Assembly: GCA_964016885.1 (NCBI GenBank)
Contig: CAXHJY010000949.1
Location: forward strand, 1 to 64,000
Source of the DNA: Eledone cirrhosa
Taxonomy: Eukaryota
Reading direction: 5' to 3'
Length of the DNA stretch: 64,000 nt
Position 1 is the first letter of the stretch; every line of letters begins with the position of its first letter. Under the pieces are notes generated by a model, which saw only the letters and a list, made by a program, of their open reading frames with translations, did not search any database and was not told where the DNA came from. The translations under genes and the position numbers were made by a program. Positions 1 to 64,000 of the stretch are shown in pieces.

Positions 1-852
1 TCCATTTGTAGCACCTTATGATGGGTTAATCCACCTTAATAATAATATGATCACCTTCAGCATAATTTAGTTAAACTACTCTATAGTTAGTACACTTTAT
101 GCTTTAAAAGTCTCTCTTGGAAGGTGCACCTCACCATAGAATTTAGGGTCTATATTGGGACACATTTTAATGGCTAGATATGGAAACCCCAGAGTTACCT
201 CCCCGCATGCATTAACTCCCCTTAGCCACACACACACTTCCGGTATTCAATGGCGTTTCTCGAAACGTAACAACCTCCTGTATCGAACTAAAGAACACCA
301 GACTACGATCTCTAACTGGATTGTCGTGGATTATGTGAAAGGCATATAATCGAAATATACACTCCCTTGACCATGAAAATGCCGAAGTACATGAATTACT
401 TGACATCCCTGCGCTGTGCATCTCCAATACTTATAACACTTTTAATGCTTGCACTATCTTTAATGCTTATAATATTTCTCCACACACAGACTACATCAAT
501 CATATAAAGACTTTGCCACCAGATCTACCAACCTAACACTCTTATTTACCTACCTAAGTGCCTCTACCACACATATCTCTCTGCCACACTATATAAACAA
601 GACGCACATGCGTGCCACACATATAACATTTGCACTATATAACCACTTATCTTCATGTTGTACTTTAACCTATATCTTTGATTTTTGATTGTACCTATTA
701 ATATAAATGTAATCTCGAAGTGTGTACTGCCACTCTAAATTCTGTATTGAATGTTGACCCACAATGTTTGAATATGTATCAATGTTTGAATATGTATTGG
801 TATGTCTCTCGGCTGAAAAGGAGGTCATATAACTGTCCATGCATTAATAAAT

Positions 853-899
853 TGCTCCGAAGAATCCAAACCTCGGTTTGGAGGAAACAGCTGTAAGCA
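853..899 (+). ncRNA. Minimal type I hammerhead ribozyme motif, CCGAAGA core variant
   Basis: Stem I TGCT/AGCA; core CCGAAGA; stem II TCCAAACC-TC-GGTTTGGA; GAAAC; palindromic stem III ACAGCTGT; GTA cleavage triplet. Near-identical copy at 53367. Confidence 0.7.
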
Positions 900-1103
900 C
901 AATAATGTTTTGAACAGTTCTTTGATTCTTATATTTCATATAACTGCTCTGTAAATCATCTGATGTTTTTACATTGAGCTACTTAACTTACTGGTAATAA
1001 GGTAGTAATACATTACTGCCTACCACTATTTAGGGTGTGTGTAAAATACTTACAACTGCTTAAGGTTTTGTGTTTACATAACCATAAATAGTATAACTAA
1101 TAC

Positions 1104-1195
1104 TATATATGTATATATATATATATGTATATATATATATGTATATATATATGTATATATATATGTATATATATATATATGTATATATATATATG

Positions 1196-1244
<49 letters not shown>

Positions 1245-1391
1245 GTATATATATATATGTATATATATATATGTATATATATATATATGTATATATATAT
1301 ATGTATATATGTATATGTATATATATGTATGTATATATATGTATATATGTATATATATGTATGTATATATATGTATATGTATGTATATATG

Positions 1392-1424
<33 letters not shown>

Positions 1425-1427
1425 GTA

Positions 1428-1496
<69 letters not shown>

Positions 1497-1997
1497 GTAT
1501 ATATATATGTATATATATATGTATATATATATGTATATATATATGTATATATATATGTATATATATATGTATATATATATGTATATATATATATATATGT
1601 ATATGTATATATATATGTATATATATATATATATGTATATGTATATATATATGTATATATATATATATATGTATATGTATATATATATGTATATATATAT
1701 GTATATATATATGTATATATATATGTATATATATATGTATATATATATATATATGTATATATATATGTATATATATATGTATATATATATATATATATAT
1801 GTATATGTATATATATATATATGTATATGTATATATATGTATATGTATATATATGTATATGTATATATATATATATGTATATATATATATGTATATATAT
1901 ATGTATATATATATGTATATATATATGTATATATATATGTATATATATATATATGTATATATATATGTATATATATAAATATGTATATATATATATG

Positions 1998-2047
<50 letters not shown>

Positions 2048-2141
2048 AATATGTATATATATAAATGTATATATATATGTATATATATATGTATGTATAT
2101 ATATATGTATATATATATATATATGTATGTATATATATATG

Positions 2142-2197
<56 letters not shown>

Positions 2198-2270
2198 GTG
2201 TATATATATATATGTATGTATATAAATATGTGTATATATATATATATGTATGTATATATATATGTATATA

Positions 2271-2344
<74 letters not shown>

Positions 2345-2388
2345 TATATGTGTATATATATATACACATATATATATATATATATGTG

Positions 2389-2420
<32 letters not shown>

Positions 2421-2512
2421 TATATGTGTATATATATATATGTATATATATATGTATGTATATATATATGTATATATATATGTATATATATATGTATATA
2501 TATATGTATATA

Positions 2513-2586
<74 letters not shown>

Positions 2587-2648
2587 TGTGTATATATATA
2601 TATGTATATATATATGTATGTATATATATATGTATGTATATATATATG

Positions 2649-2735
<87 letters not shown>

Positions 2736-2736
2736 G

Positions 2737-2767
<31 letters not shown>

Positions 2768-2960
2768 GTATATGTATATATATATATATGTATATATATA
2801 TGTATATATATATATATGTATATATATATATGTATATGTATATATATATATATGTATATATATATATGTATATGTATATATATATATATGTATATATATA
2901 TGTGTATATATATATATATATGTATATATATATGTGTATATATATATATATATATATGTG

Positions 2961-2997
<37 letters not shown>

Positions 2998-3044
2998 GTA
3001 TATATATATGTATATATGTATATATATATGTATATATATATGTA

Positions 3045-3127
<83 letters not shown>

Positions 3128-3272
3128 GTATATATATATGTATATGTATATATATATATATGTATATATATATGTATATATGTATATATGTATATATATG
3201 TATGTATATATCTATATATATATATATATGTATATATATATGTATATATGTATATATATGTATGTATATATC

Positions 3273-3303
<31 letters not shown>

Positions 3304-3347
3304 GTATATATATATATATGTATATATATATGTGTATATATATATAT
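1104..3347. repeat. ~2.2-kb (TA)n microsatellite with TG interruptions
   Basis: Direct reading; abuts the (ATC)n 3' tail of RTE copy 1. Confidence 0.97.
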
Positions 3348-5718
3348 ATCATCATCATCATCATCATCATCATCAGGTTTAGCGTCCGTGTTCCACGCTT
3401 GCATGGGTTTGGACGGGGGTTTTCCCACTTGAGGCAAGAGTGGTTGTCTTGCTCGCATAGGACTGTCTGGCGGGTTTTCTACAGTTGGATGCCCTTCCTA
3501 ACACCAACCACATTTACAGTGTGGGGCTGGGAGGTTTTTACCGTGTTGCCTACACGGCCACATTACAGCGTGGACTGTCTGGCGGGTTTTCTACAGCTGG
3601 ATGCCCTTCCTAACACCAACCACATTTACAGTGTGGGGCTGGGAGGTTTTTACTGTGTTGCCTACACGGCCACATTTACAGCGTGGACTGTGTGTTTTTT
3701 GTCGTGACACCTACACGATCTCATTTGTTTCGGCCTGGATGTTGTGGGACCAACATAACTTTACATTGAATGGGGCGGTGTGGGTGGGGTGGAGGTGGTG
3801 GGACGGGGGTGTGTTTTGATAGAGATGCCTACTGACTGTAGTAGGTTTTTACTTTGTATTTAGGTAAGGCGGGTCTTCTCTATTACTGAGTACCGCCAAA
3901 GGTCTCGGTCCAGTGACATTGTCTTGGAGAGGTGTAAGCGTGTGAGGTCGGAATTTATCAGCTCGTCCTATGTTTTTCTGGGTCTGCCTACTCCGTGGCT
4001 ACCGTCTATCTTTATTGCCCTGCACTTTGTTATACAGCTGTCGTCTTTCATGCGCATCACGTGACCGTACCAACGTAGCCTTCTCTCGAGTAAACAACAT
4101 CTGATCCCTCTTATTTCTAATTTTTTCCTTAGTTCGTTTATGCTTTGCCGTTCACGTATATTACTATTGCACATCCAGCGGAGCATGCAAGCTTCGTTCC
4201 TCTCTAGTCTGCGTATATCCTCTGCACACAATGCCCAGGTCTCACTGCCATGCAGCATTGCTGTTCGTATGCAGGCATCGTATAACCTGCCTTTCATTTT
4301 TAGGGAGAACCCTCTAGCGGCTAATAGTGGTATAAGCTCTCTGAACTTTTTCCATCCAGTTCTGACTCTAGCTACTGTACTTTCAGAGCACCCTCCCCCA
4401 CTGCTGATTTTGTCACCCAGATAACGGAAGCTGTCCACTATTTCTATAGAACCCTCTGCGCAGTTGAAGGAGCTAGTATTTTGTGGGCACTTGCTGCTAC
4501 TTATTGCACCAGAGCACCGGCCACATGTAAAATCTATGTTCTTAGTTAGCTTACCTGTGATCCCACTACATTTTTTATGCACCCATACTTTGCATTTGGG
4601 ACATAAAATGGAGTTTCTACCTACGCCTTTCCTACACACTGAGCATGGCCATTTCCAAGATGGGACCGCCGCCTTATTTTCTTTCCTACAAACTAGAACT
4701 TTTGTCTTAGCCAGGTTAATTTTAAGGCCTTTTGATTCTAGGCCGTGCTTCCATGTTTGGAATTTCTTCTCTAGTTCGGTCATTGATTCAGCTATGAGCG
4801 TTAGATCATCTGCGTATAGGAGTTCCCATGGGCAGCCGGTCTTGAACTCCTCTGTTATAGCCTGAGGGCAATAATAAATAGTAGGGGGCTAAGAACAGAG
4901 CCCTGATGGACACCAACTTTTACGCTAAACTCTTCACTATATTCGTTGTTAATTCTAACCTTACTGACTGTTTCTTTATACATGGCTTGTATAGCTCTCA
5001 CAAGCCATTCGTCAACACCTAGTTTTCTAAGAGACCACCAGATAATGGAACGGGGGACTCTGTCGAAGGCTTTCTCCAAGTCGACGAAAGCTAAGTATAG
5101 GGGTTTACTTTTAGCTAGGTACTTCTCCTGTAGTTGTCGTACAATGAAAAGAGCGTCTGTGGTACTTTTGCCTGACACAAACCCGAACTGCATTTCATCT
5201 AGATCAATTCTCTCTCTGATTAGTTGCGCTATTACTTTTTCCGTGACCTTCATGACCTGGTCGATTAATTTAATGCCTCTATAGTTACTCCTATCTAGGG
5301 CATCTCCTTTTCCCTTATAGCAGTTAACGATGATGCTGCTACGCCATTCCTTCGGAACAACCCCATTCTGTACGACTTGGTTAACTATCCGGGTGACCAT
5401 GGTGTGTCCCACCGAACCAGATGCCTTCAGCATCTCAGCAACTATTTCCGAAGGCCCAGCCGCCTTACCCGTCTTCATATCTTTGATTGCCTTACTTATT
5501 ATACTACCTTCAACTAACACTGCTGGTCCCTCTATTGGATCGATCTGGGGGAGACTGTCTTTCTCCCATTTGTTCTCCTCATTTAGAAGCCTTTCGTAGT
5601 GACACTTCCAAGCTACCTTCTTATCAGCGTCGGTGATGGCAAGTATGCCATCATCGTTAAGTACACACTTCTCCCCGACAATATCACGGTTTTCCTTGAC
5701 ACATTGCCTGGCAATCCT
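3348..5718 (-). mobile_element. RTE-clade LINE copy 1, 5'-truncated (RT, PHD, 3' UTR)
   Basis: ORFs 4855-5520 and 3968-4783 nearly identical to the 16624-19893 protein ([22 protein letters not shown]); frameshift near 4860; TGG>TAG at 3968-3970; (GAT)n tail. Confidence 0.96.
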
Positions 5719-5759
5719 ATATATATATATGTATGTATGTATATATATATATATGTATG

Positions 5760-5790
<31 letters not shown>

Positions 5791-6007
5791 ATATATATAT
5801 ATGTATGTATGTATATATATATATATGTATGTATATATATATATATATATATGTATGTATATATATATATATATATATCTATGTATATATATATATATAT
5901 ATATGTATGTATATATGTATGTATGTATATATATATATATGTATGTATATATATATATATATATATATCTATGTATATATATATATATATATATGTATGT
6001 ATATATG

Positions 6008-6052
<45 letters not shown>

Positions 6053-6060
6053 GTATATAT
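5719..6060. repeat. (TA)n/(TATG)n microsatellite
   Basis: Direct reading. Confidence 0.95.
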
Positions 6061-6696
6061 TTAGAAACACACAGATACATGCGGACACACACATATATGC
6101 ATGAATGCATCCGCACCCAACTGAGTTAAGGGTGCCAACTTCACCGATGTTGCTCAATGAATGACCGGGACAGACCAATTCAGTTGAACTAGACTGAACC
6201 AGTATCAGAGTTAAAAATACATTATGAAGAGAGAAGAAGCATTTAGATATAATTAGTAATAAAATGTATCATACCTAAACTGCTCCTAAATTCCTCGACT
6301 ACGTAGTTTCGTGGCATAAACAAAAACAATATATCATAAAGATATAGAGTCCTTGCGAGGTCTGCCGACTTATCAAGAGGATACCTCATTTTACTAGTCT
6401 CAAGAACGCGTCTACACGACGTGAGAAAGAATCCCAAAAGGCGGAGGGGGAGATAGTCACGCGATATAACGGTCGAGAAACAGAGCTAAGCCTCTTATAA
6501 CCCCGAAGAAAATACCACGGAGGCGGAGGGGGTATTTATATCGAGGCCGTAGAAGAGGTGGTGAAGAAGGCGAGAAGTATGAGTAATGGAAGCTTTCCAG
6601 CTGTCCCCACACTTCAAAGATTGCTCGACCAGAGGGAGTTATTAACAATATATTTAGAAACACACAGATACATGCGGACACACACATATATGCATG
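6055..6696 (-). mobile_element. 593-bp terminally redundant HHR-containing unit (retrozyme/Penelope pLTR-like)
   Basis: 49-bp direct repeat 6055-6103 / 6648-6696; internal HHR on minus strand; followed by a 60-bp inverted duplication. Confidence 0.6.
6292..6381 (-). ncRNA. Hammerhead ribozyme motif with U3-A8 core and enlarged stem II
   Basis: Minus strand: TCCTC TTGATAA GTCGGCA-(~47 nt)-TGCCAC GAAAC TACGTA GTC GAGGA. 5-bp stem I, palindromic stem III ACTACGTAGT, GUC triplet. Confidence 0.7.
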
Positions 6697-6761
6697 CTTT
6701 ACATTACTCATACTTCTCGCCTTCTTCACCACCTCTTCTACGGCCTCGATATAAATACCCC
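6529..6761. repeat. 60-bp perfect inverted repeat, each arm carrying TATAAATA
   Basis: 6529-6588 is the reverse complement of 6702-6761. Confidence 0.92.
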
Positions 6762-7026
6762 GTCTTCTCCATCTCCGTCTGGTGTTGCGGGACCAGAAGT
6801 GCATTCTTGGAGGAGACCTGCATCTGCATCGGCTAATTCTTCTTGCAATGGTCATTCTGACGGAGCAGAACTGCTCAGCCAACCAACCCCAACCAGACCA
6901 ACCACTCAGGGGCAACGCACAATGAGAGCATGACAATTATTATGCACTAATCAAGAAGATACTGGGGCATAGCACAGGAAACGAATAAAAAAAATTTGCC
7001 ACTAATATTATTGTAAATTTTTTTAT

Positions 7027-7158
7027 TTCTTGTCCAATTCTTTAAAGTTTTATCTTAGTTTCTTGTCCTATTCTTTTAAAGTTTTATCTTAGTTTCTTGT
7101 CCTATTCTTTTAAAGTTTTATTTTAGTTTCTTGTCCTGTATTTTTAAAGGTTTATATT
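7027..7158. repeat. ~34-bp tandem repeat x4
   Basis: TTTCTTGTCCTATTCTTTTAAAGTTTTATCTTAG repeated with variants. Confidence 0.88.
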
Positions 7159-7474
7159 CCAATAATATTACTTTTTTTGCTGTACGCATTTTTCTATCTG
7201 GTCTACTATTTTTTAAGGCAATACAAGCAACAACTATCTAATAATTAAATGATCATAGTGATTACTGACAAGTGATTGACATTTTAAAGTTCTTTTGAGT
7301 ATAATTGCAATCTAGTTGAGGCAACTGGCTTAATGACAAAGCTAGTAAATCATGAATGCATTTGAGATGATTAGTGCATAATAGTGAATTGGTGAAACTT
7401 GTGCATTTCAATGGTGTTACAACAATAGATGTAAATTATATAGTAGTAATACTTCATCATTTTAACTTTTTAGA

Positions 7475-7837
7475 ATGGACAAAAACCCATGCAAAGAAAT
7501 GACTTTGACTGCAGTGATTCTCTCCAGTTTACTTACAAAGCAAAACGTGGTCAAATACCTTATCATCTCTGATAAAATGCCCATTGAATCACTGAAAATC
7601 GGATGCATGGAATTCCTCATACAGTGCACCTATGAATCGGAAGCCATCACATATATCAATGGATATAGGGAGTTGTTCACACTGGAAGACCATCACTTCA
7701 TTTGTGACTTCATCAGTTATCTCCACGATTATCTCAGACACCCAATGCCATTGATGAGAGGTGATCCAATGTGTGAGCATGTAACTAATCTTATAGAAGT
7801 TGTTATCGACCACCTGGCTTTTAGTGACATTGACTGA
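7475..7837 (+). CDS. Hypothetical 120-aa protein or coding exon, no recognised family
   Basis: Complex-composition ORF in AT-rich flanks; pyrimidine tract plus AG just before the ATG; AATAAA at ~7919. Confidence 0.35.
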   Translation: MDKNPCKEMTLTAVILSSLLTKQNVVKYLIISDKMPIESLKIGCMEFLIQCTYESEAITYINGYRELFTLEDHHFICDFISYLHDYLRHPMPLMRGDPMCEHVTNLIEVVIDHLAFSDID

Positions 7838-8527
7838 TTTGACTGATAATGATGTATTTTTAAAAAGTATGTGTACATTCTTGTTTCTATTTTAAGGCAA
7901 TCCAAGCAACAACTATTTAATAAAATTTTAATTTAAAAATGACCATTGTGCATTACTAGTATGATGACATTTTATTAAGTCACAAAATTAGTCAGTCAGC
8001 CATAGAACAAGGATCAGGTGGCAAAAACATTGGCAAAAATTTGTGTCAATTTAAAATTTCAAATGAATCGTATCTGGTTTGAAGTCAGATTTGTCAAATT
8101 TTGACCAATTTTCAATGTTGTGAAGATTGGGCAAGTTCAATTTTTGAATCATTTCTTTCATGCAGTAATTAAACTTTTCCAAACGTCGTCATTTCTGGAT
8201 TACCTCCCCTAGCATCACGCTTACTACTCACTCACTTGAACACAAGATTTATCAGCAAACTTTGATTATAAACTTTTTCCCGCTGGACCAAATTTCTAGA
8301 TTTTTAAGCCAAAAGATGCGTAATGATCTACTGTTCATGCTCATATAAGTTTTATCTCAGTTAAATAAAGTAGATCCGCGCTGTACTGTCGTAAACAGAC
8401 GATTGCCAACGAAAACACGACCACAACAATATTACTAAACGAACTACCGTCCATTTAGGATATATATATATATGTATTTATATATATATATATATGTATG
8501 TATATATATATGTATGTGTATATATAT

Positions 8528-8872
8528 ATCATCATCATTCATCATTTCATTTTACGTCCGCTTTTTCCCTGCTTGCAAGCGTGGGACGGGAACTGATTCT
8601 GGCTTGATTTCTACAGCTGGATGCCCTTCCTAACACCAACCTCATTTACAGTGAGTGATGGGTGCTTTTTTGCCGTGGCACCTCCACGACCACTTTGCAG
8701 TGGAATGATATGGACCCCAGTCCCTATCATCTCATTTCTACAGCTGAGTAAACTGGAGCAATGTGAAATAAAGTGTCTTGCTCAAGGAAACAACACATCA
8801 CCCGGTCTGAGAATTGAACTCACAACCTTTCGATTGCAAAGCCAATACTCTAACCACTAAGCCATGTGCCTC
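8528..8872 (-). mobile_element. tRNA-derived SINE with CORE-like domain and RTE-type tail
   Basis: Minus strand A box TGGCTTAGTGG, B box GTTCAATTC, CCTTGAGCAAGACACTT block, tail matching the RTE 3' UTR and (GAT)n; paralog at 53971. Confidence 0.85.
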
Positions 8873-8880
8873 CACTAAGC

Positions 8881-9026
8881 AACGTGTCCTCCGCTGTTCG
8901 TTGTTTAGAGATATTCAAAACAGCGAGCAGCTGAGGACATGTTTCGCACCTTTCCGATGACAACCTCCCCCCCCCCCCCCGGAAAAAACCCCAGTTGATG
9001 GATGTGAATCCGAAATATATAGGGAC
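8881..9026 (+). other. ~26-bp-arm hairpin followed by a degenerate hammerhead-like motif
   Basis: Inverted repeat 8881-8943; CCGATGA at 8954 and GAAATATATA at 9012; stem I weak. Confidence 0.3.
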
Positions 9027-9321
9027 AATTAAATCTCTCCCAAAGTAACTCTATCTAGTGTTGTTATTTTTATCTTTATCGCCATGCATCTCAACGTACA
9101 CCCACTTACATCTCTCTCTCCACCACCGGATCTTGTTACCCGGAGATTTACCCATCTGCATTGTCAAGGCTTCCAAACGACTTAAAGAAATTTACCTTAT
9201 TATTCCACAATGCTTCAAGCAAACTTCAATACTCTCATATATATATGTATTTATATATATATATATATTTATATATTTATGTATTTATATATATATGTAT
9301 TTAAATATATATATATGTATT

Positions 9322-12300
9322 TCATCATCATCATCATCATCATCATCGTTTAACGTCCCTGTTCCACACTTGCATGGGTTTGGGCGGGGGTTTTCCCACT
9401 TGAGGCAAGAGTGGTTGTCTTGCTCGCATAGGACTGTCTGGCGGGTTTTCTACAGCTGGATGCCCTTCCTAACACCAACCACATTTACAGTGTGGGACTG
9501 GGAGGTTTTTACCGTGTTGCTTACACGGCCACATTACAGCGTGGACTGTGTGTTTTTTTGTCGTGACACCTACACGATCTCGTTTGTTTCGGCCTGGATG
9601 TTGTGGTACCAACATAACTTTGCATTGAAGGGGGCGGTGTGGATGGGGTGGAACGGGGGTGTATTTTGTTAGAGATGCCTACTGAGTAGTAGGTTTTACT
9701 TTGTATTTAGGTAAGGCGGGTCTTCTCTGTTACTGAGTACCGCCAAAGGTCTTGGTCAAGTGACATTGTCTTGGAGAGGTGTAAGTGTGAGGTCGGAATT
9801 TATCAGCTCGTCTCAGGTTTTCCTGGGTCTGCCTACTCCATGGCTACCATCTATCTTTATTGCCCTGCACTTTGTTATACAGTTGTCGTCTTTCATGCGA
9901 ATCACGTGACCATACCAACGTAGCCTTCTCTCGAGTAAACAACATCTGATCCCTCTTATTTCTAATTTTTTCCTTAGTTCGTTTATGCTTTGCCGTTCAC
10001 GTATATTACTATTACACATCCAGCGGAGCATGCAAGCTTCGTTCCTCTCTAGTCTGCGTATATCCTCTGCACACAATGCCCAGCTCTCACTGCCATGCAA
10101 CATTGCTGTTCGTATGCAGGCATCATACAACCTGCCTTTCATTTTTAAGGAGAACCCTTTAGCGGCTAATAGTTGTATAAGCTCTCTGAACTTTTTCCAT
10201 CCAGTTCTGACTCTAGCTACTGTACTTTCAGAGCACCCTCCCCCACTGCTGATTTTGTCACCCAGGTAACGGAAGCTGTCCACTATTTCTATAGAACCCT
10301 CTGCGCAATTGAAAGAGTTAGTATTTGTGGGCACTTGCTGCTACTTATTGCACCAGAGCACCGGCCACATGTAAAATCTGTGTTCTTAGTTAGCTTACCT
10401 GTGATCCCACTACATCTTTTATGCACCCATACTTTGCATTTGGGACATAAAATGGAGTTTCTACCTACGCCTTTCCTACACACTGAGCATGGCCATTTCC
10501 CGGAGGGGACCGGCGCCTTATTTTCTTTCCTACAAACTAGAACTTTTGTCTTAGCCAGGTTAATTTTAAGGCCTTTTGATTCTAGGCCGTGCTTCCATGT
10601 TTGGAATTTCTTCTCTAGCTCGGCCATTGATTCAGCTATGAGCGTTAGATCATCTGCGTATAGCAGTTCCCATGGGCAGCCGGTCTTGAACTCCTCTGTT
10701 ATAGCCTGAAGGGCAATAATAAATAGTAGGGGCCTAAGAACAGAGCCCTGATGGATACCAACTTTTACGCTAAACTCTTCACTATATTCGTTGTTAATTC
10801 TAACCTTGCTGACTGTTTCTTTATACATGGCTTGTATGGCTTTCACAAGCCATTCGTCAACACCTAGTTTTCTAAGAGCCCACCAGATAATGGAACGGGG
10901 GGATTCTGTCGAAGGCTTTCTCCAAGTCGACAAAAGCTAAGTATAGGGGTTTACTTTTAGCTAGGTACTTCTGTAGTTGTCGTACAACGAAAAGAGCGTC
11001 TGTGGTACTTTTGCCTGACACAAACCCGAACTGCATTTCATCTAGATCAATTCTCTCTCTGATTAGTTGCGCTATTACTTTTTCCGTGACCTTCATGACC
11101 TGGTCGATTAATTTAATGCCTCTAAAGTTACTCCTATCTAGGGCGTCTCCTTTACCCTTGTAACAGTTAACGATGATGCTGCTACGCCAGTCCTTCGGAA
11201 GAACCCCATTCTGTATGACTTGGTTGACTATCCAGGTGGCCATGGTGTGTCCCACCGTACCGGAGGCTTTCAGCATCTCAGCAACTATTTCCGAAGGCCC
11301 AGCCGCCTTACCCGTCTTCATATCTTTGATTGCCTTACTTATTATACTACCTTCGACTCATACTGCTGGTCCCTCTATTGGATCGATGTGGGGGAGACTG
11401 TCTTTCTCCCATTTATTCTCCTCATTTAGTAGCCTGTCGTAATGACACTTCCAAGCTACCTTCTTATCAGCGTCAGTGATGGCAAGTACGCCATCATCGT
11501 TAAGTACACACTTCTCCCCGACAATATCACGGTTTTCCTTGACACATTGCCTAGCAATCCTGAACACCTCACGTTTTTGGTCCTCGCATTGTAGAACATG
11601 CTTGAACTTTCTTTCCTCAGTTTCCCTTCTTGCGAAGTACACTTGTCTCCTAGCTTCCCTCCTGGCCACTTGATAGTCTTCTCTACTTCCCCCATCCCGC
11701 CATGCTTTCCAAGCCTGCTTTTTGGCCTTGATTGACCCCTCTACCTTACTGTTCCACCACCACGTTACTCTCCTCCTGCCTACAGGCCTGCTCCAGCCAC
11801 AGACTTCGTCTGCCGCCATCAGCAGGTTTGCTTTCAGGAATTCCCACTGTTCCTCTACCTTGTACGACTCTAATTGCTCTTCCTTACTGTCGAAAGCATC
11901 AATTAATATGCTTTGAAATTTATTTCTGGCTGTGGGATCCTTTAGCGTCCATATTTTCCTCCTGAGGATAGTCCTCTTCTGCTGTCTAGTACGTCTCGTC
12001 CTGACTATGAGTACGCTAATTATCAGTCTATGTTGGGAGGTGCATTCTTCATGGGGGAGGGATTTAGTGTTAACAACAGACACTCTGTCACGTCTTCTGG
12101 TAAGGATATAATCTACCTGGCTGGTATGTTCTCCTGATCTGTAGGTGATCAAGTGATTGTCTCGTTTTTTGAAGTTAGTGTTACAGATAGTTAGGTTGTT
12201 CGCATCACAGAATTCCAGGATTCTGGAGCCTTCCTCGTTTCTAGTACCAAACCCATAGCCTCCGTGGATTCCGTCATAGCCGTCACAATGTTGTCCAACG

Positions 12301-12614
12301 TGACCATTTAGGTCGCCAGCAATAATTATATAGTCACTGTCGGTTATTTGGGAGGTAGTGAGCATCAGTGTCTCATAGAATCTGTCTTTTATAGTGCTGG
12401 GCAGTCCGGATTGGGGCGCGTATGCAGATATTACTGTCACAGTAGTTCTGTTTAGAACAAGTCTTATTTTAATTATTCTGTCATTCACTCTATTTACATC
12501 TATTGTCTTATCCACCCATTTTTCTGCTAACATGATTCCTACCCCACCTATCCCATCGCCATTCCCCACCCAGAAAAGCTTATAGCAACGTTTTTTACCC
12601 ACAATGAATCTAGC
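9322..12614 (-). mobile_element. RTE-clade LINE copy 2, near full-length, disrupted
   Basis: ORFs 11358-12602 (APE: SAYAPQ, AGDLNGHVG), 10872-11321, 10289-10933 (YADDL, PHD) and 9813-10334, separated by stops and frameshifts. Confidence 0.96.
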
Positions 12615-12661
12615 ATATATATATGTATTTATATATATTTATATATATATATAAATTATGA

Positions 12662-15600
12662 AATTAAATTATGACCAAAAATTTTTTCTCGATTCTTCTC
12701 TCCATTCGAACCCATTCATTCAATCACTTCTATGTCCTAAATTCACACTATATCATATTTTCACCATTATATATCATATCTTTTCTCTAAAAATCATATT
12801 TTCCCTATCACCGCATTTTCTCTATCGTAATTTCTTAAACAAAACAAATCTTGTATTTTCGTTTATTGTTAAATCATGCCCAAAATACGGCGATCTTATC
12901 TTAAACCTTACATTCTCGCTATCACTATTATATATTCCTTTAAATATAATTTGTTAAACTTGCTAAGTTTTACGCAAATCTTCGAGTACCTATTTAAACT
13001 TTTAACCTCTGCTCCATCCCATATTCTACCCCCTACCCATTCATCATGATGGTTCCTGCCCCCCCCCCCCTCCCTCTCTATACATATAAGATAAAACCCT
13101 ACCAAAATTAATCAAAATCGCCAACTCGCTATTTCTGGGATGGCTGTTCCCTTCGGTATAAAGTAACGTTCAAATTTTTCTCGATTCTTCTCTCCATTCG
13201 AACCCATTCATTCAATCACTTCTATGTCCTAATTTCACACTATATCATATTTTCACCATCCTATATCATATCTTTTCTCTAAAAATCATATTTCCCCTAT
13301 CACCGCATTTTCTCTACCGTATTTTCTTAAACAAAACAAATCTTGTATTTTCGTTTATTGTTAAATTATGCCCAAAAATTTTTTTCTCGATTCTTCTCTC
13401 CATTCGAACCCATTCATTCAATCACTTCTATGTCCTAAATTCACACTATATCATATTTTCACCATTATATATCATATCTTTTCTCTAAAAATCATATTTT
13501 CCCTATCACCGCATTTTCTCTATCGTAATTTCTTAAACAAAACAAATCTTGTATTTTCGTTTATTGTTAAATCATGCCCAAAATACGGCGATCTTATCTT
13601 AAACCTTACATTCTCGCTATCACTATTATATATTCCTTTAAATATAATTTGTTAAACTTGCTAAGTTTTACGCAAATCTTCGAGTACCTATTTAAACTTT
13701 TAACCTCTGCTCCATCCCATATTCTACCCCCTACCCATTCATCATGATGGTTCCTGCCCCCCCCCCCCCTCCCTCTCTATACATATAAGATAAAACCCTA
13801 CCAAAATTAATCAAAATCGCCAACTCGCTATTTCTGGGATGGCTGTTCCCTTCGGTATAAAGTAACGTTCAAATTTTTCTCGATTCTTCTCTCCATTCGA
13901 ACCCATTCATTCAATCACTTCTATGTCCTAATTTCACACTATATCATATTTTCACCATCCTATATCATATCTTTTCTCTAAAAATCATATTTCCCCTATC
14001 ACCGCATTTTCTCTACCGTATTTTCTTAAACAAAACAAATCTTGTATTTTCGTTTATTGTTAAATTATGCCCAAAAATTTTTTCTCGATTCTTCTCTCCA
14101 TTCGAACCCATTCATTCAATCACTTCTATGTCCTAAATTCACACTATATCATATTTTCACCATTATATATCATATCTTTTCTCTAAAAATCATATTTTCC
14201 CTATCACCGCATTTTCTCTATCGTAATTTCTTAAACAAAACAAATCTTGTATTTTCGTTTATTGTTAAATCATGCCCAAAATACGGCGATCTTATCTTAA
14301 ACCTTACATTCTCGCTATCACTATTATATATTCCTTTAAATATAATTTGTTAAACTTGCTAAGTTTTACGCAAATCTTCGAGTACCTATTTAAACTTTTA
14401 ACCTCTGCTCCATCCCATATTCTACCCCCTACCCATTCATCATGATGGTTCCTGCCCCCCCCCCCCCCTCCCTCTCTATACATATAAGATAAAACCCTAC
14501 CAAAATTAATCAAAATCGCCAACTCGCTATTTCTGGGATGGCTGTTCCCTTCGGTATAAAGTAACGTTCAAATTTTTCTCGATTCTTCTCTCCATTCGAA
14601 CCCATTCATTCAATCACTTCTATGTCCTAATTTCACACTATATCATATTTTCACCATCCTATATCATATCTTTTCTCTAAAAATCATATTTCCCCTATCA
14701 CCGCATTTTCTCTACCGTATTTTCTTAAACAAAACAAATCTTGTATTTTCGTTTATTGTTAAATTATGCCCAAAAATTTTTTCTCGATTCTTCTCTCCAT
14801 TCGAACCCATTCATTCAATCACTTCTATGTCCTAAATTCACACTATATCATATTTTCACCATTATATATCATATCTTTTCTCTAAAAATCATATTTTCCC
14901 TATCACCGCATTTTCTCTATCGTAATTTCTTAAACAAAACAAATCTTGTATTTTCGTTTATTGTTAAATCATGCCCAAAATACGGCGATCTTATCTTAAA
15001 CCTTACATTCTCGCTATCACTATTATATATTCCTTTAAATATAATTTGTTAAACTTGCTAAGTTTTACGCAAATCTTCGAGTACCTATTTAAACTTTTAA
15101 CCTCTGCTCCATCCCATATTCTACCCCCTACCCATTCATCATGATGGTTCCTGCCCCCCCCCCCTCCCTCTCTATACATATAAGATAAAACCCTACCAAA
15201 ATTAATCAAAATCGCCAACTCGCTATTTCTGGGATGGCTGTTCCCTTCGGTATAAAGTAACGTTCAAATTTTTCTCGATTCTTCTCTCCATTCGAACCCA
15301 TTCATTCAATCACTTCTATGTCCTAATTTCACACTATATCATATTTTCACCATCCTATATCATATCTTTTCTCTAAAAATCATATTTCCCCTATCACCGC
15401 ATTTTCTCTACCGTATTTTCTTAAACAAAACAAATCTTGTATTTTCGTTTATTGTTAAATTATGCCCAAAAATTTTTTCTCGATTCTTCTCTCCATTCGA
15501 ACCCATTCATTCAATCACTTCTATGTCCTAAATTCACACTATATCATATTTTCACCATTATATATCATATCTTTTCTCTAAAAATCATATTTTCCCTATC

Positions 15601-16531
15601 ACCGCATTTTCTCTATCGTATTTTCTTAAACAAAACAAATCTTGTATTTTCGTTTATTGTTAAATTATGCCCAAAAATTTTTTCTCGATTCTTCTCTCCA
15701 TTCGAACCCATTCATTCAATCACTTCTATGTCCTAAATTCACACTATATCATATTTTCACCATTATATATCATATCTTTTCTCTAAAAATCATATTTTCC
15801 CTATCACCGCATTTTCTCTATCGTATTTTCTTAAACAAAACAAATCTTGTATTTTCGTTTATTGTTAAATTATGCCCAAAAATTTTTTCTCGATTCTTCT
15901 CTCCATTCGAACCCATTCATTCAATCACTTCTATGTCCTAAATTCACACTATATCATATTTTCACCATTATATATCATATCTTTTCTCTAAAAATCATAT
16001 TTTCCCTATCACCGCATTTTCTCTATCGTAATTTCTTAAACAAAACAAATCTTGTATTTTCGTTTATTGTTAAATTATGCCCAAAAATTTTTTCTCGATT
16101 CTTCTCTCCATTCGAACCCATTCATTCAATCACTTCTATGTCCTAAATTCACACTATATCATATTTTCACCATTATATATCATATCTTTTCTCTAAAAAT
16201 CATATTTTCCCTATCACCGCATTTTCTCTATCGTATTTTCTTAAACAAAACAAATCTTGTATTTTCGTTTATTGTTAAATTATGCCCAAAAATTTTTTCT
16301 CGATTCTTCTCTCCATTCGAACCCATTCATTCAATCACTTCTATGTCCTAAATTCACACTATATCATATTTTCACCATTATATATCATATCTTTTCTCTA
16401 AAAATCATATTTTCCCTATCACCGCATTTTCTCTATCGTAATTTCTTAAACAAAACAAATCTTGTATTTTCGTTTATTGTTAAATCATGCCCAAAATACG
16501 GCGATCTTATCTTAAACCTTACATTCTCGCT
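12662..16531. repeat. Tandem array of 205-bp monomers with ~696-699-bp higher-order units
   Basis: Repeated ORF starts spaced 205 bp (15437, 15642, 15847, 16052, 16257) and 699/696 bp (14042, 14741, 15437); ~285-bp B block with variable poly-C in four copies. Confidence 0.96.
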
Positions 16532-19500
16532 AACAACCCATCATCCCTCCCTCCCGCCCCCACACACCACCATTATTACGTGGACCAATCATAAGTCAGA
16601 GGCCCATACTATCGCTTAACTGGTTGCTTTTCGATATGATGGATGGACTACGGAATTCTGGAGAGTTGAAGAGAGAAAAATGTGGACGCTCAGCGACAAT
16701 GCCAAAGATAAAGCCAAATTCACCTCGTGGACGAGAATGCAAGCACTCCTCCTTGTTTCGGCCCAGGATGGCTAACATAACCCCATCCCCCCTCCCCCCC
16801 TCCACCCCCCCCCCCCCCGCGCCCCACCGCTCCCACCCTCCAAACGCAATCCAAAACTTCAGAGTTGGTACCATGAATGTAGGCACCTTAAAGGGTCGCT
16901 CTAACGAGGTTGTAGAAATGCTTGAACGTAAGGAGGTCGATGTTTGTTGTATTCAAGAGACCAGGTGGAGGGGAGGGTCGGCTAGATTCATCGTGGGTAA
17001 AGAGCGATGCTATAAGCTTTTCTGGGTGGGAAATGACAATGGGTTGGGTGGGGTAGGAATCATGGTAGCAGAAAAGTGGGCAGATAAGATAATAGACGTA
17101 AATAGAGTGAACGACAGAATAATTAAAATAAGACTTGTCCTCAATAAAACTACGGTGACAGTAATATCTGCGTACGCACCCCAATCCGGACTGCCCCGCG
17201 CTATAAAAGACAGATTCTACGAGACACTGATGCTCGCTACCTCCCAAATAACCGACAGTGACTATATAGTTATTGCAGGCGACCTAAATGGTCACGTTGG
17301 ACAACATTGTGACGGCTATGACGGAATCCATGGAGACTATGGGTTCGGTACTAGAAATGAGGAAGGCTCCAGAATCCTGGAATTCTGCGACGCAAATAAC
17401 TTAACTATCTGTAACACTAACTTCAAAAAACGAGACAATCACTTGATCACCTATAGATCGGGGGAACACACAAGCCAGGTAGATTATATCCTTACCAGAA
17501 GACGTGACAGAGTGTCTGTTGTTAACACTAAATCCCACCCCCATGAAGAATTCACCTCCCAACATAGACTGATAATTAGCGACCTCATAGTCAGGACGAG
17601 ACGTACTAGACAGCGAAAGAAGACTATCCTCAGGAGAAAAATATGGAAGCTAAAGGACCCCATAGCCAGAAATAAATTTCAAAGCAAATTACTTGACGCT
17701 TTCGACAGTAAGGAAGAGCAATTAGAGTCGTATAATATAGAGGAACAGTGGGAATTCCTGAGAGCAAACCTGCTGACGGCGGCAGACGAAGTCTGTGGCT
17801 GGAGCAGGCCTGTAGGTAGGAGGAGAGTAACATGGTGGTGGAACAGTAAGGTGGAGGAGTCAATTAAGGCCAAAAAGCAGGCTTGGAAAGTATGGCGGGA
17901 TGGGGGAAGTAGAGAAGACTATCAAGTGGCCAGGAGGGAAGCTAGGAGACAAGTGTACTTCGCAAGAAGGGAAGCAGAGGAAAGAAAGTTCAAGCATGTT
18001 CTACAACGTGAGGACCAAAAACGTGAGGTGTTCAGGATTGCCAGGCAATGTGTCAAGGAAAACCGTGATATTGTCGGGGAGAAGTGTGTACTTAACGATG
18101 ATGGCATACTTGCCATCACCGACGCTGATAAGAAGGTAGCTTGGAAGTGTCACTACGAAAGGCTTCTAAATGAGGAGAACAAATGGGAGAAAGACAGTCT
18201 CCCCCAGATCGATCCAATAGAGGGACCAGCAGTGTTAGTTGAAGGTAGTATAATAAGTAAGGCAATCAAAGATATGAAGACGGGTAAGGCGGCTGGGCCT
18301 TCGGAAATAGTTGCTGAGATGCTGAAGGCATCTGGTTCGGTGGGACACACCATGGTCACCCGGATAGTTAACCAAGTCGTACAGAATGGGGTTGTTCCGA
18401 AGGAATGGCGTAGCAGCATCATCGTTAACTGCTATAAGGGAAAAGGAGATGCCCTAGATAGGAGTAACTATAGAGGCATTAAATTAATCGACCAGGTCAT
18501 GAAGGTCACGGAAAAAGTAATAGCGCAACTAATCAGAGAGAGAATTGATCTAGATGAAATGCAGTTCGGGTTTGTGTCAGGCAAAAGTACCACAGACGCT
18601 CTTTTCATTGTACGACAACTACAGGAGAAGTACCTAGCTAAAAGTAAACCCCTATACTTAGCTTTTGTCGACTTGGAGAAAGCCTTCGACAGAGTCCCCC
18701 GTTCCATTATCTGGTGGTCTCTTAGAAAACTAGGTGTTGACGAATGGCTTGTGAGAGCTATACAAGCCATGTATAAAGAAACAGTCAGTAAGGTTAGAAT
18801 TAACAACGAATATAGTGAAGAGTTTAGCGTAAAAGTTGGTGTCCATCAGGGCTCTGTACTTAGCCCCCTACTATTTATTATTGCCCTTCAGGCTATAACA
18901 GAGGAGTTCAAGACCGGCTGCCCATGGGAACTCCTATACGCAGATGATCTAACGCTCATAGCTGAATCAATGACCGAACTAGAGAAGAAATTCCAAACGT
19001 GGAAGCACGGCCTAGAATCAAAAGGCCTTAAAATTAACCTGGCTAAGACTAAAGTTCTAGTTTGTAGGAAAGAAAATAAGGCGGCGGTCCCATCGGGGAA
19101 ATGGCCATGCTCAGTGTGTAGGAAAGGCGTAGGTAGAAACTCCATTTTATGTCCCAAATGCAAAGTATGGGTGCATAAAAGATGTAGTGGGATCACAGGT
19201 AAGCTAACTAAGAACATAGATTTTACATGTGGCCGGTGCTCTGGTGCAATAAGTAGCAGCAAGTGCCCACAAAATACTAGCTCCTTCAACTGCGCAGAGG
19301 GTTCTATAGAAATAGTGGACAGCTTCCGTTATCTGGGTGACAAAATCAGCAGTGGGGGAGGGTGCTCTGAAAGTACAGTAGCTAGAGTCAGAACTGGATG
19401 GAAAAAGTTCAGAGAGCTTATACCACTATTAGCCGCTAGAGGGTTCTCCCTAAAAATGAAAGGCAGGTTATACGATGCCTGCATACGAACAGCAATGCTG

Positions 19501-20379
19501 CATGGCAGTGAGACCTGGGCATTGTGTGCAGAGGATATACGCAGACTAGAGAGGAACGAAGCTTGCATGCTCCGCTGGATGTGCAATAGTAATATACGTG
19601 AACGGCAAAGCATAAACGAACTAAGGAAAAAATTAGAAATAAGAGGGATCAGATGTTGTTTACTCGAGAGAAGGCTACGTTGGTACGGTCACGTGATGCG
19701 CATGAAAGACGACAGCTGTATAACAAAGTGCAGGGCAATAAAGATAGACGGTAGCCACGGAGTAGGCAGACCCAGAAAAACATGGGACGAGCTGATAAAT
19801 TCCGACCTCACACGCTTACACCTCTCCAAGACAATGTCACTGGACCGAGACCTTTGGCGGTACTCAGTAATAGAGAAGACCCGCCTTACCTAAATACAAA
19901 GTAAAAACCTACTACAGTCAGTAGGCACCTCTATCAAAACACACCCCACCCACACCGCCCCTTTCAATGTAAAGTTATGTTGGTCCCACAACATCCAGGC
20001 CGAAACAAATGAGATCGTGTAGGTGTCACGACAAAAAACACACAGTCCACGCTGTAAATGTGGCCGTGTAGGCAACACGGTAAAAACCTCCCAGCCCCAC
20101 ACTGTAAATATGGTTGGTGTTAGGAAGGGCATCCAGCTGTAGAAAACCCGCCAGACAGTCCACGCTGTAATGTGGCCGTGTAGGCAACACGGTAAAAACC
20201 TCCCAGCCCCACACTGTAAATGTGGTTGGTGTTAGGAAGGGCATCCAACTGTAGAAAACCCGCCAGACAGTCCTATGCGAGCAAGACAACCACTCTTGCC
20301 TCAAGTGGGAAAACCCCCGTCCAAACCCATGCAAGCGTGGAACACGGACGCTAAACCTGATGATGATGATGATGATGAT
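16532..20379 (+). mobile_element. RTE-clade LINE copy 3, apparently intact
   Basis: Single uninterrupted ORF, 3' UTR with ~122-bp internal duplication, (GAT)n tail; exact 5' boundary uncertain. Confidence 0.95.
16624..19893 (+). CDS. RTE ORF: APE endonuclease + reverse transcriptase with inserted PHD finger
   Basis: APE motifs TMNVGTL, IQETRW, SAYAP, GDLNGHVG, DYIL, SQHRL; RT motifs [24 protein letters not shown]; C4HC3 at 19108-19239; C-terminal GRPRKTW. True start is probably ATG 16636, 16699 or 16768. Confidence 0.96.
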   Translation: MLFDMMDGLRNSGELKREKCGRSATMPKIKPNSPRGRECKHSSLFRPRMANITPSPLPPSTPPPPAPHRSHPPNAIQNFRVGTMNVGTLKGRSNEVVEMLERKEVDVCCIQETRWRGGSARFIVGKERCYKLFWVGNDNGLGGVGIMVAEKWADKIIDVNRVNDRIIKIRLVLNKTTVTVISAYAPQSGLPRAIKDRFYETLMLATSQITDSDYIVIAGDLNGHVGQHCDGYDGIHGDYGFGTRNEEGSRILEFCDANNLTICNTNFKKRDNHLITYRSGEHTSQVDYILTRRRDRVSVVNTKSHPHEEFTSQHRLIISDLIVRTRRTRQRKKTILRRKIWKLKDPIARNKFQSKLLDAFDSKEEQLESYNIEEQWEFLRANLLTAADEVCGWSRPVGRRRVTWWWNSKVEESIKAKKQAWKVWRDGGSREDYQVARREARRQVYFARREAEERKFKHVLQREDQKREVFRIARQCVKENRDIVGEKCVLNDDGILAITDADKKVAWKCHYERLLNEENKWEKDSLPQIDPIEGPAVLVEGSIISKAIKDMKTGKAAGPSEIVAEMLKASGSVGHTMVTRIVNQVVQNGVVPKEWRSSIIVNCYKGKGDALDRSNYRGIKLIDQVMKVTEKVIAQLIRERIDLDEMQFGFVSGKSTTDALFIVRQLQEKYLAKSKPLYLAFVDLEKAFDRVPRSIIWWSLRKLGVDEWLVRAIQAMYKETVSKVRINNEYSEEFSVKVGVHQGSVLSPLLFIIALQAITEEFKTGCPWELLYADDLTLIAESMTELEKKFQTWKHGLESKGLKINLAKTKVLVCRKENKAAVPSGKWPCSVCRKGVGRNSILCPKCKVWVHKRCSGITGKLTKNIDFTCGRCSGAISSSKCPQNTSSFNCAEGSIEIVDSFRYLGDKISSGGGCSESTVARVRTGWKKFRELIPLLAARGFSLKMKGRLYDACIRTAMLHGSETWALCAEDIRRLERNEACMLRWMCNSNIRERQSINELRKKLEIRGIRCCLLERRLRWYGHVMRMKDDSCITKCRAIKIDGSHGVGRPRKTWDELINSDLTRLHLSKTMSLDRDLWRYSVIEKTRLT

Positions 20380-20388
20380 ATATATATG

Positions 20389-20427
<39 letters not shown>

Positions 20428-21572
20428 TTATATATATATGTATTTATATATATATGTATTTATATATATATATATATATATATATGTATTTATATATATA
20501 TATATATATATGTATTTATATATATATGTATTTATATATATATATGTATGTATCTATATATATGTATTTATATATATATATATATGTATGTATCTATATA
20601 TATATGTATTTATATATATATATGTATGTATCTATATATATGTATTTATATATATATATATATGTATGTATCTATATATATATGTATTTATATATATATA
20701 TATGTATGTATCTATATATATATGTATTTATATATATATATATATGTATGTATCTATATATATGTATTTATATATATATATGTATTTATATATATATATG
20801 TATGTATCTATATATATGTATTCATATATATATATGTATGTATCTATATATATATGTATTTATATATATATGGATTTATATATATATATATCTATATATA
20901 TATGTATTTATATATATATGTATTTATATATATATATGTATTTATATATATATATATCTATATATATATGTATTTATATATATATATATCTATATATATA
21001 TGTATGTATCTATATATATATATATGTATTTATATATATATATATGTATTTATATATATATATATATGTATTTATATATATATATATGTATGTATCTATA
21101 TATATATGTATTTATATATATATATATATGTATGTATCTATATATATGTATTTATATATATGTATGTATCTATATATATGTATTCATATATATATATGTA
21201 TGTATCTATATATATATGTATTTATATATATATGGATTTATATATATATCTATATATATATGTATTTATATATATATGTATTTATATATATATATGTATT
21301 TATATATATATATATATCTATATATATATGTATTTATATATATATATATCTATATATATATGTATGTATCTATATATATATATATGTATTTATATATATA
21401 TATATGTATTTATATATATATATGTATTTATATATATATATATATATATCTATATATATATGTATCTATATCTATATATATATATGTATGTATCTATATA
21501 TGTATGTATCTATATATATATATATATCTATATATGTATGTATCTATATATATATATCTATATATGTATGTA

Positions 21573-21611
<39 letters not shown>

Positions 21612-21638
21612 CTATATATATATATATATATGTATGTA

Positions 21639-21671
<33 letters not shown>
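20380..21671. repeat. Compound (TA)n microsatellite with an internal 362-bp duplication
   Basis: Rare markers TTCATA (20821/21183) and TGGATTT (20871/21233) recur 362 bp apart. Confidence 0.93.
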
Positions 21672-25929
<4,258 letters not shown>

Positions 25930-26041
25930 ATAAGTTGTAATATAATGAAACGAAATTTCATTTCTCACTCTTAGTTCGGCACTTACTTAAATGTAAGTAT
26001 GTATGTATACGTACATATATGTATACAGACGTACAGTAGCA

Positions 26042-26102
<61 letters not shown>

Positions 26103-26248
26103 GTACACATATATATATGTACGTATCAGTTTAGCGAACGTTTATTATAACGCCCGCTTTGTCCGTTTGTAAACAAGCGAACAGCCTGATTTATGCCATA
26201 CGGTGTTAAGGCAACCACGTCACCTTTTTGTTCAACACTGACACAGGA

Positions 26249-26291
26249 ACGATGTACTAGTTTCAAGCTTGTTAGCTATCATCAGCACCGT
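26249..26291 (-). ncRNA. Type I hammerhead ribozyme (family A, left arm)
   Basis: Minus strand: ACGGTG CTGATGA TAGCT AACA AGCTT GAAAC TA GTA CATCGT; canonical core, palindromic ACTAGT stem III. Confidence 0.85.
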
Positions 26292-26558
26292 ATACCCTTC
26301 TGCCAGATAGTTGAACGTTCGGAAGTATATACTTTCCTTATGAAAATTAACGGCTGAGCAGCCTAATTTGCATCTCGAGTGAGTTCAGTCGGCAGGCGTA
26401 CCGAGAACGATAAGTTGTAATATAATGAAACGAAATTTCATTTCTCACACTTACTTAAATGTGAGTATGTATGTATACGTACATACATATATGTATACAG
26501 ACGGGCGCTATAATAAACGTTCGCTAAACTGATACGTACATATATATGTGTGTACCTG

Positions 26559-26629
<71 letters not shown>

Positions 26630-26867
26630 GCATGCTACTCTACGTCTGTATACATATATCTATGTACGTATACATACATACTTACATTTAAGTAAGTGCC
26701 GTACTAAGAGTGAGAAATGAAATTTCGTTTCATTATATTACAACTTATCGTTCTCGGTACGCCTGGCCGACTGAACTCACTCGAGATGCAAATTAGGCTG
26801 CTCAGCCGTTAATTTTCATAAGGAAAGTATATACTTTCGAACGTTCAACTATCTGGCAGAAGGGTAT

Positions 26868-26910
26868 ACGGTGCTGATGATAGCTAACAAGCTTGAAACT
26901 AGTACATCGT
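26868..26910 (+). ncRNA. Type I hammerhead ribozyme (family A, right arm)
   Basis: ACGGTG CTGATGA TAGCTAACAAGCTT GAAAC TA GTA CATCGT. Confidence 0.85.
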
Positions 26911-27059
26911 TCCTGTGTCAGTGTTGAACAAAAAGGTGACGTGGTTGCCTTAACACCGTATGGCATAAATCAGGCTGTTCGCTTGTTTACAAACGGACAA
27001 AGCGGGCGTTATAATAAACGTTCGCTAAACTGATACGTACATATATATATGTGTACCTG

Positions 27060-27104
<45 letters not shown>

Positions 27105-27108
<4 letters not shown>

Positions 27109-27210
27109 TTAATATAGATGAGATTCTCATCTATATTAAAACTTTTATACTCTGCTATGTATTGAGTACCTTACTTACCGTGGTTACCTCCGATTCAACC
27201 CGGAATAACG
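27105..27210 (+). repeat. Perfect 19-bp-arm palindrome plus tail related to the hairpin-tail family
   Basis: AGTTTTAATATAGATGAGA-T-TCTCATCTATATTAAAACT, then CTCTGCTATGTATTGAGTAC. Confidence 0.75.
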
Positions 27211-27354
27211 TATATATATATATATATATATATATAGGCATGCTACTGTACGTCTGTATACATATATGTATGTACGTATACATACATACTTACATATATA
27301 TTTATATATTTATATATATATATGTATATATATATATTTATATATATGTATATT

Positions 27355-27383
<29 letters not shown>

Positions 27384-27386
<3 letters not shown>

Positions 27387-27894
27387 AAAACAAATAACGA
27401 AACGAAATTAAATTTTGTTTCGTTTGTAACTCACTTTTGTATGACTGACGCTTAAACAATTAAGTTAAGAATGTACATCCACATATGTATACTGAAATAC
27501 TAGTATGCATATGAATACACACACGTGTACATATGTAGATGTACCGAGTTTTTCACTGGTCACTTTACTGTGAGTGTCCAGCTATTCTGTATGTAAACAC
27601 ACAGACAAACCGGTTTTTAGAGTCATACTGGTTTTTGAGGAAACACCTTTCCTCTATTCTCCAGAAAGCCAGACAAGGAATATTGGACTAGTTTCGATGT
27701 TGTTACATCTCATCAGCAATATTTACCCATCTTCCGGCCTTTCTAGAGAATCGTAAAAGCACATATCGTTATATGCTTTTTCTATGAAAATTAGTAGTGG
27801 GCAGACTAATTTGCATAGAGCGTGAGTACGTACCGGTTCAACGGAGACGATAAAAACAAATAACGAAACGAAATTAAATTTTGTTTCGTTTGTA
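27384..27894 (-). mobile_element. HHR family B: 466-bp unit with 45-bp terminal redundancy
   Basis: ATAAAAACAAATAACGAAACGAAATTAAATTTTGTTTCGTTTGTA at 27384-27428 and 27850-27894; internal HHR. Confidence 0.78.
27679..27723 (-). ncRNA. Type I hammerhead ribozyme (family B)
   Basis: Minus strand: AATATTG CTGATGA GATGT AACA ACATC GAAAC TA GTC CAATATT; perfect 7-bp stem I and 5-bp stem II, GUC triplet. Confidence 0.9.
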
Positions 27895-28093
27895 TATATA
27901 TGTATATATATATATTTATATATATATATATGTATATATATATATTTATATATATATATATGTATATATATATATTTATATATATATATGTATATTTAAA
28001 TATATATATGTATATATATATATATATGTGTGTGTGCTTATTCATATATGCTCAAACACACCTATATGTATGTGTAAATAAATATATATATAT

Positions 28094-28169
<76 letters not shown>

Positions 28170-28265
28170 AATATATATGAATGAAAATATTTATACATAT
28201 ATATGAATGAAAATATTTATACATATATATGAATGAAAATATTTATACATATATATGTATGAAAA

Positions 28266-28309
<44 letters not shown>

Positions 28310-28469
28310 CATGCTACTGTACGTCTGTATACATATATGTATGTACGTATACATACATACTTACATATATATTTATATATATATATGTATATATATATAT
28401 TTATATATATATATGTATATTTATATATATATATATATGTATATATGTATATTTGTATATATGTATATT

Positions 28470-28500
<31 letters not shown>

Positions 28501-28888
28501 TTATATATATATATGTATATATATATATGTATATATATATATTTATTTATATATATATATGTATATATATATATTTATATATATGTAGGAGGTGAGTTTT
28601 ATTGTAGTACAATAAAGCAATGCAGATATCGGATAAGAAGCACTCTACAGTTTGTGGGACTGGAGTATGCATAATATAAGATCAAAAGATGGTTAAAGGA
28701 GTTCAATATATTTTATTATGCGCATTTCAAAAACAAACATCATCAAACAATAATATTTGTGTTTTCATCAGATAAAACAGGAGAACATGATATGAAGGCT
28801 AAAAAAACACTTGTTGATAGTGCAGTTTTAAATCAACATATATATATTTATATATATATATGTATATTTATATATATATATGTATATT

Positions 28889-28942
<54 letters not shown>

Positions 28943-28983
28943 CTTATTCATATATGCTCAAACACACCTATATGTATGTGTAA

Positions 28984-29036
<53 letters not shown>

Positions 29037-29201
29037 TATGAATGAAAATATTTATACATATATATGAATGAAAATATTTATACATATATATGAATGAAAA
29101 TATTTATACATATATATGTATGAAAATATTTATATACATATATATATAAAATGTATATATACACATAAGTATATATATATATATAATAATATATATACAC
29201 G

Positions 29202-29235
<34 letters not shown>

Positions 29236-29260
29236 AGTATGTATATATATATATATATAG
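27895..29260. repeat. TA-rich compound repeats with a local duplication and a 26-bp unit
   Basis: GTGTGCTTATTCATATATGCTCAAACACACC and (ATATATATGAATGAAAATATTTATAC)n occur at both ~28030-28260 and ~28935-29130; interrupted by the unique island 28586-28837. Confidence 0.85.
28711..28777 (-). ncRNA. Type I hammerhead ribozyme motif with long stem II
   Basis: Minus strand: TTTTAT CTGATGA AAACACAAATATTA...TGATGTTTGTTTTT GAAA TGCGCA TA ATAAAA; palindromic ATGCGCAT stem III, AUA triplet. Confidence 0.72.
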
Positions 29261-29542
29261 AGGGAAAGAGAGAGAGAGGCATATTTTCCCAAAGCCCTTA
29301 CTTTCTAGAAATTGAGATTGCTATTTCTGATAAAATCTGATTATTGTGCTTTCCCCCTTCCCTTACCTCTCTCTCTAACCCTCTCTATTACTCTCTCTAA
29401 CCCCCCTCTCTCTATTACTCTCTCTAACCCCTCTCTCTTTATCAGTCTATCTCCTCTCACTCATTCTCTCTTCCTTTTCTGTTACGTTGATTAGGCTTGT
29501 TCTCTTCTTTTCCATGAAAATTGGAACATATATATACTGTCT

Positions 29543-29574
<32 letters not shown>

Positions 29575-30929
29575 ATTAGACTGTTTGCTGCTTAAATCAT
29601 CATCCCAATCAGCATCTTTATTTCCCTTCATCATCATCATCACCATCCACTTTCTCATCATCATAATCATAATAATAATCATCATCATCATCATCACCAA
29701 CAAAACAACCACGATCATTATCCTCACCACCACCACCACCATCATTATCCTCATCATCATCATCAGCATCTTCAATAGTATATTCTGCCTCCCAATTCTC
29801 ATTTTACTATCAATTTTATCCTATGTTAATGTGGTTTCCATAGAAACCAGCAATATTACATTTTTCTATTTGCCTCAATCATATGTTTATGTCCCTAACT
29901 GCCTTGATTTATCTCATTTTGATCACCAATGTCCCTTGATCTTTCTTATTTTACCCATAATTCCCTTCATCTACCCCTACCCCAACTATAGCCCTCCATT
30001 TACTTGGCACATCTAACGAAGATTTTTGCAGATTTCTTTGTCTTCATCTCTAATCCATCTAAGCTCATGAAATTCTTCCCAATTACCTGCTTCCCCTATT
30101 CCAATTGTCCTCAAAATACCCTGCATATTAAACCCGCTACTAAATGTATTACCTGATATTTTCTCCTCACATTTGAATCCCACTAAAACACTCTCATTTC
30201 ACATGTTTTCCCTAATGGCAATAACCCATTTCATACTAACCAGGCCAAAATTGGTTCAGGTTCTATGAAATAAAACCACATATTTTAAAGAGTTCCTATT
30301 TACATTAAAATCTTCCACTATAATCTTATATAAGAACCACATGTTAGATTACTATCTTGGCAAAGAAATGATTAATAATTTTAGTAAATTGCTCAAAATT
30401 CCTCAAGAATTAATTGATATAGATTGTATTTCATTAGAAATACAGTAACACAATAGTTACTCTCGGGTTTTGAATAATTTCTCTCCCGCTTATTAATTTT
30501 TCAGATTTTTTCACCGCTCCACCGCGCACTCTTATTCCAACTCTCTCCACATTAATTATTAAATGTTGCTAATCTATCTCCACTGAAATTTTATTTGAAG
30601 TGGTATCATTCCTGCAAAAATTTATTTTCTTCAGACATTATAAAACATTATGCATGTCAAAAAAAGAACTTTACTAGAAATTTCGTACATTATAAAATAA
30701 ATAGGATGGGTTGAGGTCTCAATATGTAAACTAAATGTTTAATTCTGGTTCTTTAAAAATAATCAATGGAGACATACTAGAAAATTTATCGATTTTCCAC
30801 CCACCACTGTTTATTCTAACCTCTCCTATTATTCAGGACCCGAGAATAACCTACATAATCAATAGAAAAAATATTGATAAGAATCAAGAAATGTATTACC
30901 AAATTTTAATCCTTCATCGATCCCACCAG

Positions 30930-31163
30930 ATCCATCCATCCATCCATCCATCCATCCATCCATCCATCCATCCATCCATCCACCCATCCACACATCCATC
31001 CATCCATCCATCCATCCATCCATCCATCCATCCACCCATCCACACATCCATCCATCCATCCATCCATCCATCCATCCATCCACCCATCCATCCATCCATC
31101 CATCCATCCATCCATCCACACATCCATCCATCCATCCATCCATCCATCCATCCATCCATCCAT
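30930..31163. repeat. (CCAT)n tetranucleotide microsatellite
   Basis: Direct reading. Confidence 0.96.
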
Positions 31164-31164
31164 T

Positions 31165-32680
31165 ACTGCAGGAATACAAAAGGCTCACAGGAGCAAAACT
31201 GAACTCGGACAAGTCTGTTGGTTTGCAACTCGGAACGTGGAGAGGCAAACCAATGCCGTCCAGCAGCGTCGTCGGACACTGGACAGAAGGACCAGTGAAA
31301 TTGCCTGGGGTCTGGTTCGGTCCGGACCTCCAGGTGGAGAAAAACTGGAACAAGGTCACGGCCAAGGTATTTACGCTCACCCAGAAGCGGGCATAGTGCA
31401 AACTATCCTTGAAAGGTCGAGCGGAGGTGGCGAACACTTTCATAGCGTCCGTAATATACTACCGCTTGACCGTCGTGCCTTGTTCCCGTGAGCACCTTGT
31501 CAAGATGGAACACATGCTCTTCCAGTTCCTTTGGAAGAAGCAGGCTCCACTGGTGAGGAGATCCGTCTGCTGTCAGCACCCTTCCAACGGAGGGCTGGGA
31601 ATGCCGTGGCTGATGATGCGCAAACATGTGCTGAGGGTATGGCACCTTCAGGTGTGCACCGTATGTGAGACAGACCTTCCCGCAGCTTGTCTCACTGACG
31701 GAGCTGCAGACTGAAGAAAATGGGCACCTGGCACATTGAATGCACTCAGGCGCTCACAGTCCTCTGTCAGGCGGGCACAGCAATAAGTGGAGACTCCACT
31801 TTGACATTCTATAGAGGGTTAGTACGTCACAAGTGCAACGATGTGCTTCGAGAGACTCTGGGCGTCGAAGACGATGAGCACACCAGTCTGTTCGGTAGAA
31901 CTTTCCGCCCGGGACCTATGGACAACTTCCAAAGGTCCCTGGCCTGGCAGTGCTACCGAGGAGCTCTACCAGTCCAAGACACGATCTACAGGCACGGACG
32001 CCCCAGCAGAGATCCTTCCAAGAGGCGAGCAGGACATTGAAACTGTCTTGCACGCAATTGTACATTGCCCGGGCATAACTGACCTGTGGAACTACGCAGA
32101 ACAACTGCTGTCGCGTATGGGACAAATCCAGTTGACTGCCGAGTCCATAGTAAGGATCAAACTGCCAACTTCTTTCAAAAACGAAAGAGAGGCTGTTTTC
32201 CTCTTATAGTGGCTATGGTGAAAGAGGTTATATGGTAGACCTGATTGAGAGGACTGAGGACAGATGCCTTTCTTTCCAGACAACAACTCATTCCCTTCTT
32301 TAGGTACCACTTTAGAAGGAGAAGCAGACTGGAGAGAGAGGCACTGCACCCCAGTAAATTTACTGAAAGGTGGGTGAATGTAGCAAAAATGGCCCGAGTG
32401 ATTGGGCCTTCTCTGTATATAAACTTGTAGGTTGAAGAAGAGAGCAAAAGGAAGAAAGGAGCACTTGCACAACACGCTCCTGAAGTTGAGGATTGTTCTA
32501 TCGATGGGGTATTAAACAACCCATTTGTAACGCCCCCCCCCCCCCCCACCCTATTGGGGATTTCGATTGTTAAATTTGTTTGTTTTAATAATATTTTTAC
32601 ATGACTGTATGTAAAATCCCCGGCATATGTCTTTGTATTGTCCCCTTTTCTTGTGCACCCTTGTGGCAAATAAAGAAATA
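31165..32680 (+). mobile_element. L1/Tx1-clade LINE 3' fragment, decayed
   Basis: [35 protein letters not shown], zf-RVT-like AWQCYRGALPV and ETVLHAIVHCP across shifted frames; AATAAA at ~32669 followed by (TCTA)n. Confidence 0.85.
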
Positions 32681-33787
32681 TATCTATCTATCTATCTATC
32701 TATCTATCAATATATCTATCTATCTATGTATGTATCTCTTTATCTATCTATCTATGCTGACTGCCAATTTGACCAAAACATATAAACATATCAGATATTG
32801 AATAAGGTTTACAAACACACACTTTGTTGGCTTTGAACAGGCCACATTCTTTTAATCTCTGTTATATCAACTTTATGGCATTATTTATTCCACTGCCAAA
32901 ATTACTATTCTGAAAGAGAGGGAGAGAGAGAGAGTGGACATTTGAAAACTGGTCTTAAAATGGCTATCAAGGTTGGAGGTGCAATTTATTTTCAAGGATG
33001 CATCAACCATAAATAAGATCTTCCAATTCATGGAGACTACAAAAAGATTTAACAATAGAAACACTTAACCGTTCCTTATCTATCCCGTTCCCCCACTTCC
33101 ATTGTTTTTGTTCTGTTGGGATTTTCTTTTCTCTCTCTTTTTTATTTCTTATATATCAGATATATATATTATATATACAATATTAGATATATACGATATA
33201 TGTATTATATATATACAATACTAGATATATAGGATATATGTATTATATATCAGATATATATATTATATATTTAATATATTAGATACATAAGATATATTTA
33301 TTATAAGATATAAGATATCTTTCTCAGTCTGACATGGTTTACCAGTTTACACAGATGTTTATGTGAATGCAGCTTGGTTCTATGATTAAGAAGTTTGTTT
33401 TCACCATCATTCACTCCTAGATTTGATTCTACTATGTGACATCATGAGCAAGCGTTATTGACCATAGCATATGGTTAACCCAAAATGAACCCCCATACCA
33501 TGCACACAAGACTACTATACTAGCATGGAAAGCAGATATAAAAGGATGATGATGATGATAGTTTTATCATAGAAGCAACAGTGTTAAGTGCTGAAGAAGA
33601 TTATTCTGAAATCATTCAGTCTTGGTTCAAACCATCTGTGTGACATCTTGATCAAGTGTCATTTACCATAGCTCTGGGTCAAACTATATCTTGGGTGTAA
33701 ACCTAGGTAGGGAGAAACAAGGCAGTTCAGGTTTTGTGTGCCTCTCATATAACAACATATAGACCCACCCCCCATATATGTTCCATC

Positions 33788-34091
33788 CAGAGGTGTAACT
33801 ATGGCATGGCAAGCATAGCACATATCATGGGCACCATTTAAAGAGTGATGTCACCATTTAGACTAGGAACACTTTCTATTAAAGTCAAATAAGCTATCAT
33901 TTGAGAGTGAAAAAAGAAACTTTTCAGATGTATGATCTGTCTTTGATTATCATGAGTGAGAAGAAGCACTATGGCAGCTGGATCATTAAACCATTTATAT
34001 AAATTATTAGACTCATAGGAAAAAATCCAGAGCTAGGCAGGGACACAATCTCACTGCTTGCATAGGTGCTAATTTCCTAGTTATGTCTCTG
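33788..34091. mobile_element. hAT-like MITE (~304 bp)
   Basis: Imperfect TIRs CAGAGGTGTAACTA / TAGTTATGTCTCTG; degenerate 8-bp TSD GTTCCATC / ATTCCATA. Confidence 0.65.
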
Positions 34092-34094
34092 ATT

Positions 34095-34164
<70 letters not shown>

Positions 34165-34189
34165 ACATATATATATAAACAAATAACAA

Positions 34190-34343
34190 ATAAGATGTGG
34201 TAAGATACCAGGTGGACCATAATGCACCAGAGTATTCAATACTTAGGGTAGTAGAGTGGGTAATATGAAAAGAGTCGGGACCCGACGGCTGAGCTCCAGC
34301 TGTTTTGACAGCTAGATCCGAACTCGGATCTGACTCTTTTCAT
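34190..34343 (-). repeat. Hairpin-plus-tail dispersed repeat, copy 1
   Basis: Shares GACGGCTGAGCTC and CAGAGTA(T/C)TCAATACTTAGGGTAGTAGAGTGGGTAAT with the copies at 40289, 42400 and 50704. Confidence 0.8.
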
Positions 34344-34548
34344 TTCTAAACATATGTGTCTATATATATATATTCACAGCAGGAAGAGGAGGGAGGAGAA
34401 GAATCCCAGTTCAGAGAGGGAGGGCCTCTGTTTGGTGAGGGTGGCCCATGGCATTGCTCCCTATCCCTAATAAATCCAGTCCTGATTGGAAGGACTGTGC
34501 CTATAATTTAAAGTGACATCAATGTCATGCTGAATCTATGCAGGAATT

Positions 34549-34962
34549 ATGTTAAGGGTACACATGTAGGTTGAATGTTAAGGGTACACATGTAGGTTGA
34601 ATGTTAAGGGTACACATGTTGATTGGATGTTAAGGGTACACATGTTGATTGGATGTTAAGGGTACACATGTAGGTTGAATGATAAGGGTACACATGTTGA
34701 TTGGATGTTAAGGGTACACATGTAGGTTGAATGTTAAGGGTACACATGTTGATTGGATGTTAAGGGTACACATGTAGGTTGAATGTTAAGGGTACACATG
34801 TTGATTGGATGTTAAGGGTACACATGTAGGTTGAATGTTAAGGGTACACATGTTGATTGGATGTTAAGGGTACACATGTAGGTTGAATGTTAAGGGTACA
34901 CATGTTGATTGAATGTGAAGGGTAAACATGTAGGTTGAATGTTAAGGGTATACATGTTGATT
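34549..34962. repeat. 26-bp minisatellite, two variants mostly alternating (52-bp dimer)
   Basis: ATGTTAAGGGTACACATG followed by TAGGTTGA or TTGATTGG, ~16 units. Confidence 0.95.
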
Positions 34963-35288
34963 AGGAAAGTCTTAGGGAGTGAAAGTGTGAGTGAGAGAAA
35001 GAGAAAATGAGAGACCATGTAAGTGAAGGAGAAGTGAGTGAGTGAGGGAGTGAAAATGTGAGTGAGGGAGGGAAAGTGTGAGAGAAGGAAATGTGTTTCC
35101 ACCTGTAATATTCATGTTGATGTTTTCATGTTAACCAAAATGTTACAACCTAGTTTCAAATCAATCTGTCAAATGCTATGAAACAAACAAACAAAAGTAA
35201 AAATAAAAATCCAAAAAATTCAGGAAAAAAAATCGAAATTAAATACAATAAAAACAACAACAATTACAAAAGAAGAATAAAAATTTAA

Positions 35289-35319
<31 letters not shown>

Positions 35320-36134
35320 CAAACAAAAAAAAACTATGTGAAAACAATGTCTAAAGACTGCAGTGGTAAATCGACATTTAGCGATGCCACTGATAAAGAA
35401 TCTGGTATCAGCTATTATGGTGTAGGAAGTGTTTGGTAATTGAGTGTAAAATACTATATGGAATCAATAGTTAGAATGTAAGACATTACTGTGGTGCCTT
35501 AATGAGTTGAATGTCGAGTCTAGGAAGTAATATGATTAAATGTCTCTGGGAATTAAGTATCGGTGAAACATTTAGTCTTGCAATTCCAATAGCCATTCTT
35601 GCCTTTATAGTAATTTACAAAATCGATCAGCAACCAATATATTGTAGGTTTGCCGGTTCCAATAACATTTTCCTTACTCTCATTTCTGCTTTCTATCTTT
35701 TTCCTTTTTTCCTTTTTTTTTCTTACTTCTTCTTTTTTGGGGTGGGTGGGGGTGGGTGGGGGTATTTTATGTTGCATTTATTTTTCTTGTCTTTTTCTTT
35801 TATCTTTTGTCACTTTTCTTTGGTGGAAAATTCTTTGTCTAAAAGACTTCCTGTTGTTGTTGTGGTCCCACTGTTAATAATGTATAATAAATTGCATGGG
35901 GAAGAAAAAGTGTTTTTAGTACTCTTATTCATCCCCTAAAAAAAGTAAGGTAGAGAAATGCCCCCCCCCCCCCCGGACAACATGCTCCTCCACCCCACCC
36001 GTAGGATTTTCTTGAATGAAACACCTATAAACTACGGTGTCTATTGAAGTCTGGTGTTTTCATTTTATTTTGCATAAAACCAATTTGTCTTTGTCAATTG
36101 TACTCTTACAATCTATGTAGACCACATATTTAGA

Positions 36135-36699
36135 CTGTTACTACTACAACTACTACTACTACTGTTACTTCTACAACTACTGTTACTACTACTACTACTA
36201 CTGTTACTAGTACAACTACCACTACTACTGTTACTAGTACAACTACCACTACTACTGTTACTAGTACAACTACTACTATTACTACTACTACTACAACTAC
36301 TGTTACTACTACTATTACTACTGTTACTGTTATGACTACTACTACTGGTGTTACTGTTACTACTACTGGTGTTACTGCTACTACTACTGCTGTTACTGCT
36401 ACTAATACTGCTGTTACTGCTACTACTACTACTGTTACTGCTACTACTACTGCTGCTACTACTACTACTTCTACTGCTACTATTGCTGCTACTACTGCTG
36501 TTGCTATTACTAATACTACTACTACTAATACTACTACTACTGCTACTGTTACGATTACTGCTACTACTACTGCTGTTACTGCTGCTACTACTACTACAAA
36601 AACTACTACTACTAATGTCACTGCTGCTGCTGCTACTACTACTACTACTACCACCACTAATATTACTACTGTGGTTGCTACTACTACTACTACTACTAC
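36135..36699. repeat. (CTA/CTG)n trinucleotide low-complexity tract
   Basis: Direct reading. Confidence 0.95.
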
Positions 36700-36789
36700 A
36701 TTTTAACTGGTATTTAGTCATATTGGTTCTCAATGGAGAATCAATAAACTTCTAACTATTGAGACACCAATAAGCAGAAATAGATCTTT

Positions 36790-37143
36790 ATAAACAACCA
36801 AGTAATAAATGTTGTTGGATCTCCACCAGTTCCAACGATGAGTGCACTTTTGTTGGAGCAATGGAACAGACTACTTGCAAAATTAACATGCAAGTGATTG
36901 AGCATTCCACATATACGTGTGCATCCTTGACATAATTCTCAGGGAGATTCAGTGTGACATAGTATGCAACAAAGCTGAACCATTGAATTACAGGTACAGT
37001 CCATTGGGTGGGCTTCCAAAGATTTCCCATCAACCCAATTTCACTCATAAATCATGGGTCACCATGAGGCTATGGTAAATGACCCATGCTCAAGACACTG
37101 TGGGATTGAACTGATGCAAAGTAATCTTCTTAACCATTCAGCC
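36790..37143 (-). mobile_element. Decayed tRNA-derived SINE
   Basis: Minus-strand GGCTGAATGGTTAAG and GTTCAATCCC boxes; body homologous to 34490-34570. Confidence 0.55.
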
Positions 37144-37224
37144 ATTGTTTCCATGTTGAATTATCATCACCACTGTCATTTCATATACATATTAGTCTAT
37201 TACTCTACTACGTGCTCCAGGTGA

Positions 37225-37273
<49 letters not shown>

Positions 37274-37395
37274 GTATGAATATGTGTGTGTGTGTATATA
37301 TATGTGTATGTAAAAGCTAAACAGAAATAACAACACAGTCAGTACAGTATATGGAAGGAATATATTAGGTTAACACTTGAAATAGCAGGAAGAGG

Positions 37396-37431
37396 TCTTA
37401 ATGTTTCGAACACTAGTCCTTCATCAGAAGA
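37396..37431 (-). ncRNA. Degenerate minimal hammerhead motif
   Basis: Minus strand: TCTT CTGATGA AGGAC TAGT GTTC GAAAC ATT AAGA; stem III broken, possibly CpG decay of AACGTT. Confidence 0.45.
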
Positions 37432-37545
37432 AAGAATGAGAAATTAGATAGATTGAAGGGACGGGTGGGGTGGAATTGGAAAAACTGCTTTTAGAGAAAA
37501 ATAACAGGTCCATTCATGTTGCCATCTCTTGGAAGCATACATATG

Positions 37546-37589
<44 letters not shown>

Positions 37590-37792
37590 TATGTATATAC
37601 ATATGTATATACATATGTATATAGAGAGAGGGGGAGAGGGAGTGTATGTGTTTAATGATCTACATGATAAATGCAACCAATACACACTGTAAAGAGATTT
37701 GTGATTGAAAAGGCATCCAGCCATAGAAAGCTTGCCACACAAGAGATGGTGAAGAGCTTCTGTTAGGTCAAAGACATGACAACCTCTCTTTT

Positions 37793-38008
37793 GCATGTCG
37801 TGTAATATATGACTGTACATAAGCAGATCCCTGTCCCAGCTGGGAAGCATGTCGTGTAATATATGACTGTACATAAGCAGATCCCTGTCCCAGCTGGGAG
37901 GCATGTCGTGTAATATATGACTGTACATAAGCAGATCCCTGTCCCAGCTGGGAGGCATGTCGTGTAATATATGACTGTACATAAGCAGATCCCTGTCCCA
38001 GCTGGGAG
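37793..38008. repeat. 54-bp minisatellite x4
   Basis: GCATGTCGTGTAATATATGACTGTACATAAGCAGATCCCTGTCCCAGCTGGGA(G/A). Confidence 0.95.
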
Positions 38009-38213
38009 ATCAGTAGCCCGCTTCAGTTTTGACTTGGTCTATGTAAACCCACCGACCCTTGCTAGCAAGGAAAGCAGATATTAAAATGACAATGATGATA
38101 TGTGTGTGTGTGTGCGTGTGTGTATATATATAGAGAGAGGGGGGGGGGATATTTATATACATCTATGTATATATACACATCTGTGTATTTATACACATTT
38201 CTTTATTTATATG

Positions 38214-38490
38214 CATCATCATCATCACCATTTTCCGTCCGTTCTTCCACGCTAGCATGGGTTAGACGGGTTGTCCTGTTGTGGGCAGTGTCTGGTCGGC
38301 TGACCTTGTCTTGCTCATACGGGAACTGATTCTGGCTTGATTTCTACAGCTGGATGCCCTTCCTAACACCAACCTCATTTACAGTGAGTGCTGGGTGCTT
38401 TTTTTCCGTGGCGCCTACATGTCCACTTTTCAGTATGGGCTGGGTGCTTTTTTGCCGTGGCACCTCCACGACCATTTTGCAGTGGAAGGG
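38214..38490 (-). mobile_element. SINE/RTE-type 3' tail fragment
   Basis: GGATGCCCTTCCTAACACCAACC block and (ATC)n end. Confidence 0.8.
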
Positions 38491-38838
38491 TGTGAGGGCA
38501 TATTGTCTATATGCTTGTATATATTTATTCACATACATGGCTATGTCTATATACATACATATGTAAATATATACTCACATGGGTGTTTATTTCTTCTATA
38601 TTTAGTTACAATGTGCAAGTTGTTTCTGCTATCAAAATGTCTCTTCAGAGAAATGTGATATGAAGGGGGAATTCAATATCTGAAACACATATGCTATAAC
38701 AAAATCTTATTTTCTTTGTTTCTAGCACTGAGTTCTTTTTGATTTATTTAATTGTTGATTCCCAAGTCAAACGATGAGGTCACTGAATCTATACATATAT
38801 ACATATATGAACACACACATAGACATATATATGTCAAA

Positions 38839-38869
<31 letters not shown>

Positions 38870-38981
38870 CACACATGTACAAATACATAATTATATGTGT
38901 GTGCATATGTATGTGTGTGTATAAATACAAATACATACTCTCATACAGTGATACACACACATAAATATATACACATATATA

Positions 38982-39032
<51 letters not shown>

Positions 39033-39686
39033 TTACAGTTGACTGACAATTTCTTTTTCAATTTGAAATCAATAACAATGAGATATATGAAAGAAGAAAA
39101 TTATATTGGCTATTTTGGAAACAGAAATCTTTACAGATCAATAATTCAGCTTCATCATCATCATCATCATCACAATCACCCCCACCACAACCACCACCAT
39201 TATTGTCATCATCACAACACCCACAATCACTATCATTCCCACCACAACCATCATCATCATCACAAGCACTATGATCCTCACCATAACCACCATCATCATT
39301 ATCATCACCACCACTGCCAACAACCACAACAACAACCTTCACCACTATTACCATATTGTAATTCAATATGAGGGAAAATGGAAAATTTGAAAAAAAATAT
39401 CAGATAGAGAATAAAAAATAAATAAATGCAAATGATAATAATAATGATAATGATAAAAACTAAATAATTAAAAATTATTTATTTTAAATATTTTGAAGTA
39501 AAAATATTGCCAAACTAATTAACCTAAATGTAAAGATGGATACAATTTAGTTGTGTAGAAGGATGGTTTTATATATATATGTGTGTGTGTGTGTATTTAT
39601 GTGTGTGTATAGTGGTGGTCATGATGATGATAGTGATGATGATAATGTCTACGAATGTGAAAGTCTCTCTGAGTGCATTATACACA

Positions 39687-39691
<5 letters not shown>

Positions 39692-39780
<89 letters not shown>

Positions 39781-39791
39781 GTGTGTGTATG

Positions 39792-39824
<33 letters not shown>

Positions 39825-39853
39825 ATGTATATATATATGTGTGTGTGTGCATG

Positions 39854-39932
<79 letters not shown>

Positions 39933-39935
39933 ATG

Positions 39936-39966
<31 letters not shown>

Positions 39967-39969
39967 ATG

Positions 39970-40000
<31 letters not shown>

Positions 40001-40079
40001 ATATATATATATATATATGTATATACATGTATGCATGTGTGTGTATGTATATATATATATATGTATATACATGTATGCA

Positions 40080-40124
<45 letters not shown>

Positions 40125-40162
40125 ATGTATATATATATATAATATATATACATATGTATGCA

Positions 40163-40215
<53 letters not shown>

Positions 40216-40280
40216 ATGTATATATATATATATATATGTATATACATATGTATGCATGTGTGTGTATATATATATATATA
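39692..40280. repeat. (CT)n then mixed (TG)n/(TA)n microsatellite
   Basis: Direct reading. Confidence 0.95.
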
Positions 40281-40692
40281 TTATGCCATTTCAACAGCTG
40301 GAACTAACTGTTGAAACAGCAAGAGCTCAGCCGTTGGGTCATGACTTTTTATAATATAACCACGCTCTACTACCCCATGTATTGAGTACTCTGATGAGTA
40401 ATGATCTAATTAGTTTCTAACTGAATCCATCCTTATTTATATATATATATATATAATAAGATGTAGATAATGGGGAAGAGGAGGAGGCTGAAGAGCAGTA
40501 TATAAAGAGTAGTCAAAAGGAAAGAGTTATAACTATGGTGCTGATGATGATGGTAATGATAAGGATAATGGCAGTAATGAATGTTTTGGTGAAGATAATA
40601 TGAAAGATGTTAATATGCATTTGGAAGGTTAGTGTAGAATAATGGAAACCAGGATAGAATTCTATGGATAAATGGAATTGATTGCTACAAAT

Positions 40693-41160
40693 ATCATCAT
40701 CATCATCGTTTAACTTCCATTTTCCACTCTAGCAAGTTGGGTCAGGTGACCGTGTTTTGCTCATATAGAACTGTTTCTTGTTTGGTTTCTGCGCCAACCT
40801 GATACAGTGAGGACTGGATGCTTTTTGTCATGAGACCTACATGACCACTTAACAGTGTGGGCTGGGTGCTTTTTGTCATGACACCAACATGACTACTTTA
40901 CAGTGTGGGCTGAGCACTTTTTATTGTGATACCTACACAACCGTTTTACAGTGAGGACTGGGTGCTTTTTGTCATGACACATACATGACCACTTTACAGT
41001 GTGGGCTGGGTGCTTTTTGTCATGACACCTACATGATCACTTTACAGTGTGGGCTGGGTGCTTTTTATTGTGATACCTACACAACCGTTTTACAGTGAGG
41101 ACTGGGTGCTTTTTGTCATGACACATACATGACCACTTTACAGTGTGGGCTGGGTGCTTT
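40693..41160 (-). mobile_element. RTE-tail-derived fragment with an amplified ~48-bp subrepeat (~8x)
   Basis: ACAGTGTGGGCTGGGTGCTTTTTGTCATGACACCTACATGACCACTTT units resemble the RTE 3' UTR subrepeat; similar array at 50385-50695. Confidence 0.8.
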
Positions 41161-41194
41161 AAGTTATATACATGACAATAGAAGATATGTGAAG

Positions 41195-41490
41195 GTACAT
41201 GGTTTAATGGTTAGTACATTGAGGCTGCAATCAGGAGGTTGTGAGTTTGATTCTAGGACCAGGTGATGTGTTGTGTCTTTGAGCAAGTCTCTTTATTTCC
41301 TCTTACTCCAGTTTACTCAGCTGTAGAAATGAGTGGTGCTGTATAGGCCATTGCTTTTCCCTTGGACAACATCGGTGGTGTGGAGAAGGGAGGCTGGTAA
41401 AACAACCATGATGCACTTTTACCTCAGAGGAGAACTTTCTAGATGCAAATCCCATGGTCATTTGTGACCGAAGGAGGTCTTGACCCATTA
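41195..41490 (+). mobile_element. tRNA-derived SINE with the same head and core but a different tail
   Basis: CATGGTTTAATGGTTAG, GAGTTTGATTC, CTTTGAGCAAGTCTCTTT, CTCCAGTTTACTCAGCTGTAGAAATGAG. Confidence 0.75.
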
Positions 41491-41885
41491 CTCTTTATAG
41501 AAGACATATAATATATATGGCAGCATGACCCTCCCAGAGTATAACAATATCTGTTTCAACACAGATAAGACATCTGGCAAAACAAATTAAATATAGTATT
41601 ATTTTTAAGGTTCATGTAAAATAGACCATTCTTCAACAAGATGTAATTCTCGTAGAACATTTTTAGATTTTCAAGATTTTTAATATTTTCACCTAAAGTA
41701 GAAGGAAAGTTAAAATCTCAGAAAAGTAGTAATATATATGTACCATATTGTAGTAAATATATTCACTCTAAATAATGCAATGTCTACTACTAGTGTTTTT
41801 GAAAACACTTCATGAAAGCACTTAAAAATTATTATAATGTGTATACAATTACAGTGAAAGATGAACTAACAGATTCTTACTAGTT

Positions 41886-42140
41886 ATGTATGTACATATG
41901 TATTTATTTATGTATGTATGTATGCATATATGTATGTGTGTATGTATGTATGTATGTATTTATGTATGCATGTATGCATGTATGTGTATGTATATATGTA
42001 TGTATGTACATATGTATGTATGTATGCATGCATGTATATATATGTATGCATGCATGCATGCATATACGTATGTATTTATGTCTGTATGTATGTATGCATG
42101 TATGTATGTACATATGTATGTAGGTAGGTAGGTAGGTAGG
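41886..42140. repeat. (TATG)n/(TAGG)n microsatellite
   Basis: Direct reading. Confidence 0.93.
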
Positions 42141-42399
42141 TCTCTAGGTAGGAAGGTAAGTAGGCAAGTAGGTAGGTGGGTAGGTAGGTAGGTCAGTACG
42201 GAGGGGGGTGGGGTGTAACTGGGATTTGGGTAGGTTTGTATCTAGGCTGGTACTTGGGTATGTAGGTAGTTTAAAAGGCAGGTAGATAGATATGTACATA
42301 GATATTTATGTAGGTAAATAGGTATATATGTGGGTAAATAGCTGGGTAAGTACACATGTATATGTATAAATATATCTATATCTATATATATATATAACG

Positions 42400-42595
42400 A
42401 AGGAAGAGTGGTAAGGAACCAGATGGACCATAACGCACCAGAGTACTCAATACTTAGGGTAGTAGAGTGGGTAATAGGAAAATGATTGACCCCGACGGCA
42501 GAACTCAAGCCGTTTTGACGGCTATTTCTGGTCTACTAGTCCAGAAATAGCTGTCGAAACGGCTTGAGCTCTGCCGTCGGGGTCATACTTTTTCC

Positions 42596-42598
<3 letters not shown>
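42400..42598 (-). repeat. Hairpin-plus-tail dispersed repeat, copy 3
   Basis: ~60-bp-arm imperfect palindrome 42475-42598 plus the shared tail. Confidence 0.85.
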
Positions 42599-42643
<45 letters not shown>

Positions 42644-42949
42644 CAAATAAGTAGGCAGATATGCAGGTATGTATATTGGTAGAAAGGTAGGTGTATAGTA
42701 GGAAACTAAATAGGCAGATAGACTGGAGGGTGGGTAGAGAAATAGGTAGGTTGGTTCGTATGTACCTAAAAAGGTAGACAGGTTGGTGGGTGGGTATATA
42801 GAAACAAAGGTTATAAACAGAAAAAAAACAGAAAATGGTTGTGGAACAATGAGAGAGAGGGGTGGGGGGTAGAGAAATAAGATGGAAGGGGGAGTAAGAT
42901 AGAAAGTAGGGAAGGGAAAGAGTGAGTGTTGCGAAGGTGTGAAGAAGGG

Positions 42950-43116
42950 AAAGGAATGGGTAGTGGTGACGTGGGGTAACAGAAAGGAATGGGTAGTGGT
43001 GACGTGGGGTAACAGAAAGGAATGGGTAGTGGTGATGTGGGGTAACAGAAAGGAATGGGTAGTGGTGACGTGGGGTAACAGAAAGGAATGGGTAGTGGTG
43101 ACGTGGGGTAACAGAA
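42950..43116. repeat. 33-bp G-rich minisatellite x5
   Basis: AAAGGAATGGGTAGTGGTGACGTGGGGTAACAG. Confidence 0.95.
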
Positions 43117-43203
43117 AGTAATCTTTAAATGAGCATGTTATGGCTTTTGTCAAAGTGAAAGTACACACTCAAACACGTGTGTATATTTATATACACTCAC
43201 CTA

Positions 43204-43275
<72 letters not shown>

Positions 43276-43435
43276 TATATATATGTATAAATATGTATAC
43301 AGATACACATACACACATATATATATATATATATATATATCAATAGACAAACACTCTCAAATAAAGATGTACACACAAACACACATACATACATACACAT
43401 ATTCAGATATACATACAAACACACACCATATATAT

Positions 43436-43501
<66 letters not shown>

Positions 43502-43964
43502 TATAAAACATGTACTCATGAAATTTAAATAAAATGAAATAAAAATTATTTGAAGAGGGGGGGTGGGATTAAAAACAACTACACTACCAACACCAAAAAT
43601 AATAATTTAAATAAAATAACAACAACAACAACAATAATGATAATAATAACAATGATAATGATGAGGAAGTGATAGTAGGAGGTGAAGGATGGGTTGAAGT
43701 AGGAGGAAGTGTAAGAAGAAAATGGGAGGAAAGAGGATAAGGAAGAGGGGGTATAGGAGGAGCGAAAGTAATTACTTTATGTAATTAGTGAAAATTGAAA
43801 TTAACGTAAAACTAACCAACAACAACAACAACAACAACAACTGAAGTAGCAACAACAACAACAACAACAATGAAGAAAAACAAAAAGATTTTTAAAAATG
43901 AAAGGCAGACAAAAAGTAAAAAAACAGCAACAACAACAAGAATGAAACAACAGATACACAAATA

Positions 43965-44381
43965 TATATACACACATACACTCATAAGCACACACACACA
44001 CACACACACCCACGCATACAAACTTACACACTCACAAGCACACACACACACTCGCAAACACACGCACACACAAGTACAGTCACACACACACACGTACAAG
44101 CACACACATACACACACATCCAAGCACACACGCACACACACACATCCAAGCACACACACACATACACATCCAAACACACACACATATCCAAGTACACACA
44201 CACATACATATCCAAACACACACACATATCCAAGTACACACACACACACACATCCAAACACATACACACACACACATCCAATCACATACACACACACATC
44301 CAATCACACACACACATACACATCCAAACACACACACATACACATCCAAATCACACACACATATCCAAGTACACACACACA
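43965..44381. repeat. (CA)n-based compound repeat with ATCCAA interruptions
   Basis: Direct reading. Confidence 0.92.
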
Positions 44382-45039
44382 AACAGAACAGAAGAGAAAC
44401 AACAAACAAAAGAGTAAAAATGTCATTAGAATATTTACCAATTTTCTTGAAGAATTTTTCTCGCCATTTCTCCTTTGGCCTCTAAGGGAAAACACTGAAT
44501 GCATTTGAAGAAACAAAATATATCTATTCCATTGTAGAAAGAAAGAATGACAGATTTAATGGGAATGATAATGATGGTGATAGTGATGATCGTGATAATG
44601 GTGATGGTGATAATGATGGTGATGGTGATAATGATGATAGTGATGATGGTGATAATGATGGTGATGGTAATGAAACAACAAAAATGGAACTGGAAATAAA
44701 TACAAAACAAATTGATGCATTTATATATATAGATATTTATGTGTTTGTGTGTATATATATAGATATTTATGTGTTTGTGTGTATATATATCTGTGTGTAT
44801 GTATAAATATGTGTATGTATATGTATGTGTGTGTGTTTATATATATATATGTGTGTGTATTTATATATATATGTATGTGTGTGTGTATATGTATGTATAT
44901 AAGGGGAAAAGATTATACTAAATATGGTCTAACCCAAGCTAGCATGGAAGATGGACGTTAAATGAAGATGATGATGGTGTAATTTAAGTACAGTTGTTTC
45001 CCAGGCTATCATTTTAGATTTAACTGGGACAGGATCCAT

Positions 45040-47202
45040 ATGCTAAGCCTATATTAACACCATTTTGAGCTATTATAATATTTGCTGAGGATCTGGAGCC
45101 TTTCTTAGCAAAATCTGAAACAGCCAGAGAAACAATTGTGCCTAAAAAACACCACAATTAGTGTAATGAATATCTGTTTGTCTGTCTTTCTGTCTAACTA
45201 ATGGACCAAGTAACAAAAATGACAGAAAGGGTTCTAGCACAACTTCTTGTTCTTGTCGTATGGCATATGTAGAATGGTTGGAGAGACAGATCGAGATTTG
45301 TGGGCCAGACTAAGGCATCATTTGTAGTATTATGGATTGTCTACAGGCCATCAGAAAAAGGTCTGAGGAGGCAATCCCGAACAAGATGCTGCACTGTTTA
45401 GTCAGGATCCCCACAGTCACATGCTGAGCTGTCTTTTATTTTCCTTCAATGGAGATGTTGGGCTGTCCTGGTATGTGTTGTGCAGATCTGATTAAGGGAC
45501 ACCCTTTGTTTTCTAGGGAGGTCAAAGCTGCCTGGCACAACTAATTAGGGAAGTCAAATTAGATGAGAAGCAGTTCAATTTTGTGCCATCATCACAGATG
45601 ATCACTTTTTAGTGAGACAACTACAAGGGAAGCTCCTAGCAAGAATATTTAGCTTTTGTTGTTCTACAAAAGGCCTTTGACAAAGTACCCAAATTTGCCA
45701 TATTGTGATCCTTAAGAATACTAGATGTAGAAGAGAAGCTGGTGAGAGCAAGGCAAGTCATGTACAGGGGAGCTGCAAAAAAATTGGGTGTAGGAATTGA
45801 GTTTAGGTACAGGCAAGAGTACATCAGTGTTTAGTCTTCAGCCCACATCTGTTTATTATAGTCCTCCAGGCAATAACAGAGGAGTTTAAGAGTGGCTCGC
45901 CATGGGAACTTCTGTGTGTTGATTTGTTTCTCATAGTTGAAACTGTTGAAGAACAAGAGAATAGATTCTGACTGGAAACAGAATTTAGAATCAAAAGGGT
46001 TGAGAGGAAACTTAACAAAAACCAAAATGTTACTAAATAGGAAAGGAGACAGTGCCCTTATCTCATCAGAGAAGTGGTCTTGCTCGATATGTAGAAGAGG
46101 AGTTGAAATAAATGCTATACACTGGTTAAACAAGAGGTGTTGCAGGATTGCAAGCAGACTAACAGGAAGGTGTACCAGATGTTCAGATGTACCAGATGTT
46201 CAGGTGTACCAGATGTTCAGATGTACCAGATGTTCAGGGACAATTCATAGTATAAGTGCCAGTGATATAAACATTTCCCAATCTCAGCTAGGATATATAG
46301 AATTGGTGATAGCTTCTGTTACCTTGGTGATGTGATTAGATGTGGAAGAAGGGTCCTTTTCAGCATAGTGATTCTCCACTCATCATGTTCTTTTGTCATC
46401 TCTTCTGTTAGCATCAGTGATTTAAGATAAGCTCTAATCACCTCTACGCAGATCTTTCTTGGTCTTACACTGTTCCAGCTTCCCTCTACTCTGCTTTCTT
46501 GGTATATCTTCATGGAGCAGTCATCGTCCATGTATATCACATGTCCATAACAGTGCAGAATTCTTTCTTGTACACTACATCTGATTCCTCCTATACCTAG
46601 TTTCTCTCTGTGTATCCCTGCTTTGTCATTCATGCACATTAATATTGCACATCCATCAATGCCTACTTCCTTCATTTCTCTCCAGTTGTCCTCTGAATTC
46701 TTTTCTTTATGTATATAAATAATTTTAAAGAATTCTAAACAATGACACCTTTATTATATTTTTATCATTCAAAAGTAGAAGAATAATCAATATGCCACAT
46801 CTTCAAATGTTTGAAGCCATTGATTCTGTGGGGCTGTTAAATTGTTCGATCCTCATCCTAAAAGATGTTTGTCCTTTGTTCTACCTGATTATATATCATC
46901 TTATGTCTGTAGCAACACAGTCTTCTCTCCTGCACATCAAGGGTTGTTTGCAAGGGAGAAGACTGTGTTTGTACGAACATGTGATTTACATGGATGATGA
47001 TCGATGGGTGAAGAAGTGCCAGTAAATGTCAGTGGGCTGCATAAGAGGTTGGCAGAGAAAGACCTAGACAAAGGTGGTGAGAGCTGATTTCAAATTGCTA
47101 AGATTCCCAGAAGAGATGACAAAGAAACATGGCAAATGGAGAGATGCTGTGCTGAGAAAAACCCATCCAACCATAGAAAAACGGCCGCGATAATGATGAT
47201 GA
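45040..47202. mobile_element. Old diverged RTE(PHD) fragments: + ~45040-46345, - ~46345-46690, + ~46940-47202
   Basis: Decayed [51 protein letters not shown] and RPRK motifs. Confidence 0.8.
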
Positions 47203-47346
47203 TTTATCTGTTGGTTCCAACTACCTGAGATTAAAGTTAGATCAAGGTTTCACTTTTTAATTATAATTTATGCACTCCAATATATGCAGGATACAGATCC
47301 CTGGCCTACCTTGGAGATCAGTAGCCCCACATCAGTACTGACTTAC

Positions 47347-47401
47347 CTTTTTGTATCATCATCCATTTTCACATGGAAAAATGTTCCACTCACCCACCCA
47401 C
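47347..47401 (-). CDS. Candidate 55-nt internal coding exon of an unidentified gene
   Basis: Acceptor TTTACTCTTCAG|G, donor AAG|GTAAGT; only one open frame (GWVSGTFFHVKMDDDTK). Confidence 0.3.
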
Positions 47402-48485
47402 CTGAAGAGTAAATATTCAAAAACATACCTAAAAATGTTTGGTAAAAGTTTGTTACAGGTTTGGTATGCCCATTTAGTCTCTTATTTTTGTATACAGGAT
47501 CTTTGTATATTTCCTTTGAATATATTTTTTTTCAAATAGCATATGTTGAAATAATTTCTTAATTCTTAAAATTTATATCATCATCGTTTAGTGTCCATCT
47601 TCCACGCTAACACGGGTTAGACGGTTTTGTTCCATTTGATGTGGGAATAATTGGGAGACCGTGTCTCGCTCATATGGAAGTGTCCCTGGCAGGTTTTTTA
47701 CAGCTGTCTCCTACATGGCCACCTTACAGTGTGGACTGTTGTGTCATCAACACAGTGAATTTCCAATTGCCCACCATTTTCTGTTCAGTTGCTCATTGTC
47801 CACCCAACAGTTGAAATTGCCTACTGGCTGGGAAACCTTAGTCTAAGCACACCTGCCCAACCCTTGCTAGCAGACAAAGTAGACATTAAAACAATGATGA
47901 TTATACACTCCATTTTATCTGCCATGTCTATGAACGATATGAACACAACATACGTCATATTTATCAGCTTCCCTAAAATTGAAGATTTTTCACTTAATCT
48001 AAAGTAACTAATGTTGATTGTCTGATGTCGGTGTGTGAATGGTAAGGTTTTAAGTGCTGACTAGGTAGAAACATAGATATCTTGACATATTGAAAGAGAG
48101 TGTATAGACATACATACACAATACACACACACATATATATATATATACACAGTTAGGTGTAGACATGTCTTTATGTGTGTGTGTATTGGAAGACAAATGA
48201 GAAGAAAGATATATATATCTATCTCTATATCTATCTCCCTTATTATGTATGTACACACACACACATACACATAATGTGTGTGTATATACATACATAATTT
48301 TAGTTTTGTCTCCCTTGTTATCTGCCAAGATCACTAAATCTGAAAATGATACACATGCACACATACATTATATATATATATATATGCGTATGTGTATATA
48401 TATATACATGCATTATATATGTATATATACACACATTTATATATATATATATATATACACTCACACACACACATATATATATATA

Positions 48486-48531
<46 letters not shown>

Positions 48532-48570
48532 CGCACATATATATATATACACACACACACACATATATAT

Positions 48571-48601
<31 letters not shown>

Positions 48602-48611
48602 CACACACATA

Positions 48612-48656
<45 letters not shown>

Positions 48657-49637
48657 GCATACACATATATATATATATATATAAAAGCAGTGAGGAGTGT
48701 CTAGAGAGAAAAAGACATGCATAGAAGTATAACAACAACAACAACAACGAGAAGAATGAGAGATGTTATAATGGTTTGGACACTAGTGTGTTGGAATCAA
48801 AAGACAAGGTAGAACAACAGTAGGAAGTGGTTGAGGATTAAGTGTAAAACGTAACACCAAATCCACTTTAAAAGATAAACGATCATGTGATGCAGAGTGA
48901 TCACGTGACTGAATACAAGTTTAAAGCCTCATGACACTGTCATTTAAATCTTGGAAGCATTTTAGACTGGCAGTTTTAAATGACCACTGGCTTAAAGACC
49001 ATCTCAGAGGGCGAGAGTGGTGGGGGAGTGAGCTGTGGAGAAGGTCGGAGACAAAAGAGGAGATGAGAGAGAGAAAGGAAGATAAATAGGGCAGATGAAA
49101 TGGTAAATGGATATTTGAATGACAGGATAAGAGAGTGATTGAAGTAATGGCTATTTCCGACAACGCCAAGTCATAAAAGACCTTTAGACCTTCTCTAAGA
49201 ATAATGTACAAGTTGCCAAGCTTTGAGAAAATTGTCCTTCTACTTTAAATGATAGATAGAATGAAAGATAGATGGATAGATAGATAGATAGACAGCCAGG
49301 CAGATAGATAGATAGATGAATAGATAGATGGGTAGATAGATAGACAGGCAGATAGATAGATATATAGATGAATAGATATGTAAATAATTAGGTATGTACT
49401 TAGATGCATGGATATATAGAATGGTGGGTAAATAGACGTTAAACGATGATGATGATGTCGGTAACTAGATAGATTGATTGATAGATAGACAAATAAATAG
49501 ATAGGTAGGATAAATGGGTAAATAGATAGATAGATGGGTAAACAGACAGATTGGTATGTAGGTAGATTAGTAGATAGATAAATGGACATAGACAGATAAG
49601 TTGTTAGGCAGACATACGCAAACACACACACACATAT

Positions 49638-49861
49638 ATATTCATAAAATTTGAGTATTCTCCGCGTGAAAGGTAGCCGTTACCAACTGTATACTATTTA
49701 CATAGTAACATTTTTTTGGTTAAGATATAACCACAAATCAGACGGAGAACGTTCCGTTCGATTTGTGGTTATAGCTTAACCAAAAGAATTATACTATGCA
49801 AATAGTATACAGTTGGTAACGGCTACCTTTCACGCGGAGAATACTCAAATTTGATGAATAT
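49638..49861. repeat. ~110-bp-arm foldback palindrome
   Basis: AAATTTGAGTATTCTCCGCGTGAAAGGTAGCCGTTACCAACTGTATACTATTT and its exact reverse complement; imperfect inner arms. Confidence 0.93.
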
Positions 49862-50703
49862 TCATTTACACTCACGCTTCAAACCTTTCCTATTAATGTT
49901 TTGCCGAAGCTGAAGCATATAGACAATATGCCCAACCCCTCCCACTGCAAAGTGGTTGTGGAGGTGTCAGGACAAAACTCACCCAGCCCACACTGTAAAG
50001 TGGACGTATATGTGCCATGGAAAAAATCACCCAGCACTCACTGTAAATGAGATTGGTGTTAGGAAGGGCATCCAGCTGTAGAAATCATGCCAGAAGCAGT
50101 TCCCGTATGAGCAAGACAAGGTCAGCCGACTGGACACTGCCCACAACAGGACAACCTGTTAAACCCATGCTAGCGTGGAAGAACGGACATAAAACAGTGA
50201 TGATGATGATAAATACTTGGGACACTAAAAAAAAAAAATGTTTACTTTAGGTTCACTTGTTACTAAATTCAATCCCGCTGCACAGTACCTTTGGCAAGTA
50301 TCTTCTATAGTTTTTGTATCAATACATTTGAGCAGAATTTGGAAGACAGTAACTATTTAGGAGACCAGTATATATATATAATGTGCCCATTCAACACTGT
50401 AAACTGGTCGTATAGGTGTCACATCAAAAAGCACCCAGTCCACACTGTAAAGTGGTCGTAACAGTGTCCTTACAAAAAGAGCCCAGTTCACACTGTAAAG
50501 TGGTCATATAGGTGTCACAACAAAAAGGGCCCAGTCCACACTGTAAATGTGGTAGCTGTTAGGAAGGGCATCCAGCCGTAGAAACCAAGTGAGAAACAGT
50601 TCTGTTTGAGCAAGACATGGTCATCTGATCTGGTCTGTCTCACAACAGAACAAATCATCTAACTTTTGCTAGATGTTAAGTGATGATGATGATGATATAT
50701 ATA

Positions 50704-50895
50704 TGTGAAAAGATTCAGGTGCCAACGGCTGAGCTCCAGCCTTTCGACAGCTAGATCTGAATGGATCTAGTTGTTGAAACAGCCGGAGCTCAGCCGTTGG
50801 GGTCCTGAATCTTTTCATATTACCCACTCTACTACTCCAAGTATTGAATAATCTGGTGGGTTATGGTCTAACTGGTTTTTACCACACCCTATCTG
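50704..50895 (+). repeat. Hairpin-plus-tail dispersed repeat, copy 4
   Basis: ~55-bp-arm palindrome 50706-50817 followed by the shared tail. Confidence 0.85.
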
Positions 50896-50908
50896 ATATA
50901 TATATATC

Positions 50909-51194
50909 ACCACCCCTTTCAATGTAAAGCTATGTTGATACCACAACATCCAGTCCTAAATAAATGAGGTCGTGTAGGTGTCACGACAAAAAAACACACA
51001 GTCCACGCTGCAACGTGGCCGTGTAGATAACACGGTAAAACCCTTCTAGTCCACACTGTAAACATGGTTGGTGTTAGGAAGGGCATCCAGCCGTAGAAAA
51101 CCCGCCAGACTATCCTGAGCAAGACAACCAATCTTGCCTCAAGTGGGACAATTCCTGTCCAGACCCATGCTAGCGTGGAAAATGGACGTTAAAC

Positions 51195-51224
<30 letters not shown>
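50909..51224 (+). mobile_element. RTE 3' UTR-only insertion
   Basis: Colinear with 19955-20379; (GAT)n tail. Confidence 0.9.
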
Positions 51225-51225
<1 letters not shown>

Positions 51226-51238
51226 TATATATATATAA

Positions 51239-51356
51239 TTTCCGAAGAAGACGGTCTGATTGAACCTATATATGAGGTCTGATAGTAAACAGTTATATAA
51301 CTGCTAAAGATCAGACAATATGTCAATATGCTCAACCCTCCGAAACGATCATAAAA
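51239..51356 (+). ncRNA. Degenerate hammerhead motif, CCGAAGA core, large stem II insert
   Basis: TTT CCGAAGA ...~95 nt with internal hairpins... GAAAC GATC ATA AAA; one mismatch from the ACGATCGT palindrome. Confidence 0.4.
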
Positions 51357-51415
51357 CAATAATGATATGAATAGGTAAAGTAACTTGACTTTGTTGTTTT
51401 TATTTAGTACCTAAT

Positions 51416-52160
<745 letters not shown>

Positions 52161-52171
52161 ATATATATATA

Positions 52172-53317
52172 TCATAATCTATAAAGCTCAGTGTGTGGTC
52201 ATGCTCCTTTCTTATAGAAATCTACGATATAGAATTTCTTCAATTGAAATTTACAATTCAGTATTCGAAATAGCTTCGATTGCGTCTTGGCACAGATAAT
52301 TTTTTCAATTTCACCCACAATTACGCAAAAAATAGATAAAACTCAATATTTTACGATTTTTCTCTGTCATTTAAACTGCTAAACTCTTTCCACTACCATT
52401 CAAAATCTATATAACTTCATACTTCTGCTACTTTCTCTTTCCAAGCTTGATGGTGATACTGTCCGTTTTACTCTCTCATATCATCTGCTAACCTCTAACT
52501 ACAACCCACACATTTTGCTACTTTCTCTTTTATACAGATACATTTATTCAACAACAAGCGATAAATCTTTCTTAAAACCTCTTTTCCAAACGCATACAAA
52601 CACACACTCACTTCAACAACAACAACAACAATCTGCCTTTTATAGATAATGATAAACAATAATATCCTCTATGAGGTCACTAAACCTGCTAGAAACAGCA
52701 GCTAACTGTCCCCCATACACACACCTCCCTAATGTCTTAAATTTAGAAAACATAACTTCTATGAGGTCACTAAACCTGCTAGAAACAGCAGCTAACTCTC
52801 CCCCATATCATACCATTCCCTACTATCTTAAATTTAGAAAACACATATCCTCTATGAGGTTACTAAACCTGCTAGAAACAGCAGCTAACTCTCCCCCATA
52901 TCACACCACTCCCTACTGTCTTAAATTTAGAAAACACATATCCTCTATGAGGTCACTAAATCTGCTAGAAACAACAGCTAACTCTCCCTCATATCACAAC
53001 CCTCCCTACTGTCTTAAATTTATAAAACACACAGACAACCATGTAGAACAACTCCATCGCAGCTCTGTTGTTCGGCTGGCATCGTCTACGCGCGTGTTGC
53101 ACAAGTACTGTGAAACAATAAATTTCAACACTTTTTTGCACAGAGATAATATCCATAGGCGATACTACAATTGTCACTGCTGGCGCAGCTCCTGCTTCCA
53201 GGTCTGCAATTCATTCACCCAGTGCCTGGCAGACAAAAAAGTGCTGCCATAAAATGGGTGGTGCAACCTAACTTTGGTAACTTAATGACCCCGAGCAACG
53301 CCGGGCTTTAATGCTAA
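52172..53317 (+). mobile_element. Non-autonomous Helitron
   Basis: A|TC 5' end (TCATAATCTATAAAGCT), 3' hairpin CCCGAGCAACGCCGGG, CTAA|T end, no TSD; internal ~92-bp x4 tandem at 52665-53030. Confidence 0.75.
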
Positions 53318-53366
53318 TATATATATATAGTATTAAGGATACTATATACTATAGATCACTAAATAG

Positions 53367-53415
53367 TTGCTCCGAAGAATCCAAACCTCGGTTTGGAGGA
53401 AACAATTGTAAGCAA
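53367..53415 (+). ncRNA. Minimal hammerhead motif, CCGAAGA core (paralog of 853)
   Basis: TTGCT CCGAAGA A TCCAAACC TC GGTTTGGA G GAAAC AATT GTA AGCAA. Confidence 0.72.
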
Positions 53416-53449
53416 ATAAATGATTTAAACTGAACTTTGATTATTGTAA

Positions 53450-53508
<59 letters not shown>

Positions 53509-53718
53509 GAATCACCAGTTTGAAGAGCAGATTGATAATGGAGTTGTGTCGATTACTTCTGTGGGTGACCCTGAACCAATCCTCTGTGAAATGTACAATA
53601 GGTGATAAACAACTAAATATATGAAAATGAAATGTCATTTTTCTTAATATATACATACTGCCTGTGCATCGAGAGCTGGTTTTCATACCACCAGTAATTC
53701 ACTGAATCAGATACACTG

Positions 53719-53764
<46 letters not shown>

Positions 53765-53859
53765 CAGTCGACCGACTTTCGTCAAATCAGATGGAGGAAA
53801 CAATGTTTCCATTGGTCTTTCCGTCTTTCCATACTATCTATCGGTCGCAACTCCAGGTA

Positions 53860-53972
53860 GAAGGAGCAACGTGAAATAAAGTGTCTTGCTCAAGGTCATA
53901 ACGCATCGCCCGGTCCGGGAATCGAACTCACAACCTCATGATTTCGAAACCAGTTCTCTAAACACTGAGCCA
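53860..53972 (-). mobile_element. tRNA-SINE head plus CORE-like block
   Basis: Minus strand ATGGCTCAGTGTTTAG, GAGTTCGATTCCC, GACCTTGAGCAAGACACTT. Confidence 0.8.
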
Positions 53973-54361
53973 TGGTTTAGTGGTTAGAGCATTAGGCTTG
54001 CAATCGAAAGGTTGTGAGTTCAATTCCCAAACCGGGTGATGTGTTGTTTCCTTGAGCGAGACACTTTATTTCACATTGCTCCAGTTTACTCAGCTGTAGA
54101 AATGAGATGATAGGGACTGGGGTCCCTATCATTCCACTGCAAAGTGGTCGTGGAGGTGCCACAGCAAAAAAGCACCCAGCACTCACTGTAAATGAGGTTG
54201 GTGTTAGGAAGGGCATCCAGCTGTAGAAATCAAGCCAGAATCAGTTCCCGTATGAGCAAGTCAAGGTCAGCCGACCGAACTCTGCCCACAACAGGACAAC
54301 CCGTCTAACCCATGTTAGCGTGGAAGAACGGACGTAAAACGGTGGTGATGATGATGATGAT
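53971..54361 (+). mobile_element. tRNA-derived SINE with RTE-type tail
   Basis: A/B boxes, CCTTGAGCGAGACACTT, GGTGTTAGGAAGGGCATCCAGCTGTAGAAA, (GAT)n. Confidence 0.88.
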
Positions 54362-55085
54362 ATATATACATATATATAAAACATAACAACTTTTTAGCAT
54401 GCAGAGTGTTTCTCTTCTAAATGTTTATTCAGGTAGATAAGTCCAGCAATTCTATGAATACATGATAAGGCATTATTCTCTTGGCTGACATATATCATCA
54501 TCATTATCATTTAATGATTGTTTCCCTGCCAACGAAGGGTGGATGGGTTGTCACAGACCATGTCATTATTTAATCTGTAATGTTGATCTATGATGGGCCA
54601 GGGTTGGGGATACACCTCACACATATGTCCCACATCATACAGAGTGCACAGGGTGCATCTTATCATGGTGCCAGAACAAGAGATGTTATATCTTTGACAC
54701 ATCTGAAAAGTTCTCTCAACCCTTTACATAAAAATGTGCATATATGTATATGTGTGTGTGTGTGTGTGTGCATTTGTGTGTGTGGGTGTGTATGTATGTA
54801 TATGTGAATATATGTATGTATGCATATATGTTTATATGCATATATGTATGCATGCATACATGTATACATATATATGTATGCATGCCTTTATGTATACATA
54901 TATATATGTAGGCATATTTGTTTGTATGTATGTATGTGCATGTGTATATACATATATATATGTGCATGTATACATATATATATATATGTATGTATATTTG
55001 TATGTATGCATGCTTATATGTAAGTATGTATGATGATTGCATATGTGTATGGGCACACGTTGGAATGTACGAATTTATGTGAGGG

Positions 55086-55138
<53 letters not shown>

Positions 55139-55616
55139 GTATGGGTGGATGTAATGGGCTCTACTCCATCAAGGGGGTCAGTAGCACCCGATTAAATTCT
55201 CACTTGGTCTGTGACGACCCACGACCATAAAAGGATGATTTGTTGATGATAGATAGGTAAGCAGTTAGATATAAAGATAGATAGATAACTATGTATGCAC
55301 GTATATATATATATATAAAATTGTATAGATATATATTCTCATAACTATGTTTATAAGGAGGTATGTATATATATATATAAGTATATAAATAAAACATATA
55401 TTTACATATATAAATATATAAATGAAGTATTTCCGTCGGAAAGGTACAGTAAAAAAATATATATACATCTATATATACATCTATATGTATCTGTGTGTAC
55501 AGACACACACACAGACATATATGCATATATACATGTATATATAATATTATGTATATACATATATATATTTTTGCATATATTTATATATATATATGCATAT
55601 GAATATGTATATATGC

Positions 55617-55649
<33 letters not shown>

Positions 55650-55974
55650 AGGATACATACATGAAGATGTGTGTATGTATGCATGTCATACTCATGTACC
55701 CATGCATGTGTGTGTGTGCGTGTGTGAGTAAGTGTATATGTAAGTGCATGTGTGTGTGATTGTCTATATTCAGATGTGTTAGGCAGCTTTGTGGGTTGTT
55801 CTTGGTGCAAATCCATTTAAAGTAGATAACTTCAAAAGCAGTTTGTGTCAAATTCTTGAAGAAGTGACATACCTCTACATACGACATACATCAACACTAT
55901 TGTATGAATATACTCAATCATAGCTTGGCATGAACCCTTCAAGCACCTCTCACGGAAATGTCTGTTTGATGTTT

Positions 55975-56037
<63 letters not shown>

Positions 56038-56482
56038 TTATATATATATATATACATATATATATGTGTGTGTTCATATCATCATCATCGTTTAACATCC
56101 CTTTTTCAATGTATTCATATGCACACACACACATACACACACATACATATATATATGTGCATATATATATATATATATGTATGTATGTATATGAGTGTTT
56201 ATATCTGAATATATGTTTGTGTATATATGTATGTGCATGTAAATATCTATGTGTGTTTATATATGTATGTGTGTGTGTGTGTGAATATATCATAATCATA
56301 TGTATATTACTATGATGCCCCTGGTATCTAACCACACCCTCTTTATATATATATATATATATATATATACGTGTGTTTAATGGTAGCTATGGTGCTTCCA
56401 TAGGTGGTATGCCAGTTGAGCACTCAATGTTCTTACAGAGCAGAGTGTAAATAGTGAGAAAATTTGCTCCGAAAGCATTGCA

Positions 56483-56572
56483 TGTGTCCGAGGAACCTGC
56501 AGCCGTAGAATCAGGCAGATCCACACAATGATCATGTATCACGATATCTGCCGGCGAAACAATTGTAACACG
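56483..56572 (+). ncRNA. Hammerhead motif, CCGAGGA core, branched or enlarged stem II
   Basis: TGTGT CCGAGGA ACC..GGCAGAT..ATCTGCC GGC GAAAC AATT GTA ACACG, followed by AATAAA. Confidence 0.65.
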
Positions 56573-56626
56573 CAATAAACTGAGTCTAGATGCATCACTG
56601 ATTTTTCGTTTGTTTATATTATATAT

Positions 56627-59452
56627 ATCATCATCATCATCATCGTTTAACATCCATATTCCACGCTTGCATGTGTTTGGACGGGAGTTTTCCCACCTGT
56701 GGCAAGAGTGGTTGTCTTGCTCGCATAGGACTGTCTGGCGGGTTTACTACGGCTGGATGCCCTTCCTAACACCAACCACATTTACAGTGTGGAACTGGGA
56801 GGTTTTTACCGTGTTACCTACACGGCCACATTACAGCGTGGACTGTGTTTTTTTTGTCGTGACACCTACACGACCTCATTTGTTTCGGGCTGGATGTTGT
56901 GACACCAACATAACTTTACATTGAAAGGGGTGGTGTGGATGGGGTGGGGGTAGTGGGACGGGGGTGTATTTTGTTAGAGGTACCTACTGACTGTAGTAGG
57001 TTTCACTTTGTACTTAGGTAAGGCGGGTCTTCTCTATTACTGTGTAGCGCCAAAGCTCTCGGTCCAGTGACATTGTCTTGGAGAGGTGTAAGTGTGTGAG
57101 GTCGGAATTTATCAAGTCGTCCCAGGTTTTTCTGGGTCTGCCTACTCCGTGGCTACCGTCTATTTTTATTGCCCTGCACTTTTTTATACAGCTGTCGTCT
57201 TTCATACGCATCGCGTGACCATACCAACGTAGTCTTCTCTCGAGTAAACAACATCTGATCCCTCTTATTTCTAATTTCTCCCTTAGTACGTTTATGCTTT
57301 GCCGTTCACGTATGTTATTATTACACATCCAGCGGAGCATGCAAGCTTCGTTTCTCTCCAGTCTGCGTATATCCTCTGCACACAATGCCCAGGTCTCACT
57401 GCCATGTAACATTGCTGTTCGTATGCAGGCATCATACAGCCTGCCTTTCATTTTTAGAGAGAACCCTTTAGCGGCCAATAGTGGTATAAGCTCTCTGAAC
57501 TTTTTCCATCCCGTTCTGACTCTAGCTACTGTACTTTCAGAGCACCCTCCCCCACTGCTGATTTTATCACCCAGGTAACGGAAGCTGTCCACTATTTCTA
57601 TAGAACCATCTGTGCAATGGAACGAGTTAGTATTCTGTGGGCACTTGCTGCTACTTATTGCACCAGAGCACCGGCCACATATAAAGTCTATATTCTTAGA
57701 TAGTTTACCTGTGATCCCACTACATCTTTTATGTACCCATACTTTGCATTTGGGACATAAAATGGAGTTTCTACCTACTCCTTTCCTACACACTGAGCAT
57801 GGCCATTTCCCAGATGGGACCGGTGCCCTATTTTCCTTCCTACAAACTAGAACTTTAGTCTTAGACAAGTTAACTTTAAGGCCTTTTGATTCTAGGCCAT
57901 GCTTCCATGTTTGGAATTTCTTCTCTAGTTCAGCCATTGATTCAGATATGAGCGTTAGATCATCTGCATATAGGAGTTCCCATGGGCAGCCGGTCTTGAA
58001 CTCCTCTGTTATTGCCTGAAGGGCAATAATAAATAGTAGGGAGCTAAGGACGGAGCCCTGATGAACACCAACTTTTACGCTAAACTCTTCACTATATTCG
58101 TTGTTAATTCTAACCTTGCTGACTGTTTCTTTATACATGGCTTGTATAGCTCTCACAAGCCATTCATCAACACCTAGTTTTCTAAGGGCCCACCAGATAA
58201 TCGAGCGGGGTACTCTGTCAAAGGCTTTCTCCAAGTTAACAAAAGCTAAGTATAGGGGTTTACTTTTAGCTAGGTACTTCTCCTGTAGTTGTCGTACAAT
58301 GAAAAGAGCGTCTGTTGTACTTTTACCTGACACAAACCCGAACTGCATTTCGTCTAGATCAATTCGCTCTCTGATTAGTTGCGCTATTACTTTTTCTGTG
58401 ACCTTCATGACCTGGTCAATTAATTTAATGTCTCTATAATTTCCCCTATCTAGGGCATCACCTTTACCCTTGTAGCAGTTAATGATGATGATGCTGCGCC
58501 AGTCCTTCGGAACGACCCCATTCTGTATGACTTGATTTACTATCCGGGTGACCATAGTGTGCCCACCGTTCCAGATGCTTTCAGCATTTCAGCAACTATT
58601 TCCGAAGGCCCGGCCGCCTTGCCCGTCTTCATGTCTTTGATCGCCTTACTTATTATACTACCTTCAACTTGCACTGCTGGTCCCTCTATTGGGTCGATGT
58701 GGGGGAGACTGTCTTTCTCCCAATTATTCTCCTCATTTAGTAGCCTTTCGTAGTGACACTTCCAAGCTACCTTCTTATCAGCGTCAGTGATGGCAAGTAC
58801 ACCATCATCATTTAGGACACACTTCTCCCCGACAATATCAATGTTTTCCTTGACACATTGCCTAGCAATCCTGAACACCTCACGTTTTTGGTCATCGCGT
58901 TGTAGAACATGCTTGAACTTTCTTTCCTCTGCTTCCCTTCTTGCGAAGTACACTTGTCTCCTAGCTTCCCTCCTGGCCACTTGATAGTCTTCTCTGCTTC
59001 CCCCATCCCGCCATGCTTTCCAAGCCTGCTTTTTGGCCTTGATTGACCTCTCCACCTTACTGTTCCACCACCAAGTTACTCTCCTCCTGCCTATAGGCCT
59101 GCTCCAGCCACAGGTTTCATCTGTCGCCTTCAGCAGGTTAGCTTTCAGGAATTCCCACTGTTCCTCTATATTGTACGACTCTAATTGCTCTTCCTTACTA
59201 TCAAAAGCATCAAGTAATATGCTTTTAAATTTATTTTTGGCTATGGGGTCCTTTAATTTCCATGTTTTTCTCCTGAGGATAGTCATCTTCTGTTGTCGAA
59301 TACGTCTCATCCTGACTATGAGGTCGCTAATTATGAGTCTATGTTGAGACGTGCATTCTTCATGGGGGAGGGATTTAGTGTTTACAACAATCACTCTGTC
59401 ACGTCTCCTGGTAAGGATATAATCTACCTGGCTTGTGTGTTCCCCCGATCTA
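56627..59452 (-). mobile_element. RTE-clade LINE copy 5, 5'-truncated, more diverged
   Basis: ORFs 58540-59526 (part) and 57014-58555 with a frameshift at ~58555; RT and PHD motifs present. Confidence 0.96.
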
Positions 59453-59516
59453 CACACATATATATAGACATATATAGACATCATCACCATCATATGCACA
59501 TATATGTACATACAGG

Positions 59517-59655
59517 GAAGGTTCATGGTTTAGTGATAAGAGTGTTCTACTCACAATTCTAAAGCCAAGAGTTGGATTCCCAGCCCAGTTGGAATGTTAT
59601 GTCTTTGAGCAAGACACTTTATATTTCTCATTGCTGCAGTCAACCCAGCTGTCAA
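59517..59655 (+). mobile_element. tRNA-SINE head fragment
   Basis: CATGGTTTAGTGATAAGAG, GAGTTGGATTCCC, TCTTTGAGCAAGACACTT. Confidence 0.7.
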
Positions 59656-59664
59656 AAATATATA

Positions 59665-61296
59665 CATACATACATTCATACATACATACATGATGATGGC
59701 TGCCCCCTCGTTATCGAGTATGGCCATTGCATAAGAAAAAAAAATATATATATATATTATATATATATATATATATATACACACACATACATACATATAT
59801 ACATATACATACATTAATAACAATAATAATAATAACGACAACAAAAGCAATAATGATATACATATACATACACGCACACACATAAACATATCTATACACA
59901 CACACGATAGCAATTAACAGCGCTGCGATCGAATGTGGCTTTTTAGCTCAGCCAATGATCTAAATTGTCTTGCACAGAGTCGGCAACAAAAACATTCACT
60001 GGGAATAGCCGGCTGTGGTTGGAGTTCGTGTACTTTTGCATGTCGCTTGAGCCCTCCTGCTGATTTACATTCTCTACCACATGCTTGGCAAGCATGATGA
60101 GTAGCATCTCCAACAGCAGCCTGGTAGTCAACCACTGGTCTTACTTTATGACTGCGAAGATGACTTTCGAGTCCAGCTTTGCTTAGGCAGAGTCTCGCAC
60201 AGACGCTGCATGTCAGCACCATAGAAGGACCCTCGCCGTCTGGAAATGCAACAGCAATGCCCTTCCTCACATCCCGCTTTACTTTCTCGTATGCGATTCG
60301 AGATGCCTCAAAGGCAACTTTTCCCTCATATACAGTCTTTCTCCATTTATTACGATCAGCAGCAATATTTTCCCATGTATCAGCAGAGATGTTAGCATCT
60401 TTCAAAGAGGCTTTCAAGGAATCCTTATACCTTTTTTTTTGGTTTATGTGGCAGTCGTTTTCCTTTAACTAACTCTCCATAAAAGAGTTGTTTTAGTATT
60501 CTAGAATCCTTCATCCTGGCAAGATGACCACTCCAACGGAGTCGTTACTTAAGCACAAGAGCTTCTATACTGTCACACATAGACCTTTCCAAAATCTCGA
60601 CATCACTGATGTGGTCCCTCCAGTGAACGCCATGGATCCGTCTGAGACACATCTGATGGAAACATACATACATGCATGCATGCATACATGGTGGCTGCCA
60701 ACTCGTTTTCGAGTACGGCCACCACTTTATATCCATGTAGGAGAACGCCTACCGATGCGCTGAACGAGTGTGACTTTTTAGTCCAGCCAGCGTATTGAAA
60801 ACTCTGGTACAAACACTACACTTGTGACAATTATTGACACATAGTGCTGGGCCCATGGTACCATGTGAGGACAAGTGCAGAGAGATCTCCAGATATAAAG
60901 CAATGCCTGTGCCGTGAAGCTTTTATAGTGAGCAAAGGCACTGCACAAAGCCAGTCCCACTCTCTTAACCAAGATGATATTTACCAAAAAGAAGAACAAG
61001 TCAACATCATTGGATACCATCAGGGTTGCAGGTGTTATATCAGAGTTTTCCTTCTCCTAGAATTCTGCCTTGACAAAGGCTAAGGGGTCATCTCTCCCGG
61101 TGATTTTGGACGGCCATTGACTCTTAAGAGCTCCTTAGCCCTTTGACAGGTTTTGTTTTTAGTCCTGCAGGATGTCCAAAGTCACCCTCCTCACCAAGAA
61201 ACCTTGGTGGGGTTGCCAGTTTAGTCGCCAACGTCCCGACCATGAGACAGGTTGTACTGGGATACATGTTACCAGTAGCACCAACTGGTGACCTGA
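59665..61296 (-). mobile_element. Second RTE family (BovB-like), fragmented, C-terminus with three C2H2 fingers
   Basis: FHQMCLRRI..WRDHISDVEIL, RLRWSGHLARM, QLFYGEL, RYKDSLKASLK; ORF 59914-60417; 3' hairpin with (ATGT)n tail at ~59665-59730 and again at ~60663-60725; putative 5' leader 61000-61296 is less certain. Confidence 0.78.
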
Positions 61297-61529
61297 TATA
61301 CATACATACACATTCCATCAGTCAACGCGATCAGTCGCATATTTTGGCGTGGGAGACTATTTATTAAATTTAAGATGAATACCATCTCCGACAGTAATGC
61401 TACAACTACAGCCAGGTTGAATAACTGGTTATTTTTCTAACTATCCCTTCTGAAGACACCTTTTATTCGAATTCGTAGAGATATCCGACTAAATACATAA
61501 TTCATTTTACAAGGATTTGCTACAAACAG

Positions 61530-64000
61530 CATGGCTGAACACAACATCAACAAGAAAATTAAGGAAGTATCGAAGACAAATAACAAAGAAGGTAATCAAA
61601 CTTTATTCAGTTGTAGCTACAGAAGAAACCGAAATTATAAATCGCATTTCTCTTGGGGTTGCGAACTTAATAATGATTTATTTAATTGTTATAAAATGGC
61701 AAAAAACAATCCTCCCATTGGCTATATGAATAGAATGAAGCTACACTGGGACGAAATGCACCCAGAACTAAATTAGTTCACAGCGAAACAATTACGCCAA
61801 CAAGCGACGTTTGTTGAACGTAAAAATAAGATAAATATTATTAATTGTAAGTCCCCCACAACAAACATGGAATCAACAACACGTGCTACAGATCGCCATG
61901 CTACTAGACTTCCTAGCAGCCAGGTCGAACAGCGCCTTGAAACAACTATGCCTGTACCATCTAAGTCTACCTCGAATGCTGGGGAAAACACTATCGATAA
62001 TAATAATAATCGAAGAAATAATAATAATAATCGAATAAATGTGACACCACGTATACCATCTGAGTCTACCTCGACTGTTGTGGAAAATACTATCGATAAT
62101 GATAATCAAAAGTATAAACAATTGAAAATGTCCCTCAACGAAATCTTCCAGAGAGAAATTAACTCATGTATAAATATCTCTCTGGCTGAACGTGTTAAAA
62201 CGACAATGGTGAATAAAAAAAACAAATAATGAAATACTACGTGTTATTGACGAAATAGGGGATGAATATTTACGACGGATAAAAACCCCAACATTTTGGC
62301 AAATCAACGCCTGTTTATATGCCTTAGCAATGACAGTGAAGCATTATCTTGGTGATTGCAGAGATATTAACAAGAACAAAACACCACCAAAAATACCATC
62401 ATATATAACTAAAATAGAAAAAAAGAGTGCTGACCTACGAAAAACCATAGGACATGTGACAATGCTCCTTACATGCAAACAAACACAAAAAAACCTCACT
62501 CCTCACCAACAAAGAGTGAAAAATAAAATAGAGACGATGTTTGGTAACAGTAGAACCAGAACTCTCCAATATAAGCTGATCACCCTCAAACAAGAATTGA
62601 GAGCGAGAAAGGTTGATACCTGAAGAAGGTAGATGAGAGAAAAATGCTTAATAAAAGATTCAGACGAAACCAAACATCAGTCTATAGAGATATGAAGAAC
62701 AAAATAATAAGTGTCACTGAGGCCCCATCCCAGAAAGACATAAGATTCCTTTTGGATTAAAATATGGGGTGAAAAGAAGAATTTCAACCAAGATGCGGTG
62801 TGGCTAAGAGAAATCCGAAAGAACTATTGCTCCTACAATACAACAAAAACATACGAAATAAGTGAGGGTACCCTTGAGACTGTGATAGGAAAACTCCAAG
62901 ATAAGAAAACACCAGGAAGAGACATGATTGTCGGCTACTGGTACAAAAAACTAATATTCTATCGGAGGTATCTTACTGACCTCTACCAACAAATTCTTAA
63001 GGGAGATACACTTATACCAGAATGGTTGACATTAGCACAAACGTTACTGAACAAAGACACCCACTTGGCAAAAAACTACCGACCCATTGCATGCCAGAAC
63101 CTAATGTATAAGATGTATACAGCCTGCCTCAACCTATTCCTCCAAGATCACTGTGAAAATAACAACATCATCACAGATGAACAAGCAGCTGGAAAGAAAA
63201 GGGTTTGGGGATGTGCTGAACAACTCCTAATCAACAAAACTGCGATGTCGGAGGTGCGACAACTTGGGAGGAATATGACTACAGTCTGGCTGGACTACAA
63301 GAAAGCTTTCGATTCTGTTCCCCACTCTTGGATGATAGAGGCCCTCCAACTTGCTAAAGTCCCAGACATTATTGTCAGAGCCATAGAGAGGCTGTCTTCT
63401 TCTTGGGCTACTATCCTAAGGTTAAAGACAGAGAGGGAGGACTCTATTTTCACTGATAAAATAAAATATTGCAGAGGTATATTTCAGGGGGACAGTCTCT
63501 CTGTGATATTGTTCATCTTGTCATTAAACCCCTTGTCCTTTCTGCTCAAGAAATGTGAGGGATACATCATTGGCTCACAGGAGGACAGAAATACGAACCT
63601 AACCCATAACTTCTTTGTGGACGATCTGAAACTCTATGCCAAGAACATGGATGGGATGAAGAAAAATCTTGACCTGGTTACAACGTTCTCAAAGGATATA
63701 GGAATGGAGTTTGGCCAAGATAAATGCTCATACATGACTGTAAAGCGGGGAAAAACAACAACCCAATCTAGCAACATTGTCATCAATGGTCTAACTGTTT
63801 CACCGATATCTGATGAGGACTGCTACAGATACCTGGGGATAGATGAGAACATATCCTATAATGGTATCTGTAATAAAGAACACGTAACTAGGGAATACTA
63901 CAACCGATTAAGAAAGATCTGGTCATCGGAACTCTCTGTGCAAAACAAAACAGTGGCTCACAATGTGTTTGCTGTGCCTGTCCTAACACCAACGTTTGGA
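61530..64000 (+). mobile_element. R4/Dong-like non-LTR retrotransposon, disrupted N-terminus, RT running off the window
   Basis: GYMNRMKLHWDEMHP; KTPGRD, NYRPIAC, EQAAG, WLDYKKAFDSVPHSW, RGIFQGDSLS, FFVDDLKLYA, GMEFGQDKC, YRYLG read from ~62890 onward; no APE domain upstream. Confidence 0.85.

Follow-up and report, generated by a model that had tools for sequence, protein, structure and literature searches.

A candidate U6-type promoter motif with a TATA box upstream of the hammerhead ribozyme in retrozymes of Eledone cirrhosa

Two diverged families of hammerhead repeats, A and B, occur in a 64,000-nucleotide stretch of Eledone cirrhosa DNA (the window), and in both of them the ribozyme is preceded by the same octamer-containing block and by a second arm that can pair with it. 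This raises the question of what the block is for, a site in the DNA or a signal in the RNA, and of whether the combination with the ribozyme constitutes a system of its own, since a sequence-only reading had proposed an old, selected and undescribed architecture. The reading favoured here, which we regard as probable, is that A and B are retrozymes in which the block and a TATA box drive transcription from just upstream of the ribozyme, and that the resulting RNA is reinserted by the reverse transcriptase/endonuclease of Penelope-like elements (PLEs).

All the blocks that had been named were located in the window, in A as well as in B and in the order claimed, and the similar unit lengths, 480 bp in A and 466 bp in B, agree with the repeated landmarks (Table 1). 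The motif ATGCAAATTAG starts at 26786, 26373 and 27816, and the second arm, TAATTTTCATA, at 26810, 26349 and 27793. The minus-strand A array, whose 3' end runs through ...ACAACTTA into (TA)n, is 5'-truncated at an inversion junction, at about 26502, where it is joined 5'-to-5' to a plus-strand copy that is itself split at about 27101-27215 by another short repeat. The B insertion is bounded by (TA)n, its 3' end reading ...GTTTTTA into TA. Exact matches to the dyad pattern number at least 17,589 in the 3.0-Gb genome, against 0 for its reversed control, and the top genome matches of A and B are 98-100% identical. The monomers are short, non-coding and low in GC (466-500 bp), and are organised as ORF-free arrays of tens of units, with a same-strand tandem arrangement in 7 of 20 A loci and in 18 of 20 B loci.

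Table 1. Positions of the family A and family B features in the window
Feature	Position	Strand	Remarks
Family A array	25931..26503	-	one unit (480 bp) and part of another
Inverted A partner copy	26502..27298	+	5'-truncated; TA runs inside
A: AT-rich hairpin and TTA	26716..26747	+	genomic copies end here in (TA)n
A: ATGCAAATTAG	26786..26796	+	match to host U6/U6atac/MRP proximal motif
A: TCAG	26802..26805	+	26 bp 5' of TATA, like host U1/U2/U5 promoters
A: second dyad arm	26810..26820	+	variable; TAATATGCATA in older A; missing from most related families
A: TATA box	26828..26833	+	42 bp from motif start
A: extended type I hammerhead	26843..26929	+	core 26874-26904
A, second copy	26255..26373	-	motif 26373-26363, hammerhead core 26285-26255
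Family B insertion	27385..27893	-	one 466-bp unit and about 45 bp of direct repeat
B: (T)ATGCAAATTAG	27806..27816	-	host-like motif
B: second arm	27783..27793	-	pairs with 10 of 11 motif bases
B: weak TATA-like TATAAC	27768..27773	-	43 bp past motif
B: extended type I hammerhead	27656..27751	-	core 27716-27686

Because tandem non-coding units with a type I hammerhead define the class of non-LTR retrozymes (PMC7229834; preprint 10.64898/2026.07.22.740005), A and B almost certainly belong to it, and the idea of an undescribed system is not supported. In fact, they resemble the metazoan non-LTR retrozymes (Cervera and de la Pena 2020, PMC7229834; Li et al.) in consisting of non-coding tandem type I hammerhead units, and also in their low GC, their thousands of copies, their self-paired monomer and their co-occurrence with PLEs (PMC7229834; preprint), while their units, of 466-500 bp, are longer than the 170-400 nt reported for the class in the same two sources. 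No promoter of the element itself is described in the available text of either, the word being used in PMC7229834 only for T7 and in preprint 10.64898/2026.07.22.740005 not at all (0 uses).

The two ribozymes fold as type I hammerheads with the full core and three helices, helix III having 2 bp within the palindrome ACUAGU; loop II reads UAA(C/U)AA, and helix I is bulged and extended. Stem I of A is formed by 26868-26873 and 26905-26910, and the cuts are predicted after GUA at 26904 in A and after GUC at 27686 in B. As had been claimed, the stems differ in sequence and yet stay paired. In an alignment of 13 representatives, nine of them A or B variants, stem I and its extension covary: both sides change in 17 of 23 pairs, and pairing was found in 85.7% of cells, a level reached by 0 of 500 shuffles and compared with 34-44% in slid controls, although the test structure was derived from A and B themselves and so favours the score. 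The identity of ACTAGT in the two families is what would be expected of a palindromic helix III, since dimer cleavage makes use of it (PMC4209133), and in newt hammerheads the stem I extension is needed together with loop II (PMC6155905). At gathering cut-offs Rfam gave no match in the window; below them, B matched Hammerhead_HH9 (E 3.5e-7) and A did so weakly (E 0.71). Matches to miRNAs at a relaxed Rfam E-value were rejected, as they correspond to TA repeats.

The upstream block was then compared with the promoters of the host's own small-RNA genes. The host motif TATG(C/G)(A/T)AATNAG and a TATA box, at -77 to -79 and at about -30 respectively, were found in five of the six host promoter types expected to be used by Pol III (three U6, U6atac and RNase MRP, RNase P being the exception). 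In the two best U6 genes the motif is at -76 and -77 and the TATA box at -30; among 15 U6 loci, the exact octamer occurs in 2, ATGCTAAT stands at -78 in 5 array copies, the motif is displaced by an insertion in 6 array copies and 2 have no proximal motif. In the U6 array, about 190 bp separate the promoter elements from the gene in 6 of 11 copies (L201, L202, L204-L207). The best of 10 U6atac loci carries ATGGAAATTAG at -77, with one mismatch, the motif being absent from the other nine, which are retrocopy-like. The RNase MRP promoter, held out and scored with a consensus fixed beforehand, matches at 12 of 12 positions (0 mismatches) at -78. The host variants ATGCTAAT and ATGGAAAT occupy the same promoter position, and the chance of a match with at most one mismatch is about 0.005 per promoter as estimated from shuffles, a figure that is post hoc for the first four promoters. 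None of the 15 upstream regions of U1, U2 and U5 genes (5, 3 and 7, respectively) contains the motif; they share (T/C)CAG at -55 to -58 together with a TATA-like box.

Against this host consensus the window motif scores 12/12 in B and 11/12 in A (other A copies have T at -1), and when four host Pol III promoters are combined into a matrix, the 32-bp block of B ranks first of 127,938 window positions. The A block is outside the top eight window matches of the U6 matrix, and likeness to U6 beyond the motif columns is not significant (B in the upper 5%, A at 29%). The TATA box is 46-48 bp from the motif start in all five host genes, and a corresponding spacing of 47-48 bp is found in four further families described below (D, H, I and J), while the spacing is 42-43 bp in A, B, E, F and G (42 in A; 43 in B, with its weak TATA). 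Since the same motif precedes the host U6 and RNase MRP genes, A and B likely carry a built-in promoter of the host type, and it is highly probable, as a prediction from sequence, that block and TATA box form a working promoter of the snRNA class. The octamer had been put forward as an internal promoter candidate with reference to distal elements, and here the promoter part stands, in view of the match to host U6, U6atac and MRP promoters, but the position is proximal. A role of the octamer as the distal element of U2 promoters was dismissed, ATGCAAAT being absent from the six U2 loci inspected out of 12.

Host snRNA genes share a distal motif of their own, A(C/T)(C/T)TCCCTT, at -255 to -270 (L195, L196, L268-L273, L071-L074, L361); near -260, no copy within two mismatches was found in the one A array and the one B array searched. 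In U1, U2 and U5 genes, TATA-like boxes near -30 are present in addition to TCAGT near -56. The RNase P RNA gene (L361), expected to be type 3, lacks the U6-type motif upstream and has there, instead, a U1/U2-type TCAGT together with two distal motifs, and it may, to judge from these elements, be a Pol II gene in this animal.

The promoter-like pair was also used as a genome query, motif-N32-38-TATAWATA, of which the ribozyme was not part. It gave 1,221 matches against 135 in the control, this first type-3 promoter pattern being noisy because TATAWATA also fits TA microsatellites. Inspection covered 33 matches, comprising 13 of 30 extracted loci (5 duplicates and 12 copies of one TA-abutting repeat were skipped) and 20 hand-picked for diversity. 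An intact hammerhead core lay 87-108 nt downstream in 11 of the 33, several of the others having visibly decayed cores, and these 11 span seven families beyond A and B, named D-J. The motif is thus kept in at least nine hammerhead families, its identity in D-J being built into the query that found them. Tandem spacing was observed in E (499 bp) and F (462 bp) only, and H, I and J are known from one or two old copies each. In the reverse control, the motif was found in 0 of 30 loci chosen by the hammerhead-core pattern alone, many of which have PLE-type or chance cores. The count of motif-to-CTGANGA matches (32,039 against 38 in the control) was set aside as evidence, as it is dominated by A and B and takes in a high-copy unrelated repeat, probably LINE sequence. 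A further family, C (L161:9233-9856), consists of 310-bp hammerhead units, both tandem and inverted, that have an ACGCGT palindrome; the motif is absent from this family although the ribozyme fold is the same as in A and B. In family F (L238, L255, L229) the motif region is present about three times, at a spacing of about 33 bp, upstream of the TATA box. By eye, TGTTTAC recurs 3' of the hammerhead in most families (window 26984-26990 and 27599-27593, and D, F, G, I and J).

Whether the block is conserved as a DNA site or as an RNA stem could be addressed with these families. What persists is the sequence itself: pairing with the second arm reaches significance in A, in old A, in B and in E (9-10 of 11 pairs, p <= 0.004), but the arm is absent from most related families and does not reach significance in the other 9 of the 13 repeat rows (D, F, G, H, I and J included) or in the 4 host rows. 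Of the conserved octamer dyad described by the sequence-only reading, therefore, the sequence of the 5' arm was upheld, but the dyad as such holds in 4 of the 13 repeat rows only. Since the pairing arm is significant in no more than these four, the constant feature is the 5' arm with the TATA box behind it, the hairpin being secondary; in A, B and E the motif would also pair with the downstream RNA arm as a secondary constraint, and in E a compensatory change, from T-A to G-C, is found in the dyad. Among the variants listed for four sequence runs, none lies inside 26786-26796, and second-arm variants at 26814 and 26816 reach about half depth in run X1; these runs are contigs and carry neither transcript ends nor strand. 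The proposal of an internal promoter-like DNA site combined with an extended ribozyme is supported by the host promoter match and by the covariation of stem I and its extension.

The identity of blocks between A and B had been taken as the mark of an old architecture. The motif is kept across families, but several of the shared letters are recent and derived in young A. Older A copies, which are about 90% identical to each other, have a second arm reading TAATATGCAT (7,472 genome matches) and, in 15 of 15 scored, loop AATA and GG-AA-GGTATA (GGAAGGTATA) or close variants, while young A has the B-like TAATTTTCAT, loop AACA and GGGTA. At the arm, loop and GGGTA sites family G, which is related to A, looks like old A, and therefore the B-like states of young A look derived, by recombination or convergence as we infer. 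Some B copies also have loop AATA, and mosaics, with the B-like GATGGGTAAA before an A core, were seen in 9 young-A segments scored. The A and B lineages would, in this respect, exchange or converge on short blocks.

As regards mobility, A and B show the traits of mobilisation by PLEs, namely an inverted 5'-truncated partner, a fixed 3' end and a (TA)n target; PLEs are characterised by partner copies that are inverted and 5'-truncated and by a bias towards (TA)n (PMC8557442), and initiation inside the RNA has been demonstrated for one PLE (PMC11167929). Among 20 loci of each family, runs of (TA)8 or longer occur in 20 for A and 18 for B, and the two strands both carry hammerheads in 6 and 14, respectively. 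The hairpin-TTA block runs into TA or TA-like sequence in 10 of 28 distinct A contexts and 13 of 30 distinct B contexts, the rest reading on. As copies end at this block in TA, the first two blocks of the sequence-only reading would most simply be a 3'-end signal, and the hairpin-TTA of A a presumed start signal for reverse transcription. In the proposed cycle, tandem read-through would give multimers containing the promoter of the next unit, from which dimeric hammerheads, paired through the ACUAGU palindrome, would cut monomers that may circularise; read-through and cutting together would offer a route by which a promoter that normally stays outside the gene is retrotransposed. The PLE protein would then nick (TA)n and prime at the hairpin-TTA, 40-45 nt upstream of the motif, the products being arrays whose 3' ends are fixed and whose inverted partners are 5'-truncated.

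Young, intact 808-aa RT/GIY-YIG elements with a long-stem hammerhead of their own are present in the genome; the PLE label of this ORF is based on RT and GIY-YIG motifs and on Atlas neighbours with PF26215/PF01541, and Pfam and PDB sequence searches did not recognise it. At one locus (L158), a 5'-to-5' fusion at a short TGCA overlap links an A array to a 5'-truncated PLE, no upstream part of which is present elsewhere in the locus. This is the only A at a PLE 5' junction among 30 PLE loci, and it is taken as a hint. No PLE sharing the terminal or 3' sequence of A or B was found among the PLE loci examined, nor any RT and GIY-YIG ORF within A or B units in the loci examined, a survey of loci and not of the whole genome. 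The resemblance of a PLE pseudo-LTR (pLTR) to the promoter motif was, by judgement, taken as chance. The window itself contains, at 28583-28841 and with matches in both orientations, an autonomous PLE-like pseudo-LTR, 93% identical to L157 (ORF 4286-6499). It includes a third hammerhead-like motif, with its core from 28771 on the minus strand, a long stem II and a ATGCGCAT palindrome; no promoter motif was found upstream of this core.

The short repeat that interrupts the plus-strand A copy is 96-100% identical to sequence beside the hammerhead core of an abundant family (L333), and in L208 (99%) it immediately precedes a U6 retrocopy, to which it is fused. Retrocopies of U6 and U6atac lie within TA repeats or are fused to these repeats (L300, L307, L208, L302), a U6atac copy being joined 5'-to-5' to a family F element in L302:1257-1500. 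This suggests that the machinery that mobilises the retrozymes may also make snRNA retrocopies.

Elsewhere in the window, several LINE copies, which encode APE endonuclease and RT and show a PHD-finger match, lie at 16534-19893, 21908-24792, 57014-58588, 3968-4888 and 10289-12638, one LINE copy having a 1119-aa open frame. The RT ORFs of the window were rejected as partners of A and B, being unrelated pieces of such APE-type LINEs. A C2H2 zinc-finger coding stretch is found at 59914-60468 on the minus strand, and a 205-bp tandem repeat, with 699-bp higher-order blocks, at 13175-16496.

Retrozyme RNAs have been reported to be abundant in all tissues. If the block recruits the snRNA transcription machinery, transcription would start about 72-73 nt after the motif, the start being taken from host geometry (about 30 nt after the TATA box), that is, at about 26858 in A, 46 nt before the cut, and at about 27743 in B. 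In A, this start would coincide with the inner edge of the extended helix. The predicted starts lie 7-15 nt downstream of the point where the extended stem I begins, which counts against the promoter reading. As the motif-TATA spacing of A and B is 4-5 bp shorter than that of U6, the polymerase is left divided, about evenly balanced for Pol III against the rest, with a smaller though sizeable share for Pol II and a small one for the use of both. In favour of Pol III, the motif was found, among host genes, only in those of Pol III type. Copies without any run of T4 or longer from the predicted start as far as +340 number 41 of 43 in B, 45 of 49 in young A and 13 of 17 in old A, a depletion that does not reach significance in the single families (zero runs expected by shuffling with a chance of 0.19-0.35), and the first T5-T6 tract in B and old A lies at or adjoining the fixed 3' end. 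In insects, the motif-TATA spacing is held within 1-2 bp, and which polymerase is used is decided by the 3' half of the element (PMC1761439).

The same element and promoter could, nevertheless, be driven by Pol II, with a U1/U2-like core and an adjacent POU octamer, a sub-case of the favoured explanation that we consider rather doubtful. It would account for the TCAG at +16, which lies 26-27 bp before the TATA box in A, F and G as in U1, U2 and U5 (TCAG(T) about 26 bp before a TATA-like box is present in A and not in B), and for the ranks that a U1/U2 matrix gives to A (top 1.8%), old A (0.6%), E (0.5%), G (0.01%) and F (<0.01%); moreover, the T4-T7 tracts near the unit end need read-through for the promoter to be copied, and in the compact human H1 promoter both polymerases depend on the octamer beside the core (PMC7949045). 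However, the motif occurs in no host U1, U2 or U5 upstream region examined, B misfits the Pol II matrix (33%), and D and H, at 83% and 71% by that matrix, have the geometry of U6 instead. It is improbable that the block is an RNA hairpin recognised by a PLE protein or host factor, or part of a self-paired circle, with transcription reading through from outside and the U6 match incidental. The dyad found in A, old A, B and E, the compensatory change in the last of these and the strong self-pairing of the entire B monomer (z = -8.8) fit such a role, but six families keep the motif without the pairing arm, a TATA box follows at a near-fixed distance, and the host promoters are matched in orientation and position, the held-out gene included.

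A slightly smaller probability still is given to a motif that is the relic of an ancestral promoter capture, or that was spread by recombination, and is no longer functional in A and B. The off-register spacing and the weak TATA of B point that way, as do the GATGGGTAAA mosaics, in which blocks move or converge between families; against it, families that are otherwise unalignable keep the same 11 bp, and recent transcription is needed because the youngest A and B copies, in thousands, are 99-100% identical. Finally, A and B would be solo pseudo-LTRs belonging to autonomous PLEs, and not non-autonomous elements in their own right, if the PLE ORFs near several copies were taken at face value and if, as argued in preprint 10.64898/2026.07.22.740005, retrozymes come from pLTRs. 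This is very improbable, since the nearby PLEs examined have pLTRs of their own, with different, long-stem-II hammerheads, and the A and B arrays are free of ORFs and run to tens of units. Returning to the promoter reading, a wider version of it is entertained only tentatively, at less than even confidence: at least nine retrozyme families, forming one clade, would have captured a host U6-type (type 3 Pol III) promoter, made mobile through tandem units and cutting, the spacing classes of 42-43 and 47-48 bp would reflect a switch between Pol II and Pol III in one lineage, and the same bases would act as an RNA hairpin in A, B and E.

Hammerhead repeats with internal promoters have precedents. 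The promoter of newt satellite 2 includes an octamer, and that of the schistosome Sm-alpha satellite consists of tRNA-type A and B boxes, whereas families A and B have an upstream U6-type element. Newt satellite 2, a 330-bp hammerhead repeat (Coats et al. 1994), has an internal snRNA promoter for Pol II, and the hammerhead repeat Sm-alpha an internal Pol III promoter (both cited in PMC2220036). Therefore, promoter plus extended ribozyme is not, as had been supposed, without description (PMC2220036; stem I extension, PMC6155905): like A and B, newt satellite 2 is a hammerhead tandem repeat with an internal snRNA-type promoter and dimer cleavage, and it uses the helix I extension with loop II (PMC6155905). 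Unlike this reportedly Pol II-driven repeat, A and B have a motif specific to host Pol III-type genes, with a TATA box, and at least nine families are present here in one invertebrate-type genome. The pLTRs of PLEs (PMC4209133, PMC8557442, PMC11167929) share with A and B the type I hammerhead, the tandem and inverted 5'-truncated insertions and the (TA)n bias, and their initiation inside the RNA (PMC11167929) is as in the model for A and B; unlike them, A and B have no ORF, and have a full helix III and loop contacts rather than a minimal hammerhead. No sequence match of A or B to the PLE pLTRs examined was found. With type 3 Pol III promoters (U6 and H1; PMC7949045, PMC1761439) they have in common the proximal element and TATA box, and with H1 the compact octamer-core layout, but, unlike host type 3 promoters, theirs lies inside a mobile repeat, is 4-5 bp shorter in spacing and showed no host distal motif in the arrays searched.

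What is likely new here, as read from the sequence, is the U6-type promoter motif with a TATA box in retrozymes, the class itself being known. A U6-type promoter in retrozymes, or the A/B motif, was not found in the literature, the coverage of which is thin for subscription journals, old scans, supplements and repeat databases, so that an earlier description is possible; the available text of PMC2837043 and PMC10886601 holds no promoter information for such repeats, and the promoter precedents found are citations for the newt and schistosome repeats only. An 11-bp motif and a TATA box, checked against host genes, predict the start within a few bases and make retrozyme transcription testable. 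The two spacing classes offer a naturally occurring comparison for the study of polymerase choice, and, as a by-product, host U6-type promoter elements have been defined, which are useful for guide-RNA expression in this animal group. For the animal itself, sites of this kind, present in the tens of thousands, could titrate snRNA factors or act as starting points for the transcription of small RNAs.
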